In this document: positions 1-64,000 of the stretch, piece by piece | How the letters are laid out: each line of letters begins with the position of its first letter | Numbering within the stretch: the first letter of the stretch is position 1 | From: an uncultured Gemmatimonadales bacterium | GTDB taxonomy: Bacteria; Gemmatimonadota; Gemmatimonadetes; Longimicrobiales; RSA9 | Assembly (NCBI GenBank): GCA_963783305.1 | Contig: CAWAMW010000002.1 | Span: 384,001 to 448,000, forward strand | Length of the DNA stretch: 64,000 bases | Direction: 5' to 3' | Notes under the pieces: model-generated | The model's input: only the letters and a program-made list of their open reading frames with translations | Database searches by the model: none | Told to the model about the DNA's origin: nothing | Made by a program: the position numbers and the translations under genes

Positions 1-2
1 AC

Positions 3-491
3 ATCTCGGGCGCGGGAGACCGCTACGAAGCGCTCGTGGAGGTGCTCCAGCACCAGCAATCCCAGGCGGAACGGGACCGCGAGCTGGAACGTAAGCGGCG
101 GGCGCGGAGCCAGGAGCGGGAAGGGACGCCGCCGTGGGTCCTGGTCGTAGTGCTGGTGGTGGCGGCATGGCTCTGGATCCTGCCCCCGGCGTTCCTGCGA
201 GTGGAGCCCCCTCCGCCGCAGCCCATCGAGAAGGAGGAGGCCTCGCTGCGGTTCGTGATCTACGCCCAGGCCCGGCGGCTCGATGCGTATCGCCAGCAGA
301 CGGGACGCTACCCCGAGCGCCTGGAGGAGGCGGGTCCGCCGCTCCCCGGCATGACGTACGCCCGGCTGCACGCTGACCTGTATCAGCTCACCGGCTCCAC
401 CGACCGGCTCACCCTGACGTACATATCCGACCTGCCGCTCGAGAACTTCCTGGGAGCGGGCGCGGGCGTGATGGACGAAGAAAAGCTGTAG
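3..491 (+). CDS. Hypothetical single-pass membrane protein, probably 5'-truncated by the window edge
   Basis: Frame is open to the window start. One hydrophobic segment (PWVLVVVLVVAAWLWIL). The following ARRLDAYRQQTGRYPERLEE is pseudopilin-like. Confidence 0.6.
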   Translation: MSGAGDRYEALVEVLQHQQSQAERDRELERKRRARSQEREGTPPWVLVVVLVVAAWLWILPPAFLRVEPPPPQPIEKEEASLRFVIYAQARRLDAYRQQTGRYPERLEEAGPPLPGMTYARLHADLYQLTGSTDRLTLTYISDLPLENFLGAGAGVMDEEKL

Positions 492-578
492 GAACACGAA
501 CGGCGGTCCCCACTCGTCCTCGCGCGCACGACCCGAAACAGCCGAATGGTGGTGCGGGAGTTGCACGAGCGGCGTGCG

Positions 579-2558
579 ATGTCCCAGCCCAACCACACGC
601 AACCGGTGCCCGAGCTGCCACACCCCCCGCGGGAGTGGCTGACCACGAACGGTCTCGGGGGCTACGCATCGGGCACGATTACGGGTGAGCTGACCCGTCG
701 CTATCATGGCCTCCTGGTCTCCGCGCACCCCGCGCCCAAGAGCCGCGTGCTGACGCTGGTGGAGATCCAGGCCACCGTCGAGCTGGATGGCGACCAGGCG
801 CGGCGACTCGGCGGTCACCCCACCCTCCCCGGCGCTCCCGCGGCCGCTCGCCTGGAGAGCTTCGAGCTGCAACGCGGGCTGCCGTCGTGGACGTACGAGG
901 TGGAGGGGCGCCGGATCCGTCGGCGGCTGACCATGCCGCACCGGCGCAACAGCGTCTCGGTGGAGTACGCGCTGCTGGAGGGCGACGCCGTCCAAATGCT
1001 CCTCCGGCCGCTCTTCCAGCCGCGCTCCCACGACGCGTCCGTGGACGTGATTGCCGACGGGTTGGAGTCGGAAAGCGTGGAGGGCGGGCTGGACGTGCAC
1101 TGCCACGCCCTCCCTACTACTCGACTCCGGTTCCCGCAGGAGGTGCTGCGGGCGGGCGAGCCCCACACGTTCAACGGCATCCGCTACAGCCTCGAGGCCG
1201 CTCGGGGCTATCCCTCGGAAGGTACGCTGTGGTCGCCAGGCACACTGGGGGCCCGGCTCGAGCCCGGCCGACCGCTGACACTGCTCGCGTCCACGGACCC
1301 GCCCGAAGCGCTTCCAGCACTGCGGCACACCGCCATCGAGGGGGCGGAGCTCGAGCGACGGGGCCGGCTCCTCGAGGAGGCCGGCGCCACAGCCGATCCG
1401 CTCCTCAGCCGGCTCGTCGTTGCCGCCGACAGCTTCATCTTCGAGCCCGTGTCCCGCGCCCACGCCCGCTCCGCCAAGAGCGTCATTGCCGGCTATCACT
1501 GGTTCACCGACTGGGGCCGGGACACCATGATCAGTCTGGAGGGGCTCACGCTCACCACCGGACGGGCCGATGAGGCGGCGGCCATCCTCCGCACGTTCGC
1601 CGAGCACACCCGTGATGGCCTCATCCCGAACCTGTTCCCCGAGGGCGACACCGAAGGCCTCTATCACACCGCCGATGCCACCCTCTGGTTCTTTCACGCC
1701 GTCCACCGCTACGTCCAGGCGACGGGCGACGAACCGTTCCTCCACGAGCTGCTGCCGGTACTCCGAGACATTGTCGAGAAGCACATCGCGGGTACGCGCT
1801 TCGGGATCGGCGTGGACCCTCGCGATGACCTGCTCCGGCAGGGCGCCGAGGGCTACCAGCTGACCTGGATGGACGCAAAGGTCGATGACTGGGTCGTGAC
1901 GCCGCGGCGCGGCAAGGCCGTGGAGATCAATGCGCTCTGGTACAACGCGCTGCGACTCCTGGCAGGGTGGCTCCGGGAAAGCGACTCGGCCGCGGCCGAG
2001 GCGCTGGATCACCGCGCCGAGCGCACCCGCTCCTCGTTCAACCTTCGCTTCTGGTACGACGAGGGTGACTACCTCTACGACGTCATCGACGGCGAGACCG
2101 GTGAGGATGGCGCGGACCCGGCGTTCCGACCGAACCAGTTGTTCGCCATTTCCCTGGACCACCCCGTCCTCGACCCCGCCCGCTGGTCGACCGTGCTGGA
2201 GAAGGTGGAGGAGCGGCTGCTGACGCCCGTAGGGCTCCGCTCTCTCGCTCCCGGCCACCCGGACTACGCTCCCACGTATGCGGGCGACCTCCGCAGCCGG
2301 GACGCCGCGTACCATCAGGGGACCGTATGGGGCTGGCTCATTGGCCCCTTCATCGACGCCTGGCTCCGGGTACACCCCGACCGCACCTCGGAGGCCCGCC
2401 GGTATCTCGAGGGCCTCGTCTCCCACCTCGATGACGCGTGCGTCGGCTCGCTGAGCGAGATATTCGATGCGGAGCCGCCCTTCACGCCACGGGGGTGCGT
2501 CGCGCAGGCTTGGACCGTGGCGGAAGTGCTCCGGGGGCTGCGGAGAACCGGCGACTAG
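579..2558 (+). CDS. Glycogen debranching enzyme / amylo-alpha-1,6-glucosidase (GDE_N + GDE_C)
   Basis: EWLTTNGLGGYASGT N-terminal motif; IAGYHWFTDWGRDTMISL, LTWMDAK, YHQGTVWGWL and GCVAQAW motifs. Confidence 0.93.
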   Translation: MSQPNHTQPVPELPHPPREWLTTNGLGGYASGTITGELTRRYHGLLVSAHPAPKSRVLTLVEIQATVELDGDQARRLGGHPTLPGAPAAARLESFELQRGLPSWTYEVEGRRIRRRLTMPHRRNSVSVEYALLEGDAVQMLLRPLFQPRSHDASVDVIADGLESESVEGGLDVHCHALPTTRLRFPQEVLRAGEPHTFNGIRYSLEAARGYPSEGTLWSPGTLGARLEPGRPLTLLASTDPPEALPALRHTAIEGAELERRGRLLEEAGATADPLLSRLVVAADSFIFEPVSRAHARSAKSVIAGYHWFTDWGRDTMISLEGLTLTTGRADEAAAILRTFAEHTRDGLIPNLFPEGDTEGLYHTADATLWFFHAVHRYVQATGDEPFLHELLPVLRDIVEKHIAGTRFGIGVDPRDDLLRQGAEGYQLTWMDAKVDDWVVTPRRGKAVEINALWYNALRLLAGWLRESDSAAAEALDHRAERTRSSFNLRFWYDEGDYLYDVIDGETGEDGADPAFRPNQLFAISLDHPVLDPARWSTVLEKVEERLLTPVGLRSLAPGHPDYAPTYAGDLRSRDAAYHQGTVWGWLIGPFIDAWLRVHPDRTSEARRYLEGLVSHLDDACVGSLSEIFDAEPPFTPRGCVAQAWTVAEVLRGLRRTGD

Positions 2559-2638
2559 ATGCGCCGGGCTTGCCGCGAGCGCGCCGCTGTCGTTGGTTCA
2601 GAGCACATCCTGCACAATTCTATTCCAGAGACCAGGCC

Positions 2639-4183
2639 ATGACCCGACCCAGCCCGGAGCAGCAGAGCACCGATTCCGCGCCCGCGGATCCCGCCCCCAC
2701 CCGCGGCAGGGGTGCTCTCGTGGAGATCCCGCCCCGCCCATCGCTGGCAGACTACGAAGGCATCGCCCACCTGGCGCCGGCGGTGGACGCGCTGCGCAAG
2801 CGCGCGGCGCCAGTGGTGTCCGCCCTCGAGGGCCGCACCGTCTGGATGGTGAACTCCACCGCCCAGGGCGGAGGAGTGGCGGAGATGCTTCCCACCATGG
2901 TCACGCTGCTCCGTGAGCTCGGGATCCGGACGGAGTGGTTCGTCATGGAAACGGACCGTCAGGCATTCTTCCGACTCACGAAGGGGATCCACAACCTGAT
3001 CCACGGCGCGGGCGACCCGTCGCTGGTGGGGGGAGAAGCCCGGGACGTCTATGAAGCGGTGAACCGGGAGAACGCCGCAACGCTGGCCCGTCTCATGTCG
3101 CCGGGTGATGTGCTCGTCGTGCACGACCCCCAGCCCATGGGCCTGGCCGCCGCGCTCCGGGGGCCGCTCGACCTGCGCACGATCTGGCGCTGCCACATCG
3201 GTCTGGACGAGGAGAACGAATCGACGCGGGCGGCGTGGTCGTTCCTCGAGCCGTACGCCGCCGACTACCGGCACAGCGTGTTCAGCGCGGAGGAGTACAT
3301 CCCGCGGTACTTCCGGGACCGGGCGCGGCTCATCTACCCGGCGCTGGACCCGCTGTCGCAGAAGAACCGGGAGCTCCATCTGCACAGCGTGGTGGGGATC
3401 ATGGCCAATGCCGCGCTCGCGGTCCCGCCCGGCCCCGTCGTTCAGCCGCCGTTCCCGCACATCGCGCAGCGACTGCAGGCGGACGGGATCTGGGCGCCAG
3501 CGGTGCTCCCGGCGGACATAGGGCTCCTGGTCCGACCGATCGTCACGCAGATCTCGCGCTGGGACCGGCTGAAGGGCTGGCTCCCCCTGATGCACGGATT
3601 CGTGCAGCTGAAGGAGCGGTTCTTCAGTGGCGACCGTGCCCGGCGATCCGCCATCGAGCGGCGGCGCCTGGGGCAGGTGCGACTGGTGATGGCGGGCCCG
3701 GACCCGGCTTCCATCCAGGATGATCCTGAAGGGTTGGACGTGATCGAGGAGCTGCGGGAGGCGTACCTGGGGCTGGACGACGAGCTGAAGCACGACATTG
3801 CCATGATCGCGCTGCCGATGCACGACCCGGACGAGAACGCGCTCATGGTGAACGCCCTCCAGCGCAGCTCCACCATCATCGTGCAGAACTCCCTGCGGGA
3901 AGGGTTCGGCCTCACGGTCACGGAGGCCATGTGGAAACGGATCCCGGTATTGAGCAACCGCCGGGCTGTGGGGCCGCGCCAGCAGATCACGCACGCCTGC
4001 GATGGCTGGCTCATCGAGGACCCGGAAGACCCCAAGCAGATCGCCGACGCGCTGGACTTCATGCTGAACGACCGCGCGGAGCGGGCCGCCCTGGCCCGAA
4101 CGGCGCAGCGCCGCGCCCATCAGCAGTTCATGATCTTCAGTCAGCTCGGCCGCTGGCTCGATCTGCTCGCCGAGGATGTCTGA
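2639..4183 (+). CDS. treT: GT4 glycosyltransferase, trehalose synthase TreT-like
   Basis: VNSTAQGGGVAEML, HDPQP, WRCHI, QISRWDRLKG and QNSLREGFGLTVTEAMWK match TreT-family motifs. Confidence 0.8.
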   Translation: MTRPSPEQQSTDSAPADPAPTRGRGALVEIPPRPSLADYEGIAHLAPAVDALRKRAAPVVSALEGRTVWMVNSTAQGGGVAEMLPTMVTLLRELGIRTEWFVMETDRQAFFRLTKGIHNLIHGAGDPSLVGGEARDVYEAVNRENAATLARLMSPGDVLVVHDPQPMGLAAALRGPLDLRTIWRCHIGLDEENESTRAAWSFLEPYAADYRHSVFSAEEYIPRYFRDRARLIYPALDPLSQKNRELHLHSVVGIMANAALAVPPGPVVQPPFPHIAQRLQADGIWAPAVLPADIGLLVRPIVTQISRWDRLKGWLPLMHGFVQLKERFFSGDRARRSAIERRRLGQVRLVMAGPDPASIQDDPEGLDVIEELREAYLGLDDELKHDIAMIALPMHDPDENALMVNALQRSSTIIVQNSLREGFGLTVTEAMWKRIPVLSNRRAVGPRQQITHACDGWLIEDPEDPKQIADALDFMLNDRAERAALARTAQRRAHQQFMIFSQLGRWLDLLAEDV

Positions 4184-4192
4184 GCGCTCCCC

Positions 4193-4456
4193 TCATTCCA
4201 GCTCCGACCGCAGCCGCCGCATGAGCCGGTCGTGTACGTCCGTGGCCGGCTCGGGTGCGCGGCCGAGCTCCTCCCGAAGCGTGGTCACCGCCCGGCTGAA
4301 GTCCCCCCCGAACCGCTCGCACCAGTCGCAGCCCCGCAGATGGGCCTCGATCCGCGCCACGTGCTCGGACGGCAGCTCACCGTCGAGATAATCGGAGAGG
4401 TCCCCGAGGACGTCCGTGCAGCGGATTCCGGCTACCTCCCGATCATGCGCTTTCAT
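4193..4456 (-). CDS. Zinc-finger (zf-HC2/ZAS) anti-sigma factor
   Basis: C...LSDYLDGEL...HLRGCDWC (HxxxCxxC); overlaps the end of the ECF sigma gene. Confidence 0.88.
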   Translation of the reverse strand: MKAHDREVAGIRCTDVLGDLSDYLDGELPSEHVARIEAHLRGCDWCERFGGDFSRAVTTLREELGRAPEPATDVHDRLMRRLRSELE

Positions 4457-5000
4457 CGATCCCCCTGACCTTCTCCATGAAACGGAGCCGCGCGCGATGG
4501 ACCCGGCTCTTCACGGCGGCGAGCGACAACTCGAGCAGCTCCGCGACCTCCTCGTTCCCGAACCCCTCGAGGTCCCGCAGCAGCAGCACCTCGCGGTCCT
4601 CCTCCGAGAGCCCGTGGAACCCTCGCTCCACGAGCTCGGCGGCGGCGATCCGGCTGGTCCACGCCTCGTCGGGGTCCCGACCCCAGCCGGCTCCGACGGC
4701 AATGGCGTCGAGGGGCTGGAACGATTCGGGTTCTCCGGCGGACCGCCGATACTGCCGGTGCACGGCGTTCCGGGCGATAGTGAGCAGCCATGCCCGGGCC
4801 GAGCCCGCGCCGCGGTACCCATCCGCCCTGCGCCACGCCGTAATGAACGTCTCCTGGAGCGCATCCTCGGCCCGGTCCGGGTCCGCCGTGCGGGTCCGGA
4901 TGTAGCGCAGCACCGCGCCCTCGTGACGACGCACGAACCGCTCGAACGCGTCCCGGTCCCCGCCGGCGACGTGCTCGAGGGTTTGCGCGTCGTCGGTCAC
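4443..5000 (-). CDS. ECF RNA polymerase sigma-70 factor
   Basis: Region 2 AEDALQETFITAWR...WLLTIARN; region 4 EEVAELLELSLAAVKSRVHRAR. GTG start overlaps the upstream TGA (GTGA). Confidence 0.92.
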   Translation of the reverse strand: MTDDAQTLEHVAGGDRDAFERFVRRHEGAVLRYIRTRTADPDRAEDALQETFITAWRRADGYRGAGSARAWLLTIARNAVHRQYRRSAGEPESFQPLDAIAVGAGWGRDPDEAWTSRIAAAELVERGFHGLSEEDREVLLLRDLEGFGNEEVAELLELSLAAVKSRVHRARLRFMEKVRGIDESA

Positions 5001-5206
5001 CTGGCCTTCGCTCTGCAGGTCGATATCCCGAACAGCGTGTAGAGGGGGCAGCTGCCCATCAGCCCGGTGGCGAGCGGGATCAGCCCCAGCCACCCAAGCG
5101 GCGTCTGCGGGCCCACGAAGACCAGCATGATCCCCGCGGCGCCGATCCCCACCCGCATCACTCGATCGATCATGTGCTCGTTACTCGGCATGATTCTGCT
5201 CAGCAT
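4997..5206 (-). CDS. DUF2892 / YgaP-like small membrane protein
   Basis: NEHMIDRVMRV...GLIPLATGLMGSCPLYTLFGISTC signature; GGGGGA RBS upstream. Confidence 0.88.
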   Translation of the reverse strand: MLSRIMPSNEHMIDRVMRVGIGAAGIMLVFVGPQTPLGWLGLIPLATGLMGSCPLYTLFGISTCRAKAR

Positions 5207-5379
5207 GATTCCCCCATGTCCCGTAGTGAATTCCCCGCCCTCACCCCATGGAGCCGCGCCCCGCCGAAAAGGATTCACCGTCGAATCGACACCCGTGCGG
5301 CGGCCGCCCCGCGGCCTTGCCACGTGCCGACCCCCGTCCCACCTTCACCTCTCATCATTCCCGAACCCACCGGACCACC

Positions 5380-7680
5380 ATGACACGCGCCATCCCCGGC
5401 CGGCTCGCCGCCGCCGCGATCGCCCTCTGCGCCACCGCGTGCGCCGCCGCCCCCGAGCGCCCGGTACCCGCCACCGATGACCCGCACCTGGCGACCGCCT
5501 ACCGCGTCCTTTCCACCACGCCGCTCATCGATGGCCATAATGACCTGCCCTGGGCGATCCGGACGAACGAGGCCGGTCCCATGGACCTGGCCGCGTACGA
5601 TCTGCGTGGGACCACACCCGGCCAGACCGACATCGAGCGGCTCCGCAAGGGGATGGTGGGAGCCCAGTTCTGGAGCGTTTACGTGCCGCCGCGCGCTGTG
5701 GCCGAGCACGCCGCGGCCCGCATCCAGCTCGAGCAGATCGACCTGGCGAAGCGGATGATCGAGCGGTACCCGGACGTGTTCGAGCTTGCCACCACCCCGG
5801 ACGAGCTGGTGCGGATTTTCGAGGAGGGCCGCATCGCCAGCATGCTGGGCATGGAGGGCGGCCACGCCATCGAGAACTCCCTCGGCGCCCTGCGCGCGTT
5901 CTACGACCTGGGCGCACGGTACATGACCCTGACCCACTCCGCCAACATCGACTGGGCGGACTCCTGCTGCGAGGACCCGGAGCTGGACGGGCTGAGCGGA
6001 TTCGGTCGGGAGGTGGTCCGGGAGATGAACCGACTCGGCATGCTGGTCGACATCTCCCACGTCTCCCCGGCCACCATGAACGACGTGCTGGACGTCTCGC
6101 AGGCGCCCGTCATCTTCACCCACTCCTCGGCCCGCGCCGTCACTGATCACCCCCGGAACGTGCCGGACGACGTGCTCCGACGCGTGGCCGAGAACGATGG
6201 CGTCGTCATGGTCACCTACGTCACCATCTTCGTGAACCAGACGCTCCTCGACTGGTCGGAGCTGCCCGCGGATCAGCGCACAGGGCCGGCGCCGGAGTCG
6301 ACGATGGACGACGTCATTGCGCACCTCGAGCACGTGCGTGATGTGGCCGGGATCGATCACGTGGGGATCGGCGGCGACTTCGATGGCGCCACCATGCCCG
6401 CGGGTCTCGAGGACGTGTCCACGTACCCAGCCCTCTTCGCGGAGCTGAGCCGCCGCGGCTGGTCGGAGTCGGACCTGCGGAAGCTGGCGGGTGAGAACGT
6501 GCTGCGCGTGTGGCGCGAGGCGGAAGCGGTGGCGCGGCGGATCCAGGCGGAGCGCCCGGCCTCAGTGGCCACGATCGGCGAGCTGGACGGCCTGATCGGG
6601 GCGGGTGCCGGGGCGTTCGTGACGCGGCTCGGCGCCGATACGCTCGCGGTGGAGCAGTTCAGCTACACGCCCACCTCTCTCGACGTGCTCGCGGCCGTGC
6701 GAGTGCCCGAGACCCAGCTCCTCCGCTACCGTGGTGAACTGGACCGGGCGGGCAACCTGCGATCGCTCATGGTCCTGGAATACGACCCCACCGATCCACC
6801 CACCGCCGGCGGACAGCCCGTGGGCGGCACCGATTTCACCTTCGGCGAGGACGGGGTGCAGATCGGTGGCATGAACGCACAGGGCGAGTTCGAGTTCACG
6901 GTCGAGACGGGCCCGGAGGCGCTCCCGTTCATCGAGCTGATCCACTGGCCGTTCGAGCTGGCGCTGGTCCGCAGGGCCGCCAGCGCCGGCGACGAGGTGC
7001 CCATGATCGCCGGCCGGCGCGCACTGCCCTTCGGCCTCGTGCCCATCGGCGACGGCCGCATGGAGATCCGCCACCCGTACCGCGGCACGATGGCTGTGGC
7101 CGTGGACGAGGCCGGACACATCCTGAGCCTCGATGCGCGCAGCACCACCCGCAAGCTTACCCTGGAGCGCGTGGAGGACCTGGACGTCGTGGAGCTCGCG
7201 CGGCGGTTCGCCGCACGGGACGCCGAGGGCGCCGGCGTCGGCGCACTGAGCGGGCGAGGTGAGGCCCTGGGTACCATCGGGCGCGCGACCCTCGCCGTGG
7301 ACTACGGCGTACCGAAGAAGCGCGGCCGTGAGATCTTCGGCGCCCTGGTCCCCTTCAGCGAGGTGTGGCGCACCGGTGCGAACCGGGCCACGCACCTGAC
7401 CACGAGCCACGACATCCGGATCGGCGGCGCTCGCGTCCCCGCGGGTAGCTACACCCTCTTCACCATCCCCGGACCGCGGGTGTGGACGCTCATTATCAGC
7501 CGGGCCACCGACATTACCGGAACCGCCTACGACCCCACGCAGGACCTGGCACGCGTCCCCATGGAGGTCCGCTCGCTCGACCGCACCGTCGAGGAATTCA
7601 CGATCGAGGTGGACGAAGGCGGGTTCCTGCGGATGCGCTGGGATGGGACCGAGGCGTACGTGCCCGTCGATCCTCGGTAA
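5380..7680 (+). CDS. Exported M19 membrane (renal-type) dipeptidase fused to a C-terminal DUF2911-containing module
   Basis: Signal peptide/lipobox-like ALCATAC. IDGHNDL, GMEGGH, MTLTH, DISH and GIGGDFDG (M19). VDYGVPKKRGREIFGALVPFSEVWRTGANRAT (DUF2911). Confidence 0.85.
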   Translation: MTRAIPGRLAAAAIALCATACAAAPERPVPATDDPHLATAYRVLSTTPLIDGHNDLPWAIRTNEAGPMDLAAYDLRGTTPGQTDIERLRKGMVGAQFWSVYVPPRAVAEHAAARIQLEQIDLAKRMIERYPDVFELATTPDELVRIFEEGRIASMLGMEGGHAIENSLGALRAFYDLGARYMTLTHSANIDWADSCCEDPELDGLSGFGREVVREMNRLGMLVDISHVSPATMNDVLDVSQAPVIFTHSSARAVTDHPRNVPDDVLRRVAENDGVVMVTYVTIFVNQTLLDWSELPADQRTGPAPESTMDDVIAHLEHVRDVAGIDHVGIGGDFDGATMPAGLEDVSTYPALFAELSRRGWSESDLRKLAGENVLRVWREAEAVARRIQAERPASVATIGELDGLIGAGAGAFVTRLGADTLAVEQFSYTPTSLDVLAAVRVPETQLLRYRGELDRAGNLRSLMVLEYDPTDPPTAGGQPVGGTDFTFGEDGVQIGGMNAQGEFEFTVETGPEALPFIELIHWPFELALVRRAASAGDEVPMIAGRRALPFGLVPIGDGRMEIRHPYRGTMAVAVDEAGHILSLDARSTTRKLTLERVEDLDVVELARRFAARDAEGAGVGALSGRGEALGTIGRATLAVDYGVPKKRGREIFGALVPFSEVWRTGANRATHLTTSHDIRIGGARVPAGSYTLFTIPGPRVWTLIISRATDITGTAYDPTQDLARVPMEVRSLDRTVEEFTIEVDEGGFLRMRWDGTEAYVPVDPR

Positions 7681-7685
7681 GCCAA

Positions 7686-7737
7686 CGAACATCGACCCTC
7701 GATCTCACGCATCGATCATCGATGCGCTCGATGTTCG
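7686..7737. terminator. Nested hairpin between convergent genes
   Basis: CGAACATCGA...TCGATGTTCG outer arms enclosing CGCATCGAT-C-ATCGATGCG; no U-tract. Confidence 0.4.
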
Positions 7738-7742
7738 AACCC

Positions 7743-8633
7743 CTACCGCACCGTCCTGCGCTCGATGACGACCCGTACCGCGCCATCGGACGGCAGGATC
7801 TCTTCACCCCGGCGCCGGGCCAGCACCTGCGTGAGCTCGGCGCCGAAGAAGAAGATCATGGAGGAGTAGTACATCCAGACGAGAATCAGAGCCAGGGACC
7901 CGGCGGCGCCATAGGCGGCGGCGCGCGAGCTCTCGGAGAGGTAGTAGCCCAGGAGGACGTTGCCGACGAGGAAGAGGACCCCGGTGGTCAGCGCGCCCTT
8001 CCAGGCGTCCCGCCAGCGGACGCGCGCGTCCGGGACCACGAAGAAGACGACACCGAACAACAGGGTTGCGGCCATGACGGAGAGGCCGATGCTGCTGAGC
8101 CGGAGCGCGATGTCGGCCAGCGCTTCGGGGAGCAATGCCGCCACGAGATCGCTGTAGACCGAGAGAGCGCCCTGGAGGAGGAGGGAGCCCAGGAGCACGA
8201 TGGCCACGGCCAGGATCATCCCGAAGGACAGTACGCGCTTCATCAGGAAATTGCGCACCCTCCCACCGAGCTTCGGGTCCGGCTCCACTTCCCACACCCG
8301 GTTCAGGCTACCCTGGAGCTGGGAGAACGCGCCGGTCGCCGCGAAGAGCAGCGCCGCCAGTCCCACCACCACCATCACCGCCCCATTAGACCCCGGGCTC
8401 TCGACGTTCATCATGGCTCCCACCTGCCGCGCCGCCTCGGTCCCGATCAACGTCTGGAGCTGTCCCGTGATCTCATCCTGGATCGTGGCGGGATCGGTGA
8501 CGAGACCGGTGATCAGGAGCAGGATGATGAGCAGCGCCGGCAGCGAAAAGACGGTGTAGTACGCCAGGGCCGCGGCCATTCTCGGGCAGTCGTCCCTCAG
8601 GAACTCATTGATCGTCGCTTTGAGGATCTCCAT
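7743..8633 (-). CDS. YihY / virulence factor BrkB family membrane protein
   Basis: DDCPRMAAALAYYTVFSLP, LNRVW and YGAAGSLALILVWMYYSSMIFFFGAEL. Confidence 0.92.
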   Translation of the reverse strand: MEILKATINEFLRDDCPRMAAALAYYTVFSLPALLIILLLITGLVTDPATIQDEITGQLQTLIGTEAARQVGAMMNVESPGSNGAVMVVVGLAALLFAATGAFSQLQGSLNRVWEVEPDPKLGGRVRNFLMKRVLSFGMILAVAIVLLGSLLLQGALSVYSDLVAALLPEALADIALRLSSIGLSVMAATLLFGVVFFVVPDARVRWRDAWKGALTTGVLFLVGNVLLGYYLSESSRAAAYGAAGSLALILVWMYYSSMIFFFGAELTQVLARRRGEEILPSDGAVRVVIERRTVR

Positions 8634-8718
8634 CGCCGGGGCTCCAATGCAAACCCGGGTCCGGCGCCGGACGGTGAGCCGGTTGTATGCCGCTCCCCGT
8701 CCCGCGAGATTCCCCGCC

Positions 8719-9810
8719 ATGGCGAAACGATCCGGTACCGCCGACCTACCGCTCCACGGCGGCAAGGCCCCTCGCTGGCTGTTCGGCCGCATGGAGCGGC
8801 TGGCCCCGGCGGTGGTGGAGGCCATCGTGCTGGAGCACGGCCCGTCGGAGGTGCTGGCGCGGCTCTCTGACCCCTGGTGGTTCCAGGCGTTCGGCTGCGT
8901 CCTCGGCTTCGACTGGCACTCGAGTGGCGTCACCACCACCGTGTGCGGTGCGTTGAAGGCGGGGCTGAAGGGGCGAGAAGCCGATACGGGGATCTGGGTC
9001 GCCGGCGGGAAGGGCAGGACCTCGCGGAAGACGCCGGACGAGCTGCTCGAGATCGGCGGCCGCCTCGGCCTGGACGCCGAACGGCTCGTGTACAACAGCC
9101 GGATGAGCGCCAAGGTGGATTCTGCGGCCGTCCAGGACGGCTTCGGCATCTATCACCATTCCTTCTTCGTTACCGGCGCGGGCGAGTGGGCGGTGGTGCA
9201 GCAGGGCATGCGGCCCCGGGACAAGTCGGCCCGACGCTACCACTGGCTGGGCAGCCGCGTGAACGACATGGTCCGGGAGCCCCACGCCGCCATTGCCAGC
9301 GAGAAGACCGGCCAGATGGTGCTGGACCTCACCGCCGCCGATTCCGGCCGCGCCCGCGATGCCGCCGCGGAGCTCGCCCGGCAGGAGCCCGAGCGCGTGG
9401 CCCGCGAGCTCGACCGGCTGACGGTCCTCGAGATGCCGCGCAACCACGCGGTAGACGTGAAGCGCGACATCGATCCGCGCCACCTGCGAAAGATCATGCT
9501 CTCCACCTATGAGGCCGCGCCCCAGACCTTCGAGGCGCTGCTCGGCGTTCGCGGCGTCGGGCCGAAAGGGGTTCGCTCGCTGGTCCTGCTGGCCGAGCTG
9601 CTGTACGGAACGCCCGCCAGCACACGCGACCCGGCGCGCTTCTCCTTCGCCCACGGCGGCAAGGACGGGCACCCGTACCCCGTGGATCGGGAGGGGTACG
9701 ACCGCTCCATCGAGTATCTGAAGACGGCGGTGGGCCAGGCACGCGTGGGACGCAGCGAGCGCGTCGATGCGCTCAAGCGCCTGGGCCGCTGGGAAGCGGG
9801 GTCGCCCTGA
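8719..9810 (+). CDS. DUF763 family protein (HhH-like motif near the C-terminus)
   Basis: ADLPLHGGKAPRWLF, RLSDPWWFQAFGCVLGFDWHSSG, GVGPKGVRSL and FSFAHGGKDGHPYPV. Confidence 0.9.
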   Translation: MAKRSGTADLPLHGGKAPRWLFGRMERLAPAVVEAIVLEHGPSEVLARLSDPWWFQAFGCVLGFDWHSSGVTTTVCGALKAGLKGREADTGIWVAGGKGRTSRKTPDELLEIGGRLGLDAERLVYNSRMSAKVDSAAVQDGFGIYHHSFFVTGAGEWAVVQQGMRPRDKSARRYHWLGSRVNDMVREPHAAIASEKTGQMVLDLTAADSGRARDAAAELARQEPERVARELDRLTVLEMPRNHAVDVKRDIDPRHLRKIMLSTYEAAPQTFEALLGVRGVGPKGVRSLVLLAELLYGTPASTRDPARFSFAHGGKDGHPYPVDREGYDRSIEYLKTAVGQARVGRSERVDALKRLGRWEAGSP

Positions 9811-11114
9811 GCCGTAAGAGCGCTCCCGGAGACCGGGGCGCGAACCGGGCGGTCATCGCCCTCGGGATCGCCCGCATGGCCGACGCGGTGGCCAACTCCT
9901 TCCTGGTCATCGTCCTCCCGCTTTTCATCGCCAGCGAGAGCGTGGGCGGCACGTCCTGGGGTCTCTCCGACGCGGCCATGACCGGGATGATCCTGGCCAT
10001 CTTCGGCTTCTTCAACGCATTCGCCCAGCCGTTCGCCGGTCGGCTCTCTGATCGCACCGGCCGACGCCGCGTCTTCGTGCTCGGCGGCCTCATCGCGCTG
10101 GCCGCGTTCAACTCCCTCTACATGTTTGCCGGCAGCTACATCGCCCTCTTCCTCATCCGGATCGGACAGGGACTGTCGGTGGCGTTCACGATCGTCGCCG
10201 CCGTCGCGCTGGTGAACGAGCTGAGCACCCGCGCCAACCGTGGGCGCAACATGGGCACATACAACTCGCTCCGGCTCGTGGGCTTCGGCGTGGGTCCGCT
10301 CGTGGCCGGGTTCGTCGTCTCCGGGGGGCCGTACCGAGTGCTGGGCGTCACTTTCACCGGGTTCGACGCCGCGTTCCTCGTCGCCACCGTAGGGGCGCTC
10401 GTCGGCGCCGGACTCGTCGCCCTCATGGTAGACGACCCGGAAACGACCGAGCCCACGGCGGCGCCCCTGCGGCTCGCCATCCGCGCCCACGACGGCGAGC
10501 ACCGCCTCGACCCCATCTTCGCCCTCGGCCTCGTCACCCTGGTCATGGCCGCCTGTATCTCGCTGCTCGGGTCCATCGAGCCCCAGGTGAACGAGAGACT
10601 CGGGCAGGACGCCCGATGGTTCGGCATCCAGTTCGGCGTGTTCATCCTCTCCCTCGCCGCCACGCAGCCGCTCATCGGATCCCTCAGCGACCGCTGGGGC
10701 CGCAAGCCGTTCATCCTCCTCGGCACCCTCCTCCTCGTGCCCACCACGCTCGCGCAGGGACTCGTGACCACCCCCTGGACCATGGTCTTCGCCCGCCTGG
10801 CGCAGGGGATAGCCGGGGCCATGGTCTTCTCCCCTGCCCTCGCCCTCGCCGGCGACCTCGCCCGCCGCGGCGAGTCCGGGCTTCAGCTCTCCATCCTCAC
10901 CATGGCCTTCGGCATAGGCCTCTCCATCGGACAGCTGCTCTCCGGATTCCTCGTAGGGTGGGGCTACGTCGTGCCATTCGCCACGGGCGCCACTCTGGCC
11001 CTCGCCGCCGCCGCACTGGTCCGGACCGAGGTGGAGGAGCCCCCCCGCGAAACCGACAGATCGCCCGGCAAACGGGATGGAACTTGCACCGCCGTAAGCT
11101 CGACCCGAACCTGA
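9807..11114 (+). CDS. MFS transporter (start uncertain: CTG 9807 or ATG 9876)
   Basis: About 12 hydrophobic segments; motif A GRLSDRTGRR and GSLSDRWGRK. The hydrophobic stretch RAVIALGIAR lies in frame upstream of the ATG. Confidence 0.85.
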   Translation: MSRKSAPGDRGANRAVIALGIARMADAVANSFLVIVLPLFIASESVGGTSWGLSDAAMTGMILAIFGFFNAFAQPFAGRLSDRTGRRRVFVLGGLIALAAFNSLYMFAGSYIALFLIRIGQGLSVAFTIVAAVALVNELSTRANRGRNMGTYNSLRLVGFGVGPLVAGFVVSGGPYRVLGVTFTGFDAAFLVATVGALVGAGLVALMVDDPETTEPTAAPLRLAIRAHDGEHRLDPIFALGLVTLVMAACISLLGSIEPQVNERLGQDARWFGIQFGVFILSLAATQPLIGSLSDRWGRKPFILLGTLLLVPTTLAQGLVTTPWTMVFARLAQGIAGAMVFSPALALAGDLARRGESGLQLSILTMAFGIGLSIGQLLSGFLVGWGYVVPFATGATLALAAAALVRTEVEEPPRETDRSPGKRDGTCTAVSSTRT

Positions 11115-11129
11115 GATCCGAGAGAACCC

Positions 11130-11501
11130 ATGCGATTCCTGCTCCGTCTCCTGGCCACCGCCGCCGCCCTCTGGGCCGCGGTCGCGCTGGTCCCCGGCAT
11201 CACCTATACCGGTGGGGTCCTCGAGCTGCTCGGAGTCGCGCTCGTATTCGGCTTCGTCAACGCCGTCATACGGCCGATCCTCAAGCTGCTGACCTGCCCC
11301 CTGGTCGTCCTCACGCTGGGGCTGTTCGTGTTCATCCTGAATGCCTTCCTGCTCTGGCTCACCAGCATGATGGCGCAGGCACTCGGGATCGGCTTCGTCG
11401 TGGAGGGGTTCTGGGCCGCCCTGGTCGGCGCCCTGATCGTCGGGGTCGTCAGCACGGTGCTGAACCTCTTCGTGGGCAAGAAAGAGCGCCGGAAGGACTG
11501 A
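11130..11501 (+). CDS. YvlD / 4-TM phage-holin-family membrane protein
   Basis: FGFVNAVIRPILKLLTCPLVVLTLGLFVFILNAFLL signature. Confidence 0.88.
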   Translation: MRFLLRLLATAAALWAAVALVPGITYTGGVLELLGVALVFGFVNAVIRPILKLLTCPLVVLTLGLFVFILNAFLLWLTSMMAQALGIGFVVEGFWAALVGALIVGVVSTVLNLFVGKKERRKD

Positions 11502-11514
11502 AGCGGTCGCGCTT

Positions 11515-12171
11515 CTATCTCGGCAGCTCGCCGACGATGCCGCCCTGGTCGTCAAGCGCCGGATATTCGGCGCCGCGTCTCCGACAGAGGTCGGCGATCC
11601 GGGGGTAGCCCCACTCGAAGAGGGTACGGAGTGCGGCCGGGTCGTCGAGGGGCGGCCGGTGGTACATGCCCGCCACGGCGCGCTGTCGCTCGGCCTCGTA
11701 GAGGATGACGCCGGCGGCCACGGACACGTTCAGCGACGCAACGGCTCCGCGCATGGGGATCATCACGTGCCGGCCCGCGGCCGCGAGGGCCTCCGGGGTC
11801 AGGCCGTCCAGCTCGGTGCCCAGCAGGAGCGCCGTGGGCCGGGTGTATTCAATGTCCCGATAGTCCACGGAGCCGGGCCCGGGGTGGGCCGCCACGACGT
11901 CCATCCCGAGCTGCCGGAGCGCCGCCAGCGCATCGGTCAGTGAGCCGTGCCGCTCGAGTCGGACGAAGCGGCGGGCGCCCATGGAGTTGCGGGGTCGCTC
12001 GTAGTACCGCTCCCCCGGGACGATATGCACGCGGCCAACCCCCACGGCATCACAGGTGCGGATCACCGCGTTCAGGTTGTGCGGTTTGTGGACCCGGTCC
12101 ATGAGCACGGTGAGGTCGGGCTGGCGTCGTGCCAGGATCTCCCGGAGCCGCCGGTATCGTTCCGGTGTCAT
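11515..12171 (-). CDS. trmH: tRNA (guanosine-18 2'-O)-methyltransferase
   Basis: MTPERY..RRQPDLTVLMDRVHKPHN; SPOUT motifs GTELDG and IPMRGAVASLNVSVA. Confidence 0.93.
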   Translation of the reverse strand: MTPERYRRLREILARRQPDLTVLMDRVHKPHNLNAVIRTCDAVGVGRVHIVPGERYYERPRNSMGARRFVRLERHGSLTDALAALRQLGMDVVAAHPGPGSVDYRDIEYTRPTALLLGTELDGLTPEALAAAGRHVMIPMRGAVASLNVSVAAGVILYEAERQRAVAGMYHRPPLDDPAALRTLFEWGYPRIADLCRRRGAEYPALDDQGGIVGELPR

Positions 12172-13955
12172 GGCTCCGGGTAGAACCGCCACTGCGCGGC
12201 ATGGTCCCGGTCCAGCTCGAGCCCCAGCAGCCGGGCCCGGACCATCTCCACGGGCATCGGTCCGCCCTGGAGGATGGCGTCGTGGAACTCCCGCTCGGTC
12301 ATGCGACCGGTCTCCACCAGCTCACGCTGCAGCGCCTGGAACTGGAGCCCGCCGAGCATGTACCCGGCCTGGTAGAGCGGGGGGTAGCTGCCATTGAAGG
12401 AGCGCCGTACCTCGGCGGTGGCGTTGGCGCGTTCGTGCCCCACGCGCTCCACCAGGAAATCGATCGCCTCCTCGGCGGTCATGCGCTCCAGGTGGAACGA
12501 CAGGCTGAAGATGATCCGCGCTGCGCGGTGCATCCGCCAGAAGAGCATCCCCACCCGGTCTTCCGGCCCCCGCGGGAATCCCAGGTCCCAGAGCCGGAAC
12601 TCCCAGTACAGCGCGTTGCCCTCGTGCCAGAATGGAGTGCCGAACATCTGCCGGTGCGGATTGTAGCGGTCGTTCATGAAGCCCTGCAGGTGGTGGCCGG
12701 GGATCAACTCGTGGTGCACCACCGCGCGGGCGAAATGCTCGTTGTTGCCCCGCATGCTCATGAGCTTGTCCACGTGCTCCATCCCGGCTGTGGGATAGGA
12801 GACCAGGATCACCTCGCCGCCAAGGAAGAACGGCGCCACCTTCTGCCGCTCGGGCGACATCATCTCCATCCGCCAGACTTCCTCGGCCAGCGGCGGGATG
12901 GTCACCAGGTCGCGCTCCCGGATGAACTCCACGGACTGCTCGTACAGGTCCAGGATCAAGGCCGGCTGCTCACCCGGCGCCACGTGCAGCGTCTTGACGT
13001 ACTCCACGGCCTCGAGCCAGTCGTCGCCGAAGCCCAACTCCCGCGACGCCTCGATCATCCGCGCCTCGCACCACGCGTACTCCCGCTCCGCGATCTCGAT
13101 CAGCTCCGCGGGCGAATAGGGGATCATCTCGTGACGCAGGTCTGCCGCGAGCCCCTCGGCCCCGATGGGGTCGCCGACGATAGGCGGGTCCTCCCCTTCC
13201 TCGTAGCCGACCACCCGTCGTCGCAGGAACGCCTCGTAGCCCTCCAGCGCCGTGTCCAGCGCACGGTACGGCTCCTCCACCCACCAGGTGAAAAGTGGGT
13301 CGTACCCGGCGTGGTACCCGTGCCACCGGTCCAGGGTACGACGCAGCGATGCGGTGGCATCGGCGGCCCGCAGACCCAGGATCGGTGTGGGTCCGGCGCC
13401 CGCGGTCAGTGACGAATCCACCTCCTCCACGACGGCACCCACCTCGTCCTCCAGCCGCGTCAGCTCCTCCGCCACCGTGCGCGGGTCCACCCGCTCCAGC
13501 GCGCGGCGCGACTGGTGGAGCCCCAGGATCGGCTCGGCGAACGGCAGCAGCGGCCGCATTTCCTCCAGCAGCGATTCCTCCCGGGTGAGCTCGCTAAGCT
13601 GGTACTCGACTTCGGTGTCCAGCAGCACCCAGTCCACGCGGCCTTCGACGCCCAGCCGGTCGTAGTCCAGCGATCGCAGCTCGTCCCGCCAACCGTCGTA
13701 GAATGACCGCAGCCGCGCGCGCCGGTTCGCGGACCAGTCCGCGTCATACCGGCGGAACAGCGCGGCCCGATCCCGCGCGAACCGCTCCACAACGCTGACC
13801 ATCTCGCTCCCGGGCATTCCCACCATGGGGACGAGATCCGGCACCGCTGCCTCCTGCGCCGCGGCGGGCATGGCGGGGATTCCGGTGGCCATCGCGATGG
13901 CCAGGAACGCGACGAGAACGATTGGCGCTCGCGCGCTGACAGGGATACACGACAT
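12168..13955 (-). CDS. DUF885 family exported protein (putative metallopeptidase)
   Basis: Signal peptide; HELIPGHHLQ, FWHEGNALYWE and YQAGYMLG; GGAG RBS. Confidence 0.88.
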   Translation of the reverse strand: MSCIPVSARAPIVLVAFLAIAMATGIPAMPAAAQEAAVPDLVPMVGMPGSEMVSVVERFARDRAALFRRYDADWSANRRARLRSFYDGWRDELRSLDYDRLGVEGRVDWVLLDTEVEYQLSELTREESLLEEMRPLLPFAEPILGLHQSRRALERVDPRTVAEELTRLEDEVGAVVEEVDSSLTAGAGPTPILGLRAADATASLRRTLDRWHGYHAGYDPLFTWWVEEPYRALDTALEGYEAFLRRRVVGYEEGEDPPIVGDPIGAEGLAADLRHEMIPYSPAELIEIAEREYAWCEARMIEASRELGFGDDWLEAVEYVKTLHVAPGEQPALILDLYEQSVEFIRERDLVTIPPLAEEVWRMEMMSPERQKVAPFFLGGEVILVSYPTAGMEHVDKLMSMRGNNEHFARAVVHHELIPGHHLQGFMNDRYNPHRQMFGTPFWHEGNALYWEFRLWDLGFPRGPEDRVGMLFWRMHRAARIIFSLSFHLERMTAEEAIDFLVERVGHERANATAEVRRSFNGSYPPLYQAGYMLGGLQFQALQRELVETGRMTEREFHDAILQGGPMPVEMVRARLLGLELDRDHAAQWRFYPEP

Positions 13956-14053
13956 TGCGACTCCGATGATCTCCGAGTGGCTTGCTGAGAGAAGCCGGGA
14001 CGCGCGAGGAGCGGCGCGACCTTCGGTCAGTATCGATGTTCGGAACGGGCTCA

Positions 14054-14371
14054 TCAAGGACTCCGCCTCAGGGCACCCGCTCCGCGGCGGATTGCCCCCG
14101 CCAGCAGCATGACCGAGACCGAGGCCGCAGCGACGCTCTCGGCCTTTCGGTACCCGAAATGATAGCGCTCGTCCGGCTCCCGCCCCGCCGCCGAGAGGGC
14201 GCGCCACACGATGAGCGAGGAGAAGATGTCCAGAGACGACTCCACGCCATCCGCAACCAGCGCGTACGAGTGCCCCACCAGCCCGGTGATCACCTTCACC
14301 GCCACCATGACCGCGTTCACGCCCAGCGCCAGCCGGGCCGCGCCGATCCCGCGCCGCGTCCGCTCGTCCAC
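14054..14371 (-). pseudogene. Truncated cation diffusion facilitator (FieF-like), N-terminal ~95 aa only
   Basis: KVITGLVGHSYALVADGVESSLD...PDERYHFGYRKAESVA matches CDF TM1-TM3, then similarity stops and the ORF ends. CDFs are normally ~300 aa. Confidence 0.8.
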
Positions 14372-14448
14372 GGGCGCAACGTAACATCCGCCCAGCCAGC
14401 AGGGGACCGCGTCTTGACGGAACGCCCCCACGGCCGTCTGTTCCCGCG

Positions 14449-15948
14449 ATGCGCGTCTGCCTCCTGACATACGACGATCGGGACCCCAAGCGCCCCGACC
14501 AGAGACCCGTTCCCGCCGACCCGCGGCCGTTCCTGCCCGACGCCGACTGGACGCGCGTGGAGCTGGAGAAGGCGACCGCGGCGAAGCGGCTGATCCAGCT
14601 GACCCGCGACGACTACGACCTCTTCTTCAACCTCTGTGACGGCGGCTGGGACAGCGAGGCGCCAGGCATCGAGGTCGTGGGCGCGCTGGAGCGGCTGCAC
14701 GTCCCGTTCACCGGCGCCGACTCCGTCTTCTACGATCCGTCACGGGAGGCCATGAAGCGGATCTGCTCGGCCTGGGGGATCGACACTCCCGGCTACGTCA
14801 TGGCCCGCCGTGAGGAGGACGTTGATCGCGCCGCCGACACCCTCGCGTTCCCCCTCATCGTCAAGCACCCGGCGAGCTACAGCAGCATCGGCCTCACCCG
14901 CGACTCGCGCGTCGAGAACGCGGCCGCACTCCGGGAGCAGGCGCGGCACACCATGGCCGAGCGAGGATCGGCGCTCATCGAGGAGTTCATCGAGGGCGGC
15001 GAGGCGACGGTCCTGGTCGCGGAGGATCCCGATGATCCCGCCACACCCGTCACGTACACGCCCATCGCGTACCGATTCCCGGAGGGCGAAAGCTTCAAGC
15101 ACTTCGACCTCAAGTGGCACGACTACCACGGGCTCAGTGCCGCGCCTGTGATGGACGCCATACTGTCGGATTCGCTACGGGACGCCTCCGCTCGACTCTT
15201 CACGGGGCTCCGCGGCGCCGGCTACGGTCGCTGCGACCTCCGGATCGATCGGGACGGTCGTCCGTTCATGCTGGAGATCAACCCGAACTGCGGAATCTAC
15301 TATCCCCCCTCCGACCCGGGCAGCGCCGACCTCTGCCTGCTCCACTCGGAGGACGGACACCGCGGCTTCACCCGGCGCGTGGTGGAGGCCGCGTTCCGAC
15401 GCCACCGTGACCGTGAGCGAGGATGGGAGGTGCGCCCCGTCGACGACGGCTATGGCGTGTTCGCCTGCCGCGCCTTCTCACCGGGTGACATCATCATGCG
15501 GTTCGAGGAGGAGCAGCACGTCCTGGTGAGCCGGTCGCGCGTGGAGGCCGCATGGGACGAGCGCCGCGCCGACTGGTTCCGCCGCTACGCCTGGCCGATC
15601 AGCGACGAGATATGGGTGACGTGGGATGAGGACCCGGAGAAGTGGCGCCCGATCAACCACTCCTGCGAGCCCACGGCGTGGCTCGAGGGCCTCGACGTGA
15701 CGGCCCGCACCGGCATCGCGACCGGGGACCCCATCACGCTCGATTACGCCACCTTCTACAACCACGTTATGCCCGATTTCGACTGCGCCTGCGGCGCCGA
15801 TCGCTGCCGGGGGGTCGTGCGGGGCACCGATTATCTCGGCACGGTCGTTGAACGGTACGGAGACCACGTGTCCGACTACGTTCGCCAGGCCCGCGCGGCC
15901 CGGCAGGCGGTCGGCGATCAGAAACGATCCCGTGGAGCGGCGCAATGA
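14449..15948 (+). CDS. D-Ala-D-Ala-ligase-like ATP-grasp domain fused to a SET/post-SET methyltransferase domain
   Basis: FNLCDG, FPLIVKH, LIEEFIEGGE, YGRCDLRID and LEINPNCG (ATP-grasp). GYGVFA, PINHSCEP, ITLDY and CACGADRCRG (SET/post-SET). Confidence 0.85.
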   Translation: MRVCLLTYDDRDPKRPDQRPVPADPRPFLPDADWTRVELEKATAAKRLIQLTRDDYDLFFNLCDGGWDSEAPGIEVVGALERLHVPFTGADSVFYDPSREAMKRICSAWGIDTPGYVMARREEDVDRAADTLAFPLIVKHPASYSSIGLTRDSRVENAAALREQARHTMAERGSALIEEFIEGGEATVLVAEDPDDPATPVTYTPIAYRFPEGESFKHFDLKWHDYHGLSAAPVMDAILSDSLRDASARLFTGLRGAGYGRCDLRIDRDGRPFMLEINPNCGIYYPPSDPGSADLCLLHSEDGHRGFTRRVVEAAFRRHRDRERGWEVRPVDDGYGVFACRAFSPGDIIMRFEEEQHVLVSRSRVEAAWDERRADWFRRYAWPISDEIWVTWDEDPEKWRPINHSCEPTAWLEGLDVTARTGIATGDPITLDYATFYNHVMPDFDCACGADRCRGVVRGTDYLGTVVERYGDHVSDYVRQARAARQAVGDQKRSRGAAQ

Positions 15949-16265
15949 CCAATGTAGACATTACCGACGCACCTGAGCGGCAGCGGTTCGAGACGGAGGT
16001 CGATGGCGAGACCGCCGTCGTCGACTACCAGATCGATGGAGACCGCATTCGACTCACCCACACGAGTGTTCCGGCCCCTCTCGAGGGTCGCGGCATCGGC
16101 AGCGCGCTCGCGCGACACGCGCTCGACGACGCCGCGAACCGCGATCTGCGCGTCTGGCCGGAGTGTCCGTTCATCGCGTCATACATCAAGCGGCACCCCG
16201 AGTACCTGGACCTCGTGGATGACGAGTACCCGGGCCGCGATGAGCTGCGGTCCCAACCCGACTGA
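15945..16265 (+). CDS. Small GNAT acetyltransferase (YjdJ/Acetyltransf_CG-like)
   Basis: [17 protein letters not shown]...[18 protein letters not shown] overlap with the upstream gene. Confidence 0.88.
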
Positions 16266-16285
16266 TCACACACAGGAGAGACGGA

Positions 16286-16756
16286 ATGGCCAACCCGAAA
16301 GCGAACATCGAGACCAACCACGGAACCCTTCGCATCGAGCTGTTCGAGCAGCGCGCACCCGAGACGGTGAAGAACTTTATCGACCTGGCGGAGAAGGGGT
16401 TCTACGATGGCGTGATCTTTCACCGCGTCATCTCCGATTTCATGATCCAGGGCGGGGACCCGCAGGGGACGGGCACCGGGGGCCCGGGCTACACCATCGA
16501 TGACGAGTTCCACCCGGAGCTGCGTCATGACGAGGCCGGCGTGCTCTCAATGGCCAACGCCGGCCCCAACACCGGCGGATCCCAGTTCTTCATCACCCTC
16601 GCCCCTACGCCGTGGCTCGACAACCGCCACGCCGTCTTCGGAAAGGTCGTGGACGGCATGGACGTGGTGCGGGAGATCGGCTCCGTGGAGACAGCCCGGG
16701 GCGACCGGCCAAAGGAAGAGGTCCGCATGGAGAAGGTGACGATCGAACGGGAGTAA
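16286..16756 (+). CDS. Cyclophilin-type peptidyl-prolyl cis-trans isomerase
   Basis: [33 protein letters not shown] and [20 protein letters not shown]. Confidence 0.96.
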
Positions 16757-16771
16757 ACATCGGGGGCCTGA

Positions 16772-16962
16772 GGGTCTGCGGGGCTGCGGGGTCTTCGGGG
16801 GTCCGCGGGGTCCGCGGGGTCCGCGGGGTCTTCGGGGGTCTGCGGGTCTGCGGGTCTGCGGGTCTGCGGGTCTGCGGGTCTGCGGGTCTGCGGGTCTGCG
16901 GGTCTGCGGGTCTGCGGGGTCTTGCGGGGTCTTCGGGGGTCCGCGGGGTCTTCGGGGGTCCG
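16772..16962. repeat. Simple tandem repeat tract (8-10 bp units)
   Basis: Ten perfect GGGTCTGC copies at 16836-16915, flanked by GGGGTCCGC and GGGGTCTTC variants. Confidence 0.95.
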
Positions 16963-17028
16963 CGGGCGAGCGGAGGGTTCCGCGCCCTCATTCGCTCCGC
17001 GAGGCGGTATTTCTGCCGCACGTGCAGA

Positions 17029-17176
17029 ACCTCCCTCAATGTGGGTGAAAAAGCCCACACGCACTCTGCATGGCGCCCCGCGATAGGCCGTTTTACCGCT
17101 GTAGGGGTGAAAAACCCTCCATGCAATCCGCATTGGACCGCGCGGCAGACGGTTTTACCGCCGTATGGGTGAAAAA
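17029..17176. repeat. Three-unit, 62-bp-period array of imperfect palindromes (REP-like)
   Basis: GGGTGAAAAA starts at 17043, 17105 and 17167. Full units are TTTTACCGCTGTAGGGGTGAAAAA (17091-17114) and TTTTACCGCCGTATGGGTGAAAAA (17153-17176). Confidence 0.75.
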
Positions 17177-17209
17177 TGCCCTCATCCCGTGGCACCCCGG
17201 GGGCAGAGA

Positions 17210-17277
17210 GGTCCGCCACCGCAGCTGGGGTCCACCACCGCAGAGGGGTCCGCCACCGCAGCTGGGGTCCGCCGCCG
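17210..17277. repeat. Tandem repeat, ~3.6 copies of an 18-19 bp unit
   Basis: GGTCC(G/A)CCACCGCAG(CTGG/AGG) repeated. Confidence 0.85.
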
Positions 17278-17291
17278 TTCAAGGAAAAGCG

Positions 17292-17328
17292 AAGGGGCGC
17301 CCGGCCGTCGGCCGGGCGCCCCTTTTCC
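17292..17328. terminator. Probable bidirectional rho-independent terminator
   Basis: AAGGGGCGCCCGGCCG-T-CGGCCGGGCGCCCCTT hairpin with A/T-rich flanks, between convergent genes. Confidence 0.8.
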
Positions 17329-17347
17329 ACTGCGATCCCTCTGCGGA

Positions 17348-18604
17348 TCAGCCGTCGTCACCGCCGCCCGAGGGCCGCGGCTTCGCCTTCACCCGCGGGC
17401 TTGGCGCTGAGCTGGTCGACGGGGAAGCGCTGGCTCCCACGGCGGCGTTGCTCCCACCGGAGCTACTCGCGCCGGAGCCGTTCCTCGGAACCGCAACCGT
17501 ACCGCCGGACCCGGAGCCCGTGTAGCCGCGGCCCTTCACGAGCCGCCCTTGCCTGGCCTCCTCGATGGGCTGCACGATGATCACACCCGGTCCGTTGTAC
17601 CAGCCGGTGCCATACCACCCCCCCACGCCATACCCGCTGGCGTAGCCGTAGCGCGATCCGTATGGGTATCGACCGTAATAGAAGGGGTCGTAGTAGAATG
17701 GGTCGTAATACCAGGAGCCGAAGCGGTAGCGGTCCCAATCGTAACGGCGTCCGTCCATCCGCCCGTCCATCCGCTCGTCTATACGCCTGTCCCTTTCCAT
17801 GGCGCTATCGGGCTGGCGCGCCAGAGCGAAGCGCTCGGGGTAGCTCACCGCCACAGCCACGTCGATCACCTCGGGACTGACCCCCGCATCCGCCAGCCGG
17901 ACGAGCCGATCGGCGTCCAGACGGATCGGCTGACCCTGCTCGGCGATCCACGCCCGGACGGCCTCGGCGTCGGTTCGGGCGTGGGCGTCAATGATCTCCT
18001 CCACCGTCGGTGTCCGGGCGGCCGCGACACGGGCCGTCTCGATGGCCAGGCTCCGCTTCGCCATGACGTTGTCGATCTCGGCACGCTCCGCATCGGTCAG
18101 CACCGCCGTTTCCAGCCGGTGCGCCGGCGCCACACGGTACCGCTTTACCCAGGACGTGCTCCCGTTCCCGACCGTAAGGGCGCGGACGTCGATCCATTCA
18201 CGGGGGCTCACCATGGTGATGATCCCGCGCGTCGAGCGCGCGGTCCCCCCCTCACAGCTGAGCGTGGACCGCGTGTAGATCCGCGCCGCGCCCTGCGAGG
18301 TTTCCGCACTCTGCACACCGGTGCATCCGCCCGAGTCGAATGGCCGTTCCACGCCGTCGGCCCGCAGCAGCTGTCGCTCCACCACACCGGTGCTGGCCAC
18401 GGTCAGGATCTCGGCCCCGCCCTCCGCCGGCACCACGCACGTCAACGGCGCCTGGACCGGCGCTTCCGCGTCCGCCCAGCAGCCCATGAACGGAAGCCAT
18501 GGCACCGTGGACGTTGCCTGGGCCCGGAGCGTGGTCGGCAGCGCGAATCCAGCCGCCATCACCAGCGCCGCCCCGAGCACCGCTCCTGTCTCTCTGATCT
18601 TCAT
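17348..18604 (-). CDS. Secreted hypothetical protein with Tyr/Gly-rich and Ser/Gly-rich C-terminal region
   Basis: Signal peptide (..LPTTLRAQ); four N-terminal Cys; YYDPFYYDPFYYG repeat; GGAG RBS. Confidence 0.75.
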   Translation of the reverse strand: MKIRETGAVLGAALVMAAGFALPTTLRAQATSTVPWLPFMGCWADAEAPVQAPLTCVVPAEGGAEILTVASTGVVERQLLRADGVERPFDSGGCTGVQSAETSQGAARIYTRSTLSCEGGTARSTRGIITMVSPREWIDVRALTVGNGSTSWVKRYRVAPAHRLETAVLTDAERAEIDNVMAKRSLAIETARVAAARTPTVEEIIDAHARTDAEAVRAWIAEQGQPIRLDADRLVRLADAGVSPEVIDVAVAVSYPERFALARQPDSAMERDRRIDERMDGRMDGRRYDWDRYRFGSWYYDPFYYDPFYYGRYPYGSRYGYASGYGVGGWYGTGWYNGPGVIIVQPIEEARQGRLVKGRGYTGSGSGGTVAVPRNGSGASSSGGSNAAVGASASPSTSSAPSPRVKAKPRPSGGGDDG

Positions 18605-18618
18605 GGTGTCTCCTTCTC

Positions 18619-19380
18619 TCAGATGCGGAGGCTCAGACCGATCACGACGTTCGACCCGGAAAGATCGATGGGGTCGAACCCCTCGAACGAGTTGGAATCG
18701 AGGCCAGCGCTCCCCCAAAGATAGCGATACTCCCCGCGCAGCACAGTGCGCGGCGTGAGCGTCACCTGCACTCCCGCGAGTCCCTGGGCGGTGAACCCGC
18801 TGCCGCTGGATTCGAGTCGCAGGTCCAGGATATCGCGGTCGTCGGGGTCGGCCCCGAGGGCCACGGCGAAGTCTCCATCCTGGATGAACTCGTAGCCCGA
18901 TACACCCAGCCCTGCGCCCAGGTACGGCGCCCAGCGATGGGGCACCCAGGCGAACCGGCTGATCTCGCGGCCCCGCGGCAGCAGGTAGTACTTCCCGCTG
19001 ACGAGCAGCCGGGTTCGTGAGAAGTCGGTGGTCTGCGTGATCTCCCGGTCATCCGGCCAGACCCAGCCGCGCATATTGGATGAGACCGACCGGGAGCTGT
19101 ACTCCAGGCTCACGGCCACGTCCGCCCGCTCCGTGACGCGCAAGGCTATCTCCCCCATGACCAGAGGCGCAGAGAAATCGCCCTCGGACACCGTGAGCTC
19201 CGACCGCGCTTCGTCGAACACGTCGCTCCCCTCGCCCGCAACGGACCACCCGCCGTAGAGCGTGAGCGTCAGATGGGGCTCGTCGAAGAGGAAGTCGGCC
19301 TGAGCCCTGGCGGGTGTCGCCAGAAGCAGGAGCGCACCCACGAGGAGCGCTCCTGCCGGGATGAACGCTGAAGGTCGCAT
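18619..19380 (-). CDS. Outer-membrane beta-barrel protein (OmpA/OmpW-like, ~8 strands)
   Basis: Signal peptide (ARAQA); amphipathic strands; PYLGAGLG; terminal strand VVIGLSLRI. Confidence 0.75.
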   Translation of the reverse strand: MRPSAFIPAGALLVGALLLLATPARAQADFLFDEPHLTLTLYGGWSVAGEGSDVFDEARSELTVSEGDFSAPLVMGEIALRVTERADVAVSLEYSSRSVSSNMRGWVWPDDREITQTTDFSRTRLLVSGKYYLLPRGREISRFAWVPHRWAPYLGAGLGVSGYEFIQDGDFAVALGADPDDRDILDLRLESSGSGFTAQGLAGVQVTLTPRTVLRGEYRYLWGSAGLDSNSFEGFDPIDLSGSNVVIGLSLRI

Positions 19381-19417
19381 GGGTTCCTGCCTCCCTGGCT
19401 GGAGGGGTGTACGCTCT

Positions 19418-20155
19418 TTACTCGGTTGAGCCCACGGAGGTTCCAAGCGGGTCCACCAGCCCGTTCGCCAGCAGGAGGTCCTCATCCTCGAGGATCGAGC
19501 GGGTGGCGCCGTGCGCGGCGACCCGGCCGCCGCTGAGGACGAGGGCTCTGTCGCAGAGGACCCGGGCGACCTCCAGATCGTGCGTGGCCACCACGAGCGT
19601 TTCCCGCCGCCCCCGTAGCAACTCCACCACGCGCCGGCGGGCACGGGCGTCCAGACCCGCGGTGGGCTCGTCCAGGACCAGGAGCCCGGGCTCCATGACC
19701 AGCGCCGTGGCCAGCGACGCCAGGCGCTTCTCGCCGCCGGAGAGGTGGTGCGCGGCCCGATCGGCCGCCCCTGCCAGCCCCAGGCGCCCGAGGAGGGCTC
19801 GGGCGGTGTCTTCCGCGTTGCCCGGCGCGGCCCCGGCGTTGAGCGGCCCGAACGCCACGTCCTCCAGGAGGGTGGGGAGGAAGAGCTGGTCGTCGGGGTC
19901 CTGGAAGACCAGCCCGACCTGACGACGGACCTCCCGGAGTGTCTCCGGCGTCACCCTGGTATCGCCGACCGTGACGGTGCCGGCGTCGGGCAGGAGCAGC
20001 CCGTTCAGGTGGAGCAGCAGCGTGCTCTTCCCCGCCCCGTTGGCACCCAGCAGCGCCAACCGCTCGCCCGCCGGCACCTCGAAGGTGACGCCACGAAGGA
20101 CGGGCTTGCCCCCGGGATAGCCGTAGCCGAGCGCCTCCACCGCCAGCCGGATCAC
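19418..20155 (-). CDS. cbiO: ECF transporter ATPase
   Basis: Walker A GANGAGKST, VFQDPDDQLF, LSGGEKR, LDEPT and THD. Confidence 0.9.
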   Translation of the reverse strand: MIRLAVEALGYGYPGGKPVLRGVTFEVPAGERLALLGANGAGKSTLLLHLNGLLLPDAGTVTVGDTRVTPETLREVRRQVGLVFQDPDDQLFLPTLLEDVAFGPLNAGAAPGNAEDTARALLGRLGLAGAADRAAHHLSGGEKRLASLATALVMEPGLLVLDEPTAGLDARARRRVVELLRGRRETLVVATHDLEVARVLCDRALVLSGGRVAAHGATRSILEDEDLLLANGLVDPLGTSVGSTE

Positions 20156-20913
20156 AACGCGGCGCTCCCGACAATGACAGCGACCAGCGCCGCCAGTCCT
20201 CCGAGCTCCAGGAGCGGTCGGCCGGCGTACTGCCGGCCGGCCAGCGCCGGCATCTCACCCATGTATCCGCGGCTCAGCATTGCCTGGTGCACACGCTCAC
20301 TGCGAGCGAAGCTGCGCTGGAGCGCGGCCGCCGCGATGCCCGCCATGAGCCGGCGCCGGGATGCCGAGCCCTCACCGGCGTTACGGCTTCGGGCCGCCCG
20401 CCTGAGCCGGGTCACCTCGTCGCTCAGGATGTAGAGGAATCGGTAGGCGAGGGCGAGGGACGTGGTGACAATGTCCGGGAGCCGGAGTCGTCGGAGCGCC
20501 CGGACGATCTCCGGGAAAGAGGTGGTGCTGACCAGCACCACGGCGGCCGCGAGGGCGATGGCGCCGCGGGCCGCGGCCGAGCCAAATCGCAGCACTCCGG
20601 CATCGGTGATCCGGACAGGGCCGATGCTGGCCACCGCGTTTCCGGGCGCAAGCACGAGCACGGCCGCGGATACGAGCGTGACGAACGCGAGCGGCGGAGC
20701 GAGTCGAGCGAGGAAGGGGCCGGGTCGAATCCGTGCTGCGGCCGCGAGGGAAAGGACGACTGCGCCCAGTGTGGCCAGCTGTAACCACGCCCCCATGGGG
20801 AGCAGCGCCGCGCCAAGCGCCAGCGTCACCGTCCCCAGCAGTCGAACCGTCGGGGAACGGCGCGTGATCGCCGAGTCCACCCCGGCAAACTCATCGAGGT
20901 GATGGAATCCCAC
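20152..20913 (-). CDS. cbiQ: ECF transporter T component
   Basis: LAYRFLYIL..AARSR and ERVHQAMLSRGY arginine motifs; lies between cbiM and cbiO. Confidence 0.88.
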   Translation of the reverse strand: MGFHHLDEFAGVDSAITRRSPTVRLLGTVTLALGAALLPMGAWLQLATLGAVVLSLAAAARIRPGPFLARLAPPLAFVTLVSAAVLVLAPGNAVASIGPVRITDAGVLRFGSAAARGAIALAAAVVLVSTTSFPEIVRALRRLRLPDIVTTSLALAYRFLYILSDEVTRLRRAARSRNAGEGSASRRRLMAGIAAAALQRSFARSERVHQAMLSRGYMGEMPALAGRQYAGRPLLELGGLAALVAVIVGSAAL

Positions 20914-20917
20914 CCGC

Positions 20918-21841
20918 TCAGTCCCTGGCGGCGGGGGCCGAACGGGTGCGGGCGGCGAGCCGCGCCAGCGCCCAGCCCACGCCGAACACCGTGGCCAGCC
21001 CGATGGCCGCGGCCAGCCAGGCGCCCGCCCCTGCCGTATAGCCGGCCAGAGGGGCGACATCCAGGGCGGCGCCCGGATGCAGTCCCAACGACTCGGAGGC
21101 CGACTCCAATGCGTCGGGCAGCGATGAGCCCCAGAGCAGGGCACCGGCGGCCACCATCACCGCCGCGGTGCCCGCCACTGCGGCCAGGCGCACGGGGTAC
21201 GCCGGCGCGCGGTCTCGTAACAGCGCTGGTCGCGACCGCAGCACGGCCGCCAGGATCCCCACCGTGAGGGCGGCCTCCACCCCCGCCACCAGCAGGTGGG
21301 CGCCACCCACGGCCAGGACGGCGGTGGCCGGCGGAAGGAGCCCGGAGAGGCCGAGCTCGAGTCCGGCGGCCACGCCCGTTCCCACGGTGGCCACGAAGGA
21401 CCCCACGCCGGCCGCGGCCAGCCGACCTTTCCGACCATCCCCGAGGAGGGCGAGCTGCCAGCGATAGACCAGGTAGCCCCCGCCCGCCCCGATCACCGCC
21501 AGGTTGAGGGTGTTGGCCCCCAGCGCGGCAATCCCGCCATCCTGGAAGAGGAGCGCCTGCACCAGCACGACGGAGAAGATGGCCAGCATCCCGGCCCATG
21601 GCCCGGCGATAACGGCCACCAGCACACCCCCCAGCAGGTGCGCGCTGGCCCCGGCGCCCAGCGGGAAGTTGAAGAGCTGCGCGGCGAAGACGAACGCAGT
21701 GAGCGCGCCCAGGAGCGGCGCCGTCCGGTCGTCGAGCTCCCGACGCGACCGACGCGCGGCCACCGCAAGCGCGACCGCGCTCAGCGCGGTCGCGCCCGCG
21801 ATGACCGGCGGGCTCAGGAATCCATCGGGGATATGGGCCAT
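20918..21841 (-). CDS. cbiM: Co/Ni ECF substrate component CbiM/NikM with fused PDGLE-like (NikN-type) domain
   Basis: MAHIPDGFLS N-terminus, AHLLGG and QALLFQDGGIAALGAN; C-terminal SSLPDALE. Confidence 0.9.
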   Translation of the reverse strand: MAHIPDGFLSPPVIAGATALSAVALAVAARRSRRELDDRTAPLLGALTAFVFAAQLFNFPLGAGASAHLLGGVLVAVIAGPWAGMLAIFSVVLVQALLFQDGGIAALGANTLNLAVIGAGGGYLVYRWQLALLGDGRKGRLAAAGVGSFVATVGTGVAAGLELGLSGLLPPATAVLAVGGAHLLVAGVEAALTVGILAAVLRSRPALLRDRAPAYPVRLAAVAGTAAVMVAAGALLWGSSLPDALESASESLGLHPGAALDVAPLAGYTAGAGAWLAAAIGLATVFGVGWALARLAARTRSAPAARD

Positions 21842-22055
21842 TGTATGCGCGGTGCGGGTCGTTCCCTGCAGGGCGGATGCATACGTAGTTAACGCGACCG
21901 GTCGCCCGTATCAAGCGGGAACACCCCCCGGCGCGCCGTGCGCCGCTCCGGGCGCAGAGAGGCAGAGCCCCATGCTGGCACATTGTTTCCATGCCGCACA
22001 CCACCCATTGTTCACCCTCCTTCCCTGACGGGGATCATACGAGCGCACGGGGATC

Positions 22056-22922
22056 GTGACCGACTTCACTGCGGAAGACCTGGTGGGGCTGCTGGAGCTG
22101 GAGCCCCTCGAGCACAACATCTATCGCGGACAGAACCGCGACATCGGGACCGGCCGCATATTCGGCGGACAGGTCCTCGCCCAGGCGGTGGTGGCGGCCG
22201 GACGCACGGTGGAGGACGCCCGGCCGATCCACAGCATGCACGGCTACTTCATCCTGCCGGGCGACCTGACCGCGCCGGTGGTCTATTTCGTGGACCGGCT
22301 CCGCGACGGCGGCAGCTTCGCCACCCGTCGCGTAACAGCGATCCAGCACGGACGCGCCATTTTCAACATGTCGGCGTCGTTCCACCGCGAGGAATCGGGC
22401 CCGGAGCACCAGATCCCCATGCCGGCCGTGCCGGGACCGGAAGGACTGAAGTCGGAGCTGGACCTCATCCGTGCCATGAGCGACCGGATCCCACCGAAGC
22501 TGCGACCCATCATGACGCAGGATCGGCCGCTGGACTTCCGCCCCGTGAACCCGGTGGACCCGTTCGACCCGGAGCCGCGGGAGCCGGTGCGGCACCTGTG
22601 GGTGCGCTCGCTGGGGAGCGTGGAGACGTCGCTGCAGCATCGGGCCGTGCTGGCCTACGCGTCCGATTACGGCCTGCTAGCGGCGGCGCTCCAGCCCCAC
22701 GGCATAACGTGGCGGCGAGACGACGTCATGGTGGCCTCCCTCGACCACTCCATCTGGTTCCACCGCGAGCCCAACGTCAACGAGTGGCTGCTGTACACGA
22801 TGGAGAGCCCCGTGACCGGCGGCGCCCGCGGGTTCGGCCGCGGCACGTTCTACGACCGGGAAGGTCGCCTCATCGCTTCCGTGGCGCAGGAAGGGCTCGT
22901 GCGGCCGGTGGCCGAGCGGTAA
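22056..22922 (+). CDS. tesB: Acyl-CoA thioesterase II
   Basis: RIFGGQVLAQA, HSMHGYF, RDGGSFATRRV, YASD, ASLDHSIWFH and SVAQEG. Confidence 0.95.
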   Translation: MTDFTAEDLVGLLELEPLEHNIYRGQNRDIGTGRIFGGQVLAQAVVAAGRTVEDARPIHSMHGYFILPGDLTAPVVYFVDRLRDGGSFATRRVTAIQHGRAIFNMSASFHREESGPEHQIPMPAVPGPEGLKSELDLIRAMSDRIPPKLRPIMTQDRPLDFRPVNPVDPFDPEPREPVRHLWVRSLGSVETSLQHRAVLAYASDYGLLAAALQPHGITWRRDDVMVASLDHSIWFHREPNVNEWLLYTMESPVTGGARGFGRGTFYDREGRLIASVAQEGLVRPVAER

Positions 22923-22924
22923 GC

Positions 22925-23830
22925 TCAGCCCTCCGTTCGCGCCACCAGCACCGGGACCGTGGACGCGCGGACGACCTTGTCGGCGGTGCTCCCGAGCACG
23001 ACGCGGCCCAGGGCGGTCCGGCGATGAGCCCCTACGGCCACCATGTCGGCGCCGACCTCCTCGACGGCCTTCAGGATCCCGCGGGCCGCATGGAAGGCCC
23101 GGGTGACCATGGTATCGATCTGAATGTCCTCGAATCGTCCGGCCAGCGCCTCCAATGCCTCCCGAGCTGCGGCCTCGCTGGCTTCCACGGTCTCCCAGTC
23201 CATCTCGGCCGTGTGGGGGATATAAGGCGAGCCGAGGCCGGCGGGGAACGCGACGACCCGGAGCAGCGTCAGCCTGGCGTCGAACACCCGGGCCAGACGC
23301 GCGGCCTCCTCGACCACAGCGGGTGCGGCGGGCGCGCCGCCCGACCCCACCAGGATCCGCCGCGGCGGCGCCACGGAGCGCGGTGGGACATCGGCGTCGT
23401 CCCGGGGGCGGATGAGAATGAGGGGCGTGTCGACGTGGCGCACGAGCGAATCGGCGACGCTCCCGAGCCACGCCCGCTCCAGGCCGCCGCGGCCATGGGT
23501 GGCGAGGACGAGGAGGTCCGACTCCGGCGCGAGGTCCCTGAGCTCCCGGACCACGTCTCCGGATCGGAGCTCCGTCACGACGTTCAGTCCGCGCTCGCGC
23601 AGCCATTTCGCCTGCTCCTCGAGGTAGGCCCCTTCCCGCTCGCGGTGGTCCATGTGCCACTGGTCGAGGAGGGGCACGGCGCTCACCTCCGTGACGGTCA
23701 TCGGGAGCGGTGTGTGGACGAGGACGAGCCGGATCGTGCCGCCGGTGCGCTCGGCGATCAGGGCGGCGTGCGCCAGCGCGTTCTCCGAGAAGGTCGATCC
23801 ATCGAGCGGTACGAGCAGCGTGTCGTACAT
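22925..23830 (-). CDS. Tandem-domain universal stress protein
   Basis: LLVPLDGSTFSE, LATHGRGGLERAWLGSVAD and VVLGSTADKVVR. Confidence 0.92.
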   Translation of the reverse strand: MYDTLLVPLDGSTFSENALAHAALIAERTGGTIRLVLVHTPLPMTVTEVSAVPLLDQWHMDHREREGAYLEEQAKWLRERGLNVVTELRSGDVVRELRDLAPESDLLVLATHGRGGLERAWLGSVADSLVRHVDTPLILIRPRDDADVPPRSVAPPRRILVGSGGAPAAPAVVEEAARLARVFDARLTLLRVVAFPAGLGSPYIPHTAEMDWETVEASEAAAREALEALAGRFEDIQIDTMVTRAFHAARGILKAVEEVGADMVAVGAHRRTALGRVVLGSTADKVVRASTVPVLVARTEG

Positions 23831-23927
23831 ATCTGGCTCCTGCCGGTGCCGACCGGCGTTCGCGATCGCGTTCAGGGCGGGGCTCCCTCGAATATGCGGC
23901 CGGGGCGCGCCGCCCGACAGGCCGAGG

Positions 23928-24665
23928 CTACGGGGCGGAATCCCCGAGGAGCAGGCGCACCGCGTCGCTGAAGGTGGGGACCACCGCGTACCCGTGGTGG
24001 AGCGGCTCCACCATGTCGTGGTGCCAGGGATCCGCCACCTCGACCAGGATCGCGGGCACACCCAGCTCGAGGGCCGGGTTGATGTCCGAGCGGATGCTGT
24101 TGCCGACCATCCACGCGCGCTCCGGTTGGCGCACGCCGAAGTGATCGAGCGTCTCGCGCAGCGCCTCGGCCGTCTTCAACGGGACGACCCGAACCCGGGT
24201 CTCACCCACCGCGTCCACTGCGCCAGCCTCCCGCACACAGCCGAGCTGATAGTCGTGGTTTCCGCCCTGTGTGTAGATGGCGGTGGGCAGGTGCCGCGCC
24301 AGATGCCGCAGGGCGGGCAGCGCGCCATCGAGAGCCGGGGGCGTGCCGAGCACGGCTGCGCCCAGTCGCTCGCACTCTTCCAGCAGCGCCGGATCGGCAT
24401 CGCGACCGGCGGAGCGGCAGAGAACGCGGTAGGTCTCCGCGAACGCCAGCGGGAGGCGGTGCGGTCCGATCCCGTGCCGCTCCCGCATGACCGGGTCCAC
24501 CTCGTGATGGTGCACCCGCTCCGTCTCACCGATTTCGAACCCCGCGCGCGAGAGCCTCTCGAACAGCTCGCGCCGCGCACCCTCGAAGCGGGGGGCGGTG
24601 TTCACGAGCGTGTCGTCGAAGTCGACGAGGACGAGGTCGATGTCAGTGGGTCGCGGAGTCTGCAT
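23928..24665 (-). CDS. HAD-superfamily hydrolase
   Basis: DFDDTL motif I; WMVGNSIRSDINPA motif IV. Confidence 0.88.
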   Translation of the reverse strand: MQTPRPTDIDLVLVDFDDTLVNTAPRFEGARRELFERLSRAGFEIGETERVHHHEVDPVMRERHGIGPHRLPLAFAETYRVLCRSAGRDADPALLEECERLGAAVLGTPPALDGALPALRHLARHLPTAIYTQGGNHDYQLGCVREAGAVDAVGETRVRVVPLKTAEALRETLDHFGVRQPERAWMVGNSIRSDINPALELGVPAILVEVADPWHHDMVEPLHHGYAVVPTFSDAVRLLLGDSAP

Positions 24666-24807
24666 GGGGGCCGAAGATGCCACGGCCGATGGCCACGTGG
24701 CAACCGCCGCGCGGCTCGATCCCCCGGAGGCCTTGCTCCACCGGCCCGAAGATCGCAGCATCCCCCGCCCGACCGAACCAGTGGAAGCACCCGCAGGGAG
24801 CCGATAG

Positions 24808-25953
24808 ATGACCACCGACCCGAGCGCGGCCCGCGATCTCATGGAGCGTTTCGCCGCCTCCTCCGGCCTCACCTCCGGGGGACCGGAGCGCCGGTACCTC
24901 TGGACTGATGCGTTCGCCGTCTGCAACTGGCTGGGGCTAGGGGAGGTGGACCGCGCCCGGGACCTCGTCGGCCGGGTCCACCGGGTCCTTGGACAGCACC
25001 GCGAGGACGATCCGCGTCAGGGGTGGATCAGCGGCCTGTCCGAGGAGGAGGGCGCGGCCCGCCCGACGGCCGGTGGTCTCCGGATCGGCAAGCCGCTGCC
25101 GGAACGGCGGTCGGATCAGCGGTATCACCCGGAGCTGGAATGGGAGCGCGATGGTCAATACTTCCACTACCTGACGCGGTGGCTGCGGGCGCTGCAGCGG
25201 ATGGCCGCGGTCACGGGCGGGTCGACATACCACACCTGGTCCGTGGAGCTGGCCCGGGTCGCGTTCGACCGCTTCAGCCACGGGATCGGCCCGGTGCCAA
25301 ACCGGCTCCACTGGAAGATGAGCATCGACCTGACGCGGCCGCTGGTCCCATCCATGGGACAGCACGACCCGCTGGACGGCTACGTAGCCATGAGCGAGGT
25401 CGTCGCCGGATCACAGGCAGCGGGGGGCGACCCGAACGACGCGAGCGACCTCGAGAACCGGATGGGCGTCCTGGCCGGGATGAGTGACGGATCGGAGTGG
25501 ACCACGGAGGACCCCCTCGGCACCGGCTCCCTGCTGAGCGACGCGTGGTTCCTGGCACGCCTTGGAGAGGACGACCCGGAGCGCCTGCGGCTCCTCGATC
25601 GGGTCCTGAAGGCCGCCACCCTGAGCCTGCGGGAGGTCAGGGACGCGCGGCTGCTGGAGCTGCCATCTTCCCGCCGCCTGGCGTTCCGCGAGCTCGGTCT
25701 GGCGATCGGCCTCGGCGCGGCGGACCGGCTGGCATCGCTGGACATGGCCGGGCTCCTGGGGGAGGAGGCCGTCCGTCAGGTGGAGGAGCTCCGGGATTCG
25801 ACGGGGCTGCAGTCGGCGATCACCGAGTTCTGGCTGGAACCGGCGCACCGCCGGACGCCGCCATGGATCGAGCACGAGGACATCAACACCGTCATGCTCG
25901 CCACGGCGGTGCACCCTGCCGGCTATCTGGGGACCGCCACCGTCAGCGGATGA
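24808..25953 (+). CDS. Conserved hypothetical protein (RYLWTDAF / DGQYFHYL family)
   Basis: RRYLWTDAFAVCN, GLRIGK, RDGQYFHYLTRW, WKMSIDL, QHDPLDG, RLAFRELGL and HEDINTVMLAT; host-like codon usage. Confidence 0.75.
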   Translation: MTTDPSAARDLMERFAASSGLTSGGPERRYLWTDAFAVCNWLGLGEVDRARDLVGRVHRVLGQHREDDPRQGWISGLSEEEGAARPTAGGLRIGKPLPERRSDQRYHPELEWERDGQYFHYLTRWLRALQRMAAVTGGSTYHTWSVELARVAFDRFSHGIGPVPNRLHWKMSIDLTRPLVPSMGQHDPLDGYVAMSEVVAGSQAAGGDPNDASDLENRMGVLAGMSDGSEWTTEDPLGTGSLLSDAWFLARLGEDDPERLRLLDRVLKAATLSLREVRDARLLELPSSRRLAFRELGLAIGLGAADRLASLDMAGLLGEEAVRQVEELRDSTGLQSAITEFWLEPAHRRTPPWIEHEDINTVMLATAVHPAGYLGTATVSG

Positions 25954-26491
25954 CGCCGCAGGCCACGCGGGGACCCGCCGCGCCGGAGGGCTGGCTCTCG
26001 TAATCGTCCGCGCCGCCGTGAATCATGATCGCGGAGCCGTCGGCATCGAGCAGGTAGCCGGCGGTCCCGGGGACGAGGCTCACATAGCGCGCGAGGCGTT
26101 CCGTGGTCACGGTTCCACTCTCGGGCACATGGATGTTGAGCATGTCACCGCCGTGCTCACCGTCTGGATGCATGATCCCATGGCTCCGCCCGTGGGGGGC
26201 GTAGTGACCGCCGGCCGAGGTGAAGTCGGGCGTGGTGCACTGGCCGGTCTCGTGGATGTGGAAGCCGTGCGCGCCCGGCTCCAGCCCCTGGACGTCGAGT
26301 CGCACCAGGACCGCGCCGTTGGGCGTCTGGATCAGCTGCGCGGTACCCACCGGCTGTCCGTTCCGGTCGACCAGGCTCGCCGTCGCCACGTGCTCACCCG
26401 TGCCCTGCACCGGCACTCCAAGCGCCTGCTGGGCGGTCGCGCCCGCGGTCGTCAGCAACGAGAGCACCACAGCCGCTACGATCGTTTTCAT
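25943..26491 (-). CDS. sodC: Periplasmic Cu/Zn superoxide dismutase
   Basis: Signal peptide; HGFHIHE, SAGGHY, HG..H..GEHGGD, IHGGADD and GAAGPRVACGVI; GGAGG RBS. Confidence 0.92.
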   Translation of the reverse strand: MKTIVAAVVLSLLTTAGATAQQALGVPVQGTGEHVATASLVDRNGQPVGTAQLIQTPNGAVLVRLDVQGLEPGAHGFHIHETGQCTTPDFTSAGGHYAPHGRSHGIMHPDGEHGGDMLNIHVPESGTVTTERLARYVSLVPGTAGYLLDADGSAIMIHGGADDYESQPSGAAGPRVACGVIR

Positions 26492-26556
26492 CTTTCCTCC
26501 GGTTCGTCGCTTCGTTTCCGACATCCGTCCCGGGGACACGGCCGCAAGCTTCATAC

Positions 26557-29500
26557 TCACCACGTCTCCCGGGGCGCCTTCGGCCGGCCGGCGGCCACCC
26601 AGCGGGCGCGGCGCGCGATGGCGCCGGACCAGAGCCGGAAGTCGTCCACGGTAGCGTAGAGGACGGGAGTCAGCAGGAGGGTCAGGACCATGGATGTAGT
26701 GAGTCCGCCGATCACGGCCTGCCCGATGGGGGCGAACATCTGACCCATGCCTTCCCCGGCGAAGAACGCCATGGGCACCATGGCGATGAGGGTGGTGAGG
26801 GAGGTCATGAGCACGGGTCGCATACGCGCCTGGCAGCCGTGCAGCAGCGCCTCCCGCCGCTCCATTCCCCCCGCTCGGAGCTGGTTCACCAGGTCGATCA
26901 TGACGATGGAGTTGTTCACCACGATCCCGACGGTGATGAGGATCCCGAGGAAGGAGAGGATCGAAAGGGAGGTCCCGGTCAGCAGGAACACGAGGCCCAT
27001 CCCCGGCAGTGCGAAGAAGATGGAGAAGTAGATGATGACGGGGAGGAGCAGGCTCTCGAAGAGTGCGGCAAGGAGCAGGTAGACCAGGATGAGCGCGAGG
27101 ACCGCGGCGAAGAGCATTTCGCCGAACTGCTGCTGCTCCTCCTCGAACCCGCGGCCGAGGTCCCAACGGTACCCCACCGGCAGCTCCATCTCCTCCATCA
27201 TCACCGCGAGCTGCTGCTGGAGCGCCTCGCGATTGGCGCCGGGCGCAACCTCAGCGTTCACGCTCACGGATGTCATCCGGTTCTCCCGCCGGATGTCCTG
27301 CGGCCCCGCCACCACCTCGATGTCGGCCACGGTGTTCAGCGGGATATTGCGGCCGTCGGGCGTACCAATGGCGAGGGTCCCGAGCTGGGCGATCGAGAGG
27401 CGATCCTCCTCCCGCAGCTGCGCCAGCACCTCGACCTCGCGGTCCCCCGCACGGAAACGGGTGGCGGCCTGGCCGCGGAGCGCGCCCGATACGGCCTGCG
27501 CCACCTGCCGGGAGCTGAGGCCCTGCCGCTCCGCCGCCTCCCGATCCACGAGCACACGCACTTCCTCGTTCCCTTCCTGGAGCGAGTTCTCCAGGTTCTG
27601 GAGACCCTCCATCTCCCGCGCCATCCGGGCCTCCACCCGCTCCGCCAGTTCCGCCAGAACCGCCGTGCTCTCGCCGATGAGGCGCACGCTGAGTCGACCG
27701 CCCTGGCCCCACGACCGCCGCTGCCGCCACTCGACGCCGGCCACCACGGGCAGCTCCGTCTGGATCCGTTCGGTGATGGCCGCCGAGGACAATGCCGCCC
27801 CTTCCGAATACGGCTTCAGCGTGATCATGATGCTGTTCCACCTGTCCGATGAGAACGCCGAGACGTTCTCGACCTCGAACTCTTCGCTCCGGTCGAGGAG
27901 CAGCTGCTCGGCCTGTCCGAAGAGATCGCTCCGCTCCTCGACCGACATCCCCCGGGGCGTCGAGACGGTCATCATGACGAAGCGCCGGTCCTCGTTCGGC
28001 ATCAGCTCCTTGGGGAGCGACACGAGCAGGTAGCCGCCGCCCAGGAAGACGACCGCCGCGGCGACCCCGGTGGCCGCGCGGTGGTCCAGGAGCCGGTCGA
28101 GGACGCGGCGGTAGCCGTCGAACAGGCGCTTGAAGAAGCCGCCGGGCTCTGGCATGTTGCCGCGCAGCAGCCAGACCGCGAGCAGCGGGACGAGGGTGAA
28201 GGCGATGCCGAGGCTCGCGGCGATGGCGAAAGAGATGGACATCCCGAACTCCCGCATCTGGGTGCCCATCATGTTCGGCGTCATGAAGAACAGCGGCATG
28301 AACACGACGATGGTCGTGGCCGTGCCCGCCAGGATAGCGAGCCCCACCTCCGTCGCTCCGCTGACCGCCGCCTCCTCGGCGCCGTCCCCGCGCTCCCGGT
28401 GCCGGAAAATGTTCTCCACCACCACCACGGCGTTGTCGATGAGCATCCCCACCGCGAGCATCAGCCCGGACAGCGTGATGACGTTGATGCTCGCGCCGGT
28501 GACGTAGAGGATCGACACGGTGAAGATGAGTGAGACCGGGATGGACGCGGCCACGATGAGGGTGGGGGTGATGCGTCGCAGGAAGATCAGGAGGATGACC
28601 ACGGCGAGGATGCCCCCGATCGCCCCGGCGTTCAGCAGCGCGTTCAGCGCCTCGATGATCCCCTCCGACTGGTCCTGCCAGAAGCGGAACCCGATGCTCT
28701 CCAGTCCCGGCTGGGTCCGCAGCTCCTCGAGCGCCGCCCGCACCTCCCTCGCCACCTGGACAATGTTCGCCTCGGAGTCCTTGTAGACCTGCAGCTGGCG
28801 CGCGTTCTGGCCGTTCAGGCGGAAGAAGAAGTCGCGCTCGGGATAGTCGTAGCGTACACTGGCGACGTCGCCGAGCCGCACCCGGTTGCCGTCGATGGGC
28901 AGCGCCTCGATCTCCTCGGGCCGCTGAAAGCTCCCCTCCGCTCGTACCAGGAACCGCGTGGACCCCAGCTCGATCTCACCGGCGGAGATGTCCTGGTTCC
29001 CGCGGGCGAGGGCGAAGCTGATCTGGGACAGGGTGACGCCCGCGGACTGCATCCGGTCCTGATCGAGCTCGACCGTGACCTCCCGCTCCTCCAGCCCGCT
29101 GAACTCCACCGCGGCCACGCCGGGGACGGCCATGATGGCGGGCTCCACCCGGCGCTCGATGAGCTCGGTGAGCTGCGCGGGGTCGCCGTCCCAGGAGAGA
29201 GCGCCGCGCAGCACGGGCTGGTCGTCGGTGCCCCATCGGCGGAGGTCGATCCGTTCCACGTCCTCGGGCAGCTGCCGCCGTGCCAGCTCCGCCCGCTCCC
29301 GTACCTCGAGCGCCGCCATGTCCATGTTGGTGCCGGGCTGGAACTCGAGCTCCAGCGAGCCGCTGTTCTGACTGGCGCTGGAGGTGATGTTCTCGAGTCG
29401 ACGGACAGTACCGAGCTCCTCTTCCAGCGGACGGATGATCTTTCGCTCGACCTCCGCCGGGCTGGCGTCCGGGTATGGGACGGTGACGCGTACCACCGGC

Positions 29501-29625
29501 CGCTCGAACGAAGGCCACAGGTCCAGGCTGATCCGGGACAGCGCGATGCCGCCCAGCACGATCGTGGTGAGAATCAGCATCCCCGTGGTGACGGGCCGAT
29601 GTACGGCGAAGCGTGGCAGCGACAT
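26557..29625 (-). CDS. RND efflux permease subunit (AcrB/MdtB-like)
   Basis: ~1020 aa; GMLIDNAVVVVENI, GIVVNNSIV and RMRPVLMTSLTT. Confidence 0.93.
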   Translation of the reverse strand: MSLPRFAVHRPVTTGMLILTTIVLGGIALSRISLDLWPSFERPVVRVTVPYPDASPAEVERKIIRPLEEELGTVRRLENITSSASQNSGSLELEFQPGTNMDMAALEVRERAELARRQLPEDVERIDLRRWGTDDQPVLRGALSWDGDPAQLTELIERRVEPAIMAVPGVAAVEFSGLEEREVTVELDQDRMQSAGVTLSQISFALARGNQDISAGEIELGSTRFLVRAEGSFQRPEEIEALPIDGNRVRLGDVASVRYDYPERDFFFRLNGQNARQLQVYKDSEANIVQVAREVRAALEELRTQPGLESIGFRFWQDQSEGIIEALNALLNAGAIGGILAVVILLIFLRRITPTLIVAASIPVSLIFTVSILYVTGASINVITLSGLMLAVGMLIDNAVVVVENIFRHRERGDGAEEAAVSGATEVGLAILAGTATTIVVFMPLFFMTPNMMGTQMREFGMSISFAIAASLGIAFTLVPLLAVWLLRGNMPEPGGFFKRLFDGYRRVLDRLLDHRAATGVAAAVVFLGGGYLLVSLPKELMPNEDRRFVMMTVSTPRGMSVEERSDLFGQAEQLLLDRSEEFEVENVSAFSSDRWNSIMITLKPYSEGAALSSAAITERIQTELPVVAGVEWRQRRSWGQGGRLSVRLIGESTAVLAELAERVEARMAREMEGLQNLENSLQEGNEEVRVLVDREAAERQGLSSRQVAQAVSGALRGQAATRFRAGDREVEVLAQLREEDRLSIAQLGTLAIGTPDGRNIPLNTVADIEVVAGPQDIRRENRMTSVSVNAEVAPGANREALQQQLAVMMEEMELPVGYRWDLGRGFEEEQQQFGEMLFAAVLALILVYLLLAALFESLLLPVIIYFSIFFALPGMGLVFLLTGTSLSILSFLGILITVGIVVNNSIVMIDLVNQLRAGGMERREALLHGCQARMRPVLMTSLTTLIAMVPMAFFAGEGMGQMFAPIGQAVIGGLTTSMVLTLLLTPVLYATVDDFRLWSGAIARRARWVAAGRPKAPRETW

Positions 29626-29626
29626 G

Positions 29627-32600
29627 TCAGCCCCCGGTCGAGTCAGTGAGCGGAACGGCGGGTCCGGCATCCGCGACCACGCCCGCGGCGGACGCGCGCT
29701 CCTGCGCCCTCCGGAGCGTCCGCCCCTCCACCAGATGGTACAGGACCGGCACGACGACGAGCGTCAGGACCGTCGCGACCAGAAGCCCCCCGATCACCGG
29801 AATGGCCAGAGGCGCGCGCAGCTCCGCGCCCTCCCCCTGTATCAGCGCCAGTGGCAGGAGCCCGAGCACGGTTGTGAGGGTGGTGATGATGATCGGACGG
29901 AGTCGAAGCCGTCCGCCCTCGCGCAGGGCGTCCGCCAGCTCCATACCCTCATCGCGTCGTAGCTGATTCACCGTGTCGAGCAGCACGATGGCGTTGTTGA
30001 CCACGATTCCCGCCAGCATGACCACGCCAATGAGCGCGACCACGGAGATCGGCGTTCCGGTGATCCACAGGGAAAGGATCGCGCCCACGAGCGCCAGAGG
30101 GACGGACGTCATGATGACCATGGGCTGACGGAACGACTCGAACTGGCTGGCCATGACGAGGTACACCAGGAAGACGGCCAGGAGGAGCGCCATCTGCATG
30201 GAGCGGATCGAACTCTCCAGCTCCCTGGACTGGCCGGCCACGACCAGCGCCACGTCTGCCGGGGCTGGGATCTCCCTCAGCCGCTGCTCGATCTTGGTGA
30301 GCACCCCCGCGAGATCTCGACCCACGGGGCTGGCCTGCACGAGAGCCACCCGCGATCCGTTGCGACGCACGATCTCCGCGGGTCCCTCGCTGAACCCGAG
30401 GGTAGCCACGGCCTCGAGCGAGACGGTGCCGGTGGGCGTCTCGATCCGGAGGTCGCCCAGATCCTGGAGCGTGGTCCTCTGCTCCTCGCGCGCCCGGACC
30501 AGGATCCCGATGTCACGGTCACGCTCGGTCAGCTCGGTGGCATCCAGGCCACGGACGCGGGCGCGGACGGCCTCCGCCGCGCCCCCCACGGTCAGCCCTA
30601 CGCGCGCGGCGCGCTCCCGATCGAAGCGGATCGTCACCTCCGGGTTCCCCTCGCGGCGCGGCTCCTCGACCGCGGCCACTTCCGGCATTGCCCGGAGCGT
30701 GGACCGCACCTCCTCCGCGATGGCGGAAAGCTGCTGGAGGTTGTAGCCGCGGACCTCCACCTCGATGGGCGAAGAGATCGTGAACAGGCGGGGTCGATCG
30801 ATGCGGAACGCCACGCCCGGGAGCTCGCGCAGTCCTTCCGCGAGCGACCTCCGAACGGCCGGCTCCGGAACGTCCAGCCCCTCGAGTCGCACCAGCAGAG
30901 TGGCGGCGTGTCGCTCGATGTCCCCGCTCCCACCGCCCATGGCGCTCCCGACCCCGCGCATCCCCACCGTGGTGAATACCTCCCGCACGCCGTCGATGCC
31001 AAGCGCGATCTGCTCCCCGCGCCGTGCGTACGACTCCATTCGTTCGAGGCTCGTGCCGGGCGCTGCCTCGAGCTCGATCACCAGCTCTCCCTGGCTCATT
31101 TCCGGGATCAGCTCCAGCCCCAGACGCGGGAGCAGGAGCCCGGTGGCGAGCACCACCGCGAGGGTGGCGGCGAGGACTCGACCCGGCCGCCGCAGCGCCG
31201 ACGTCAGCCACACCGGGTAGCGACCCTCGAGCCAGGCGTAGCCGCGGTCGAACGCGTTCATCGCCGGCGCCACCACGCGCGCCGCGCCGCGGCCTACGCC
31301 GCGCACCGCCCGCAGCCCCAGCCCGGCCCCCGCCGCCAGCGTGGCACCGACGCGCTCGCTGCCCCGGGTCCGGCCGATCCGACCGGCGGTGACGCGAGCG
31401 CCGCTGCCGCGGGCGGCCAGCATGGGGATGAGCGTGAGCGACACGACGAGGGCGGCGAAGAGTGCGAAGGACACGGTCCACGCCTGGTCGCCGAAGAGCT
31501 GCCCGGCCACACCCTCCACGAAGATGATGGGGACGAACACCGCGATGGTGGTGAGGGTGGACGCGACCACGGCGCGGGCGACGCGGGTGCTGCCGATGGA
31601 GGCGGCGTGCGCCGGCGAGAGGCCGTTTTCCCGCTCCCGCGCCACGGACTCCAGCACCACGATGGCGCTGTCCACGAGCATGCCGACGCCGAGGGCGAGG
31701 CCGCCCAGAGACATGATGTTGAGGGTGATGCCACGACCGAACATCAGCACGAACGTGGCGATGACGGAGATCGGGATCGCCGTGGCGATGATCAGGGTGG
31801 TGGGTACGTGCCGCAGGAAGATGAGCAGCACCAGGACCGCCAGGAGCCCACCGAAGATCGCCGCCGACTGCACGTCGTTCACGGCGTTACGGATGAAGAT
31901 CGATTCGTCGCGCACCAGCGTGAGCCCTATGCCCTCCGGCAGGTCGGCCCGGATCGCGTCCGCCCGCTCCCGGACGGCCTCGGCCACGCGGACGATGTTG
32001 GCTGTGGACTCCCGCAGGACCGCCACCTCCACGGCCTCCGCGCCCCCCACACGGGAGATGGTCTCCCGCTCCGACGCATCACGGGTCACCACGGCCACGT
32101 CCGCCAGACGGACCGGCTGACCATTGACCGTCCCGACCACGACGTTCCGGATGTCGCCCACGTCCGCGAACTCGTTCACCGTCCGCACCACGTACTCGGC
32201 CTCGGCCTCCTCGAGCACGCCGCCGGCCAGGTTGACGTTCTCCGCCTCCAGCCGCTGGGCGATCTGCTGGAACGGCAGGCCGAGGGCGGCGACTCGACCC
32301 TCATCCACGTCGACCCGGATCTCCTCCTCGAGGCCACCCGTCACGCGCACTCCGGCCACGCCCTCGATCCCTTCCAGCGCCCGTCGGACCTGCTCCTCCG
32401 CGAGCCATCGGAGCTCCGTGAGCGCGCGACGGTCGGTCTCGAGGCCGGCCTCCAGCGGGCGGGAGGACGTCAGCGCGAAGCGGAGCACCGGCTCGGTGTT
32501 GGGATCGTAGCGAGCGATGGTCGGCCGGGTCGCCGCGGGCGGCAGGTTCAACAGGTCGAGACGCTCGCGCATGTCCAGCGCCGCGAAGTCCATATCGGTC

Positions 32601-32893
32601 CCCCATCGGAACGCCACCGTCACGTCGGAGCGTCCGGGCCGCGACCGGCTGGTCACCTCCTGGACGCCCTGGACGATGGACACCGCCTCTTCCACCGGGC
32701 GAGAGAGCAGCGTCTCGATCTCCTGGGGTCCCACCCCGGCATACTCCGTCTCGATGGTGACCGTGGGAAAGGCGACGTCCGGCAGGAGATCGAGGGGCAG
32801 CCGAGTGAACGAGACGATACCGAAGACGACGACGGCCAGATAGGCCATCGCCACCGCTACCGGCCGACGGATCGCGAAGTCGACGACCTTCAT
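29627..32893 (-). CDS. RND efflux permease subunit (AcrB/MdtC-like)
   Basis: 1088 aa; FAIRRPV, GMLVDSAIVVLE, GIVVNNAIV and RLRPIIITTLTT. Confidence 0.93.
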   Translation of the reverse strand: MKVVDFAIRRPVAVAMAYLAVVVFGIVSFTRLPLDLLPDVAFPTVTIETEYAGVGPQEIETLLSRPVEEAVSIVQGVQEVTSRSRPGRSDVTVAFRWGTDMDFAALDMRERLDLLNLPPAATRPTIARYDPNTEPVLRFALTSSRPLEAGLETDRRALTELRWLAEEQVRRALEGIEGVAGVRVTGGLEEEIRVDVDEGRVAALGLPFQQIAQRLEAENVNLAGGVLEEAEAEYVVRTVNEFADVGDIRNVVVGTVNGQPVRLADVAVVTRDASERETISRVGGAEAVEVAVLRESTANIVRVAEAVRERADAIRADLPEGIGLTLVRDESIFIRNAVNDVQSAAIFGGLLAVLVLLIFLRHVPTTLIIATAIPISVIATFVLMFGRGITLNIMSLGGLALGVGMLVDSAIVVLESVARERENGLSPAHAASIGSTRVARAVVASTLTTIAVFVPIIFVEGVAGQLFGDQAWTVSFALFAALVVSLTLIPMLAARGSGARVTAGRIGRTRGSERVGATLAAGAGLGLRAVRGVGRGAARVVAPAMNAFDRGYAWLEGRYPVWLTSALRRPGRVLAATLAVVLATGLLLPRLGLELIPEMSQGELVIELEAAPGTSLERMESYARRGEQIALGIDGVREVFTTVGMRGVGSAMGGGSGDIERHAATLLVRLEGLDVPEPAVRRSLAEGLRELPGVAFRIDRPRLFTISSPIEVEVRGYNLQQLSAIAEEVRSTLRAMPEVAAVEEPRREGNPEVTIRFDRERAARVGLTVGGAAEAVRARVRGLDATELTERDRDIGILVRAREEQRTTLQDLGDLRIETPTGTVSLEAVATLGFSEGPAEIVRRNGSRVALVQASPVGRDLAGVLTKIEQRLREIPAPADVALVVAGQSRELESSIRSMQMALLLAVFLVYLVMASQFESFRQPMVIMTSVPLALVGAILSLWITGTPISVVALIGVVMLAGIVVNNAIVLLDTVNQLRRDEGMELADALREGGRLRLRPIIITTLTTVLGLLPLALIQGEGAELRAPLAIPVIGGLLVATVLTLVVVPVLYHLVEGRTLRRAQERASAAGVVADAGPAVPLTDSTGG

Positions 32894-34128
32894 TGAGAGG
32901 AGGTCGTCGACGGCTCCGGCTGGTTCGCCATGGCGCCACCGGGTCGGGAAACAGGTTCACCGTCGAGCTCCAGCAGGTTCACTGCGACCCCCGGCTGGAG
33001 GTTGTCCTGTCCGACCACCACGACCGTGTCCCCGGGCTCCACTCCGCTCCGGATCTCCACGCGCTCCGCCTGGTTCACGCCCAGCTCCACCTCCCGCTCC
33101 AGGGCGCGACCGTCGAGGATGGTGAACACGCGGGGCACCGCGCCATCCACCAGCACCGCCGTGCGCGGCACCGTGAGGCGCTCGTCCAGTGTCTCGGTGA
33201 CGATATCGACGTTCACGAACTGGCCCGGCCGGAGTCCGCCGCCCTGGTTCGGCTCGACCTCCACCACCACCTGCACGGTGCCGCTCTCCGGGTCCACCAC
33301 CGGACGGATCCTCGCGACCTCGCCCTGTGCCGTGCCCCGGCCCTCCACCCGGATCTGAGCCGGCTGGCCCACCCGGATCCGGTTCGCCTCCCGCTCCGGG
33401 ACGCCCACCAACGCCTCGAGTCGGGAGATGTCCGCTACCCGGAAGGCGGGCGTGCCGCTGTTCACCAGCTGGCCCCGCTCGATGAGACGGTGCGTCACCA
33501 CACCCGATATGGGCGCGACGATCACCGCGTTGCGCACCCGGAGGAGCGCGAGTCCGAGGTCCGCCTTCGCCACCTGTGCCTCGGATTCCAGCCGCTGGAC
33601 CTCCTGGTCGGAGATCATCCCGCGCTCCTGGAGCTGCGCGGCACGCGCCGCGGCATCGCCGGCGGCCGTGGCCCGCGCCTCGGCCTGCCGCGCCTGCAGC
33701 ACCCACTCCTCGCTCTCCAGTCTCGCCAGCGGCTGGCCCGCCCGGACTTCCGCACCCTCCTCCACCGCGATCTGCGCAATGACGCCCGTCTGCTTCGGCA
33801 GGACTTCCACCTGCTGACGCGCCCGCAGGTTCGCGGATCCGCGCAGCGTCACCTGCATCTCGCGCGGCGTGGCCACCTCGGCCGCCACGGGCACCGCGCG
33901 GCCATCACCGGGTCCGGCGCCCGGGGGGCCGCCCGGGCCGCCCCGGCCCGGCGGGCCGCCGCCGTCCGCACTCTGACCGCTCGAGTCGCCGCCGCACGCC
34001 GCGACGATCAGGAGCACCGGCAGGACGGCCGCGCCGGCTCCGAGGCGGGTGAGGATCCGGCCGTGTCGCCCCGTTCGGCGGCTCGGCGTCGGCAGTGTTG
34101 GGTGGTCGGGTGTGCTCAATAGGGCCAT
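32890..34128 (-). CDS. RND periplasmic adaptor (membrane fusion protein), lipoprotein
   Basis: LIVAAC lipobox; VEEGAEVRAGQPLA and IVAPISGVV lipoyl halves; LRPGQFV. Confidence 0.92.
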   Translation of the reverse strand: MALLSTPDHPTLPTPSRRTGRHGRILTRLGAGAAVLPVLLIVAACGGDSSGQSADGGGPPGRGGPGGPPGAGPGDGRAVPVAAEVATPREMQVTLRGSANLRARQQVEVLPKQTGVIAQIAVEEGAEVRAGQPLARLESEEWVLQARQAEARATAAGDAAARAAQLQERGMISDQEVQRLESEAQVAKADLGLALLRVRNAVIVAPISGVVTHRLIERGQLVNSGTPAFRVADISRLEALVGVPEREANRIRVGQPAQIRVEGRGTAQGEVARIRPVVDPESGTVQVVVEVEPNQGGGLRPGQFVNVDIVTETLDERLTVPRTAVLVDGAVPRVFTILDGRALEREVELGVNQAERVEIRSGVEPGDTVVVVGQDNLQPGVAVNLLELDGEPVSRPGGAMANQPEPSTTSSQ

Positions 34129-34132
34129 CGGC

Positions 34133-35662
34133 TCAGCGCAGCGTCGTGCCCACGAGCGCCTCGAGCGCCGCGAGCGACTGGTGGTAGTCGTGGACCGCCG
34201 CGATCTCCGCGCGCTCGGCCTCACTCAGGTTGGCCTGCGCGTCCGTCACCTCGACGGACGTTGCGAGGCCGGAACGGTACTGCTCTTCGGCGAGTCTGAG
34301 CTCGTCGGCCGCCGTTTCCCGCACGACGGCCTGGAGCCGCGCGGTGCGGTATGCGGCGGAAACCGCCCGCAGGAGTGTCTCCGCCTCCGCCCTCACGCGC
34401 AGCTGCTCGCTTCGAACGGCAAGGCGCGCGTCCTGCGCGCCCACCTTCGCCTCCTGGATCCGCTGCTCCCGGTCCAGGCCGGAGAAGAGCGGCAGCGAGA
34501 TGCTCAGGCTCGCCGACCATGGCTGAGATCGCCAGTCGAACGGGAACCCGCTGTTCTCCTCGCGGTAGCGATCCTCCAGCTGCGCACGAACGGCCGGGTT
34601 GCCCGGATCGACACACGTCTGGATGGGGAGCCCCGCCGCCTGCCGGATCTGGTTCTCCTCCAGGCACGCCTCACGGCTCGACGCCATCCGGAGCAGGTCG
34701 CCCTCGACCAGCGGATCGATGCTCGCCGCCTGGGCGAGGTCCCCCCGCAGCCCCATGCTGGCGCTCAGGCTGGGCAGATAGCTCGAACGGGCCACCGTCA
34801 CCATGGTCTCGCTGGCATCCTCCTGCGCCCGCGCCGCCCTCAGTGTGGGGTTGTTGTCCAGCGCCAGCGCCACCACTTCCGCCTGATCCCAGGTCGGCTC
34901 GAACAGCGGGAACTCCGTGGTCAGTTGGACGTCCTCGTCCAGCGCCACTCCCAGCAGCTGCCCAAGCGCCAGGCGCTCCGCCGCGCGGGTGTTCTCCGCC
35001 TGGACCACCCGGACCTCCGCCTGCCCCTGCTGCACCTCGGCCCGGCGCACGTCCAGCACCGTCCCGGTTCCCACCTCGAGTCGCGCCTCCGCCAGCTCGA
35101 CGTGCTTGCCCGTGCGCGCCACCTCCTGCCCCGCCTGCACCAGCGCCGCGTCCGCCTGCAGCACCGCCAGGTACCCCTGACTCACGTCCGCTTCCAGCTG
35201 GCTACCCGCACCCCGCACCCGGGCCTCCACCGCGCGCTCCTGCGCCCGTGCCCGGGTCGGCTCCAGCAGTGTGGCACCGCTCAGTGAATAGCTCAGGCCC
35301 AGGTTATAGCTCGACGAGTACATCGCCGGCTGCACGCCCAGCCCCACCGTCCCGAAGCGGCGCTCACCCGAAGCCGAGTACCCCATCCCCATGGACGCCG
35401 ACGCCGATGGCAGCAGGTCGCCGTACGCCGAGCGCACGCTCCACCGTGCCGATACCAGATCGTTCTCCTGGCTCAGGTACGTGGGGTTGTTCTCCCGCGC
35501 CATCGCCACGGCCTCCTCGAGCGTCAGACGGCTCGGCACCTCCTGCGCGGACACGGCGGGAGCGAGCCCGATGAGCGCGACCAGCAGGGCCATGCCCGCC
35601 CATGCCGGCGTTCTGCCCGTCCGGGTCGGCGTCTGCCGACGCTGTGTGATGAACCGTTTCAT
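34133..35662 (-). CDS. TolC-family outer-membrane factor
   Basis: LTLEEAVAMARENNP, ISLPLFSG and YRSGLATSVEVTDAQ; first gene of the RND operon. Confidence 0.92.
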   Translation of the reverse strand: MKRFITQRRQTPTRTGRTPAWAGMALLVALIGLAPAVSAQEVPSRLTLEEAVAMARENNPTYLSQENDLVSARWSVRSAYGDLLPSASASMGMGYSASGERRFGTVGLGVQPAMYSSSYNLGLSYSLSGATLLEPTRARAQERAVEARVRGAGSQLEADVSQGYLAVLQADAALVQAGQEVARTGKHVELAEARLEVGTGTVLDVRRAEVQQGQAEVRVVQAENTRAAERLALGQLLGVALDEDVQLTTEFPLFEPTWDQAEVVALALDNNPTLRAARAQEDASETMVTVARSSYLPSLSASMGLRGDLAQAASIDPLVEGDLLRMASSREACLEENQIRQAAGLPIQTCVDPGNPAVRAQLEDRYREENSGFPFDWRSQPWSASLSISLPLFSGLDREQRIQEAKVGAQDARLAVRSEQLRVRAEAETLLRAVSAAYRTARLQAVVRETAADELRLAEEQYRSGLATSVEVTDAQANLSEAERAEIAAVHDYHQSLAALEALVGTTLR

Positions 35663-35781
35663 CCTGCCTCTCGATGCTCGATGATGTGATACCAGCGCAC
35701 GGACGGGCCTACACCGTCCCTCTCCACCGTGTTTCACGGGGGACGGCGAGGCCCGAGGCCCTCAGCGCACGCGTCCGGAGG

Positions 35782-36303
35782 TCAGCCCATGGGGCTGCTC
35801 CCACCCGCGGCGTCCGCCGGGGCCTGATACGCCCTGCCGTCGGGCAGCTTGCCGGTGGCGTTCAGCACCCAGCGGATGCATCGGTGCGCCACGTCCACCG
35901 GCTCCAGGAACATCATGGGGCAACCTCCATCCAGCACGGCCACGCCCGCCTCTCTACATAAGACGGCTGCCTCCTCCGAAACGCTGCCTGTGCCGAAAGA
36001 ACGGTGCATCCAGACGCGCGGCACGCCCGCCTCGATGCACTCCCGCGCCACCTCGACCGCCACCGCTGGATGGGTGGCGATGACCACTCCGTCCGGCCGC
36101 TCCGGCATCGCCGCGACGGACGGGTAGCACACGTCACCCTCCACTTCAGCCGCGCTCGGGTTCACCGGCACCACCTGGTACCCCGCCTGCCGCAGCTTCC
36201 GGTAGATGGCGTTCGCCGCCTGCTTCGGGTCTCGGGACACACCGGCCACCGCGATCCGCTCCTGAGCCAGGAACTCTTCCGCCGCTGTGCGCATCTCCTC
36301 CAT
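35782..36303 (-). CDS. CoA-binding protein (YccU-like)
   Basis: IAVAGVSRDP, VVPVNP, RVWMH and GGCPMM; AGGAGG RBS. Confidence 0.88.
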   Translation of the reverse strand: MEEMRTAAEEFLAQERIAVAGVSRDPKQAANAIYRKLRQAGYQVVPVNPSAAEVEGDVCYPSVAAMPERPDGVVIATHPAVAVEVARECIEAGVPRVWMHRSFGTGSVSEEAAVLCREAGVAVLDGGCPMMFLEPVDVAHRCIRWVLNATGKLPDGRAYQAPADAAGGSSPMG

Positions 36304-36422
36304 GATCGTCCTCCTTTCGTGCCAACGCGACCCCGCACCCACCGCATTCCCGCCCCTTTCGAACGGTACTGCCGGGAGTTGGACGATGCTGTGGGGAAAT
36401 GGAGGATTCTGACGCGACCCGG

Positions 36423-37217
36423 CTACGACGGCTGACAGCCCGGGCACCAGTACGTGCTCCGGCCCATGTCCCCCTGGAGGAACCGTTCGATGGCCGTGCC
36501 GCAGTCGAGGCACGGCTTGCCCGCCCGCCCATACACCCAGAGCCGCTGGCTCGACGGCGTGGGCCGGCGGCGGAGCGGCACGCTCGTCCTGCGCCGGGTG
36601 AGCAGGTTGAGCCGCATGAGGTGCGCGGCCTTCTCCATCAGCGACCGCACCCCCTCCGGGTCGAGGTTGCCCACGGGCGTGCGAGGATGCACCCGGCACT
36701 CGAAGAGGACCTCGCTCTTGTAGACGTTGCCGATCCCCGCAGCCACCCGCTGGTCGAGCAGCAGGTCGCCGATCTCGCGACCGGCGTACCCCGGCTGGAG
36801 CGCTCGCCGGACTGCCTCATCGATCTCCGGCGGGTCCGCCAGCAGGTCCGGGCCCAGGCGCGCCAGCTTCGGGTGTCTCGCGGCGTCGGCCGTACGGACC
36901 ATCTCCGCGCGATAGGCGCCCTCGCAGGCGTACACCGTCGGTCCGACCACCAGCGTGACCGTGGCCCGCGCCGGGCGACGCTGCCGCACGTGGAGCCGCC
37001 GCCATCTCCCGTTCATCCCCAGGTGGATCCGCACGCTCCAGCCGCCCGCCAGGTGGACGAGCATGTGCTTGCCCACCGCCTCCACGCCCTCGACCTCCCG
37101 GCCCGCCAGCTCCGCGATCTCGCCCGCGTCGTGCAGCGCCAGGCTGTCGACGCGCTTCCCCGTGATCTCCCGGCCCAGGATACGGGCGACCCGGTGGACG
37201 GTATCTCCCTCGGGCAC
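36423..37217 (-). CDS. nei: Fpg/Nei-family DNA glycosylase (endonuclease VIII-like)
   Basis: (M)PEGDT catalytic N-terminus, GKH, HLGMNG, H2TH LLDQRVAAGIGNVYKSE, zinc finger CLDC..CPGCQ. GTG start overlaps the lhr TAG. Confidence 0.93.
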   Translation of the reverse strand: MPEGDTVHRVARILGREITGKRVDSLALHDAGEIAELAGREVEGVEAVGKHMLVHLAGGWSVRIHLGMNGRWRRLHVRQRRPARATVTLVVGPTVYACEGAYRAEMVRTADAARHPKLARLGPDLLADPPEIDEAVRRALQPGYAGREIGDLLLDQRVAAGIGNVYKSEVLFECRVHPRTPVGNLDPEGVRSLMEKAAHLMRLNLLTRRRTSVPLRRRPTPSSQRLWVYGRAGKPCLDCGTAIERFLQGDMGRSTYWCPGCQPS

Positions 37218-40200
37218 TATCGATCTCCGCTGATCCGCACGTACCGGTAGTCCGGCGTGAACCCGGCGGCCTCCATGGCCCCCAGGAGCGGGGACCGGAA
37301 CGCCGCCTCGCCGTCCACCGTCTCCAGGGAGAGCACCCGCCGCGCCTGCCGCGCGGCCACGGCGCGCAGCAATGGCAGCGCCCGGGCCACCCGGTCCGGC
37401 TCCACGCCCGCAAACGTCCTCAGGCGACGGCCGCGCCGGTCCAGGTAGAGCACCGGCGCGCCGTCCACCAGCACTACCACCGAGCCGGTGGAGCGCGTCG
37501 GGGCCCGACCGCTCGACTCGGTCAGCTCGGGCCACGGCAGCAGCCAGCCGTACGGGTTCGCCGGGTCGGTGGCCGCCAGCGCCACCACCTCCCCCTCCGC
37601 CTCCCCGTCGCGGACGCGCCGCAGCCGGTCCACCAGACCGGGGTAGGCGAACTGCGCGCCGCCCAGTCCCTCGACGAAGTAGCCGCGACGCACCTTCCCC
37701 TGCTCCTCCAGCGACCGCAGCACCCGGTACACGCTCGAGAACCCGCCGCCCAGCGCTTCCACCGACGCCGTCTCCCGCGCCACGACGCCGTGCCGGTCGA
37801 GCAGCGTCATCGCCCACGCGGCCGCCCGCTCCGTGGAGCTCACGGGCTGCCGGACCAGGTCCCGGACCAGCGACCAGCGACCGCCGGGGCCCGCCGACCC
37901 CGCACCGCTTCCGCCCGCCCGCCCCAGCACCTTGCCGGGACGCGGGAGCCCGGCGCGCGGCCGCCCGCCAGGTCGTCCCGGCCGGCCGGCCCGGCCGCTC
38001 CGCCTCGAGCTCCCGCGCCGGGAGGACGGCTGCGACAGATGGCGGAGTGCCGCGAAGGTGTCGTTCGTCACGAGCCCGCCCCACACGAGGTCCCAGACCG
38101 CCTCGAGGAGCCGGTCCGGGGACACGTCCGGCAGCGCGGCCGCGAGCTCGCCGTGAAACGAGGCGCCCCGGCCGTCGAGGTGCTCCAGGACGCGGCGGTG
38201 CCGGTCGTCGAACGTCTCCACCAGCTCGGCGGCGTCGTCCAGCGCGGGCGGCACGAGGAGGCGGTCCACTCGATCCCGCCGGTAGAGCAGGACCCGGCCG
38301 TCGTCGCTCCGGAGCGGGGAGTGGCCGACCCAGACCAGCCACCCCAACGACCCCAACTCGTCCAGCATGGCCGGGTGGAAGTCGCGCACCCGGGATGGCA
38401 GGATCATCCGCACCAGCTCGCGGTAGCTGAGCGGGATCCCCTCGAGCTGGATGAGGGCGTCCTCGACACTGTCATGGAGGTCCCCACTCACCCGGTGCCA
38501 CGACGGGAGGAACCGCGCGAGCACCTCCGGGTCCACCGGCGCCACCTGGCCCCGCAGCTTCGCAATGGTCCACCGCTTGACCTGACGCAGCACCTCCGGG
38601 TCCACCCACTCCTCGCCCTCCGCGCCCGGGCGGAACTCGCCCCGGAGGAGCCGACCGTCATCGGCGAGACCCTTCAGCAGCGACCGCACCTGCGCCGGCA
38701 CCAGACCGTAGCGCTCCGCGAGCTCCCCGGCGGTGAACGGGCCGTGCGTCCGGGCGTAGCGACCCAGCAGCTGCTCCACCGGGTCCGCCGCGGGCTCCAG
38801 GAACGCCGACGCCACCCCCGCCGGTGGCGCCACTCCCAGCGCGTCCCGATAGAGCGCCACGTCCTCCACGGCCACCCATGCGTCCCGCCCCGCCACGCGC
38901 ACGCGCGCCGCCCGGCGAGCGGAGCGCAGCTCCGCGAGCCAGCCCTCGAGTGTGCGTCGGGCCGCGTCGGCATCGATGTCGCTCTCCGCGGCAGTGGTCG
39001 CTGTTCCGCCCTCCACGCTCGACGATCGATGATCGAACCGCTCGAGCAGCTCTGCTTTCGTCAGGTCGCCCAACTCCCGCAGCACGTCGTGGAGCGCGTC
39101 CGGGTGCCGCGCCCGCCGACCTTCCGTCCGCCGCTGCAGCCGGTCCTCCACCTCGGTGATGACGTCGGCGTCCAGCAGCTCCCGCATGTCCGCCTCGCCC
39201 AGCAGCTCCCGGAGCAGCTCCATGTCCACCGAGAGCGCCTGCGCCCGCCTCTCCGCCGCCGGCGAGTCCCCCTCGTAGAGATAGGCGGCGACGTAGGCGT
39301 ACACGAGCGAGCGGGCGAACGGGGACGCGCTCGACGTCTCCACCTCGTGGACCCGGATCTCCCGGCTCCCGATCCGCCGCAGCACGTCCCGCAGCGCGGG
39401 CACATCGAAGACGTCCTGGAGGCTCGAGCGGTAGGTCTCCATGACGATGGGGAAGCTCGGGTACTGCATGGCCACGCCCATGAGCTTCTGGGCCCGGAGC
39501 CGCTGGGCGAACAGCGGCGTGCGGTGCCCGGGCCGGCGTCTCGGCAGGAGGAGCGCGCGGGCGGCGTTCTCCCGGAACTGGCTGGCGAAGAGCGGGCTCC
39601 GGGCCAGCTCGTCGATCACCCGGTCCTCGATCTCGTCCGGATCAGGGATGAGGCGGTCGAGCTCCGGCGGCTCATCGCCGGCGGCCAGGGTCAGGACGAT
39701 GCCGTCGTCGGACCAGACGGTCTGGACGTCATAGCCCACGCGCTCGCTGACCAGCCCGCGGATGGCCAGCGCCCACGGCGCATGCACCCGCGAGCCGAAC
39801 GGCGTCAGGATGCAGACGCGCCAGTCACCGAGCTCGTCGCGGAACCGCTCGAGCGTGATGTCGCGGTCGGTGGGCAGGGTGCCCGTCGCGTGCTCCTGGT
39901 CGGCCACGTAGTCCACCAGGTTGCGGGCCGCCCATTCGTCCAGGCCGAACTCCTGCCGGAGCCGCGACACCGCCGCCTCCTCGTCCCCGGCCACGACGCG
40001 GTCGCCGATCTCGCGGGTGAACGCGCCCAGCGCACGACCCAGCTCCAGCGGACGGCCGGGACCCTCACCCTTCCAGAACGGCAGCCGCCCCGGCTCGCCG
40101 GGCGCCGGCTCCACGATCACGCGGTCGCGGGTGATATCCTGGATCCGCCAGGTCGTGGCGCCCAGCGTGAACGTCTGCCCCGGCTGCGACTCGTGCACCA

Positions 40201-41824
40201 TCTCCTCGTCCAGCTCGCCCACCCGCGGGCCGTCCTCCCCCAGGTAGACGGCGAACAGACCGCGGTCGGGGATGGTGCCGGCGTTCACCGCGGCCAGCAT
40301 CCGCGCGCCGCGCCGGCCGCTGATGACGTCGCGTTCCCGGTCCCAGTGGATCCGGGGCCGGAGCTCGCTGAACTCGTGCGACGGGTACAGCCCCGACAGC
40401 ATGTCGAGCACACCTGTCAGCGCCGACTCCGGCAGCTCCCGGAAGTTGGCCGACCGGCGGACCAGCTTCGCGAGGTCGTCGACCGGCCAGTCCTGAACCG
40501 CCGCCATGGCGACGATGTGCTGGGCCAGCACGTCCAGCGGGTTGGTCGGGACGCGGAGCGGCTCGATGGCACCCTCCCGCATCCGCTGCGCGACAATGGC
40601 CGCCTCCAGCAGGTCGCCCCGGTGCTTGGGGAAGACGCGGCCTATGCTGGGCTCACCCACCTGGTGACCCGCGCGACCCACACGCTGGAGCCCGCTCGAT
40701 ACCGACCCCGGGCTCTCCACCAGGATCACCAGGTCCACCGCGCCCATGTCGATCCCCAGCTCCAGTGAGCTGGTAGCCACGATCGCAGGCAGCGACCCGG
40801 CCTTGAGCGCCTCCTCCACCTCCCGCCGCTGCTCGTGCGCAAGGCTCCCGTGATGCGACCGCACCAGCTCCTCGCCCGCCTGCTCGTTCAGCCGCTGCGC
40901 CAGCCGCTCCGCCAGGCCCCGGCTGTTCACGAAGATGATGGTCGTGCGATGCGAACGGATCAGCCTCAGGATCCGCGGATAGACCGCCGGCCAGATCCCG
41001 TACTGCCGCGTCACCTCCTCTTCCTCCGCCAGCATCAGCGACCCCGGCGGCTCCTCCCCCTCCTCGATTACGGCGAAGTCCCCGTCCTCCGTCTCCACCA
41101 CCGGCCGCGTCATGTCCTCCACCGGGACGATGACCTGCAGGTCCAGCAGGGGCGGGACGTGGGCGTCGATGACGGTGACCGGGCGGTCGCCGGCGAGGAA
41201 GCGCGCGACCTCGTCCGCCGGCCGGGCTGTGGCGCTCAGGCCGATCCGCTGCGGATCCTCGTCCGCCACCCGGCTCAGCCGCTCCAGCGACAGCGACAGG
41301 TGCGCCCCGCGCTTCGTGGCCGCCATGGCGTGGATCTCGTCCACGATCACCCACTTCACGCTCCGGAACGTCTCCCGCGCCTGCCCGCCCAGCAGCAGGT
41401 AGAGCGACTCCGGCGTGGTCACCAGGATCTCGCCCGGGTCCCGGATCTGACGACGGCGGTCGCTCTGCGGCGTGTCCCCCGTCCGCACGTCCACACGCGG
41501 ATGACGGTAGTGCTCCCCCAGCCGCGCGGCCGCCCGCTCGATCCCCGCCAGCGGTGTCCGCAGGTTCCGCTCGATGTCATAGACCAGCGCCTTCAGCGGC
41601 GACACGTAAACGACCCGGACCCCCGGCTCCGCGTCGTCCTCCAGCCGACCCAGCCGGTCCAGCGCGTACAGAAACGCCGCCAGTGTCTTTCCGCTCCCGG
41701 TCGGCGCGATCAGTAGCGTGTTCTCCCCAGCCGCGATGCGCGGCCAACCCTCGCCCTGCACCTCCGTGGGCGCGGCGAAGGCGCGGTCGAACCAGTCGCG
41801 GGTGGCGGGCGTGAAGTAGTCCAT
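37217..41824 (-). CDS. lhr: Large helicase-related protein (full-length Lhr with C-terminal winged-helix/glycosylase-like extension)
   Basis: APTGSGKT, SPLKAL, TTPESL, DEIH, SAT, HHGSL, ATSSLELGID and QRVGRAGH; C-terminal RRGYFVEGLGGAQF and ATDPANPYG. Confidence 0.95.
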   Translation of the reverse strand: MDYFTPATRDWFDRAFAAPTEVQGEGWPRIAAGENTLLIAPTGSGKTLAAFLYALDRLGRLEDDAEPGVRVVYVSPLKALVYDIERNLRTPLAGIERAAARLGEHYRHPRVDVRTGDTPQSDRRRQIRDPGEILVTTPESLYLLLGGQARETFRSVKWVIVDEIHAMAATKRGAHLSLSLERLSRVADEDPQRIGLSATARPADEVARFLAGDRPVTVIDAHVPPLLDLQVIVPVEDMTRPVVETEDGDFAVIEEGEEPPGSLMLAEEEEVTRQYGIWPAVYPRILRLIRSHRTTIIFVNSRGLAERLAQRLNEQAGEELVRSHHGSLAHEQRREVEEALKAGSLPAIVATSSLELGIDMGAVDLVILVESPGSVSSGLQRVGRAGHQVGEPSIGRVFPKHRGDLLEAAIVAQRMREGAIEPLRVPTNPLDVLAQHIVAMAAVQDWPVDDLAKLVRRSANFRELPESALTGVLDMLSGLYPSHEFSELRPRIHWDRERDVISGRRGARMLAAVNAGTIPDRGLFAVYLGEDGPRVGELDEEMVHESQPGQTFTLGATTWRIQDITRDRVIVEPAPGEPGRLPFWKGEGPGRPLELGRALGAFTREIGDRVVAGDEEAAVSRLRQEFGLDEWAARNLVDYVADQEHATGTLPTDRDITLERFRDELGDWRVCILTPFGSRVHAPWALAIRGLVSERVGYDVQTVWSDDGIVLTLAAGDEPPELDRLIPDPDEIEDRVIDELARSPLFASQFRENAARALLLPRRRPGHRTPLFAQRLRAQKLMGVAMQYPSFPIVMETYRSSLQDVFDVPALRDVLRRIGSREIRVHEVETSSASPFARSLVYAYVAAYLYEGDSPAAERRAQALSVDMELLRELLGEADMRELLDADVITEVEDRLQRRTEGRRARHPDALHDVLRELGDLTKAELLERFDHRSSSVEGGTATTAAESDIDADAARRTLEGWLAELRSARRAARVRVAGRDAWVAVEDVALYRDALGVAPPAGVASAFLEPAADPVEQLLGRYARTHGPFTAGELAERYGLVPAQVRSLLKGLADDGRLLRGEFRPGAEGEEWVDPEVLRQVKRWTIAKLRGQVAPVDPEVLARFLPSWHRVSGDLHDSVEDALIQLEGIPLSYRELVRMILPSRVRDFHPAMLDELGSLGWLVWVGHSPLRSDDGRVLLYRRDRVDRLLVPPALDDAAELVETFDDRHRRVLEHLDGRGASFHGELAAALPDVSPDRLLEAVWDLVWGGLVTNDTFAALRHLSQPSSRRGSSRRSGRAGRPGRPGGRPRAGLPRPGKVLGRAGGSGAGSAGPGGRWSLVRDLVRQPVSSTERAAAWAMTLLDRHGVVARETASVEALGGGFSSVYRVLRSLEEQGKVRRGYFVEGLGGAQFAYPGLVDRLRRVRDGEAEGEVVALAATDPANPYGWLLPWPELTESSGRAPTRSTGSVVVLVDGAPVLYLDRRGRRLRTFAGVEPDRVARALPLLRAVAARQARRVLSLETVDGEAAFRSPLLGAMEAAGFTPDYRYVRISGDR

Positions 41825-41854
41825 GGGAGGCGATGCTACCCGCGCGGCGCGGGA

Positions 41855-41960
41855 CGGTTCACAGGGCGGCTGCGCCGCCGTTCACGGTTCACGGTTCACG
41901 GTTCACGGTTCACGGGCCGGCGCCGTTCACGGTGCATGGTGCATGGTTCACGGTTCACGG
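41855..41960. repeat. 7-bp tandem repeat tract
   Basis: GTTCACG x5 at 41880-41914, plus further GTTCACG and GTGCATG copies to 41960. Confidence 0.92.
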
Positions 41961-42014
41961 GCCGGCGAGAACGCCGTGGCGATTGGCGGCTGGGCCTGGT
42001 GGACGGCCTGACCA

Positions 42015-42211
42015 TTCCGGGGAACTCCCCAACCAACGGGGGTTTCACGGTTCATTGGGGACTCGACCGGACATATTCCGGGGAAGTCCCCGAGGGATCA
42101 TGGGTTGGCGCAATTCGTTGGGGAGTTCTCCGGAGTATGTCCGGGGAAGTCCCCAGATTTCGCACCACCCACCGTTGTTTGGGGACTTGACCGGGTACCG
42201 CACCGGGAAGT
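42015..42211. repeat. ~62-bp-period array of 35-bp palindromic repeats (REP/BIME-like; CRISPR-like spacing)
   Basis: GGGGACTCGACCGGACATATTCCGGGGAAGTCCCC (42057-42091) and GGGGAGTTCTCCGGAGTATGTCCGGGGAAGTCCCC (42120-42154), a half unit at 42015-42030 and a degenerate unit from 42181. Intervening segments are 26, 28 and 26 bp. Confidence 0.85.
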
Positions 42212-42226
42212 GGGGGCGGCCGGCCA

Positions 42227-42308
42227 CGGCCGCCCTCCTCTCGGCCCCCTCCTCTCGGCCGCTCTCCGCTCGGCCGCTCTCCGCTCGACCGCCCCCACTC
42301 GGCCGCCC
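42227..42308. repeat. Tandem repeat, ~5-6 copies of a 14-15 bp unit
   Basis: CGGCCGCTCTCCGCT and variants. Confidence 0.8.
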
Positions 42309-42331
42309 AGCTCCCATCGCACCTGCGTGGC

Positions 42332-43255
42332 TCACCGGACCAGCGCCTGGGCCAGCTTCACCAGGAGTTGGCGCGGCTCCCGAACGATCTGCCGCCAGGT
42401 GACCCGCATGGTCCGATATCCCGCCGCCATGAGTACGGCGTCCCGGTTCCGATCGGCCTCGAAGGCATGATCCCCGTCGTGGTATGCGCGGCCGTCGACT
42501 TCGACGATCAGACGTTCATCGGGCCAGAGGGAGTCCACCTCGAAACCCTCGACGACGACGTTGGTTTTCGGCCGGGGCAGCTCGGCGCCGCGGACCAGGT
42601 CGTGGAACCGGCGCTCGGCCTCGGACCGGAGGAAGGCGGGTTCACCGTCGGCGTCCAGGAGCGCCCGCAGCCGACCGCGTCCCGCGCGGCGCTGATAGCG
42701 GTCGAGGAGCACCTCGAAGTCCCCTGGAGTGACCATGTCCCGCCGGAGCGCGGTCGCCAGCGCGCGTTCGAGATCCCTGCCGCCACAGACGCCGTCCCTG
42801 CCGCCACAGACGCCGGCGAGGTCGAGGATGGTCCGGGCGGCAGAGGTCAGGGGGAGCCCCTCCCGAGCCGTCACTTCGTCGGCCCCGAGGGCGCTCACCC
42901 GATGGATCCGGATCGCCGAACCTCCGATTCGCACGTCCCGGATCGTGCTGATCTCCACGGGCGCGTCCGCGGCCAGCGGCGGCAGGAGCTCGAGAACCGC
43001 GGCGGCCGCACGGTGGCTGACGAAACAACCATCGCCCGTGGCCAGAACCGCGGCGAGCTCCCGCGCCCGTGGCCCGGCCACGGCCCGGACTGCATAGACG
43101 CCCCGATACACCGACGTCAGCACCCCGCACTCGAGCCGGTACTCGATCCGGTTCCCGGAAATCCCGGCCGCGATCAGCTGCGACCGCGCCACTACCCCAT
43201 GCTGCCGAGCCGCGATCTGATGAATCGCCGCGTCGGCCCGGGCGCTCCCGGACAC
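42332..43255 (-). CDS. AbiEi-type N-terminal HTH protein with C-terminal DUF559 (Vsr-like PD-(D/E)xK) endonuclease domain
   Basis: QHGVVARSQL..G and YRGVYAV (AbiEi-like); SHRAAA and TSAARTILD middle domain; RSEAE...EVDSLW...IVEVDGRAYH...DRNRD..L..AGY..RVTW (DUF559). Confidence 0.88.
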   Translation of the reverse strand: MSGSARADAAIHQIAARQHGVVARSQLIAAGISGNRIEYRLECGVLTSVYRGVYAVRAVAGPRARELAAVLATGDGCFVSHRAAAAVLELLPPLAADAPVEISTIRDVRIGGSAIRIHRVSALGADEVTAREGLPLTSAARTILDLAGVCGGRDGVCGGRDLERALATALRRDMVTPGDFEVLLDRYQRRAGRGRLRALLDADGEPAFLRSEAERRFHDLVRGAELPRPKTNVVVEGFEVDSLWPDERLIVEVDGRAYHDGDHAFEADRNRDAVLMAAGYRTMRVTWRQIVREPRQLLVKLAQALVR

Positions 43256-43376
43256 CGTGCGATGGCTCCCACACGTTCTCTCCACCCGTCGAAGCTCACG
43301 CGTGGGACGGGGCAACACCATGGCGGAGCGGGACGGGCCCGTAGATTCCGACGCCCCCCGCCATCGCGAAGGACCC

Positions 43377-43406
43377 TTGACATGATATATCGGCGATCTA
43401 TATGTA
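43377..43406 (+). promoter_or_regulatory. Sigma-70 promoter with an overlapping AT-rich palindrome (probable PadR operator)
   Basis: TTGACA at 43377-43382; TATATG/TATGTA 16-18 bp downstream; ATATATCG-G-CGATCTAT inverted repeat in the spacer. Confidence 0.65.
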
Positions 43407-43442
43407 TAGGAACACACACTCACATGGACACCGAGCCACGGC

Positions 43443-43811
43443 ATGACCTTCGACGCGCAGTCCCTGCCGAAACGGCTGAACGAGCTGCTCATACTCCAGG
43501 AGCTGGATCGAGGCCCGCTGCATGGCTATCAGATCGCACTGGCGGTGGAGGACCGGAGCGAGGGGTATTTCGCGTTCAGCCACGGCACGCTCTACCCGAT
43601 CCTGCACCGCCTGGAGAAGGACGGTCTGATCGCGGGCCGGTGGTCTGACCCGGCGGAAGGTCGTCCGCGCAAGGAATATGAGATGACGGAGGCGGGTCGG
43701 ATCCATCTGGGGGCGCTGATCAGCGATTGGAGGAAGCTGAACGCCCGGGTCGAGACATTCCTGGAAATGGGGGAGGCGACGGATGGAGAGATTCGCACCG
43801 GCGCTGCGTAG
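43443..43811 (+). CDS. PadR-family transcriptional regulator
   Basis: HGYQI, GTLYPILHRLEKDGLI and RPRKEYEMTEAG. Confidence 0.93.
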   Translation: MTFDAQSLPKRLNELLILQELDRGPLHGYQIALAVEDRSEGYFAFSHGTLYPILHRLEKDGLIAGRWSDPAEGRPRKEYEMTEAGRIHLGALISDWRKLNARVETFLEMGEATDGEIRTGAA

Positions 43812-44580
43812 GCTGTCCGGGGAGCTCGACCTTCCGAGGAGGGAGCGTGCGGCGGTGCTGACGGAGCTCGCCGCGGACCTCGAGGCGACGTACGAGCACC
43901 ACCTCCGCAGCGGCGCATCTCAGGAGGAGGCGGCGCGGAAGGCGGAGGCGCTGGTTCTCGGTACGCCGGAGGTGATCCGCTGCCTCGGCCGGATTCACCG
44001 TGCGCCGTGGCGCGGCTGGTCGGAGGATCTGGGGGCGAGCCTGAGCGGCGGCCTGGACCTCGCTCTGCTGATCGGAGCTGTCCTGCCCATGGGGATCGCC
44101 GCGGCGGCGGTGGCCGTCATGACGCTGGTGCGAGCGGCGGGTCCGGCCGCCTGGCTGCTCGCGGGTCTGGGAGCGCTGATCGCGGTCCTGATCGTGAAGG
44201 AGTCTGTCCGGCTCGCGCGTGGCATGCCCGCCCGGCCCGGGAGCCTCTCTACGCTCCTGGGGCTTGCCGCCCTCTCCCCGGCCGTGGGTCTGCTCGCCCT
44301 GGTCGTGGGAGCGTCCGAGGCGGCCCTTGATCTGTCTGCGGCGGCGGGCGATGGCCCGGCGGTGCTGGTGGCGACGATGGACACCCTCGCCGTCGCCGGA
44401 TCGACGTTCCTCTTCGGGCTGCTCCTCGGCATGACCGGCTCACTCTCGTGGTTCATCCTGCTGAGCCGCTCCTCTGCCCGGGTCATGGGCGAGGTGGAGG
44501 CGATGCTGGCGGACCCGATGGACGGCGGGGTCGACGATCCCCGCCATACCCTTTCACTCGTATCCGGAGGTATGAAATGA
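43783..44580 (+). CDS. PadR-associated membrane protein (HAAS-like N-terminal domain plus ~4 TM)
   Basis: L...LDLP..ER..VL.EL..DLE..Y....SG....EA pattern followed by hydrophobic segments. Confidence 0.7.
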   Translation: MERFAPALRRLSGELDLPRRERAAVLTELAADLEATYEHHLRSGASQEEAARKAEALVLGTPEVIRCLGRIHRAPWRGWSEDLGASLSGGLDLALLIGAVLPMGIAAAAVAVMTLVRAAGPAAWLLAGLGALIAVLIVKESVRLARGMPARPGSLSTLLGLAALSPAVGLLALVVGASEAALDLSAAAGDGPAVLVATMDTLAVAGSTFLFGLLLGMTGSLSWFILLSRSSARVMGEVEAMLADPMDGGVDDPRHTLSLVSGGMK

Positions 44581-44963
44581 TCGATCGATTTCTCAGCGGC
44601 GGAGTCATGATGTGGCCCCTCCTGTTCGTCGCCGTCGGTGTGGCGGCTCTGGCGGTCCGGACGGCGCTCCACCTGCGAAGCGGGGCGAGCAGGCTGCCCA
44701 GGGCGCAGGCGACCATGAGGTCCATCCTGTTCTGGGGGGGGATGTCGCTGCTTCTCGGCCTGCTGGGTACCGTGGTGGGTATGCTCGTGATGGCCGACGC
44801 CATCCAGCGGGCCGGCGGCGCGAGTCCTGGCCTGGTCTGGGGGGGTGTGGGTGTCTCCCTCGTCAGCCTGATCTTCGGGATCGCGATCCTGCTGTTCTCC
44901 GGCCTCGTCTGGGCGGCCCTGCACCGCTGGAGCGAGCGGGTGCGGGAGAGCGCGGGCGTGTAG
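44577..44963 (+). CDS. MotA/TolQ/ExbB proton-channel-family small membrane protein
   Basis: MIDRFLSGGVMMWPL, LLGLLGTVVGM and GGVGVSL; ATGA overlap. Confidence 0.8.
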   Translation: MIDRFLSGGVMMWPLLFVAVGVAALAVRTALHLRSGASRLPRAQATMRSILFWGGMSLLLGLLGTVVGMLVMADAIQRAGGASPGLVWGGVGVSLVSLIFGIAILLFSGLVWAALHRWSERVRESAGV

Positions 44964-44969
44964 CGCTCG

Positions 44970-45542
44970 ATGGAGATCACCGAGACCCTACAGCCCTCGA
45001 CCCGCGAGGAGTGGCGCGACTGGCTCGCCGGACACTACCAGGATCGCTCGGAGATCTGGCTGGTGACGCCCCGCAAGGCGACCGGCCGGCCCGGGGTCGC
45101 CTACAACGACGCCGTGGAGGAGGCGCTCTGCTTCGGCTGGATCGATGGGATCCGCAAGTCGCTGGGTGAGGACCGCCTGGCGCAGCGGTTCACGCCCCGC
45201 CGGGACGGGAGCGGGTTCTCGCAGCTCAACCGCGAGCGCCTGGCGCGGATGATCGCGGAGGGGAAGGTGGCGCAGCCGGTCCTCGACGCGGTCGCCACGC
45301 TGGACGATATCTCACCGGAATCGTACCAGGTCCCGACGGAGATCCAGGACGTGCTACGGGCGACGCCGGAGGCCTGGCGCCACTGGCAGGGCTTCTCCCC
45401 GGCGTACCGTCGGATCCGGGCCGCGTACGTGGACACGGCCCGGGAGCGCGACGAGGCGGAGTACCGGAAGCGGCTGGACCACCTCGTGCGGAAGACGGCC
45501 GCGGGAAAGCAGTTCGGCTACGGCATCGAGTCCTACTACTGA
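44970..45542 (+). CDS. YdeI/OmpD-associated (bacteriocin-protection) family protein
   Basis: REEWRDWL..H, YNDAVEEALCFGWIDG and RFTPRR..S.FS..N. Confidence 0.9.
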   Translation: MEITETLQPSTREEWRDWLAGHYQDRSEIWLVTPRKATGRPGVAYNDAVEEALCFGWIDGIRKSLGEDRLAQRFTPRRDGSGFSQLNRERLARMIAEGKVAQPVLDAVATLDDISPESYQVPTEIQDVLRATPEAWRHWQGFSPAYRRIRAAYVDTARERDEAEYRKRLDHLVRKTAAGKQFGYGIESYY

Positions 45543-45585
45543 CGGAGCGCCATGTCGGTTGGGTGACGCGCGGCCCGCGCTCGGG

Positions 45586-46521
45586 TCAGCCGCCTTCGCC
45601 CGTCGCCGTGATGTGATACACCGGCTGCTGCCGCTCCAGCGTCACCAGGACCTCACCCCGCGACTGCGCCTCCCGCATCACCTCGCCCAGGATCGCCTGG
45701 AGCTCCCGCGACTTCCGCGCAGCCATCCGCTCCAGGAACGTCCGGGCGACCAGGTCGAGCGCGGCCTCCTCCCCGGCCGGAAGGGACCGGTCGGTGGCGA
45801 CCACGCCCTCCGGCAGATCCGCCGGCGCCGGGTACGCCTCGTACACGACGTCCACGGTGGTCCCGAACTCGTGCGCGCTGGTGCCCGCCGCGGCGTTCGA
45901 GTTGCTGCGCCGGAGCCGCGCCTGCTGGGCGGGAGTCCGGAGCACACTCGAGATCTCGTAGCGGAAGCGGGGCAGGCCCATCCCCTCCAGCCGGTCCTGG
46001 AACGCCGCGCCGATCCGCTCGAGGAGCGCGCGCGTGTCGGGCGTCACGTACGGCTGCACGCCGTCCCGCAGGACCCAGTGCTCGGTGCTGTCCTCGAGCG
46101 TCACCAGCCGGCCGTCCTCCACCGCGGCGCGGAGATCCGCCTCGTCCGCCGGGTGGAACCCGACCCGCCGCGCCACCCGCACGTTCTCGTCGTTCGACCA
46201 GCGACGCAGCGACTCCTCATCCTCGGGGCGCATGAGCGCGACCGGCCGGAGCAGGTCCTCCACGGAGTCGGCCATCGCCATGGCGCGGCGGATCGTGGCG
46301 AGCAGCGCGCCACCGTCGCTCGTCCCACCCTGCCCCGCGTCCGCGTCGGCGGCGTCCCGAACGGCGGTCCCGGCGGGCTCGCCGTCCCCCTGCACTTCGG
46401 GCGCGCACCCGCCGAGGAGCGCGAGCGTGGAGAGGAAGAGGACGGCGAGGGGGATCGGGGAACGCCGGACTGCCGCGCGTCGGGCGCGCTGCGGGCTGCG
46501 AAGTCGTCGTAGAGTGGTCAT
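45586..46521 (-). CDS. DUF5715-like lipoprotein with M15/LAS-type Zn-peptidase motifs
   Basis: LLGGC lipobox; SVLRTPAQQ, SAHEFGTTVD and ERQQPVYHIT. Confidence 0.75.
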   Translation of the reverse strand: MTTLRRLRSPQRARRAAVRRSPIPLAVLFLSTLALLGGCAPEVQGDGEPAGTAVRDAADADAGQGGTSDGGALLATIRRAMAMADSVEDLLRPVALMRPEDEESLRRWSNDENVRVARRVGFHPADEADLRAAVEDGRLVTLEDSTEHWVLRDGVQPYVTPDTRALLERIGAAFQDRLEGMGLPRFRYEISSVLRTPAQQARLRRSNSNAAAGTSAHEFGTTVDVVYEAYPAPADLPEGVVATDRSLPAGEEAALDLVARTFLERMAARKSRELQAILGEVMREAQSRGEVLVTLERQQPVYHITATGEGG

Positions 46522-46692
46522 GCCGGAAAGCGGCTGGAAGATCGGTGCCACTCCGAGAGCGTCGTGAAGCCGGATCTTCCACCCTACGATTCGCGCTCCG
46601 TCCTCCCGCACCCGTGCCCCGGCCGCTTGTCACGGCCCGGACCCCCGACCAAGTTTGGGCAGGCACGCTACCCGATACCCGAGGGCCCTCGC

Positions 46693-49569
46693 ATGACACC
46701 GACGTCCGCCTGCCGGTCGATCGTTCTGCCCGCACTCCTCCTCGCGGCCGTAGCCGCCGCCGCGCCCGCCGCGGCTCAGACCCTCTCCCACACCCGGGCA
46801 GACTGGAAGCAGGTCGAGACGGAGCACTTCCTCTTCCTCTACCCCGAGGAGCTCTCCGACTGGACGCTGGACATGGCGGCCCGGATGGAGGCGGTACACG
46901 CGGCCGTGGAGGAGATGGTGGGGTTCGCACCCGAGGACCGGGTGACCGTGCTCGTAGACGATCCGGGGAACGTGTCGAACGGGTCCATGAACCCGGGGCC
47001 GCTCCTCTACATGTGGCCCACACCGCCGAACCCGCGGTCCGTCATAGGGGAGAACCGCGGCTGGGGGGAGATCCTGGCGGTGCACGAGTTCACGCACGCC
47101 GCCCACCTCACGCGCCCCTCGCGGAACCCACTCGGCCGTCTGGTCGAGTCGGTGCTCCCTCTCCCCGTCACCAACCTCATGTGGACCACCCCTCGCTGGG
47201 CCACGGAGGGATACGCCACGTACATCGAGGGTCGCCTGACCGGCAGCGGCCGACCCCACGGCGTCTGGCGTCCGGCCGTGCTGCGGACCTGGGCGCTGGA
47301 AGGACAGCTGCCGACGTACGGCCAGGTGAGCGGGAGCTCCGGCTTCTTCGGCGGCTCCATGGCCTACCTCGTCGGGTCCGCGTACCTGGAGTGGCTGGTG
47401 GAGCGCGAGGGCGGGGACGAGGCGCTGCTGCCGAACGTATGGCGGCGGCTCACAGCCCGGCAGAAACGCTCCTTCGACGGCGCGTTCACCGGCGTGTTCG
47501 GTGCGCCGCCCGCCGAGCTCTATGGCCACTTCACCGTCGATGTCACGGAGCGGGCCCTGGCCGTTGGCGACGCGGTGGAGGCGGCCGGCGGCGTGGTCGA
47601 TGGCGAGCTCTTCCAGCGGCTGAGCTGGTACGTCGGCGACCCGGCCGTCTCGCCGGATGGCGCGAGCCTGGCCATCCAGCTGGACTCCCGGGACGGACCG
47701 TCGCGCCTGGTGGTCATGGCCACCACGCCGGACACGCTCACCACAAAGGCGCGGGAGCGGTACGAGGAGATCTTCGAGGCCGACCCCGAAGACGTGGAGC
47801 CCGTCCAGCGGCGTCCCCGCCCGCAGTCCCCGAAAGCCACCCTGCACCCGACCCTGGGCCAGTCGTACCGCGCGCCGGCGTGGATGCCGGACGGCGGGGG
47901 CATCCTGGTGATCCGCAACGACGTGGAGGACAACGGCCGCCTGAGGCCCGACCTCTTCCTGTGGCGCTGGGACGACGGCGGCGTCCAACGGATCACCCGC
48001 GGCGCCGCCATCCGCGAGGCCGCGCCCGCCCCCGACGGGACCTGGGCCGTGGGGCTCCGCTGCCTCCACGCCGCCTGCGACATCGTGCGCATCGAGCTGG
48101 ACGACGGCGCGGTCACACCCCTCACCCACACCGATCCGCTCCGGCCGTACTACCACCCCCGGGTGTCACCCGACGGTCGCACGATCGTCGCCAGCGTCCA
48201 GCAGGAAGGCGCGTGGCGGCTCGTGGCCATGAACGCCGATGGCTCCGGCGAGCACCCCATCGGGCCCGATGATGGCGCCGCCCGCTTCGACGCCGAGTTC
48301 CTGGCGGACGGGCGCCTCGTGGTCACCAGCACGCTCGGCGGGATCCACGACATCGAGCTGCTGGACCCGGCCACCGGCGATCTTGCACCGGTTACGCGTG
48401 TGGTCGGGTCGGCCGTGGCGCCGACTGCCGGGCTCCAGGAGCCGTCCGACATCTTCTTCCTGTCGCTCCACAGCCGCGGCTGGGACCTCCGCCGCCTGCC
48501 CCTCGACGCGCCGCCCGCCGCGCCCGTGGTCCGCACGGACCCCGCGCTCTCCCCCGCCGCGATGGTCCCCACCGCCCCCGCCGACACCTTCCCGGCCGCG
48601 CCGCTGGGGGCCGTCCGACCCTACGGCCTGGGGCCGCGATCGCGGATCCTCCTGCCCATGGGGTACGCCGGGCCCGACGGGTACGCCGCGGGGCTCGGCC
48701 TGGGCGGCACCGATCCCATCGGCCGCTTCTCATGGCAGCTCCAGGGCATGCTGGGAACCGACCGCTCCCCCACGGGCGGCGCTCTCCGGCTGCGCTATCG
48801 AGGGCTCCGGCCGTGGATCCACCTCGAGGGCTTCTGGACCCGCGAGGCTCTCACCACCCCTGCGCTGACTCCGGACGACGAGGACGAATTCTACGGCGGG
48901 TTCGCCGCCCTCGAGCTCCAGGCCAGGCGCCTGGCCATGGACCACGCGCTCCGCATGGGGGGCTCGGCCGCCAGGGTGGCTACCCACGACGGCGACCGCC
49001 TGCTGGGGTTCGGGGAGTACGACCTCTCGCTCCGGCAGGGCCCGGGCTACTGGCGGGTGACGGAATCCGTCGGCGCCCACGGCGCCCTCGGCCGCACGGA
49101 CGCCACCGACTGGAACCGGTGGGTCGTCACCGGCGCTTTCGGCCTCTGGTTCGGCGACCGCGGTCTCGATCTCGCCGCGACGCTGGGCGGAACCGACGCC
49201 GCGCCCGGATCGCTGGAGGCGTTCTCCGTCGGCGGGATCGAGCCGATGTTATTCGACCCCGCCGTGCTCTCCCAGCGCATCGCCATGCCAGCGTTGGAGC
49301 GCGGCACGCTCCACGGCGATCGGGTCACCACCTTCACGGCCGAGCTCCACGAGGTGCTGCCCGTGACCGCCTTCTACTGGACCGCTGACGCGGTGGGAGA
49401 CGGGCTCGGCTGGTACCGTCTGGCGGGCCTCCGGCTGGACCTGGAGACTCCCACCATCGCGTTCGTGCGGCTCCCCGCCGTCCGCATGAGAGCCGGACTG
49501 GCACGGCTCCTCGACAACCCTGGTGAGGGAGATTGGCGCGCGTGGCTCATGCTCGGATACCTGCCCTGA
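46693..49569 (+). CDS. Large exported protein: gluzincin-like domain, TolB-like beta-propeller, C-terminal beta-barrel-like region
   Basis: Signal peptide; WKQVETEHF; HEFTH...PRWATEGYA; PD40-like PAVSPDG, PAWMPDG and PRVSPDG; amphipathic C-terminal strands. Confidence 0.75.
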   Translation: MTPTSACRSIVLPALLLAAVAAAAPAAAQTLSHTRADWKQVETEHFLFLYPEELSDWTLDMAARMEAVHAAVEEMVGFAPEDRVTVLVDDPGNVSNGSMNPGPLLYMWPTPPNPRSVIGENRGWGEILAVHEFTHAAHLTRPSRNPLGRLVESVLPLPVTNLMWTTPRWATEGYATYIEGRLTGSGRPHGVWRPAVLRTWALEGQLPTYGQVSGSSGFFGGSMAYLVGSAYLEWLVEREGGDEALLPNVWRRLTARQKRSFDGAFTGVFGAPPAELYGHFTVDVTERALAVGDAVEAAGGVVDGELFQRLSWYVGDPAVSPDGASLAIQLDSRDGPSRLVVMATTPDTLTTKARERYEEIFEADPEDVEPVQRRPRPQSPKATLHPTLGQSYRAPAWMPDGGGILVIRNDVEDNGRLRPDLFLWRWDDGGVQRITRGAAIREAAPAPDGTWAVGLRCLHAACDIVRIELDDGAVTPLTHTDPLRPYYHPRVSPDGRTIVASVQQEGAWRLVAMNADGSGEHPIGPDDGAARFDAEFLADGRLVVTSTLGGIHDIELLDPATGDLAPVTRVVGSAVAPTAGLQEPSDIFFLSLHSRGWDLRRLPLDAPPAAPVVRTDPALSPAAMVPTAPADTFPAAPLGAVRPYGLGPRSRILLPMGYAGPDGYAAGLGLGGTDPIGRFSWQLQGMLGTDRSPTGGALRLRYRGLRPWIHLEGFWTREALTTPALTPDDEDEFYGGFAALELQARRLAMDHALRMGGSAARVATHDGDRLLGFGEYDLSLRQGPGYWRVTESVGAHGALGRTDATDWNRWVVTGAFGLWFGDRGLDLAATLGGTDAAPGSLEAFSVGGIEPMLFDPAVLSQRIAMPALERGTLHGDRVTTFTAELHEVLPVTAFYWTADAVGDGLGWYRLAGLRLDLETPTIAFVRLPAVRMRAGLARLLDNPGEGDWRAWLMLGYLP

Positions 49570-49577
49570 GAGCCGCC

Positions 49578-50438
49578 ATGCGGCCCCTCGCGGTGGGCAC
49601 GCTCGTCCTCGCGCTGATCGTGCCGCTCGCCCGCCCGGCGAGCGCTCAGGGCGCGGCGGCGTACTCGGGTTGGCTGTTCCCGGAGCGCTCGCTCCTTCCC
49701 GACCTCCTCGCGGCGCCGCGGGAGCCGGCCACCCGCGGGCAGCTCGTCTATTCGGACCCGGACCCCACCGCGTTCGGGCCCGGGACGTCGGGCGAAGTGG
49801 TCGTTTCCGGCACCATCCCGCTGGTCCTGCTGGCGGGCCATGACCCCGGCGACGCCGTGGTCCTCGGCGTCACCGGGGCGGCGTTCGCTCGCTTCTCCTT
49901 CGAGGTCGTGACGCGGGAGCTGGTGAACACCGACTGGGTCTTCGCGGTCCCGCTCGTGTGGCACCGTGGCCCCCACTGGGTACAGCTCCGGTACTACCAC
50001 ACCAGCAGCCACCTGGGCGACGAGTACCAGCGCCGGTTCGGGCCGTCCAGCATCAACTTCTCCCGGGACGGCGCAGACCTGACGCTGTACGCCCGACCCG
50101 CCGCCACCAGGGAGATCGGGCTCGGCCTCTACGCCGGCGGCCTCTGGTCCCTCAACTCGCACCCGGAGGAATCGCGACGCTGGCGCGGCCGTGCGGGGTT
50201 GGAGCTGGACCCGTGGGAAGGCGCGCTCTGGCGCCCATTCGCCGCGGTCGACCTCGAGCTGGAGGAGGGCACCGCCCACGGCCCCCGCACCACGGTGCAG
50301 GCCGGCCTGTGGCTCCCCCGCGCCAACGACCGGCCGCTCCGCCTTGCAGTCGAGCTCATCAGCGGGCCCTCCGCCATGGGCCAGTTCACCCGCTACCGAA
50401 CTCGCCGCGCCGCCCTCGGCCTGCACTGGAACCCCTGA
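49578..50438 (+). CDS. DUF1207-like outer-membrane protein
   Basis: Signal peptide; LLAAPREP, LVNTDW and RYYHTSSHLGDEY. Confidence 0.75.
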   Translation: MRPLAVGTLVLALIVPLARPASAQGAAAYSGWLFPERSLLPDLLAAPREPATRGQLVYSDPDPTAFGPGTSGEVVVSGTIPLVLLAGHDPGDAVVLGVTGAAFARFSFEVVTRELVNTDWVFAVPLVWHRGPHWVQLRYYHTSSHLGDEYQRRFGPSSINFSRDGADLTLYARPAATREIGLGLYAGGLWSLNSHPEESRRWRGRAGLELDPWEGALWRPFAAVDLELEEGTAHGPRTTVQAGLWLPRANDRPLRLAVELISGPSAMGQFTRYRTRRAALGLHWNP

Positions 50439-50441
50439 CAG

Positions 50442-50602
50442 GTCGCTGAAAAAGGCAGTGGGCGGGAGCGAACGGCCGCTTGCCGCCAGGGTACGCACAG
50501 GTACGGGCCCGGTACCTTCGACGCCGCGCCAGCGGGTCCCGCAGGGAGCGGAGCGACCGGAGGGATCGACCCCGACCCGCCTCCCCCCGCCGTTTCAGCG
50601 AC
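50442..50602. mobile_element. MITE-like non-coding element with terminal inverted repeats
   Basis: GTCGCTGAAA (50442-50451) and TTTCAGCGAC (50593-50602) are perfect inverted ends; ~160 bp, intergenic, no ORF. Confidence 0.55.
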
Positions 50603-50606
50603 GCGC

Positions 50607-50646
50607 AAAGAGAAAGCGCCGGGCCCTTTCGGACCCGGCGCCTCTC
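50607..50646 (-). terminator. Rho-independent terminator of the hexaheme cytochrome gene
   Basis: GCGCCGGG...CCCGGCGC stem followed on the minus strand by TTTCTCTTT. Confidence 0.7.
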
Positions 50647-50694
50647 GCTCCCCTCCCAGGAATCTACTCCAGGGAGATCAGCTTTTCAGCGGAC

Positions 50695-51825
50695 TTACTC
50701 GCAGACCGCCGAGTTCGCCTGCATGTACTGCAGCGTGTTCTCCAGCATGGCCACCGTGAAATTCGGGTGGTGCACGCCATGGCTGCCGTCGTAGTGGAAC
50801 AGCTCGAAATTCACCATCGCCGCTGCGAACGGCTCCGGGTACGTACCGACGATCGGGTGACCCGTCTCGTCGAGCAGCCCCTCGGCCTGGAGACAGACCT
50901 CGAGCTCGTGCAGCAGGCCCTCGACCGTCGTGGCGATGCCATTCAGATCGAAGTCGGTGCCCGAAGCCGTCGAGTGACAGTCCTCACACACCCCGGCCGT
51001 GACATTGAAGCTGTGGCTGCCGGTCGTGGGCGAGACATTGTCCCAGTCCATGTGGCAGCCCGTGCAGGTGTACGTGTTCCCGTGCGTCATCTTGCCCGTC
51101 GGGATCGTACGGTCGCCGTCGAACATCATCTCGTCCGGGACCGCCGCCGCCAGCACGTTCCCCTGCGTCCCGTAGTGCGGGCCGAAGTGGGTGCTGGTGA
51201 CATTGAATGTAGCCTCCATCGACGCGCTCGCCGACGGCCATTCGCTGTCGCGGCCCTGGTGACAGGTGGCGCACAGGTTGCCCTGGTACGTCTCGCCGTC
51301 ACGGGTACCGTTGAAGTCCACCGTGGTGCCCGTGAGGCGGACCTCGACCGGGTCGGTGGTCATCAGCGCGTAATCGCCGATCTCGAAATCGCCGTCGCCA
51401 TCCACATCGCTATGAACGTTGTGACAGGTGCGGCAGTTCATCGTGGTGTAGCCATGCGTCCAGTCGGCTTCCATGTCCGTCGTGAACTCCACGAAGCCCT
51501 GGTGCGTATGGCACATCACGCACGAGCCGCCGGCGTAGTCCGGCCCGCGCAGCTCGTAGTTGCCCGGTCCATGGGCGGACTGATCGAACTGGAACTCGAC
51601 CGCGACAATGGTCGCGTCCGAGCTATGACAGTCCGAACAGGTGTTGAGGGCGTTCTGACCCGGCTCGCCCGGTGCTCCCGGTGCTCCAGGTGTGCCTGGC
51701 GCTCCCGGTGCGCCCGGCTCACCCTCCGGACCAGTCGGACCCTGCGGTCCCTCGGGGCCCTCACAGGCCACCATGGAAAACGCAAGGAACGTCGCCCCCA
51801 CTAGAAGGGGTAGCTTTTTGATCAT
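50695..51825 (-). CDS. Hexaheme c-type cytochrome lipoprotein with collagen-like stalk
   Basis: MVAC lipobox; 12 Gly-X-Y triplets; CxxCH x6 (CSDCH, CVMCH, CRTCH, CATCH, CTGCH, CEDCH); C-terminal DGSHGVHHP; GGAGG RBS. Confidence 0.9.
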   Translation of the reverse strand: MIKKLPLLVGATFLAFSMVACEGPEGPQGPTGPEGEPGAPGAPGTPGAPGAPGEPGQNALNTCSDCHSSDATIVAVEFQFDQSAHGPGNYELRGPDYAGGSCVMCHTHQGFVEFTTDMEADWTHGYTTMNCRTCHNVHSDVDGDGDFEIGDYALMTTDPVEVRLTGTTVDFNGTRDGETYQGNLCATCHQGRDSEWPSASASMEATFNVTSTHFGPHYGTQGNVLAAAVPDEMMFDGDRTIPTGKMTHGNTYTCTGCHMDWDNVSPTTGSHSFNVTAGVCEDCHSTASGTDFDLNGIATTVEGLLHELEVCLQAEGLLDETGHPIVGTYPEPFAAAMVNFELFHYDGSHGVHHPNFTVAMLENTLQYMQANSAVCE

Positions 51826-52079
51826 GTGTGTCTCGCCTCCCTGACGGGTGCTTGAAATGAGGATGCTGCATCCTGCGCCCGTTTCCCATCGTGACCCGCT
51901 GCGCACGTCCTCCTGAACGTGTCAACCGTAAGGCGTTGGAGGCGTCCTCACCCCCTGCCGATGCCATGCGGCGAGTTCTCACGCCCTGGGTTCGGGACGT
52001 GCCACAACCTAGGATTCGCGCACCGGCGGCGCTATACGGGATCGATTGACTCTTTGGGTGGGGGATCGCCCTACAGCAC

Positions 52080-52760
52080 CTAAAACGCGCGCCAGCTCAG
52101 CCCCGCCGTCCAGCTCACGTCGTGCTGAGTGTCGTCCCAGTAGTCGCTCACCGCGTCCCGCGCCTGGAGGTCCAGCCGCAGCCGGCGCATGAGCGGGATC
52201 ACCGCCCCGCCCCCGACGTTCACCACCAGCGACGTGCCATCCTCCGGCGCCACCACCGCGTCGGGGGCACCCTCGAGGGCGCTGTTGTCGAACGCGTAGA
52301 TCTTCCCGCCGAGCCCGGCGGTGGCGTACGGTTGCACGCCGAGAGGGAGCCGGAGTCGGGTCGGAAAGGCCACGTCCAGGCTGACGATAGTGATGTCGGT
52401 GGGCACCCACCAGTACCGGCGCACCACGTTGGGCGGCGTGAACGGGCCGGAGTTCAGGATGGCGAAGGCGAGGTAGGTGTCGGTGTCGAGGGTGCGGAGC
52501 ACGGTGCCGCGGATCCAGACCCCGGTATCGCCCACCTCCAGCTCGGCTGTCAGCCCCACCACGCTGGTCCGGAGCACCGCCGCCTCCGTCCACTCCATCG
52601 GCCCCTCGCCCAGCTGGGTGACCTCGTAGTAGAACCAGTCGGCGGGCGTCAGCACCCCCGCCTGCGGCGTGAGCCGAAGCTTCAGGTCGACCTGCCCGGC
52701 GCCGGCGGAGGGAAACAGCAGTAGAGCGGCCAGGGCCGCCGTCGCGATCCGTGGTGTCAT
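52080..52760 (-). CDS. Small outer-membrane beta-barrel protein
   Basis: Signal peptide; QPYATAGLG; terminal WTAGLSWRAF. Confidence 0.72.
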   Translation of the reverse strand: MTPRIATAALAALLLFPSAGAGQVDLKLRLTPQAGVLTPADWFYYEVTQLGEGPMEWTEAAVLRTSVVGLTAELEVGDTGVWIRGTVLRTLDTDTYLAFAILNSGPFTPPNVVRRYWWVPTDITIVSLDVAFPTRLRLPLGVQPYATAGLGGKIYAFDNSALEGAPDAVVAPEDGTSLVVNVGGGAVIPLMRRLRLDLQARDAVSDYWDDTQHDVSWTAGLSWRAF

Positions 52761-52881
52761 TGTCGTGCGCGGCTCGGGTGTCTGAACGTTCTGCTCGGTT
52801 CGTGTTCCGGGAAGGTATCCGAACGCCGCGCCGTTGGGAATCGGGGTTTTCCCCACTTCGTGAAGGGTACATCTTGGTACC

Positions 52882-53403
52882 ATGAGACCCTCACCCGACC
52901 CCATCGCCCTCGCCTCGCTCGAATCGCCGCTCGGCACACTGCTGGCCGGCGCCACTCCCAGCGCCCTGGTCCTTCTGGTCTTCGAGCGGCCCGAGGAGGG
53001 CGAGCGCCAGCTGGCGGAGCTCACCCGCATGGCGGGATGTCCCACCGTACCGGGGGAGAACGCGGTAACCCGTCGAGTGGGCGCGGAGCTCACGGAGTAC
53101 TTCAACGGCGAGCGGCGCGACTTCACGGTCCCGCTTCAGCTGCGTGGCACCCCGTTCCAGGCGGCTGTCTGGGAATCGCTGCGACGGATCCCGTACGGGG
53201 AGACCTGGAGCTACGGTCAGCAGGCGCGGAGCATCGGGCGGCCACGGGCGGTCCGAGCGGTGGCGCAGGCGAACGGCGCGAACCGCATCAGCCTCATCGT
53301 GCCCTGCCACCGCGTCATCGGCGCGGATGGAAGTCTGACGGGCTACGGCGCGGGCGTCTGGCGGAAGGAGAAGCTGCTGGAGCTGGAGCGGGGCGTCGCC
53401 TGA
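52882..53403 (+). CDS. ogt: Methylated-DNA-[protein]-cysteine S-methyltransferase
   Basis: GTPFQAAVW, IPYGETWSY, RAVAQANGAN and the PCHRV active site. Confidence 0.95.
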   Translation: MRPSPDPIALASLESPLGTLLAGATPSALVLLVFERPEEGERQLAELTRMAGCPTVPGENAVTRRVGAELTEYFNGERRDFTVPLQLRGTPFQAAVWESLRRIPYGETWSYGQQARSIGRPRAVRAVAQANGANRISLIVPCHRVIGADGSLTGYGAGVWRKEKLLELERGVA

Positions 53404-53406
53404 ACG

Positions 53407-54885
53407 CTACTCGCCCTCGGCGACCGAGCCCACCATCCTCCGACTGCTCCCGTTCTCGATCCCGGAGAGGAGGTAGTCGATCACCTCGTCGGCGGTGTAG
53501 TGGGTGCGGCCCTCCGTGAAGCGCTGGATCCGCTCGAGGTCGTCGCCACTGGTGACGATGGGTCGCTCCGGACCGTCCTTCCGCATCTGCGGGTGCCCCA
53601 CATCCGCCATGAGCGCGTTGCACAGACACTTCCGACCCACCGTGTCCTCTTCCCTGCCGCCCTTCTTCGTGAACGTCTTCACCGGCTCGGCCGCGCAGCG
53701 ATAGTCCACCCGGCCATCATCGCGCTTGTACGCCGTCCGCAGGTACCCCAGGTCGCACACTCTCTTGCGCCTCTCGTACTGCTCGGGGCTCGCGTTCGTG
53801 CCCTGGATCTGGACTACCTTGAACGGGAACCCGGTGGGTGACGCCCGCAGGTCGGTCTTCACGTCGATCTCACCCGCGTGCACCTGCTCCAGCACCGTCT
53901 TCTTCACCCCGTCCTCGATCCCGCTCTCGTCCGCGTACGCGAACAACGTCCCGACCTGGACGCCGGCCGCACCCGCCGCGAGCGCCTCCTCCAGGTGCTC
54001 GGGCGACCCCGTGCCGCCGGCGAGCCAGAACGGGAGCCCGATCTCAGCCATGGCCGCCGGGTCCACCAGGTCCCGCTCGCCGTACACCGGCTCGCCCCGC
54101 TCGTCTACCTGCAGCTGCCCCCGGGGCGGCGCGTTGTGCCCGCCCGCCGTGGGCCCCTCCACTACGAAGCCGTCCACCCGTCCCGTTGCCTTCCGCACCA
54201 GCATGGACGCCAGCACGTGCGAGGACACGATGGGCAGGAAGCGCGGCCGCTTCAGCTCCGGCGGTGTGTCGAAGTGATCCCCCGGATCGAACGTCAGGTG
54301 CTCCGACTCACCCTTCCCGAGTCCCTCCACCGAGAGCTTCATCTGCGCCTGCCGACCTTCCGCGAACGCGTCCAGGGCGCCCGGAATCTCGCGAGGGATC
54401 CCGGCTCCCATCAGCACGTAGTCGACGCCGGCCATCATGGCACCATAGAGCGTGGCGAGGTTGGGCATCTCGACCTTGGTCAGCAGGTTGATCCCCACCG
54501 GCCCGTCGTGCCCTTCCTTCGCCAGGTAGACCTCTGCGAAGCTGGCGAGCATGGTGATCTGCTCCCGCGCCTTCGAGACGGTCTGTCGCCACATCGAGAG
54601 GAGCTTGTAGGAGGCGCCCTCCTCGAGGCCGTCGGGCAGGAAATACTCCCTCAGCGCCTCCGCGCTCACCTCCGGCATCGGGAACGCCTCCATGGCCCGG
54701 CGCATGTGCCCACCCGGATCGCCATCCTGGAGCCGGCGAACGAAGAGCGAATCGATGCATGTGCCCGAGACCACGCCCATCTGACCGCGTAGAGCGACCG
54801 CGCGCGCCAACACCCAGTTGGAGACGCCGATGCCCATGCCCCCCTGAATGATCGGAGGGTAGGAGTACGCAGCCGTTGCTGTCAT
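53407..54885 (-). CDS. Nitronate monooxygenase / FabK-like FMN oxidoreductase with Cys-rich C-terminus
   Basis: IIQGGMGIGVS, MGAGIP, EGPTAGGH, GVQVGTLF, SPTGFPFK and CDLGYL..RC..KCLCNAL. Confidence 0.88.
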   Translation of the reverse strand: MTATAAYSYPPIIQGGMGIGVSNWVLARAVALRGQMGVVSGTCIDSLFVRRLQDGDPGGHMRRAMEAFPMPEVSAEALREYFLPDGLEEGASYKLLSMWRQTVSKAREQITMLASFAEVYLAKEGHDGPVGINLLTKVEMPNLATLYGAMMAGVDYVLMGAGIPREIPGALDAFAEGRQAQMKLSVEGLGKGESEHLTFDPGDHFDTPPELKRPRFLPIVSSHVLASMLVRKATGRVDGFVVEGPTAGGHNAPPRGQLQVDERGEPVYGERDLVDPAAMAEIGLPFWLAGGTGSPEHLEEALAAGAAGVQVGTLFAYADESGIEDGVKKTVLEQVHAGEIDVKTDLRASPTGFPFKVVQIQGTNASPEQYERRKRVCDLGYLRTAYKRDDGRVDYRCAAEPVKTFTKKGGREEDTVGRKCLCNALMADVGHPQMRKDGPERPIVTSGDDLERIQRFTEGRTHYTADEVIDYLLSGIENGSSRRMVGSVAEGE

Positions 54886-55114
54886 GATTCCGAGGGTAGG
54901 GGGATTGTAACGCGGTACTGTCCAGTGCTTTCGCACCTCAACCATAACCGCCGTCCACTGGCCCGGCAACGGAGATAACCTGCCAGACCCGTGCCTGTTC
55001 CACCGGATGAGCGTGCAGACGCGCGCGCCGAACGGGGAAAGGGCCGGCGAGCGGCTGGCTCGTCGGCCCTCTCGAGTTCTGGAAGCGGCCGGACCAGCGC
55101 CGCTCGGACGTTGC

Positions 55115-55573
55115 TCAGCCGCCGGTGGTCGTCGGCATGGCAGCGCTGTCGCCCATCGGCATCGTCGGGTGTCCCTGGGGCATGCCCGGCGCACGCGCGG
55201 TGCTGTCTGTGGCCGCCTCGTGCATCCGGCCGAGCCCCGGCGAGAGCTCCTCGGAACGTGCCAGCGCCTCGGCGGCCGCCTCCTCGTTGCCCATGGCACG
55301 CTCCGCCATGGACAGACCGAACCAGGCCACCCCCAGCTCCGGCTGCTCTTCCGTGATGGACCGGAAGATGTCCGCGGCCTCCTGGTAATCGCCCGCCGCA
55401 TAGGCGGTGTTCGCGTCATCCACGCGCGCCGTCAGCTCCGGCGACCAGTTCGCCCGCGCGTCGGCCCGCTCCTGCTGCTGCGGCGCGCCCAGCTCCACGC
55501 GCTCCCCCTCTTCTCCACCGCACGCCACCACGCCCGCCAGCGCCACGGTCCAGACCAAGCTCGAAAATTTCAC
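55115..55573 (-). CDS. TPR-containing lipoprotein with C-terminal PxGHP motif
   Basis: GTG start with GGAG RBS; VVACGG lipobox; TPR ANTAYAAGDYQEA/AWFGLSMA; MPQGHP. Confidence 0.78.
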   Translation of the reverse strand: MKFSSLVWTVALAGVVACGGEEGERVELGAPQQQERADARANWSPELTARVDDANTAYAAGDYQEAADIFRSITEEQPELGVAWFGLSMAERAMGNEEAAAEALARSEELSPGLGRMHEAATDSTARAPGMPQGHPTMPMGDSAAMPTTTGG

Positions 55574-55607
55574 GCTACGACTCCTCATTTCCATGATATG
55601 AACCCGA

Positions 55608-57059
55608 TCAGCCGATCGGATCCGTAATGTGACAGGCGAAACATATCGCCGGGTTCCGCTCCTGCGCACGCCTCGGGTCGAACCCTTCACCGTGGGGGCT
55701 CACCTTGAACGCGCCCACGGTGGAGTGGCACTGGAGGCAGTCCGTCTGCTGATGGCAGCTGGCGCAGCTTTCGAGCGCCTGCCGCGCCGGGCGGCCATGC
55801 CGGAGCAGCCAGTTCGGCTCCGCGTCGTGGTAGCCCTGACCGAGGGCGCCCACGGTCTCGAAGCCCGCCTCCTGGTGGCACTCCCGGCAGAACGCCGCCG
55901 TGTCGTGGCAGCTGCTGCACTCCAGCTGTCGGCCGTACGCCTCCGCCGAGTGCCGTGCCATGAAGTTCGGCGGGTGGAAGACCGGTCCGGCCAGCGCCCT
56001 CGGCATCACCGCCTGCACCGATGAGGCCTCGTGACAGTCGCTGCACTCGTTGCGAACGTGGCACGAGGTACACGACGACGCGTCCGCCGCGGCCAGCGCG
56101 CCGTGCTCGGTCGTGAAGGACGGGGTCGTATGCGACGGGGGCAGGCGCGGCTCCAGGAGCACGCCCGGCGCCCGCACACGTGATGCGTCCGGCAGTCGTG
56201 CGGCCACGTCCGGCAGCCGAACGGAGTGGCAGGCCGCGCAGTCGTTCTGCGTGTGGCAGGTGGAGCAGCTCTGCACGCTGGCCATGTCGCCGTGGACCTC
56301 GAGGAAGTCCGGGGCCTGGTGGCTGGGCGGGAGGAAGTAGTGTGCGGCATAGCGCGGCAGCTCCAGCGACTCGGGCGCCCGGGGTATGCGCGCGATCTCC
56401 GGCACCACTTCCGCGTTCACGTGGCAGCTCGTGCACCGCTCCTGCGTGTGGCAGGTGGAGCACCGGGCCGGCTCCGTCGCCGCCAGCCGGCCGTGCGTCT
56501 CCCGGAGGAACTCGCCGGTGGCGTGGTCGGCCGGGTAGGGCAGCGAGGCGAGCCAGGGGCTGCCCATCTCCGTCTCCGCGGCGGGACCGTGACATACGGC
56601 GCAGGGCGCGTCCACCAGGTGATCCTCCGCCGGGTGCCCGTGACAGGAAAGGCACTGCGGCAGCACCAGCTCACCCCGCACCTGCATCCGCCCGGCACCC
56701 TCGGGGATGTGGCACGCCTCGCACTCCAGCGCCCCTTCGCCGGCCCGCTGTGCGGCGGCCATGTGCGCCGGGTGCGTGAACCGCATCGGCTCCGGCTCGT
56801 CCACCGCAGGGGGCGTCCAGTCAACGCTGTCCATGTCCACGCCGTCGTGGCAGCCGGCACACAGCTGCGGCTCAGGGTAGAAGGCCGCGAGGTTCCCCTC
56901 GGGGACGCCCTCGTGACAGCCCACGCAGAAGGGGAACAGCCCCGCGTGCTCCGAATGCGGGAAAGCCTCCTCCTGTCCGCCCCGCGCGCTCATGGCGAGG
57001 ACGAGGACGGCCAGCGCGGCGGCCGCCACCACGCCCAGGCCCAGCGCCAGACGCTTCAT
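55608..57059 (-). CDS. 16-heme c-type cytochrome (cytochrome c3-like N-terminus plus paired-CxxCH repeats)
   Basis: Signal/anchor; FPHSEH and FTHPAH; 16 CxxCH motifs counted by eye; ATGA overlap with the porin gene. Confidence 0.92.
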   Translation of the reverse strand: MKRLALGLGVVAAAALAVLVLAMSARGGQEEAFPHSEHAGLFPFCVGCHEGVPEGNLAAFYPEPQLCAGCHDGVDMDSVDWTPPAVDEPEPMRFTHPAHMAAAQRAGEGALECEACHIPEGAGRMQVRGELVLPQCLSCHGHPAEDHLVDAPCAVCHGPAAETEMGSPWLASLPYPADHATGEFLRETHGRLAATEPARCSTCHTQERCTSCHVNAEVVPEIARIPRAPESLELPRYAAHYFLPPSHQAPDFLEVHGDMASVQSCSTCHTQNDCAACHSVRLPDVAARLPDASRVRAPGVLLEPRLPPSHTTPSFTTEHGALAAADASSCTSCHVRNECSDCHEASSVQAVMPRALAGPVFHPPNFMARHSAEAYGRQLECSSCHDTAAFCRECHQEAGFETVGALGQGYHDAEPNWLLRHGRPARQALESCASCHQQTDCLQCHSTVGAFKVSPHGEGFDPRRAQERNPAICFACHITDPIG

Positions 57060-58561
57060 GGGCGCCCCCTCAGACCGGGATCGGCGCCGAAAGGGACCGA
57101 GAGGATCGTGTACATGCGGACCTGGTTCCAGTCCGCCTGTCCCGGTCGATTCTCGGACGCCTGGTGGTACAGGTCCGCGCCCGCATTCAGCCGCGCCCGC
57201 CACGGCAGCTCGGCCGTGCCTCCCACACCCATCCCCAACACCATGTTCTCTCCCACCCGGAACTGCTCGATCTGCTGGAATGCGCTCGCCCGCGCCATGA
57301 GCGACCACTCCGCCGTCGGTGCCCAGCGCACGTTCACGTCACCGGAGCTCAGGAACGCGCCGAAGCCCGTCTCGAGCCGGTACTCCCCCGTGGCCAGCCA
57401 CGGGCCGTCGGACCACCGGGCCCCGATACCGTACCGCTCCGAACGGTCCGTGATGGGCGGCCCGATCACGTTGATCTCCGGGTCGCCGTACTCCCGCCAT
57501 CCGGCCGAGGCCCACATGGTAAGCGGCGCGTACCGGGCCACCTTCACCTCCACCTCCGCCTCGTCGTAGGGCGTCGGTGAGAAGAATCCCCAGATCGTCG
57601 ACAGCTCGAAGTAGGGGAGGTAGCGACGGCCCGTCAGCTCGACCCATCCCCACTCGCCCGGCAGGCGGGACTGCAGCGTGAGGTGCGCCTTCCCGACCCG
57701 ATCGAAGGCCCAGTCGTAATCGAGGGAGCCGTCCATGCGAAGCGATCCCGGAAGCTCGGAGCGGACGTCCAGCGACGCCCGCTCGGAGATCAGGCCATCG
57801 TGGTCCGCCCAGATCTCGCGTTGATAGCGCGCCCCCACCGAGGTGCCGCGCCGCGGCGACAGCTCCACGAACGCGCCCACCAGCTGCGCATCCTGGTCCA
57901 GCACGAAGCTTTCGATCCCCTGGAGCGCCTCGTGACGCGGCTCACTGAGCCCGCGCGCCAGGCTCCGGCCGCCGTACGCCTCCACTCGCACCCAGTGTAC
58001 CGGGTCCAGTGCCAGCTCGACGCCGTCGAACCCGGAGAAGCCGAGTCCGGAGGCCGTGCGCTGCCGCCCCACCCGGACGCGGACGAAGTCGCGCTGGAGC
58101 TGCGCGTAGGCGAGGATCGCATCGAAATCGTCGTCGCTGCCGGGCCAGACCAGCTCACCGCCGCTCAGGTCCGCCCGGGCGCGCAGAAGGACGGTGGCGC
58201 TCAGCCCCCGCAACCCGAGGCCCCATGCCGTGGCGGAAAGGTCCTGCGTGGCCACCACCCCGTGAGCAACGTCCGCGGATCGGTAACGCACACAGTCGCC
58301 GCCGCCGGGGAGGCAGTACACGGGATCGCCGTCGAAGCTGGTGGCGCCATCCTCGCCGAACAGAACATCGGCAAGCGCCACGGTGTCCAGCCCGATGGGC
58401 CGCAGGGTGAGGTATCGCACGTTCGTCACGGCCGTGCCCCGCACCCCCTGCGCGTGGAGCGCAGTCGGCAGTGCGGCGGCCAGTCCGAGCCACAGGGCCA
58501 GGAGCGGCACTGCGCCAGCTCCCGGGACCTTCCACGATTGGGTTCGCATCACGCTGTGCAT
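57056..58561 (-). CDS. Outer-membrane beta-barrel (candidate porin of a porin-cytochrome complex)
   Basis: Signal peptide (ALHAQ); RVRVGRQ...FDGV; many alternating hydrophobic strands; lies between two multiheme cytochrome genes. Confidence 0.75.
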   Translation of the reverse strand: MHSVMRTQSWKVPGAGAVPLLALWLGLAAALPTALHAQGVRGTAVTNVRYLTLRPIGLDTVALADVLFGEDGATSFDGDPVYCLPGGGDCVRYRSADVAHGVVATQDLSATAWGLGLRGLSATVLLRARADLSGGELVWPGSDDDFDAILAYAQLQRDFVRVRVGRQRTASGLGFSGFDGVELALDPVHWVRVEAYGGRSLARGLSEPRHEALQGIESFVLDQDAQLVGAFVELSPRRGTSVGARYQREIWADHDGLISERASLDVRSELPGSLRMDGSLDYDWAFDRVGKAHLTLQSRLPGEWGWVELTGRRYLPYFELSTIWGFFSPTPYDEAEVEVKVARYAPLTMWASAGWREYGDPEINVIGPPITDRSERYGIGARWSDGPWLATGEYRLETGFGAFLSSGDVNVRWAPTAEWSLMARASAFQQIEQFRVGENMVLGMGVGGTAELPWRARLNAGADLYHQASENRPGQADWNQVRMYTILSVPFGADPGLRGRP

Positions 58562-58569
58562 CCCCCGGG

Positions 58570-60081
58570 CTAACGTGCCGCGGACCGAGCGGAAGCCCCG
58601 CCGTAGCGGGCTCGCATGGCGTCAATGCTCTCCTGCAGCAGCGCGCGGATCAGCGCCGGGTTGTGCGTGGCCGTCCCCGCCAGCGCCCGCTGGAGCGCCT
58701 CCGTGCTCGACGGGAACCCGTCCGGGTGCACCGCCAGCGACAGGTTGAACAACGCACCCTCCGCCACGGTGAAGATCCGGTCGTCATTGTCGATCTCGCC
58801 GCCATCGCCGGTGAGGTTGGGATCGGCGGCCAGCAGCAGCCCCCGGAGCTCGCGGACCAGCGCCACCAGCTCCAGCGTGGTCGCACGCAGCTTCTCAGCC
58901 GCCTCCTCCTCGCTGGCGTGGCACTCCGCGCACCCCTTGAAGCTGCGGGCCTCCACCGTAAGCGCGCACTCGTCGGCGCCCGACGGCAACCCGTTCGCCC
59001 CCACGCACGGGGCCGCCCGGAAGCCGTGCCCCGCCGTGTGGAACTCCGTGCCGGTCAACGTGTCCTCAACCGTGTACGGCACCACGTGGCAGCTGCCGCA
59101 CATCCGCGCATTGGACGCGCCGCCGTGCGGACCCTCCACCTCACCCGGCTCCAGCGGTGCGGCGGGCGGGAACCACCCGGCCGTACCTGCCAGCAGCCCC
59201 GTCTCCGGCGAGTGCGGGCCCAACCACTCCTGGACTCCCTGTGTGTCCGGGTTGGCGTGTCGGTCGTGGCACTGCGCGCACAGCGTCTGCTCCACGGCCA
59301 CACCTCCCAGCGGGAAGCGCAACTGGCCCTCGTTGCGCGCGCTGTGCGGGTCGTGGCAGACGGCGCAGGTAATCTGGGCGTCGTGGGAGGCGCTCGACAG
59401 CAGCTCCTGCTTGCCCAGGTAGTCCGCGGTCACGCCCAGCCGCAGCAGCGCGCCCTCGCCCGTGTGGCAGCTCGCGCACTCCGGCGCCCGGATCGCAGGC
59501 GGAAGGGTGACCTCCGCGTGGGGTGAGCTCTCCCACTCCTCCACGAACGGGTGATGCGCGCCCTGGTGGCACTCGCCACACCCGAAGGACAGGTCTATGC
59601 CCACGTCCACCGGCGCCAGCGGCACGTTGCCCGGGCCGGGCGCCATGACGTGCTCCAGCCCCGGACCGTGGCAGCTCTCGCACTGCACGTCCAGGTAACG
59701 GCCGTCCTCCGTGGTCACCGCGGCATGGCCGCCCTGGACCTCACCATCCTCCTCCGCCACGATATTGCCCAGGGAGTTGACCGTGTGGCACGCCTCGCAG
59801 AACTCACGCGCGCCGCCGCTCGCCTGCAGACCCTCCCACGCAGACGCGTGCGCCGTCTGCTGCCACTGCGCCTGGTAGTCGCCATGGCAGGCGCCGCAGA
59901 CCGTCAGCTTGTCATCGCTCGGCGGATCCAGGTAGCCGACGAAGCCGCCCGCGTCCCCGATCGCTCCGCTGAAGATCGGACGATCGTCGTAGACCACACC
60001 CTCGTCGACGCACGAACCCAGCGCCAGCGCTCCCGCGACGACCAGAAGGACTTCGGCCGCACGCTTGCCCATCGTTCTCAT
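58570..60081 (-). CDS. Nonaheme c-type cytochrome lipoprotein (c554/c552-like modules)
   Basis: LALGSC lipobox; 9 CxxCH (CGACH, CEACH, CESCH, CGECH, CASCH, CAVCH, CAQCH, CGSCH, CAECH); WQQTAH, VQCESCHGPG, EWESSPH and THNP. Confidence 0.92.
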   Translation of the reverse strand: MRTMGKRAAEVLLVVAGALALGSCVDEGVVYDDRPIFSGAIGDAGGFVGYLDPPSDDKLTVCGACHGDYQAQWQQTAHASAWEGLQASGGAREFCEACHTVNSLGNIVAEEDGEVQGGHAAVTTEDGRYLDVQCESCHGPGLEHVMAPGPGNVPLAPVDVGIDLSFGCGECHQGAHHPFVEEWESSPHAEVTLPPAIRAPECASCHTGEGALLRLGVTADYLGKQELLSSASHDAQITCAVCHDPHSARNEGQLRFPLGGVAVEQTLCAQCHDRHANPDTQGVQEWLGPHSPETGLLAGTAGWFPPAAPLEPGEVEGPHGGASNARMCGSCHVVPYTVEDTLTGTEFHTAGHGFRAAPCVGANGLPSGADECALTVEARSFKGCAECHASEEEAAEKLRATTLELVALVRELRGLLLAADPNLTGDGGEIDNDDRIFTVAEGALFNLSLAVHPDGFPSSTEALQRALAGTATHNPALIRALLQESIDAMRARYGGASARSAAR

Positions 60082-60296
60082 TCCGCCCCCGTTCGACATC
60101 TGGCTGAAGGCTCCGGCATGGCTCGCAGCGCCCCCGTTTTCAGCATCCGAAAGAGGCGCCCGGGCTCGTTGGAAGTCAAGTCGGGCCGATCCCTGAATCG
60201 GCGTCCGGGTTTTCCCCACGGTGCTGCGCCGCCACCAAAGCACCCGGGCGTCCCGGCAACTGGACCGCCCACCCCCGCGCAGGGTAGGATCTTTCC

Positions 60297-61520
60297 ATGC
60301 CGACCGATCCCCCCGACATCACGCACGCGCTCAAGCGCCGCGCCACCCTCGAGGGGTTCAACCTCGTCGGTGTGGCCGCGCTCCAGGCCAGTGATCATGG
60401 GTCGTTCTATCGCTGGTGGCTGGAGCACGGACTCCACGGCTCCATGGAATACCTGGCTCGCGACGACGCCGTCGAGGCCCGGTTGGACCCGCTCGCCCGC
60501 TGGCCCGAGCTGCGCTCCGCGCTGGTCGTGGCCCACGAGTACGGCACCGCCGAGCCGGGCGATGCCGTCGACCCGCCCGACCGCGGCACCATCGCCCGCT
60601 ACGCCCGCGGCCGCGATTACCACAAGGTCGTGAAGAAGAAGCTGCTCCGGCTCCTCGGCTGGCTCGAGGCGGAGGTCGGACGCGATCTTCCCCACGCGCA
60701 CGCGTATGTGGACACCGGTCCTATCCTCGAACGCGACCTGGCCCGCCGGGCGGGAATCGGCTGGCAGGGCCGCAACACCATGCTCATCAACCCGCGCCGC
60801 GGCTCCTACTTCTTCCTCGGCTCCCTCCTGCTCCCACTCGAGCTGGAGCCCGACGAGCCGTTCACCGCCGACCACTGTGGCACCTGCACCGCCTGCCTCG
60901 ACGCCTGCCCCACCGGCGCACTGCTGGGCCGCGACGAGACCGGCGCGCCGGTCATGGACGCCACCCGCTGCATCTCGTACCTCACCATCGAGAACCGGGG
61001 CGCGATCCCGGAGGAGCTCAGGCCGCTCACGGGCAACCGCATCTACGGGTGCGACATCTGCCAGGAGGTGTGTCCGTTCAACCGTAAGTTCTCACCACCA
61101 GGGGTTGAGCCGGCGTATGCGGCGCGATCCCCGGGAGAATCGCCGTTCGGCGTGCAGCGGGCGCCAGGCTCGTCGTCCTCCCATCCCGGGACGGAGGCGC
61201 CATCATTGATCGCGCTGCTGGAGACTGCACTCGATGAGTCTGCATGGAACTCGTTCTCGAGGGGCTCGGCCATTCGCCGAGCCGGCCGGGCCGGCTTCGC
61301 GCGCAACGTCTGCTTAGCGCTCGGCAACTGGGGATCAGTCGACGCGGTACCGGTGCTGACTCGGGCGCTGTCTGACCCGGAGCCGCTTGTCCGCGCGCAC
61401 GCTGCCTGGGCGCTCGGCCGGATCCCGTCCAGTTCCGCTGCATCCGCACTCGAGGTGCAGGCTGCGAGCGAGTCGGATCCATCGGTCTCGAAGGAGGTCG
61501 CGGCCGCGCTTGGGAGCTGA
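60297..61520 (+). CDS. queG: tRNA epoxyqueuosine(34) reductase
   Basis: IARYARGRDYH, VDTGPILER, CGTCTACLDACP, RCISYLTIE, GCDICQEVCPFN and HEAT-like VRAHAAWALG. Confidence 0.95.
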   Translation: MPTDPPDITHALKRRATLEGFNLVGVAALQASDHGSFYRWWLEHGLHGSMEYLARDDAVEARLDPLARWPELRSALVVAHEYGTAEPGDAVDPPDRGTIARYARGRDYHKVVKKKLLRLLGWLEAEVGRDLPHAHAYVDTGPILERDLARRAGIGWQGRNTMLINPRRGSYFFLGSLLLPLELEPDEPFTADHCGTCTACLDACPTGALLGRDETGAPVMDATRCISYLTIENRGAIPEELRPLTGNRIYGCDICQEVCPFNRKFSPPGVEPAYAARSPGESPFGVQRAPGSSSSHPGTEAPSLIALLETALDESAWNSFSRGSAIRRAGRAGFARNVCLALGNWGSVDAVPVLTRALSDPEPLVRAHAAWALGRIPSSSAASALEVQAASESDPSVSKEVAAALGS

Positions 61521-61566
61521 CGGCCCAACGGGAAATACAGGCGCATGGGCAGCCTCTTCAGCCAGA

Positions 61567-62661
61567 CTACCCCCGTCTTGTTGTTGGCGCGCTTTCCACT
61601 GGCGATCCCGCATGCGATACCCGCATGCCTCGCTCCACGACGACGTCAGCCATGTCTGCGCCGTCGACGACAATGTCGGCGAAGCGGACCGGCAGGCCCA
61701 TCGCGGAATAGAAATCGGGGCGATCCTGCAGATGGAAATGCAGATGCGGCTCCGTGGAATTACCGGAGAACCCGCAGCGTCCGATGATGTCGCCCTGGCT
61801 GACGCTGTCTCCGACCTCCACCGGTATCGAGCCGGGGATGAGGTGCGCGTAGAAACCGTATTCGCCGTCGGCGTGCCGGATGATGACGTGATTGCCCGCC
61901 AGCTGTGTGGCGAGAAAATCCGGCATGAAGTACCCCGTGAACGGCGACTCGTGGTGCCCGTCGTGGAGCGCCACGATCTCTCCGCCCGCGGCGGCGAGGA
62001 CCGGCTCATCGTAGCAGTGGTAGTCCTCCAGGCGACGTCCGCTGCCGCGGTGCCGCGAGAACGCGGGATCTGCCTTCACGAAGTCATACGCGTAGCGCTG
62101 ATTCAGCACCTGCCATGAGTGGGACGTCTCGGGGCTGTGCCCGCCATGGTATACGAGCCATTCACCTTCCAGTGGAAGGCGATAGGTCACGCGCGTCCGG
62201 TAGTTCGCCACGTCTGTCCCGGCTCCGGCAAGGCGCCGTGACGCGGCCATCTGACCGAACGTGATTCGCAGCTGCTGCACCAGGAGGAACGGGTTGAACA
62301 CCGACAGGAACGTCGATGTGAGGAACGCGGCGGCCTGGCCTGGTCTGCCCGCTCTTCGGATGGGACCCGGCACCGGCCAGTCCAGCGCGGGGTGGCGCGT
62401 CGCCGCGATGGTATCGCTCCTGAAGACGTAGCGCTTGAAGATCCAGTTGCAGACCAGGTACAGGCCGAAATAGAGCGACCAGGAGTAAGCCGCCCCCCAT
62501 TGTACCTGCGCGAAGTGAACGAGGACGTACTGGATCGCCGTCGCTCCGGCCAGCGCGATCGACAAGGGATAAAGCCAACTCCAGAACGAACCGGCACGTC
62601 CGGCTCCCTTTGCGGGACCGGCCGTCGGGCTCTTCTTTCGGTTGGCGTCCATGATCGTCAT
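61567..62661 (-). CDS. Membrane-anchored M23-family metallopeptidase-like protein
   Basis: N-terminal TM segments; QRYAYDF, GNHVIIRH, YAHL and GFSGNSTEPHLHF. Confidence 0.85.
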   Translation of the reverse strand: MTIMDANRKKSPTAGPAKGAGRAGSFWSWLYPLSIALAGATAIQYVLVHFAQVQWGAAYSWSLYFGLYLVCNWIFKRYVFRSDTIAATRHPALDWPVPGPIRRAGRPGQAAAFLTSTFLSVFNPFLLVQQLRITFGQMAASRRLAGAGTDVANYRTRVTYRLPLEGEWLVYHGGHSPETSHSWQVLNQRYAYDFVKADPAFSRHRGSGRRLEDYHCYDEPVLAAAGGEIVALHDGHHESPFTGYFMPDFLATQLAGNHVIIRHADGEYGFYAHLIPGSIPVEVGDSVSQGDIIGRCGFSGNSTEPHLHFHLQDRPDFYSAMGLPVRFADIVVDGADMADVVVERGMRVSHAGSPVESAPTTRRG

Positions 62662-62677
62662 GTCCCGGGAGTGAGTT

Positions 62678-62936
62678 GCGGCGCGCGAGGGCAGGTGCGG
62701 GCGGGAGGAATGTCGGGGCTGTTTCGGAGATGAGCAACGCCGTAACGGAAAAGCCGACGTGGGACGTCTGGTCGCGCGGCTCTGCGATCCGGCGGGCCGT
62801 CGCGATCGGGAACTGGCTCGCTTCGGTGGACGAGCCGCCGGAAGAGGCGGTGGCGGTGCTGCGGGAGGCGCTGGAGAACGAGGAGGCGCTGGTGCGGGAC
62901 CACGCGGCGTGGGCGCTGGAGCGGGTCGTCGATTGA
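62678..62936 (+). pseudogene. queG: Orphan 3' fragment of queG
   Basis: WDVWSRGSAIRRA-VAIGNW...AVAVLREAL...LVRDHAAWALERV aligns with the queG C-terminus WNSFSRGSAIRRAGRAGFARNVCLALGNW...AVPVLTRAL...LVRAHAAWALGRI, with a ~10-aa deletion. Confidence 0.85.
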
Positions 62937-63229
62937 GCCGAAAACGCATGTGCGGTGTGCACCCCGAGTCTGGCCACGCCCCGCCGGTGCGGAGCGACCC
63001 GGTGCGCCAGGCTCCCGAAGCCCGGTCGCCCCCGTGCGGTCAATGTTCCGGACCTCAGGGCGATGAAGGTCTTCGATCGTCACGGCTTTGGGGTTCCTGC
63101 GATAGGATCCAGTCGGAGCTGTAATGGGAAAGGATGCCGGAATGGACCACCACGATGGTCTCGACAGGCTGGAAGCGACCGACCCCGGCTGGATCGCCTG
63201 CGCGGAGGGGCTGTCGTGAGCCGCGGTTT

Positions 63230-63254
63230 GTAGGCCCGGGAATCTCGCCCGGGC
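63230..63254 (+). repeat. Single GTAG-type REP-like hairpin
   Basis: GTAG followed by GCCCGGG-AATCTCG-CCCGGGC. Confidence 0.4.
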
Positions 63255-63302
63255 TCGGGACGCGGCATTCGCGGCCTCGAACCGAACGGTCGAGCGGGTG
63301 GA

Positions 63303-63998
63303 TCAACCCGTCTCGGCCGCCGCCACCGGAATCGTAAAGGAGAAGGTCGTACCCCGCCCAACCTCGCTCTCCACCTCGATCGAGCCCGCGTGTGCCTCCA
63401 CGATGCCGCGCGTGATGGCGAGGCCGAGCCCTGCCCCGCCTCGGCGGACTTCGCTGGATTGCCAGAATCGGTCGAAGAGGTGCGCGAGGTCAGGTGTCGC
63501 GATCCCCGGGCCGTCGTCGGAGACGGTGACTCGCGCTACCTGGCCTTCGCGCATCACCCCGATGGAGATGGTGCCGTCTTCGGGCGTGAACTTGACGGCA
63601 TTGCCCACCAGGTTGGCGAGGACCTGCAGCAGCCTGGCCCGGTCGGCCTGCACGACCAGCCCCTCGCCTTCATCGAAATAGAACTCGTGCTGCGCCGCGG
63701 GGGTGCCCGCGCCGAACATGTCCCGGACCTCCTCGAGTACCGAGCCGATATCGACAGCCTCCAACTGTACCGAGAGCTTTCCCGCCTCGATGCTACTTAC
63801 GTCCAGCAGGTCAGCGACCAGCCGGTTCATCCGGTCCGCTGAGCGGACGATGAGTTGCAGGCTGCGACGCCCTTGATCTTCGACCAGGCCCGCTTCTGCA
63901 ATGAACTCCGCCGCCATCCTGATCGTAGCCACCGGATTGCGGAGGTCATGAGCGACGATACCCATGACTTCATCCCGCATCCGGATGGCGTCTCGCGC
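63303..63998 (-). CDS. Sensor histidine kinase, C-terminal part (runs off the window)
   Basis: VAHDLRNP H-box, NLVGNAVKF N-box, DDGPGI, LFDRF and GAGLGL; frame open to the window end. Confidence 0.93.
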   Translation of the reverse strand, partial: ARDAIRMRDEVMGIVAHDLRNPVATIRMAAEFIAEAGLVEDQGRRSLQLIVRSADRMNRLVADLLDVSSIEAGKLSVQLEAVDIGSVLEEVRDMFGAGTPAAQHEFYFDEGEGLVVQADRARLLQVLANLVGNAVKFTPEDGTISIGVMREGQVARVTVSDDGPGIATPDLAHLFDRFWQSSEVRRGGAGLGLAITRGIVEAHAGSIEVESEVGRGTTFSFTIPVAAAETG

Positions 63999-64000
63999 CT

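Follow-up and report, generated by a model that had tools for sequence, protein, structure and literature searches.

What does a chromosomal nuclease gene have to do with the palindromic repeats that lie beside it? The question is raised by a locus in a window of 64,000 nucleotides from an uncultured Gemmatimonadales bacterium, where a gene for an AbiEi-DUF559 protein, an array of short alternating sites and several microsatellites lie next to each other. A preliminary description had interpreted these parts as a module analogous to REP palindromes and RAYT transposases, and the sequence features that it named (gene, tandem repeat, palindromic array and GTTCACG run) are all present (Table 1). 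Of the proposed module, the coupling of gene and array, their co-variation and the solo copies in the same genome have stood up to analysis, whereas the RNA, the exclusively downstream position and the microsatellite parts have not. AbiEi-DUF559 genes are common and uncharacterised, and the domain pair is also known from mycobacteria (PMC13366182). There, the Rv1073-like AbiEi + COG2852 proteins have the identical pair of domains; they are conserved and are given no assigned role in that paper, the main text of which does not contain the word "repeat" and draws no link to flanking arrays.

The nuclease gene and its protein

The gene starts with a GTG at 43255, with GGGAG 10 nt 5' of the start, and its reading frame extends to 42332. 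The dN/dS values (Table 1), which come from four pairs of homologues, indicate purifying selection. Pfam domains in the protein are AbiEi_4 (residues 13-56), DUF559 (212-304) and MTES_1575 (229-305). In the predicted model, folded from an alignment of 46 sequences, residues 2-207 match AbiEi (6Y8Q; Z 14.8, rmsd 3.9, 187 residues aligned); the same module matches Rv2827c (1ZEL; Z 10.6, rmsd 4.1, 190 aligned), and PADLOC recognises AbiEi in residues 8-190 with an E of 1e-24. The closest solved nuclease domain to the C-terminal part is that of I-Bth0305I (3R3P; Z 13.1, rmsd 2.0, 92 aligned), and Vsr is matched as well (1CW0; Z 11.5, rmsd 1.9, 98 aligned). Residues E214, D241, E252, D254, H259 and D268 of this domain are invariant in 51/51 homologues. 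A sequence alignment places D241, D254, H259 and D268 on D196, N208, H213 and D222 of I-Bth0305I, and the structural offset equates E214 with E170. As modelled, the window protein joins a complete AbiEi fold to a nuclease of the Vsr/I-Bth0305I type with intact active-site residues.

Upstream of the gene, the motif CCATGGYSRYGCCCCG is possibly a promoter element: at ≤2 mismatches it is found within 130 nt upstream in 12 of 52 homologues, where about 3% would be expected. Promoter and terminator scans at the locus gave no result.

Six DUF559 paralogues exist in the window genome (G000), all of them on contig C2 amid unrelated neighbours, which are housekeeping genes with no defence-island context. 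The absence of an AbiEii toxin, already part of the preliminary description, extends to the whole set, as no AbiEii gene adjoins any of the six, and the single AbiEii gene of this genome, on contig C7, is paired with its own upstream gene. Among 8000 candidates scored, 922 relatives of the protein were found at E≤1e-40. Among 50,697 phage and 72,556 plasmid records none contained a full-length homologue, and a scan of viral contigs yielded the nuclease domain only, with no full-length match.

Table 1. Coordinates of the gene, the element and the neighbouring repeats in the window
Feature	Position	Strand	Remarks
AbiEi-DUF559 gene, stop codon included	42332..43255	-	307 aa; model pLDDT 91.8; dN/dS 0.21-0.27
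AbiEi module (winged helix + AbiEi C-terminal domain), residues 1-207	42635..43255	-	Predicted DNA-binding part; fold matches, PADLOC
Vsr/EDxHD-type nuclease domain (DUF559), residues 208-307	42335..42634	-	Fold matches, invariant residues
Motif CCATGGYSRYGCCCCG upstream of gene	43308..43323	-	Possible promoter element
180-bp element	42016..42195	.	Six alternating 22-bp half-sites, three doublets, period 61-63; consensus TCCGGnnAAnTCCCCAAnnAAC
Half-site 1	42016..42037	+	Outer
Half-site 2	42050..42071	-	12-bp variable gap before, 5-bp gap after
Half-site 3	42077..42098	+	
Half-site 4	42113..42134	-	14-bp variable gap before
Half-site 5	42140..42161	+	
Half-site 6	42174..42195	-	Outer, gene-proximal; ~137 bp from stop codon
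15-bp tandem repeat between gene and element	42227..42308	.	Locus-specific, outside conserved unit
GGCGGCTGCGCCGCC hairpin + GTTCACG run	41864..41960	+	Separate small repeat

A six-site element and its counterparts beside homologous genes

The array had been counted as four palindromes of 35 bp. Palindromes are indeed present, but the count was wrong: there are two full palindromes and two terminal halves, which together make up the six half-sites of Table 1. These pair into three doublets of 56-58 bp, with gaps that alternate between 12-14 and 5 bp. No array in the 4.35-Mb genome scores higher than the window array, and a single other one, next to a different DUF559 paralogue, scores equally. 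All 11 copies in four genomes have six sites at the same spacing. The ends of the element are sharp and the outer half-sites are conserved in 11/11 copies, being 75% alike across genomes as against 57% for the inner ones, while the linkers are wholly different between copies.

A lack of enrichment of such arrays around homologous genes had been set beforehand as the refuting outcome. The enrichment is present: of 47 loci with homologues in relatives, 29 have an alternating array within 650 bp, as against 1/59 control loci (Uma2 nucleases 0/30, PadR 1/29), a comparison to be read with the caveat that control genes may have shorter intergenic flanks, and as against 25 of 3342 genome windows. At least one such locus occurs in 14 of 18 genomes. 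The period was 60-63 in 32 of the 34 array-bearing flanks although 54-72 had been searched, and held-out loci gave arrays at 3/7 with periods of 60-62. These observations support a strong and specific coupling of the gene family to arrays with a period of about 61 bp. It is not universal, as 18/47 homologue loci and 2/6 of the window genome's own paralogues are without a detected array. In distant homologues the six-site form is rare: it was seen at 2/13 metagenome loci, and at period 59-64 at 0/5 other loci, actinobacterial ones included. A scan of genome contigs gave five distant loci only. The idea that arrays are specifically downstream is not supported, with 18 upstream and 16 downstream and five of these on both sides; at the window gene itself the array sits downstream and the upstream flank scores 0.

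The sequence of the repeat tracks the phylogeny of the protein, as had been predicted (Mantel rho -0.41, p 0.0005, 27 arrays). For 18 of the 27 arrays the best repeat match lies among the three nearest proteins, where about 3 would be expected, and in the clade of the window gene (support 0.99) every member carries an array of the TCCCC/GGGGA type despite two different chromosomal sites. Repeat similarity best follows the AbiEi C-terminal domain, which is also the longest part of the protein (partial rho 0.26, p 0.001); for the winged helix, independent co-variation was not seen (partial rho 0.09, p 0.15). Because the gene and the adjoining array are linked, co-variation alone could be the result of co-inheritance.

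Solo copies and related systems

Arrays also occur away from the gene. The window array family has three copies in G000, two of them solo (C16:129141 and C16:138266); of the other paralogues, p2 has two solo copies of its array, p3 five, and for p5 none were found. Profiles built on 23 arrays of other genomes gave 0 clusters in G000, and the window array was found in 0/40 relatives. Searches with gene-linked arrays, by which solo copies were identified, gave solo copies of the G004/G006 type in G006 (six), G004 (nine) and G003 (one), with none in G002 and G005; G003 also has five solo copies of its own type. Eight of ten solo copies score best against the gene array of their own genome, and one G003 copy is of the G004/G006 type, not that of its own gene. 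In four sets of DNA contigs, matches to the array are limited to one solo copy of this genome and a single short relative. Two solo sites are common to different species, which implies that movement is at best rare. The five orphan arrays tested in G000 include three that match no paralogue flank, one with a weak match to p4 and one that could not be modelled.

DUF559 was not found in 5/5 gene-less genomes. No strict array was seen in 1.08 Mb of G019 or in 0.09 Mb of G016, and the gene-bearing G017 likewise gave none in 0.4 Mb, compared with seven in G000. All five orthologous genes in G000 lack an adjoining array, but their neighbouring genes differ. No base-precise empty site was found: lhr was detected in 2/5 genomes of the genus, and of the two lhr genes in G003 one is preceded by gene and array and the other is not, but the flanks are too diverged to give a precise junction.

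The closest precedent for the sites is found in AbiE and Rv2827c. AbiEi occupies inverted repeats of 23 bp with a spacing of 3 bp, one monomer on each (PMC3985639), and Rv2827c binds four 23-bp repeats with gaps of 13 and 4 bp, a sum of 63 bp (PMC7319586). Both have the two-domain fold of residues 2-207 in common with the window protein, and their operators share with the window array the sites of about 23 bp, the short (3-5) and long (12-14) gaps and the period of 61-63. Unlike the window protein, they lack a fused nuclease and AbiEi has an AbiEii partner; the window array has six sites, and such arrays are often downstream or solo instead of at promoters only, as in the operators described in these papers. 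Membership in the AbiE type IV toxin-antitoxin systems was rejected, with no AbiEii bicistron and with the window array downstream instead of over its own promoter (18/47 homologues have it upstream).

As in REPIN-RAYT systems, a standalone chromosomal enzyme gene is flanked by inverted-repeat doublets, with several gene-specific repeat families per genome, intergenic solo copies, variable spacers and mostly vertical inheritance (PMC3337134, PMC3733652). The differences from what is described there are an AbiEi + Vsr-type nuclease in place of the HUH Y1 transposase, doublet arms that are about 64% complementary instead of near-perfect hairpins, a unit of constant form with six sites and a single period in all families, and 2-10 copies per family instead of hundreds. 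A GTAG/CGTC tag at a fixed position is absent from 3/3 copies of the window array family. The locus was therefore not assigned to REPIN-RAYT (REPtron), as the adjoining gene is not a RAYT, the tag is missing and hairpins are not conserved. The partnership of gene and array likely resembles repeat-plus-transposase systems, with an unrelated enzyme as the predicted partner.

Dimeric I-Bth0305I covers about 60 bp of DNA, equal to one doublet of the window array, and cuts the centre of a pseudopalindrome (PMC3239194). It and Vsr share the nuclease fold, the catalytic residues and an N-terminal DNA-binding part with the window protein (PMC3239194), which, unlike I-Bth0305I, has AbiEi instead of NUMOD domains and no intron or intein. 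The candidate target adjoins the gene and recurs in its own genome instead of being an empty allele as for EDxHD homing endonucleases; unlike Vsr, 5/6 paralogues are not paired with a methyltransferase. Membership in the EDxHD homing endonucleases was not accepted: the residues are present, but the gene is intergenic, between intact lhr and padR, and no precise empty allele was found. A published description of the AbiEi-DUF559/array pairing was not found in the main texts of openly accessible papers.

Possible modes of interaction and neighbouring repeats

As the repeat has solo copies in this genome and its sequence varies with the gene across relatives, the protein likely binds it, and judged from these sequence patterns it is quite probable that each AbiEi-DUF559 protein binds its own array. 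The fuller account, in which the array is bound as duplex DNA by one molecule per site and the predicted nicking or cutting copies the array and keeps it in step with the gene, is evenly balanced between right and wrong. By analogy with the AbiEi family, one AbiEi monomer would occupy each half-site of 22-23 bp, with the larger C-terminal parts facing the gap of 12-14 bp, an arrangement that has been proposed for Rv2827c. A single protein pair would thereby cover one doublet (about 60 bp) and bring two nuclease domains to the variable linker, in analogy with dimeric I-Bth0305I. Nicks or breaks in the arrays might drive recombinational copying and homogenisation, which is the weakest step. The outcome would be lineage-specific repeat families with slow turnover in a REPIN/RAYT-like layout, but with duplex DNA read by a protein instead of single-stranded hairpins. 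Free cutting of the protein's own chromosomal sites would be toxic, which implies that some control is missing from the model.

Tentatively, and with more doubt than confidence, this could be extended to a novel class of element, selfish or domesticated, in which an antitoxin-derived reader and a homing-endonuclease-type cutter would sit as three pairs on their own 180-bp array and mobilise it without a transposase, solo arrays would serve as landing pads for the gene, and the 22-bp specificity would be re-tuned in each paralogue to give hundreds of natural nuclease-target pairs. Such small (300 aa) nucleases matched with long recognition sites are possible tools. Short extragenic palindromes have so far been tied to RAYT transposases, so a protein that spreads its repeat would provide a second, independent route for their origin and persistence in bacterial genomes. 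With a predicted target sequence and binding geometry for each AbiEi-DUF559 gene, function is directly testable.

Binding could instead serve the host, the arrays acting as sites that park or titrate the nuclease until its release in phage infection or stress, or as operator or architectural sites, with spread by host recombination only. AbiEi proteins act as repressors on such repeats, 18 arrays are located upstream of their gene, some solo sites are retained from one species to another, and the genes are chromosomal, under purifying selection and without full-length matches in the phage, plasmid and viral collections. We consider this rather unlikely, as the 16 downstream arrays cannot be operators of the adjoining gene, the neighbours are unrelated housekeeping genes with neither toxin nor defence island, each of the up to six paralogues in a genome has a repeat family of its own, and the constant length and conserved outer ends suggest an element, not a regulon.

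Miniature inverted-repeat elements of DDE transposons have terminal inverted repeats and a target-site duplication. The arrays might be such elements moved by another enzyme, for example one of the two Y1 transposases (Y1_Tnp) of the genome, with the nuclease gene merely sharing repeat-rich insertion sites. Terminal inverted sites, constant length and orphan array families in G000 fit this reading, and intergenic regions with arrays are rich in unrelated tandem repeats (8/15 vs 94/586). It is nevertheless improbable: the surroundings of both Y1 genes are free of arrays (best scores 32 and 30), the longest flanking direct repeat at 11 copies (2.09 vs 2.04 for mismatched flanks) is at chance level and indicates no target-site duplication, half-sites are kept while linkers change completely, and co-location would hardly yield one period over many unrelated repeats together with co-variation with the protein family.

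Least probable, and very much so, is that the array acts as a folded single strand, either as an RNA, guide or structured, that is processed to about 60 nt, which the preliminary description had listed among its options, or as a REPIN-like DNA hairpin recognised by the nuclease. Predicted folding is strong (z -5.6 as DNA and as RNA, 0/200 shuffles as good), but any alternating array would fold. Read-through transcripts would include the array, since the genes on its two sides are on the same strand, and RAP domains of the Vsr fold, which bind RNA, are among the fold matches. On the other side, no Rfam model, introns included, matches at the locus, and arrays are found both upstream and downstream of genes. 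Over 21 arrays, complementarity is 64% for adjacent arms and 65% for arms separated by three sites (p 0.26), while neighbours in the same orientation are more alike (70%, p 0.006), a pattern that fits tandem duplication and a common consensus and does not fit pairing; duplex binding sites fit this better than hairpins or guide RNA. The linkers, described earlier as partial inverted copies of each other, have only a weak resemblance (10/16 ungapped, by eye), which is not conserved. Guide arrays of the CRISPR or TIGR type consist of direct repeats with target-matching spacers and are transcribed and processed to small RNAs; here the sites alternate in direction, each linker has 12-14 free bases and 0/3 linkers have a second match in this genome with ≤5 mismatches, and this class was rejected.

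The microsatellites, which had been counted as part of the unit, lie outside it because their sequences differ from copy to copy: the tandem repeats flanking other array copies are not those of the window. The GTTCACG run (41880-41960) belongs to a separate small repeat with five copies in the genome, three of them beside arrays of the window family.

The nuclease gene and its adjoining array

The 307-residue product of the AbiEi-DUF559 (MTES_1575) gene was modelled by AlphaFold from 46 sequences (pLDDT 91.8). In structure comparison, residues 2-207 resemble the AbiEi fold (Z 14.8), with Rv2827c as a further match of this part (Z 10.6), and residues 209-307 resemble I-Bth0305I (Z 13.1) and Vsr (Z 11.5). 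E214, D241, E252, D254, H259 and D268 are invariant in 51/51 homologues, a count that leaves out the frameshifted paralogue p6, and the invariant DUF559 residues correspond to the EDxHD residues as given in the accessible part of PMC3239194. Four close homologue pairs have dN/dS values of 0.21-0.27. A tandem duplication within the gene keeps the frame and adds seven residues in a low-confidence loop. The motif CCATGGYSRYGCCCCG, possibly a promoter element, lies 26-107 bp upstream in 12/52 homologues.

The sequence features named in the preliminary description were found at their positions. The palindrome array is present, but its reading as four units is better replaced by six alternating 22-bp half-sites, forming doublets (two inverted half-sites around a linker) with gaps of 12, 14 and 12 bp inside the doublets and 5 bp from doublet to doublet. 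A detector for alternating inverted 16-mers, allowing periods of 54-72 and masking short tandem repeats, scored nothing in the 4.35-Mb genome above this array and one adjoining another DUF559 gene. All 11 copies examined, from four genomes, have six sites with identical spacing; their similarity ends at the outer half-sites, and no target duplication was found. Across genomes, outer half-sites are 75% alike versus 57% for inner ones.

Coordinates of genes, arrays and repeats (C, contigs of the genome holding the window)
Feature	Position	Strand	Remark
Nuclease gene	window 43255->42332	minus	between lhr and padR
lhr	window 37217-41824	minus	neighbour of nuclease gene
padR	window 43443-43811	plus	neighbour of nuclease gene
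Tandem duplication	window 42774-42815		exact, 21 bp
Motif CCATGGYSRYGCCCCG	window 43308-43323		
Window array, half-site starts	window 42016, 42050, 42077, 42113, 42140, 42174		
Second alternating array	window 17036-17184		62-bp period
Further arrays	C7:73633; C16:313470; C15:374412; C17:211930		61-62-bp period
GTTCACG repeat copies	window 41864-41960; C16:129000, 129521; C2:760148, 769077		
Paralogue p6	C2:104613-105485		frameshifted
AbiEi-AbiEii pair	C7:252300-254539		standard
GAGCCACCCTGCGAG-core repeats	C2:770858; C16:413208; C12:35989		examples

Coupling of genes and repeat families

Enrichment of arrays beside homologous genes, as anticipated from the window alone, was borne out. Arrays (detector score at least 35, within 650 bp of the gene) occur at 29/47 homologue loci in 14/18 genomes, compared with 0/30 Uma2 nuclease genes, 1/29 PadR genes (window padR dropped) and 25/3342 genome windows of 1.3 kb, counts in which related loci are non-independent and control flanks possibly poorer in intergenic DNA. 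The 47 loci are near-full-length and leave out the window gene, partial matches and four of its own paralogues. Arrays lie upstream at 18 and downstream at 16 loci, five of these having both, and the period is 60-63 in 32/34 scoring flanks, with unrelated repeat sequences. Of seven later loci kept as a held-out set, three had arrays (periods 60-62), and a single genome accounted for all three. The form becomes rarer among more distant homologues: it stands beside 2/13 full-length metagenome homologues (one duplicate, one partial dropped), 1/13 nuclease-only matches and none of five distant genome loci. One of these five, a Solirubrobacterales homologue (L217), has, as read by eye, a single 45-bp palindrome on either side, the one-doublet form of the element.

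Repeat sequence also co-varies with protein clade, as had been proposed: likeness drops as protein distance grows (Mantel rho -0.41, p 0.0005, 27 arrays), and for 18/27 arrays the best repeat partner is among the three nearest proteins. TCCCC/GGGGA arrays are common to the window-gene clade with three related genomes, G003, G004 and G006 (support 0.99), in which the gene precedes lhr in G003, as in the window, and occupies a different site in G004 and G006. G003 has two lhr genes (L031, L033; contigs C73 and C173) about equally similar to that of the window; only one of them is preceded by the nuclease gene and an array.

In the window genome, own-array profiles find three array clusters for the window gene, two for p2, five for p3 and none for p5; no cluster there was matched by profiles built from 23 arrays of other genomes. 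Two extra copies of the window-array family sit on C16, a contig without a DUF559 gene, and BLAST found the window array in none of 40 relatives. Solo copies (arrays without an adjoining gene) of the G006 type number six in G006, nine in G004 and one in G003, with none in the relatives G002 and G005; the G003 array has five in G003. The gene array of the own genome is the best fit for 8/10 scored solo copies, a proportion favoured because they were found with gene-linked queries; the exceptions are a G004 copy closer to the sister G006 type and a G003 copy of the G004/G006 type.

Six AbiEi-DUF559 genes, four with a detected array, lie among unrelated neighbours on contig C2, and the genome's only AbiEii gene stands apart from them, which agrees with the described absence of a toxin partner. 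The standard AbiEi-AbiEii pair directly follows an apparent tmRNA gene and is preceded by one inverted repeat, which measures ~47 bp (by eye). The gene adjoining p6 is one we take to be a DNA adenine methyltransferase (N-terminus). Homologues occur in 18/24 genomes of the family, 1/16 of the remaining order and at least 5/200 phylum-wide (12 candidates scored per genome); those carrying a taxon name belong to Longimicrobiales, an order within Gemmatimonadota.

Predicted binding and alternative readings

The accessible text of PMC3985639 describes AbiEi monomers on 23-bp repeats spaced 3 bp, and that of PMC7319586 describes four bound 23-bp repeats for Rv2827c, 13 bp apart within pairs and 4 bp between pairs, the long gap being proposed to hold the larger C-terminal domains. 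As given there, repeats and gaps sum to 63 bp, the period of the arrays, and AbiEi-family spacing agrees with that of the window half-sites. I-Bth0305I is a dimer covering ~60 bp and cutting in the middle, according to the accessible part of PMC3239194. By domain, the AbiEi C-terminal part shows the strongest co-variation with the repeat and the winged helix none independently, weak evidence from sequence that this part may track the repeat best.

Binding of the protein to the array is not the only predicted step: in the most likely reading, the protein would bind each half-site, bound proteins would pair across the variable linker and nick or cut, and recombination would then copy and homogenise the array. 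Binding by itself is quite probable; the full series of events stands at an even chance. This binding model is concrete and testable. Against mobility, no precise empty site, which the preliminary description had proposed to look for in relatives, was found at the loci compared, two solo sites are common to different species, and orphan arrays exist, such as that at window 17036. Strict arrays numbered zero in 1.08 Mb of G019 and 0.09 Mb of G016, genomes without the gene, and zero as well in 0.4 Mb of G017, which has it, while the window genome has seven. That bound arrays serve a host function is a doubtful alternative. Passive co-location, with arrays moved by another enzyme, seems improbable, as neither Y1 gene of the genome has an array nearby. 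Action as folded RNA or single strand is very unlikely: the window array strand has a predicted folding z of -5.6, but complementarity between adjacent inverted arms (0.64) does not exceed that of arms three sites apart (0.65; p 0.26, 21 arrays), so that the arrays fit better as predicted duplex binding sites than as hairpins. Same-orientation neighbouring half-sites are more alike (0.70, p 0.006, 21 arrays), and linkers vary from copy to copy, those of the window array matching nothing elsewhere in the genome.

The suggested RAYT/REP analogy holds for organisation, which is that of REPIN-RAYT systems as far as described in the accessible parts of PMC3337134 and PMC3733652, but the enzyme, tag and hairpin features of those systems differ. 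AbiE systems share the AbiEi fold and operator geometry, here without toxin or promoter position, and EDxHD homing endonucleases share the active site, here without intron or empty allele. The accessible text of PMC13366182 mentions the AbiEi and COG2852 domain pair without function or repeats, and that of PMC3710099 handles MTES_1575 only as a HEPN fusion. No description of the gene-array pairing was found in the openly accessible main texts searched, and the nuclease-plus-repeat system, its activity predicted, is real, statistically strong and apparently undescribed.

Neighbouring repeats

Intergenic regions with an array show an excess of tandem repeats (8/15 vs 94/586, crude gene caller), but the sequences of these repeats change from locus to locus, and the microsatellites once counted as part of the element are better left out of it. 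The GTTCACG repeat is a separate small element, a GGCGGCTGCGCCGCC hairpin plus GTTCACG run, with five copies, three of which adjoin arrays of the window-array family; two flank the C16:129141 array copy, one per side, inverted. The second alternating array of the window belongs to another family (GTGAAAAA / TTTTACC sites), stands between GGGTCTGCG and 19-bp tandem repeats and matches no paralogue flank in the genome. Among the further arrays, those at C7 and C16 form one family without a matching gene, and that at C17 weakly resembles the upstream region of paralogue p4. A 17-18-bp tandem repeat family with a GAGCCACCCTGCGAG core is abundant at many intergenic sites.
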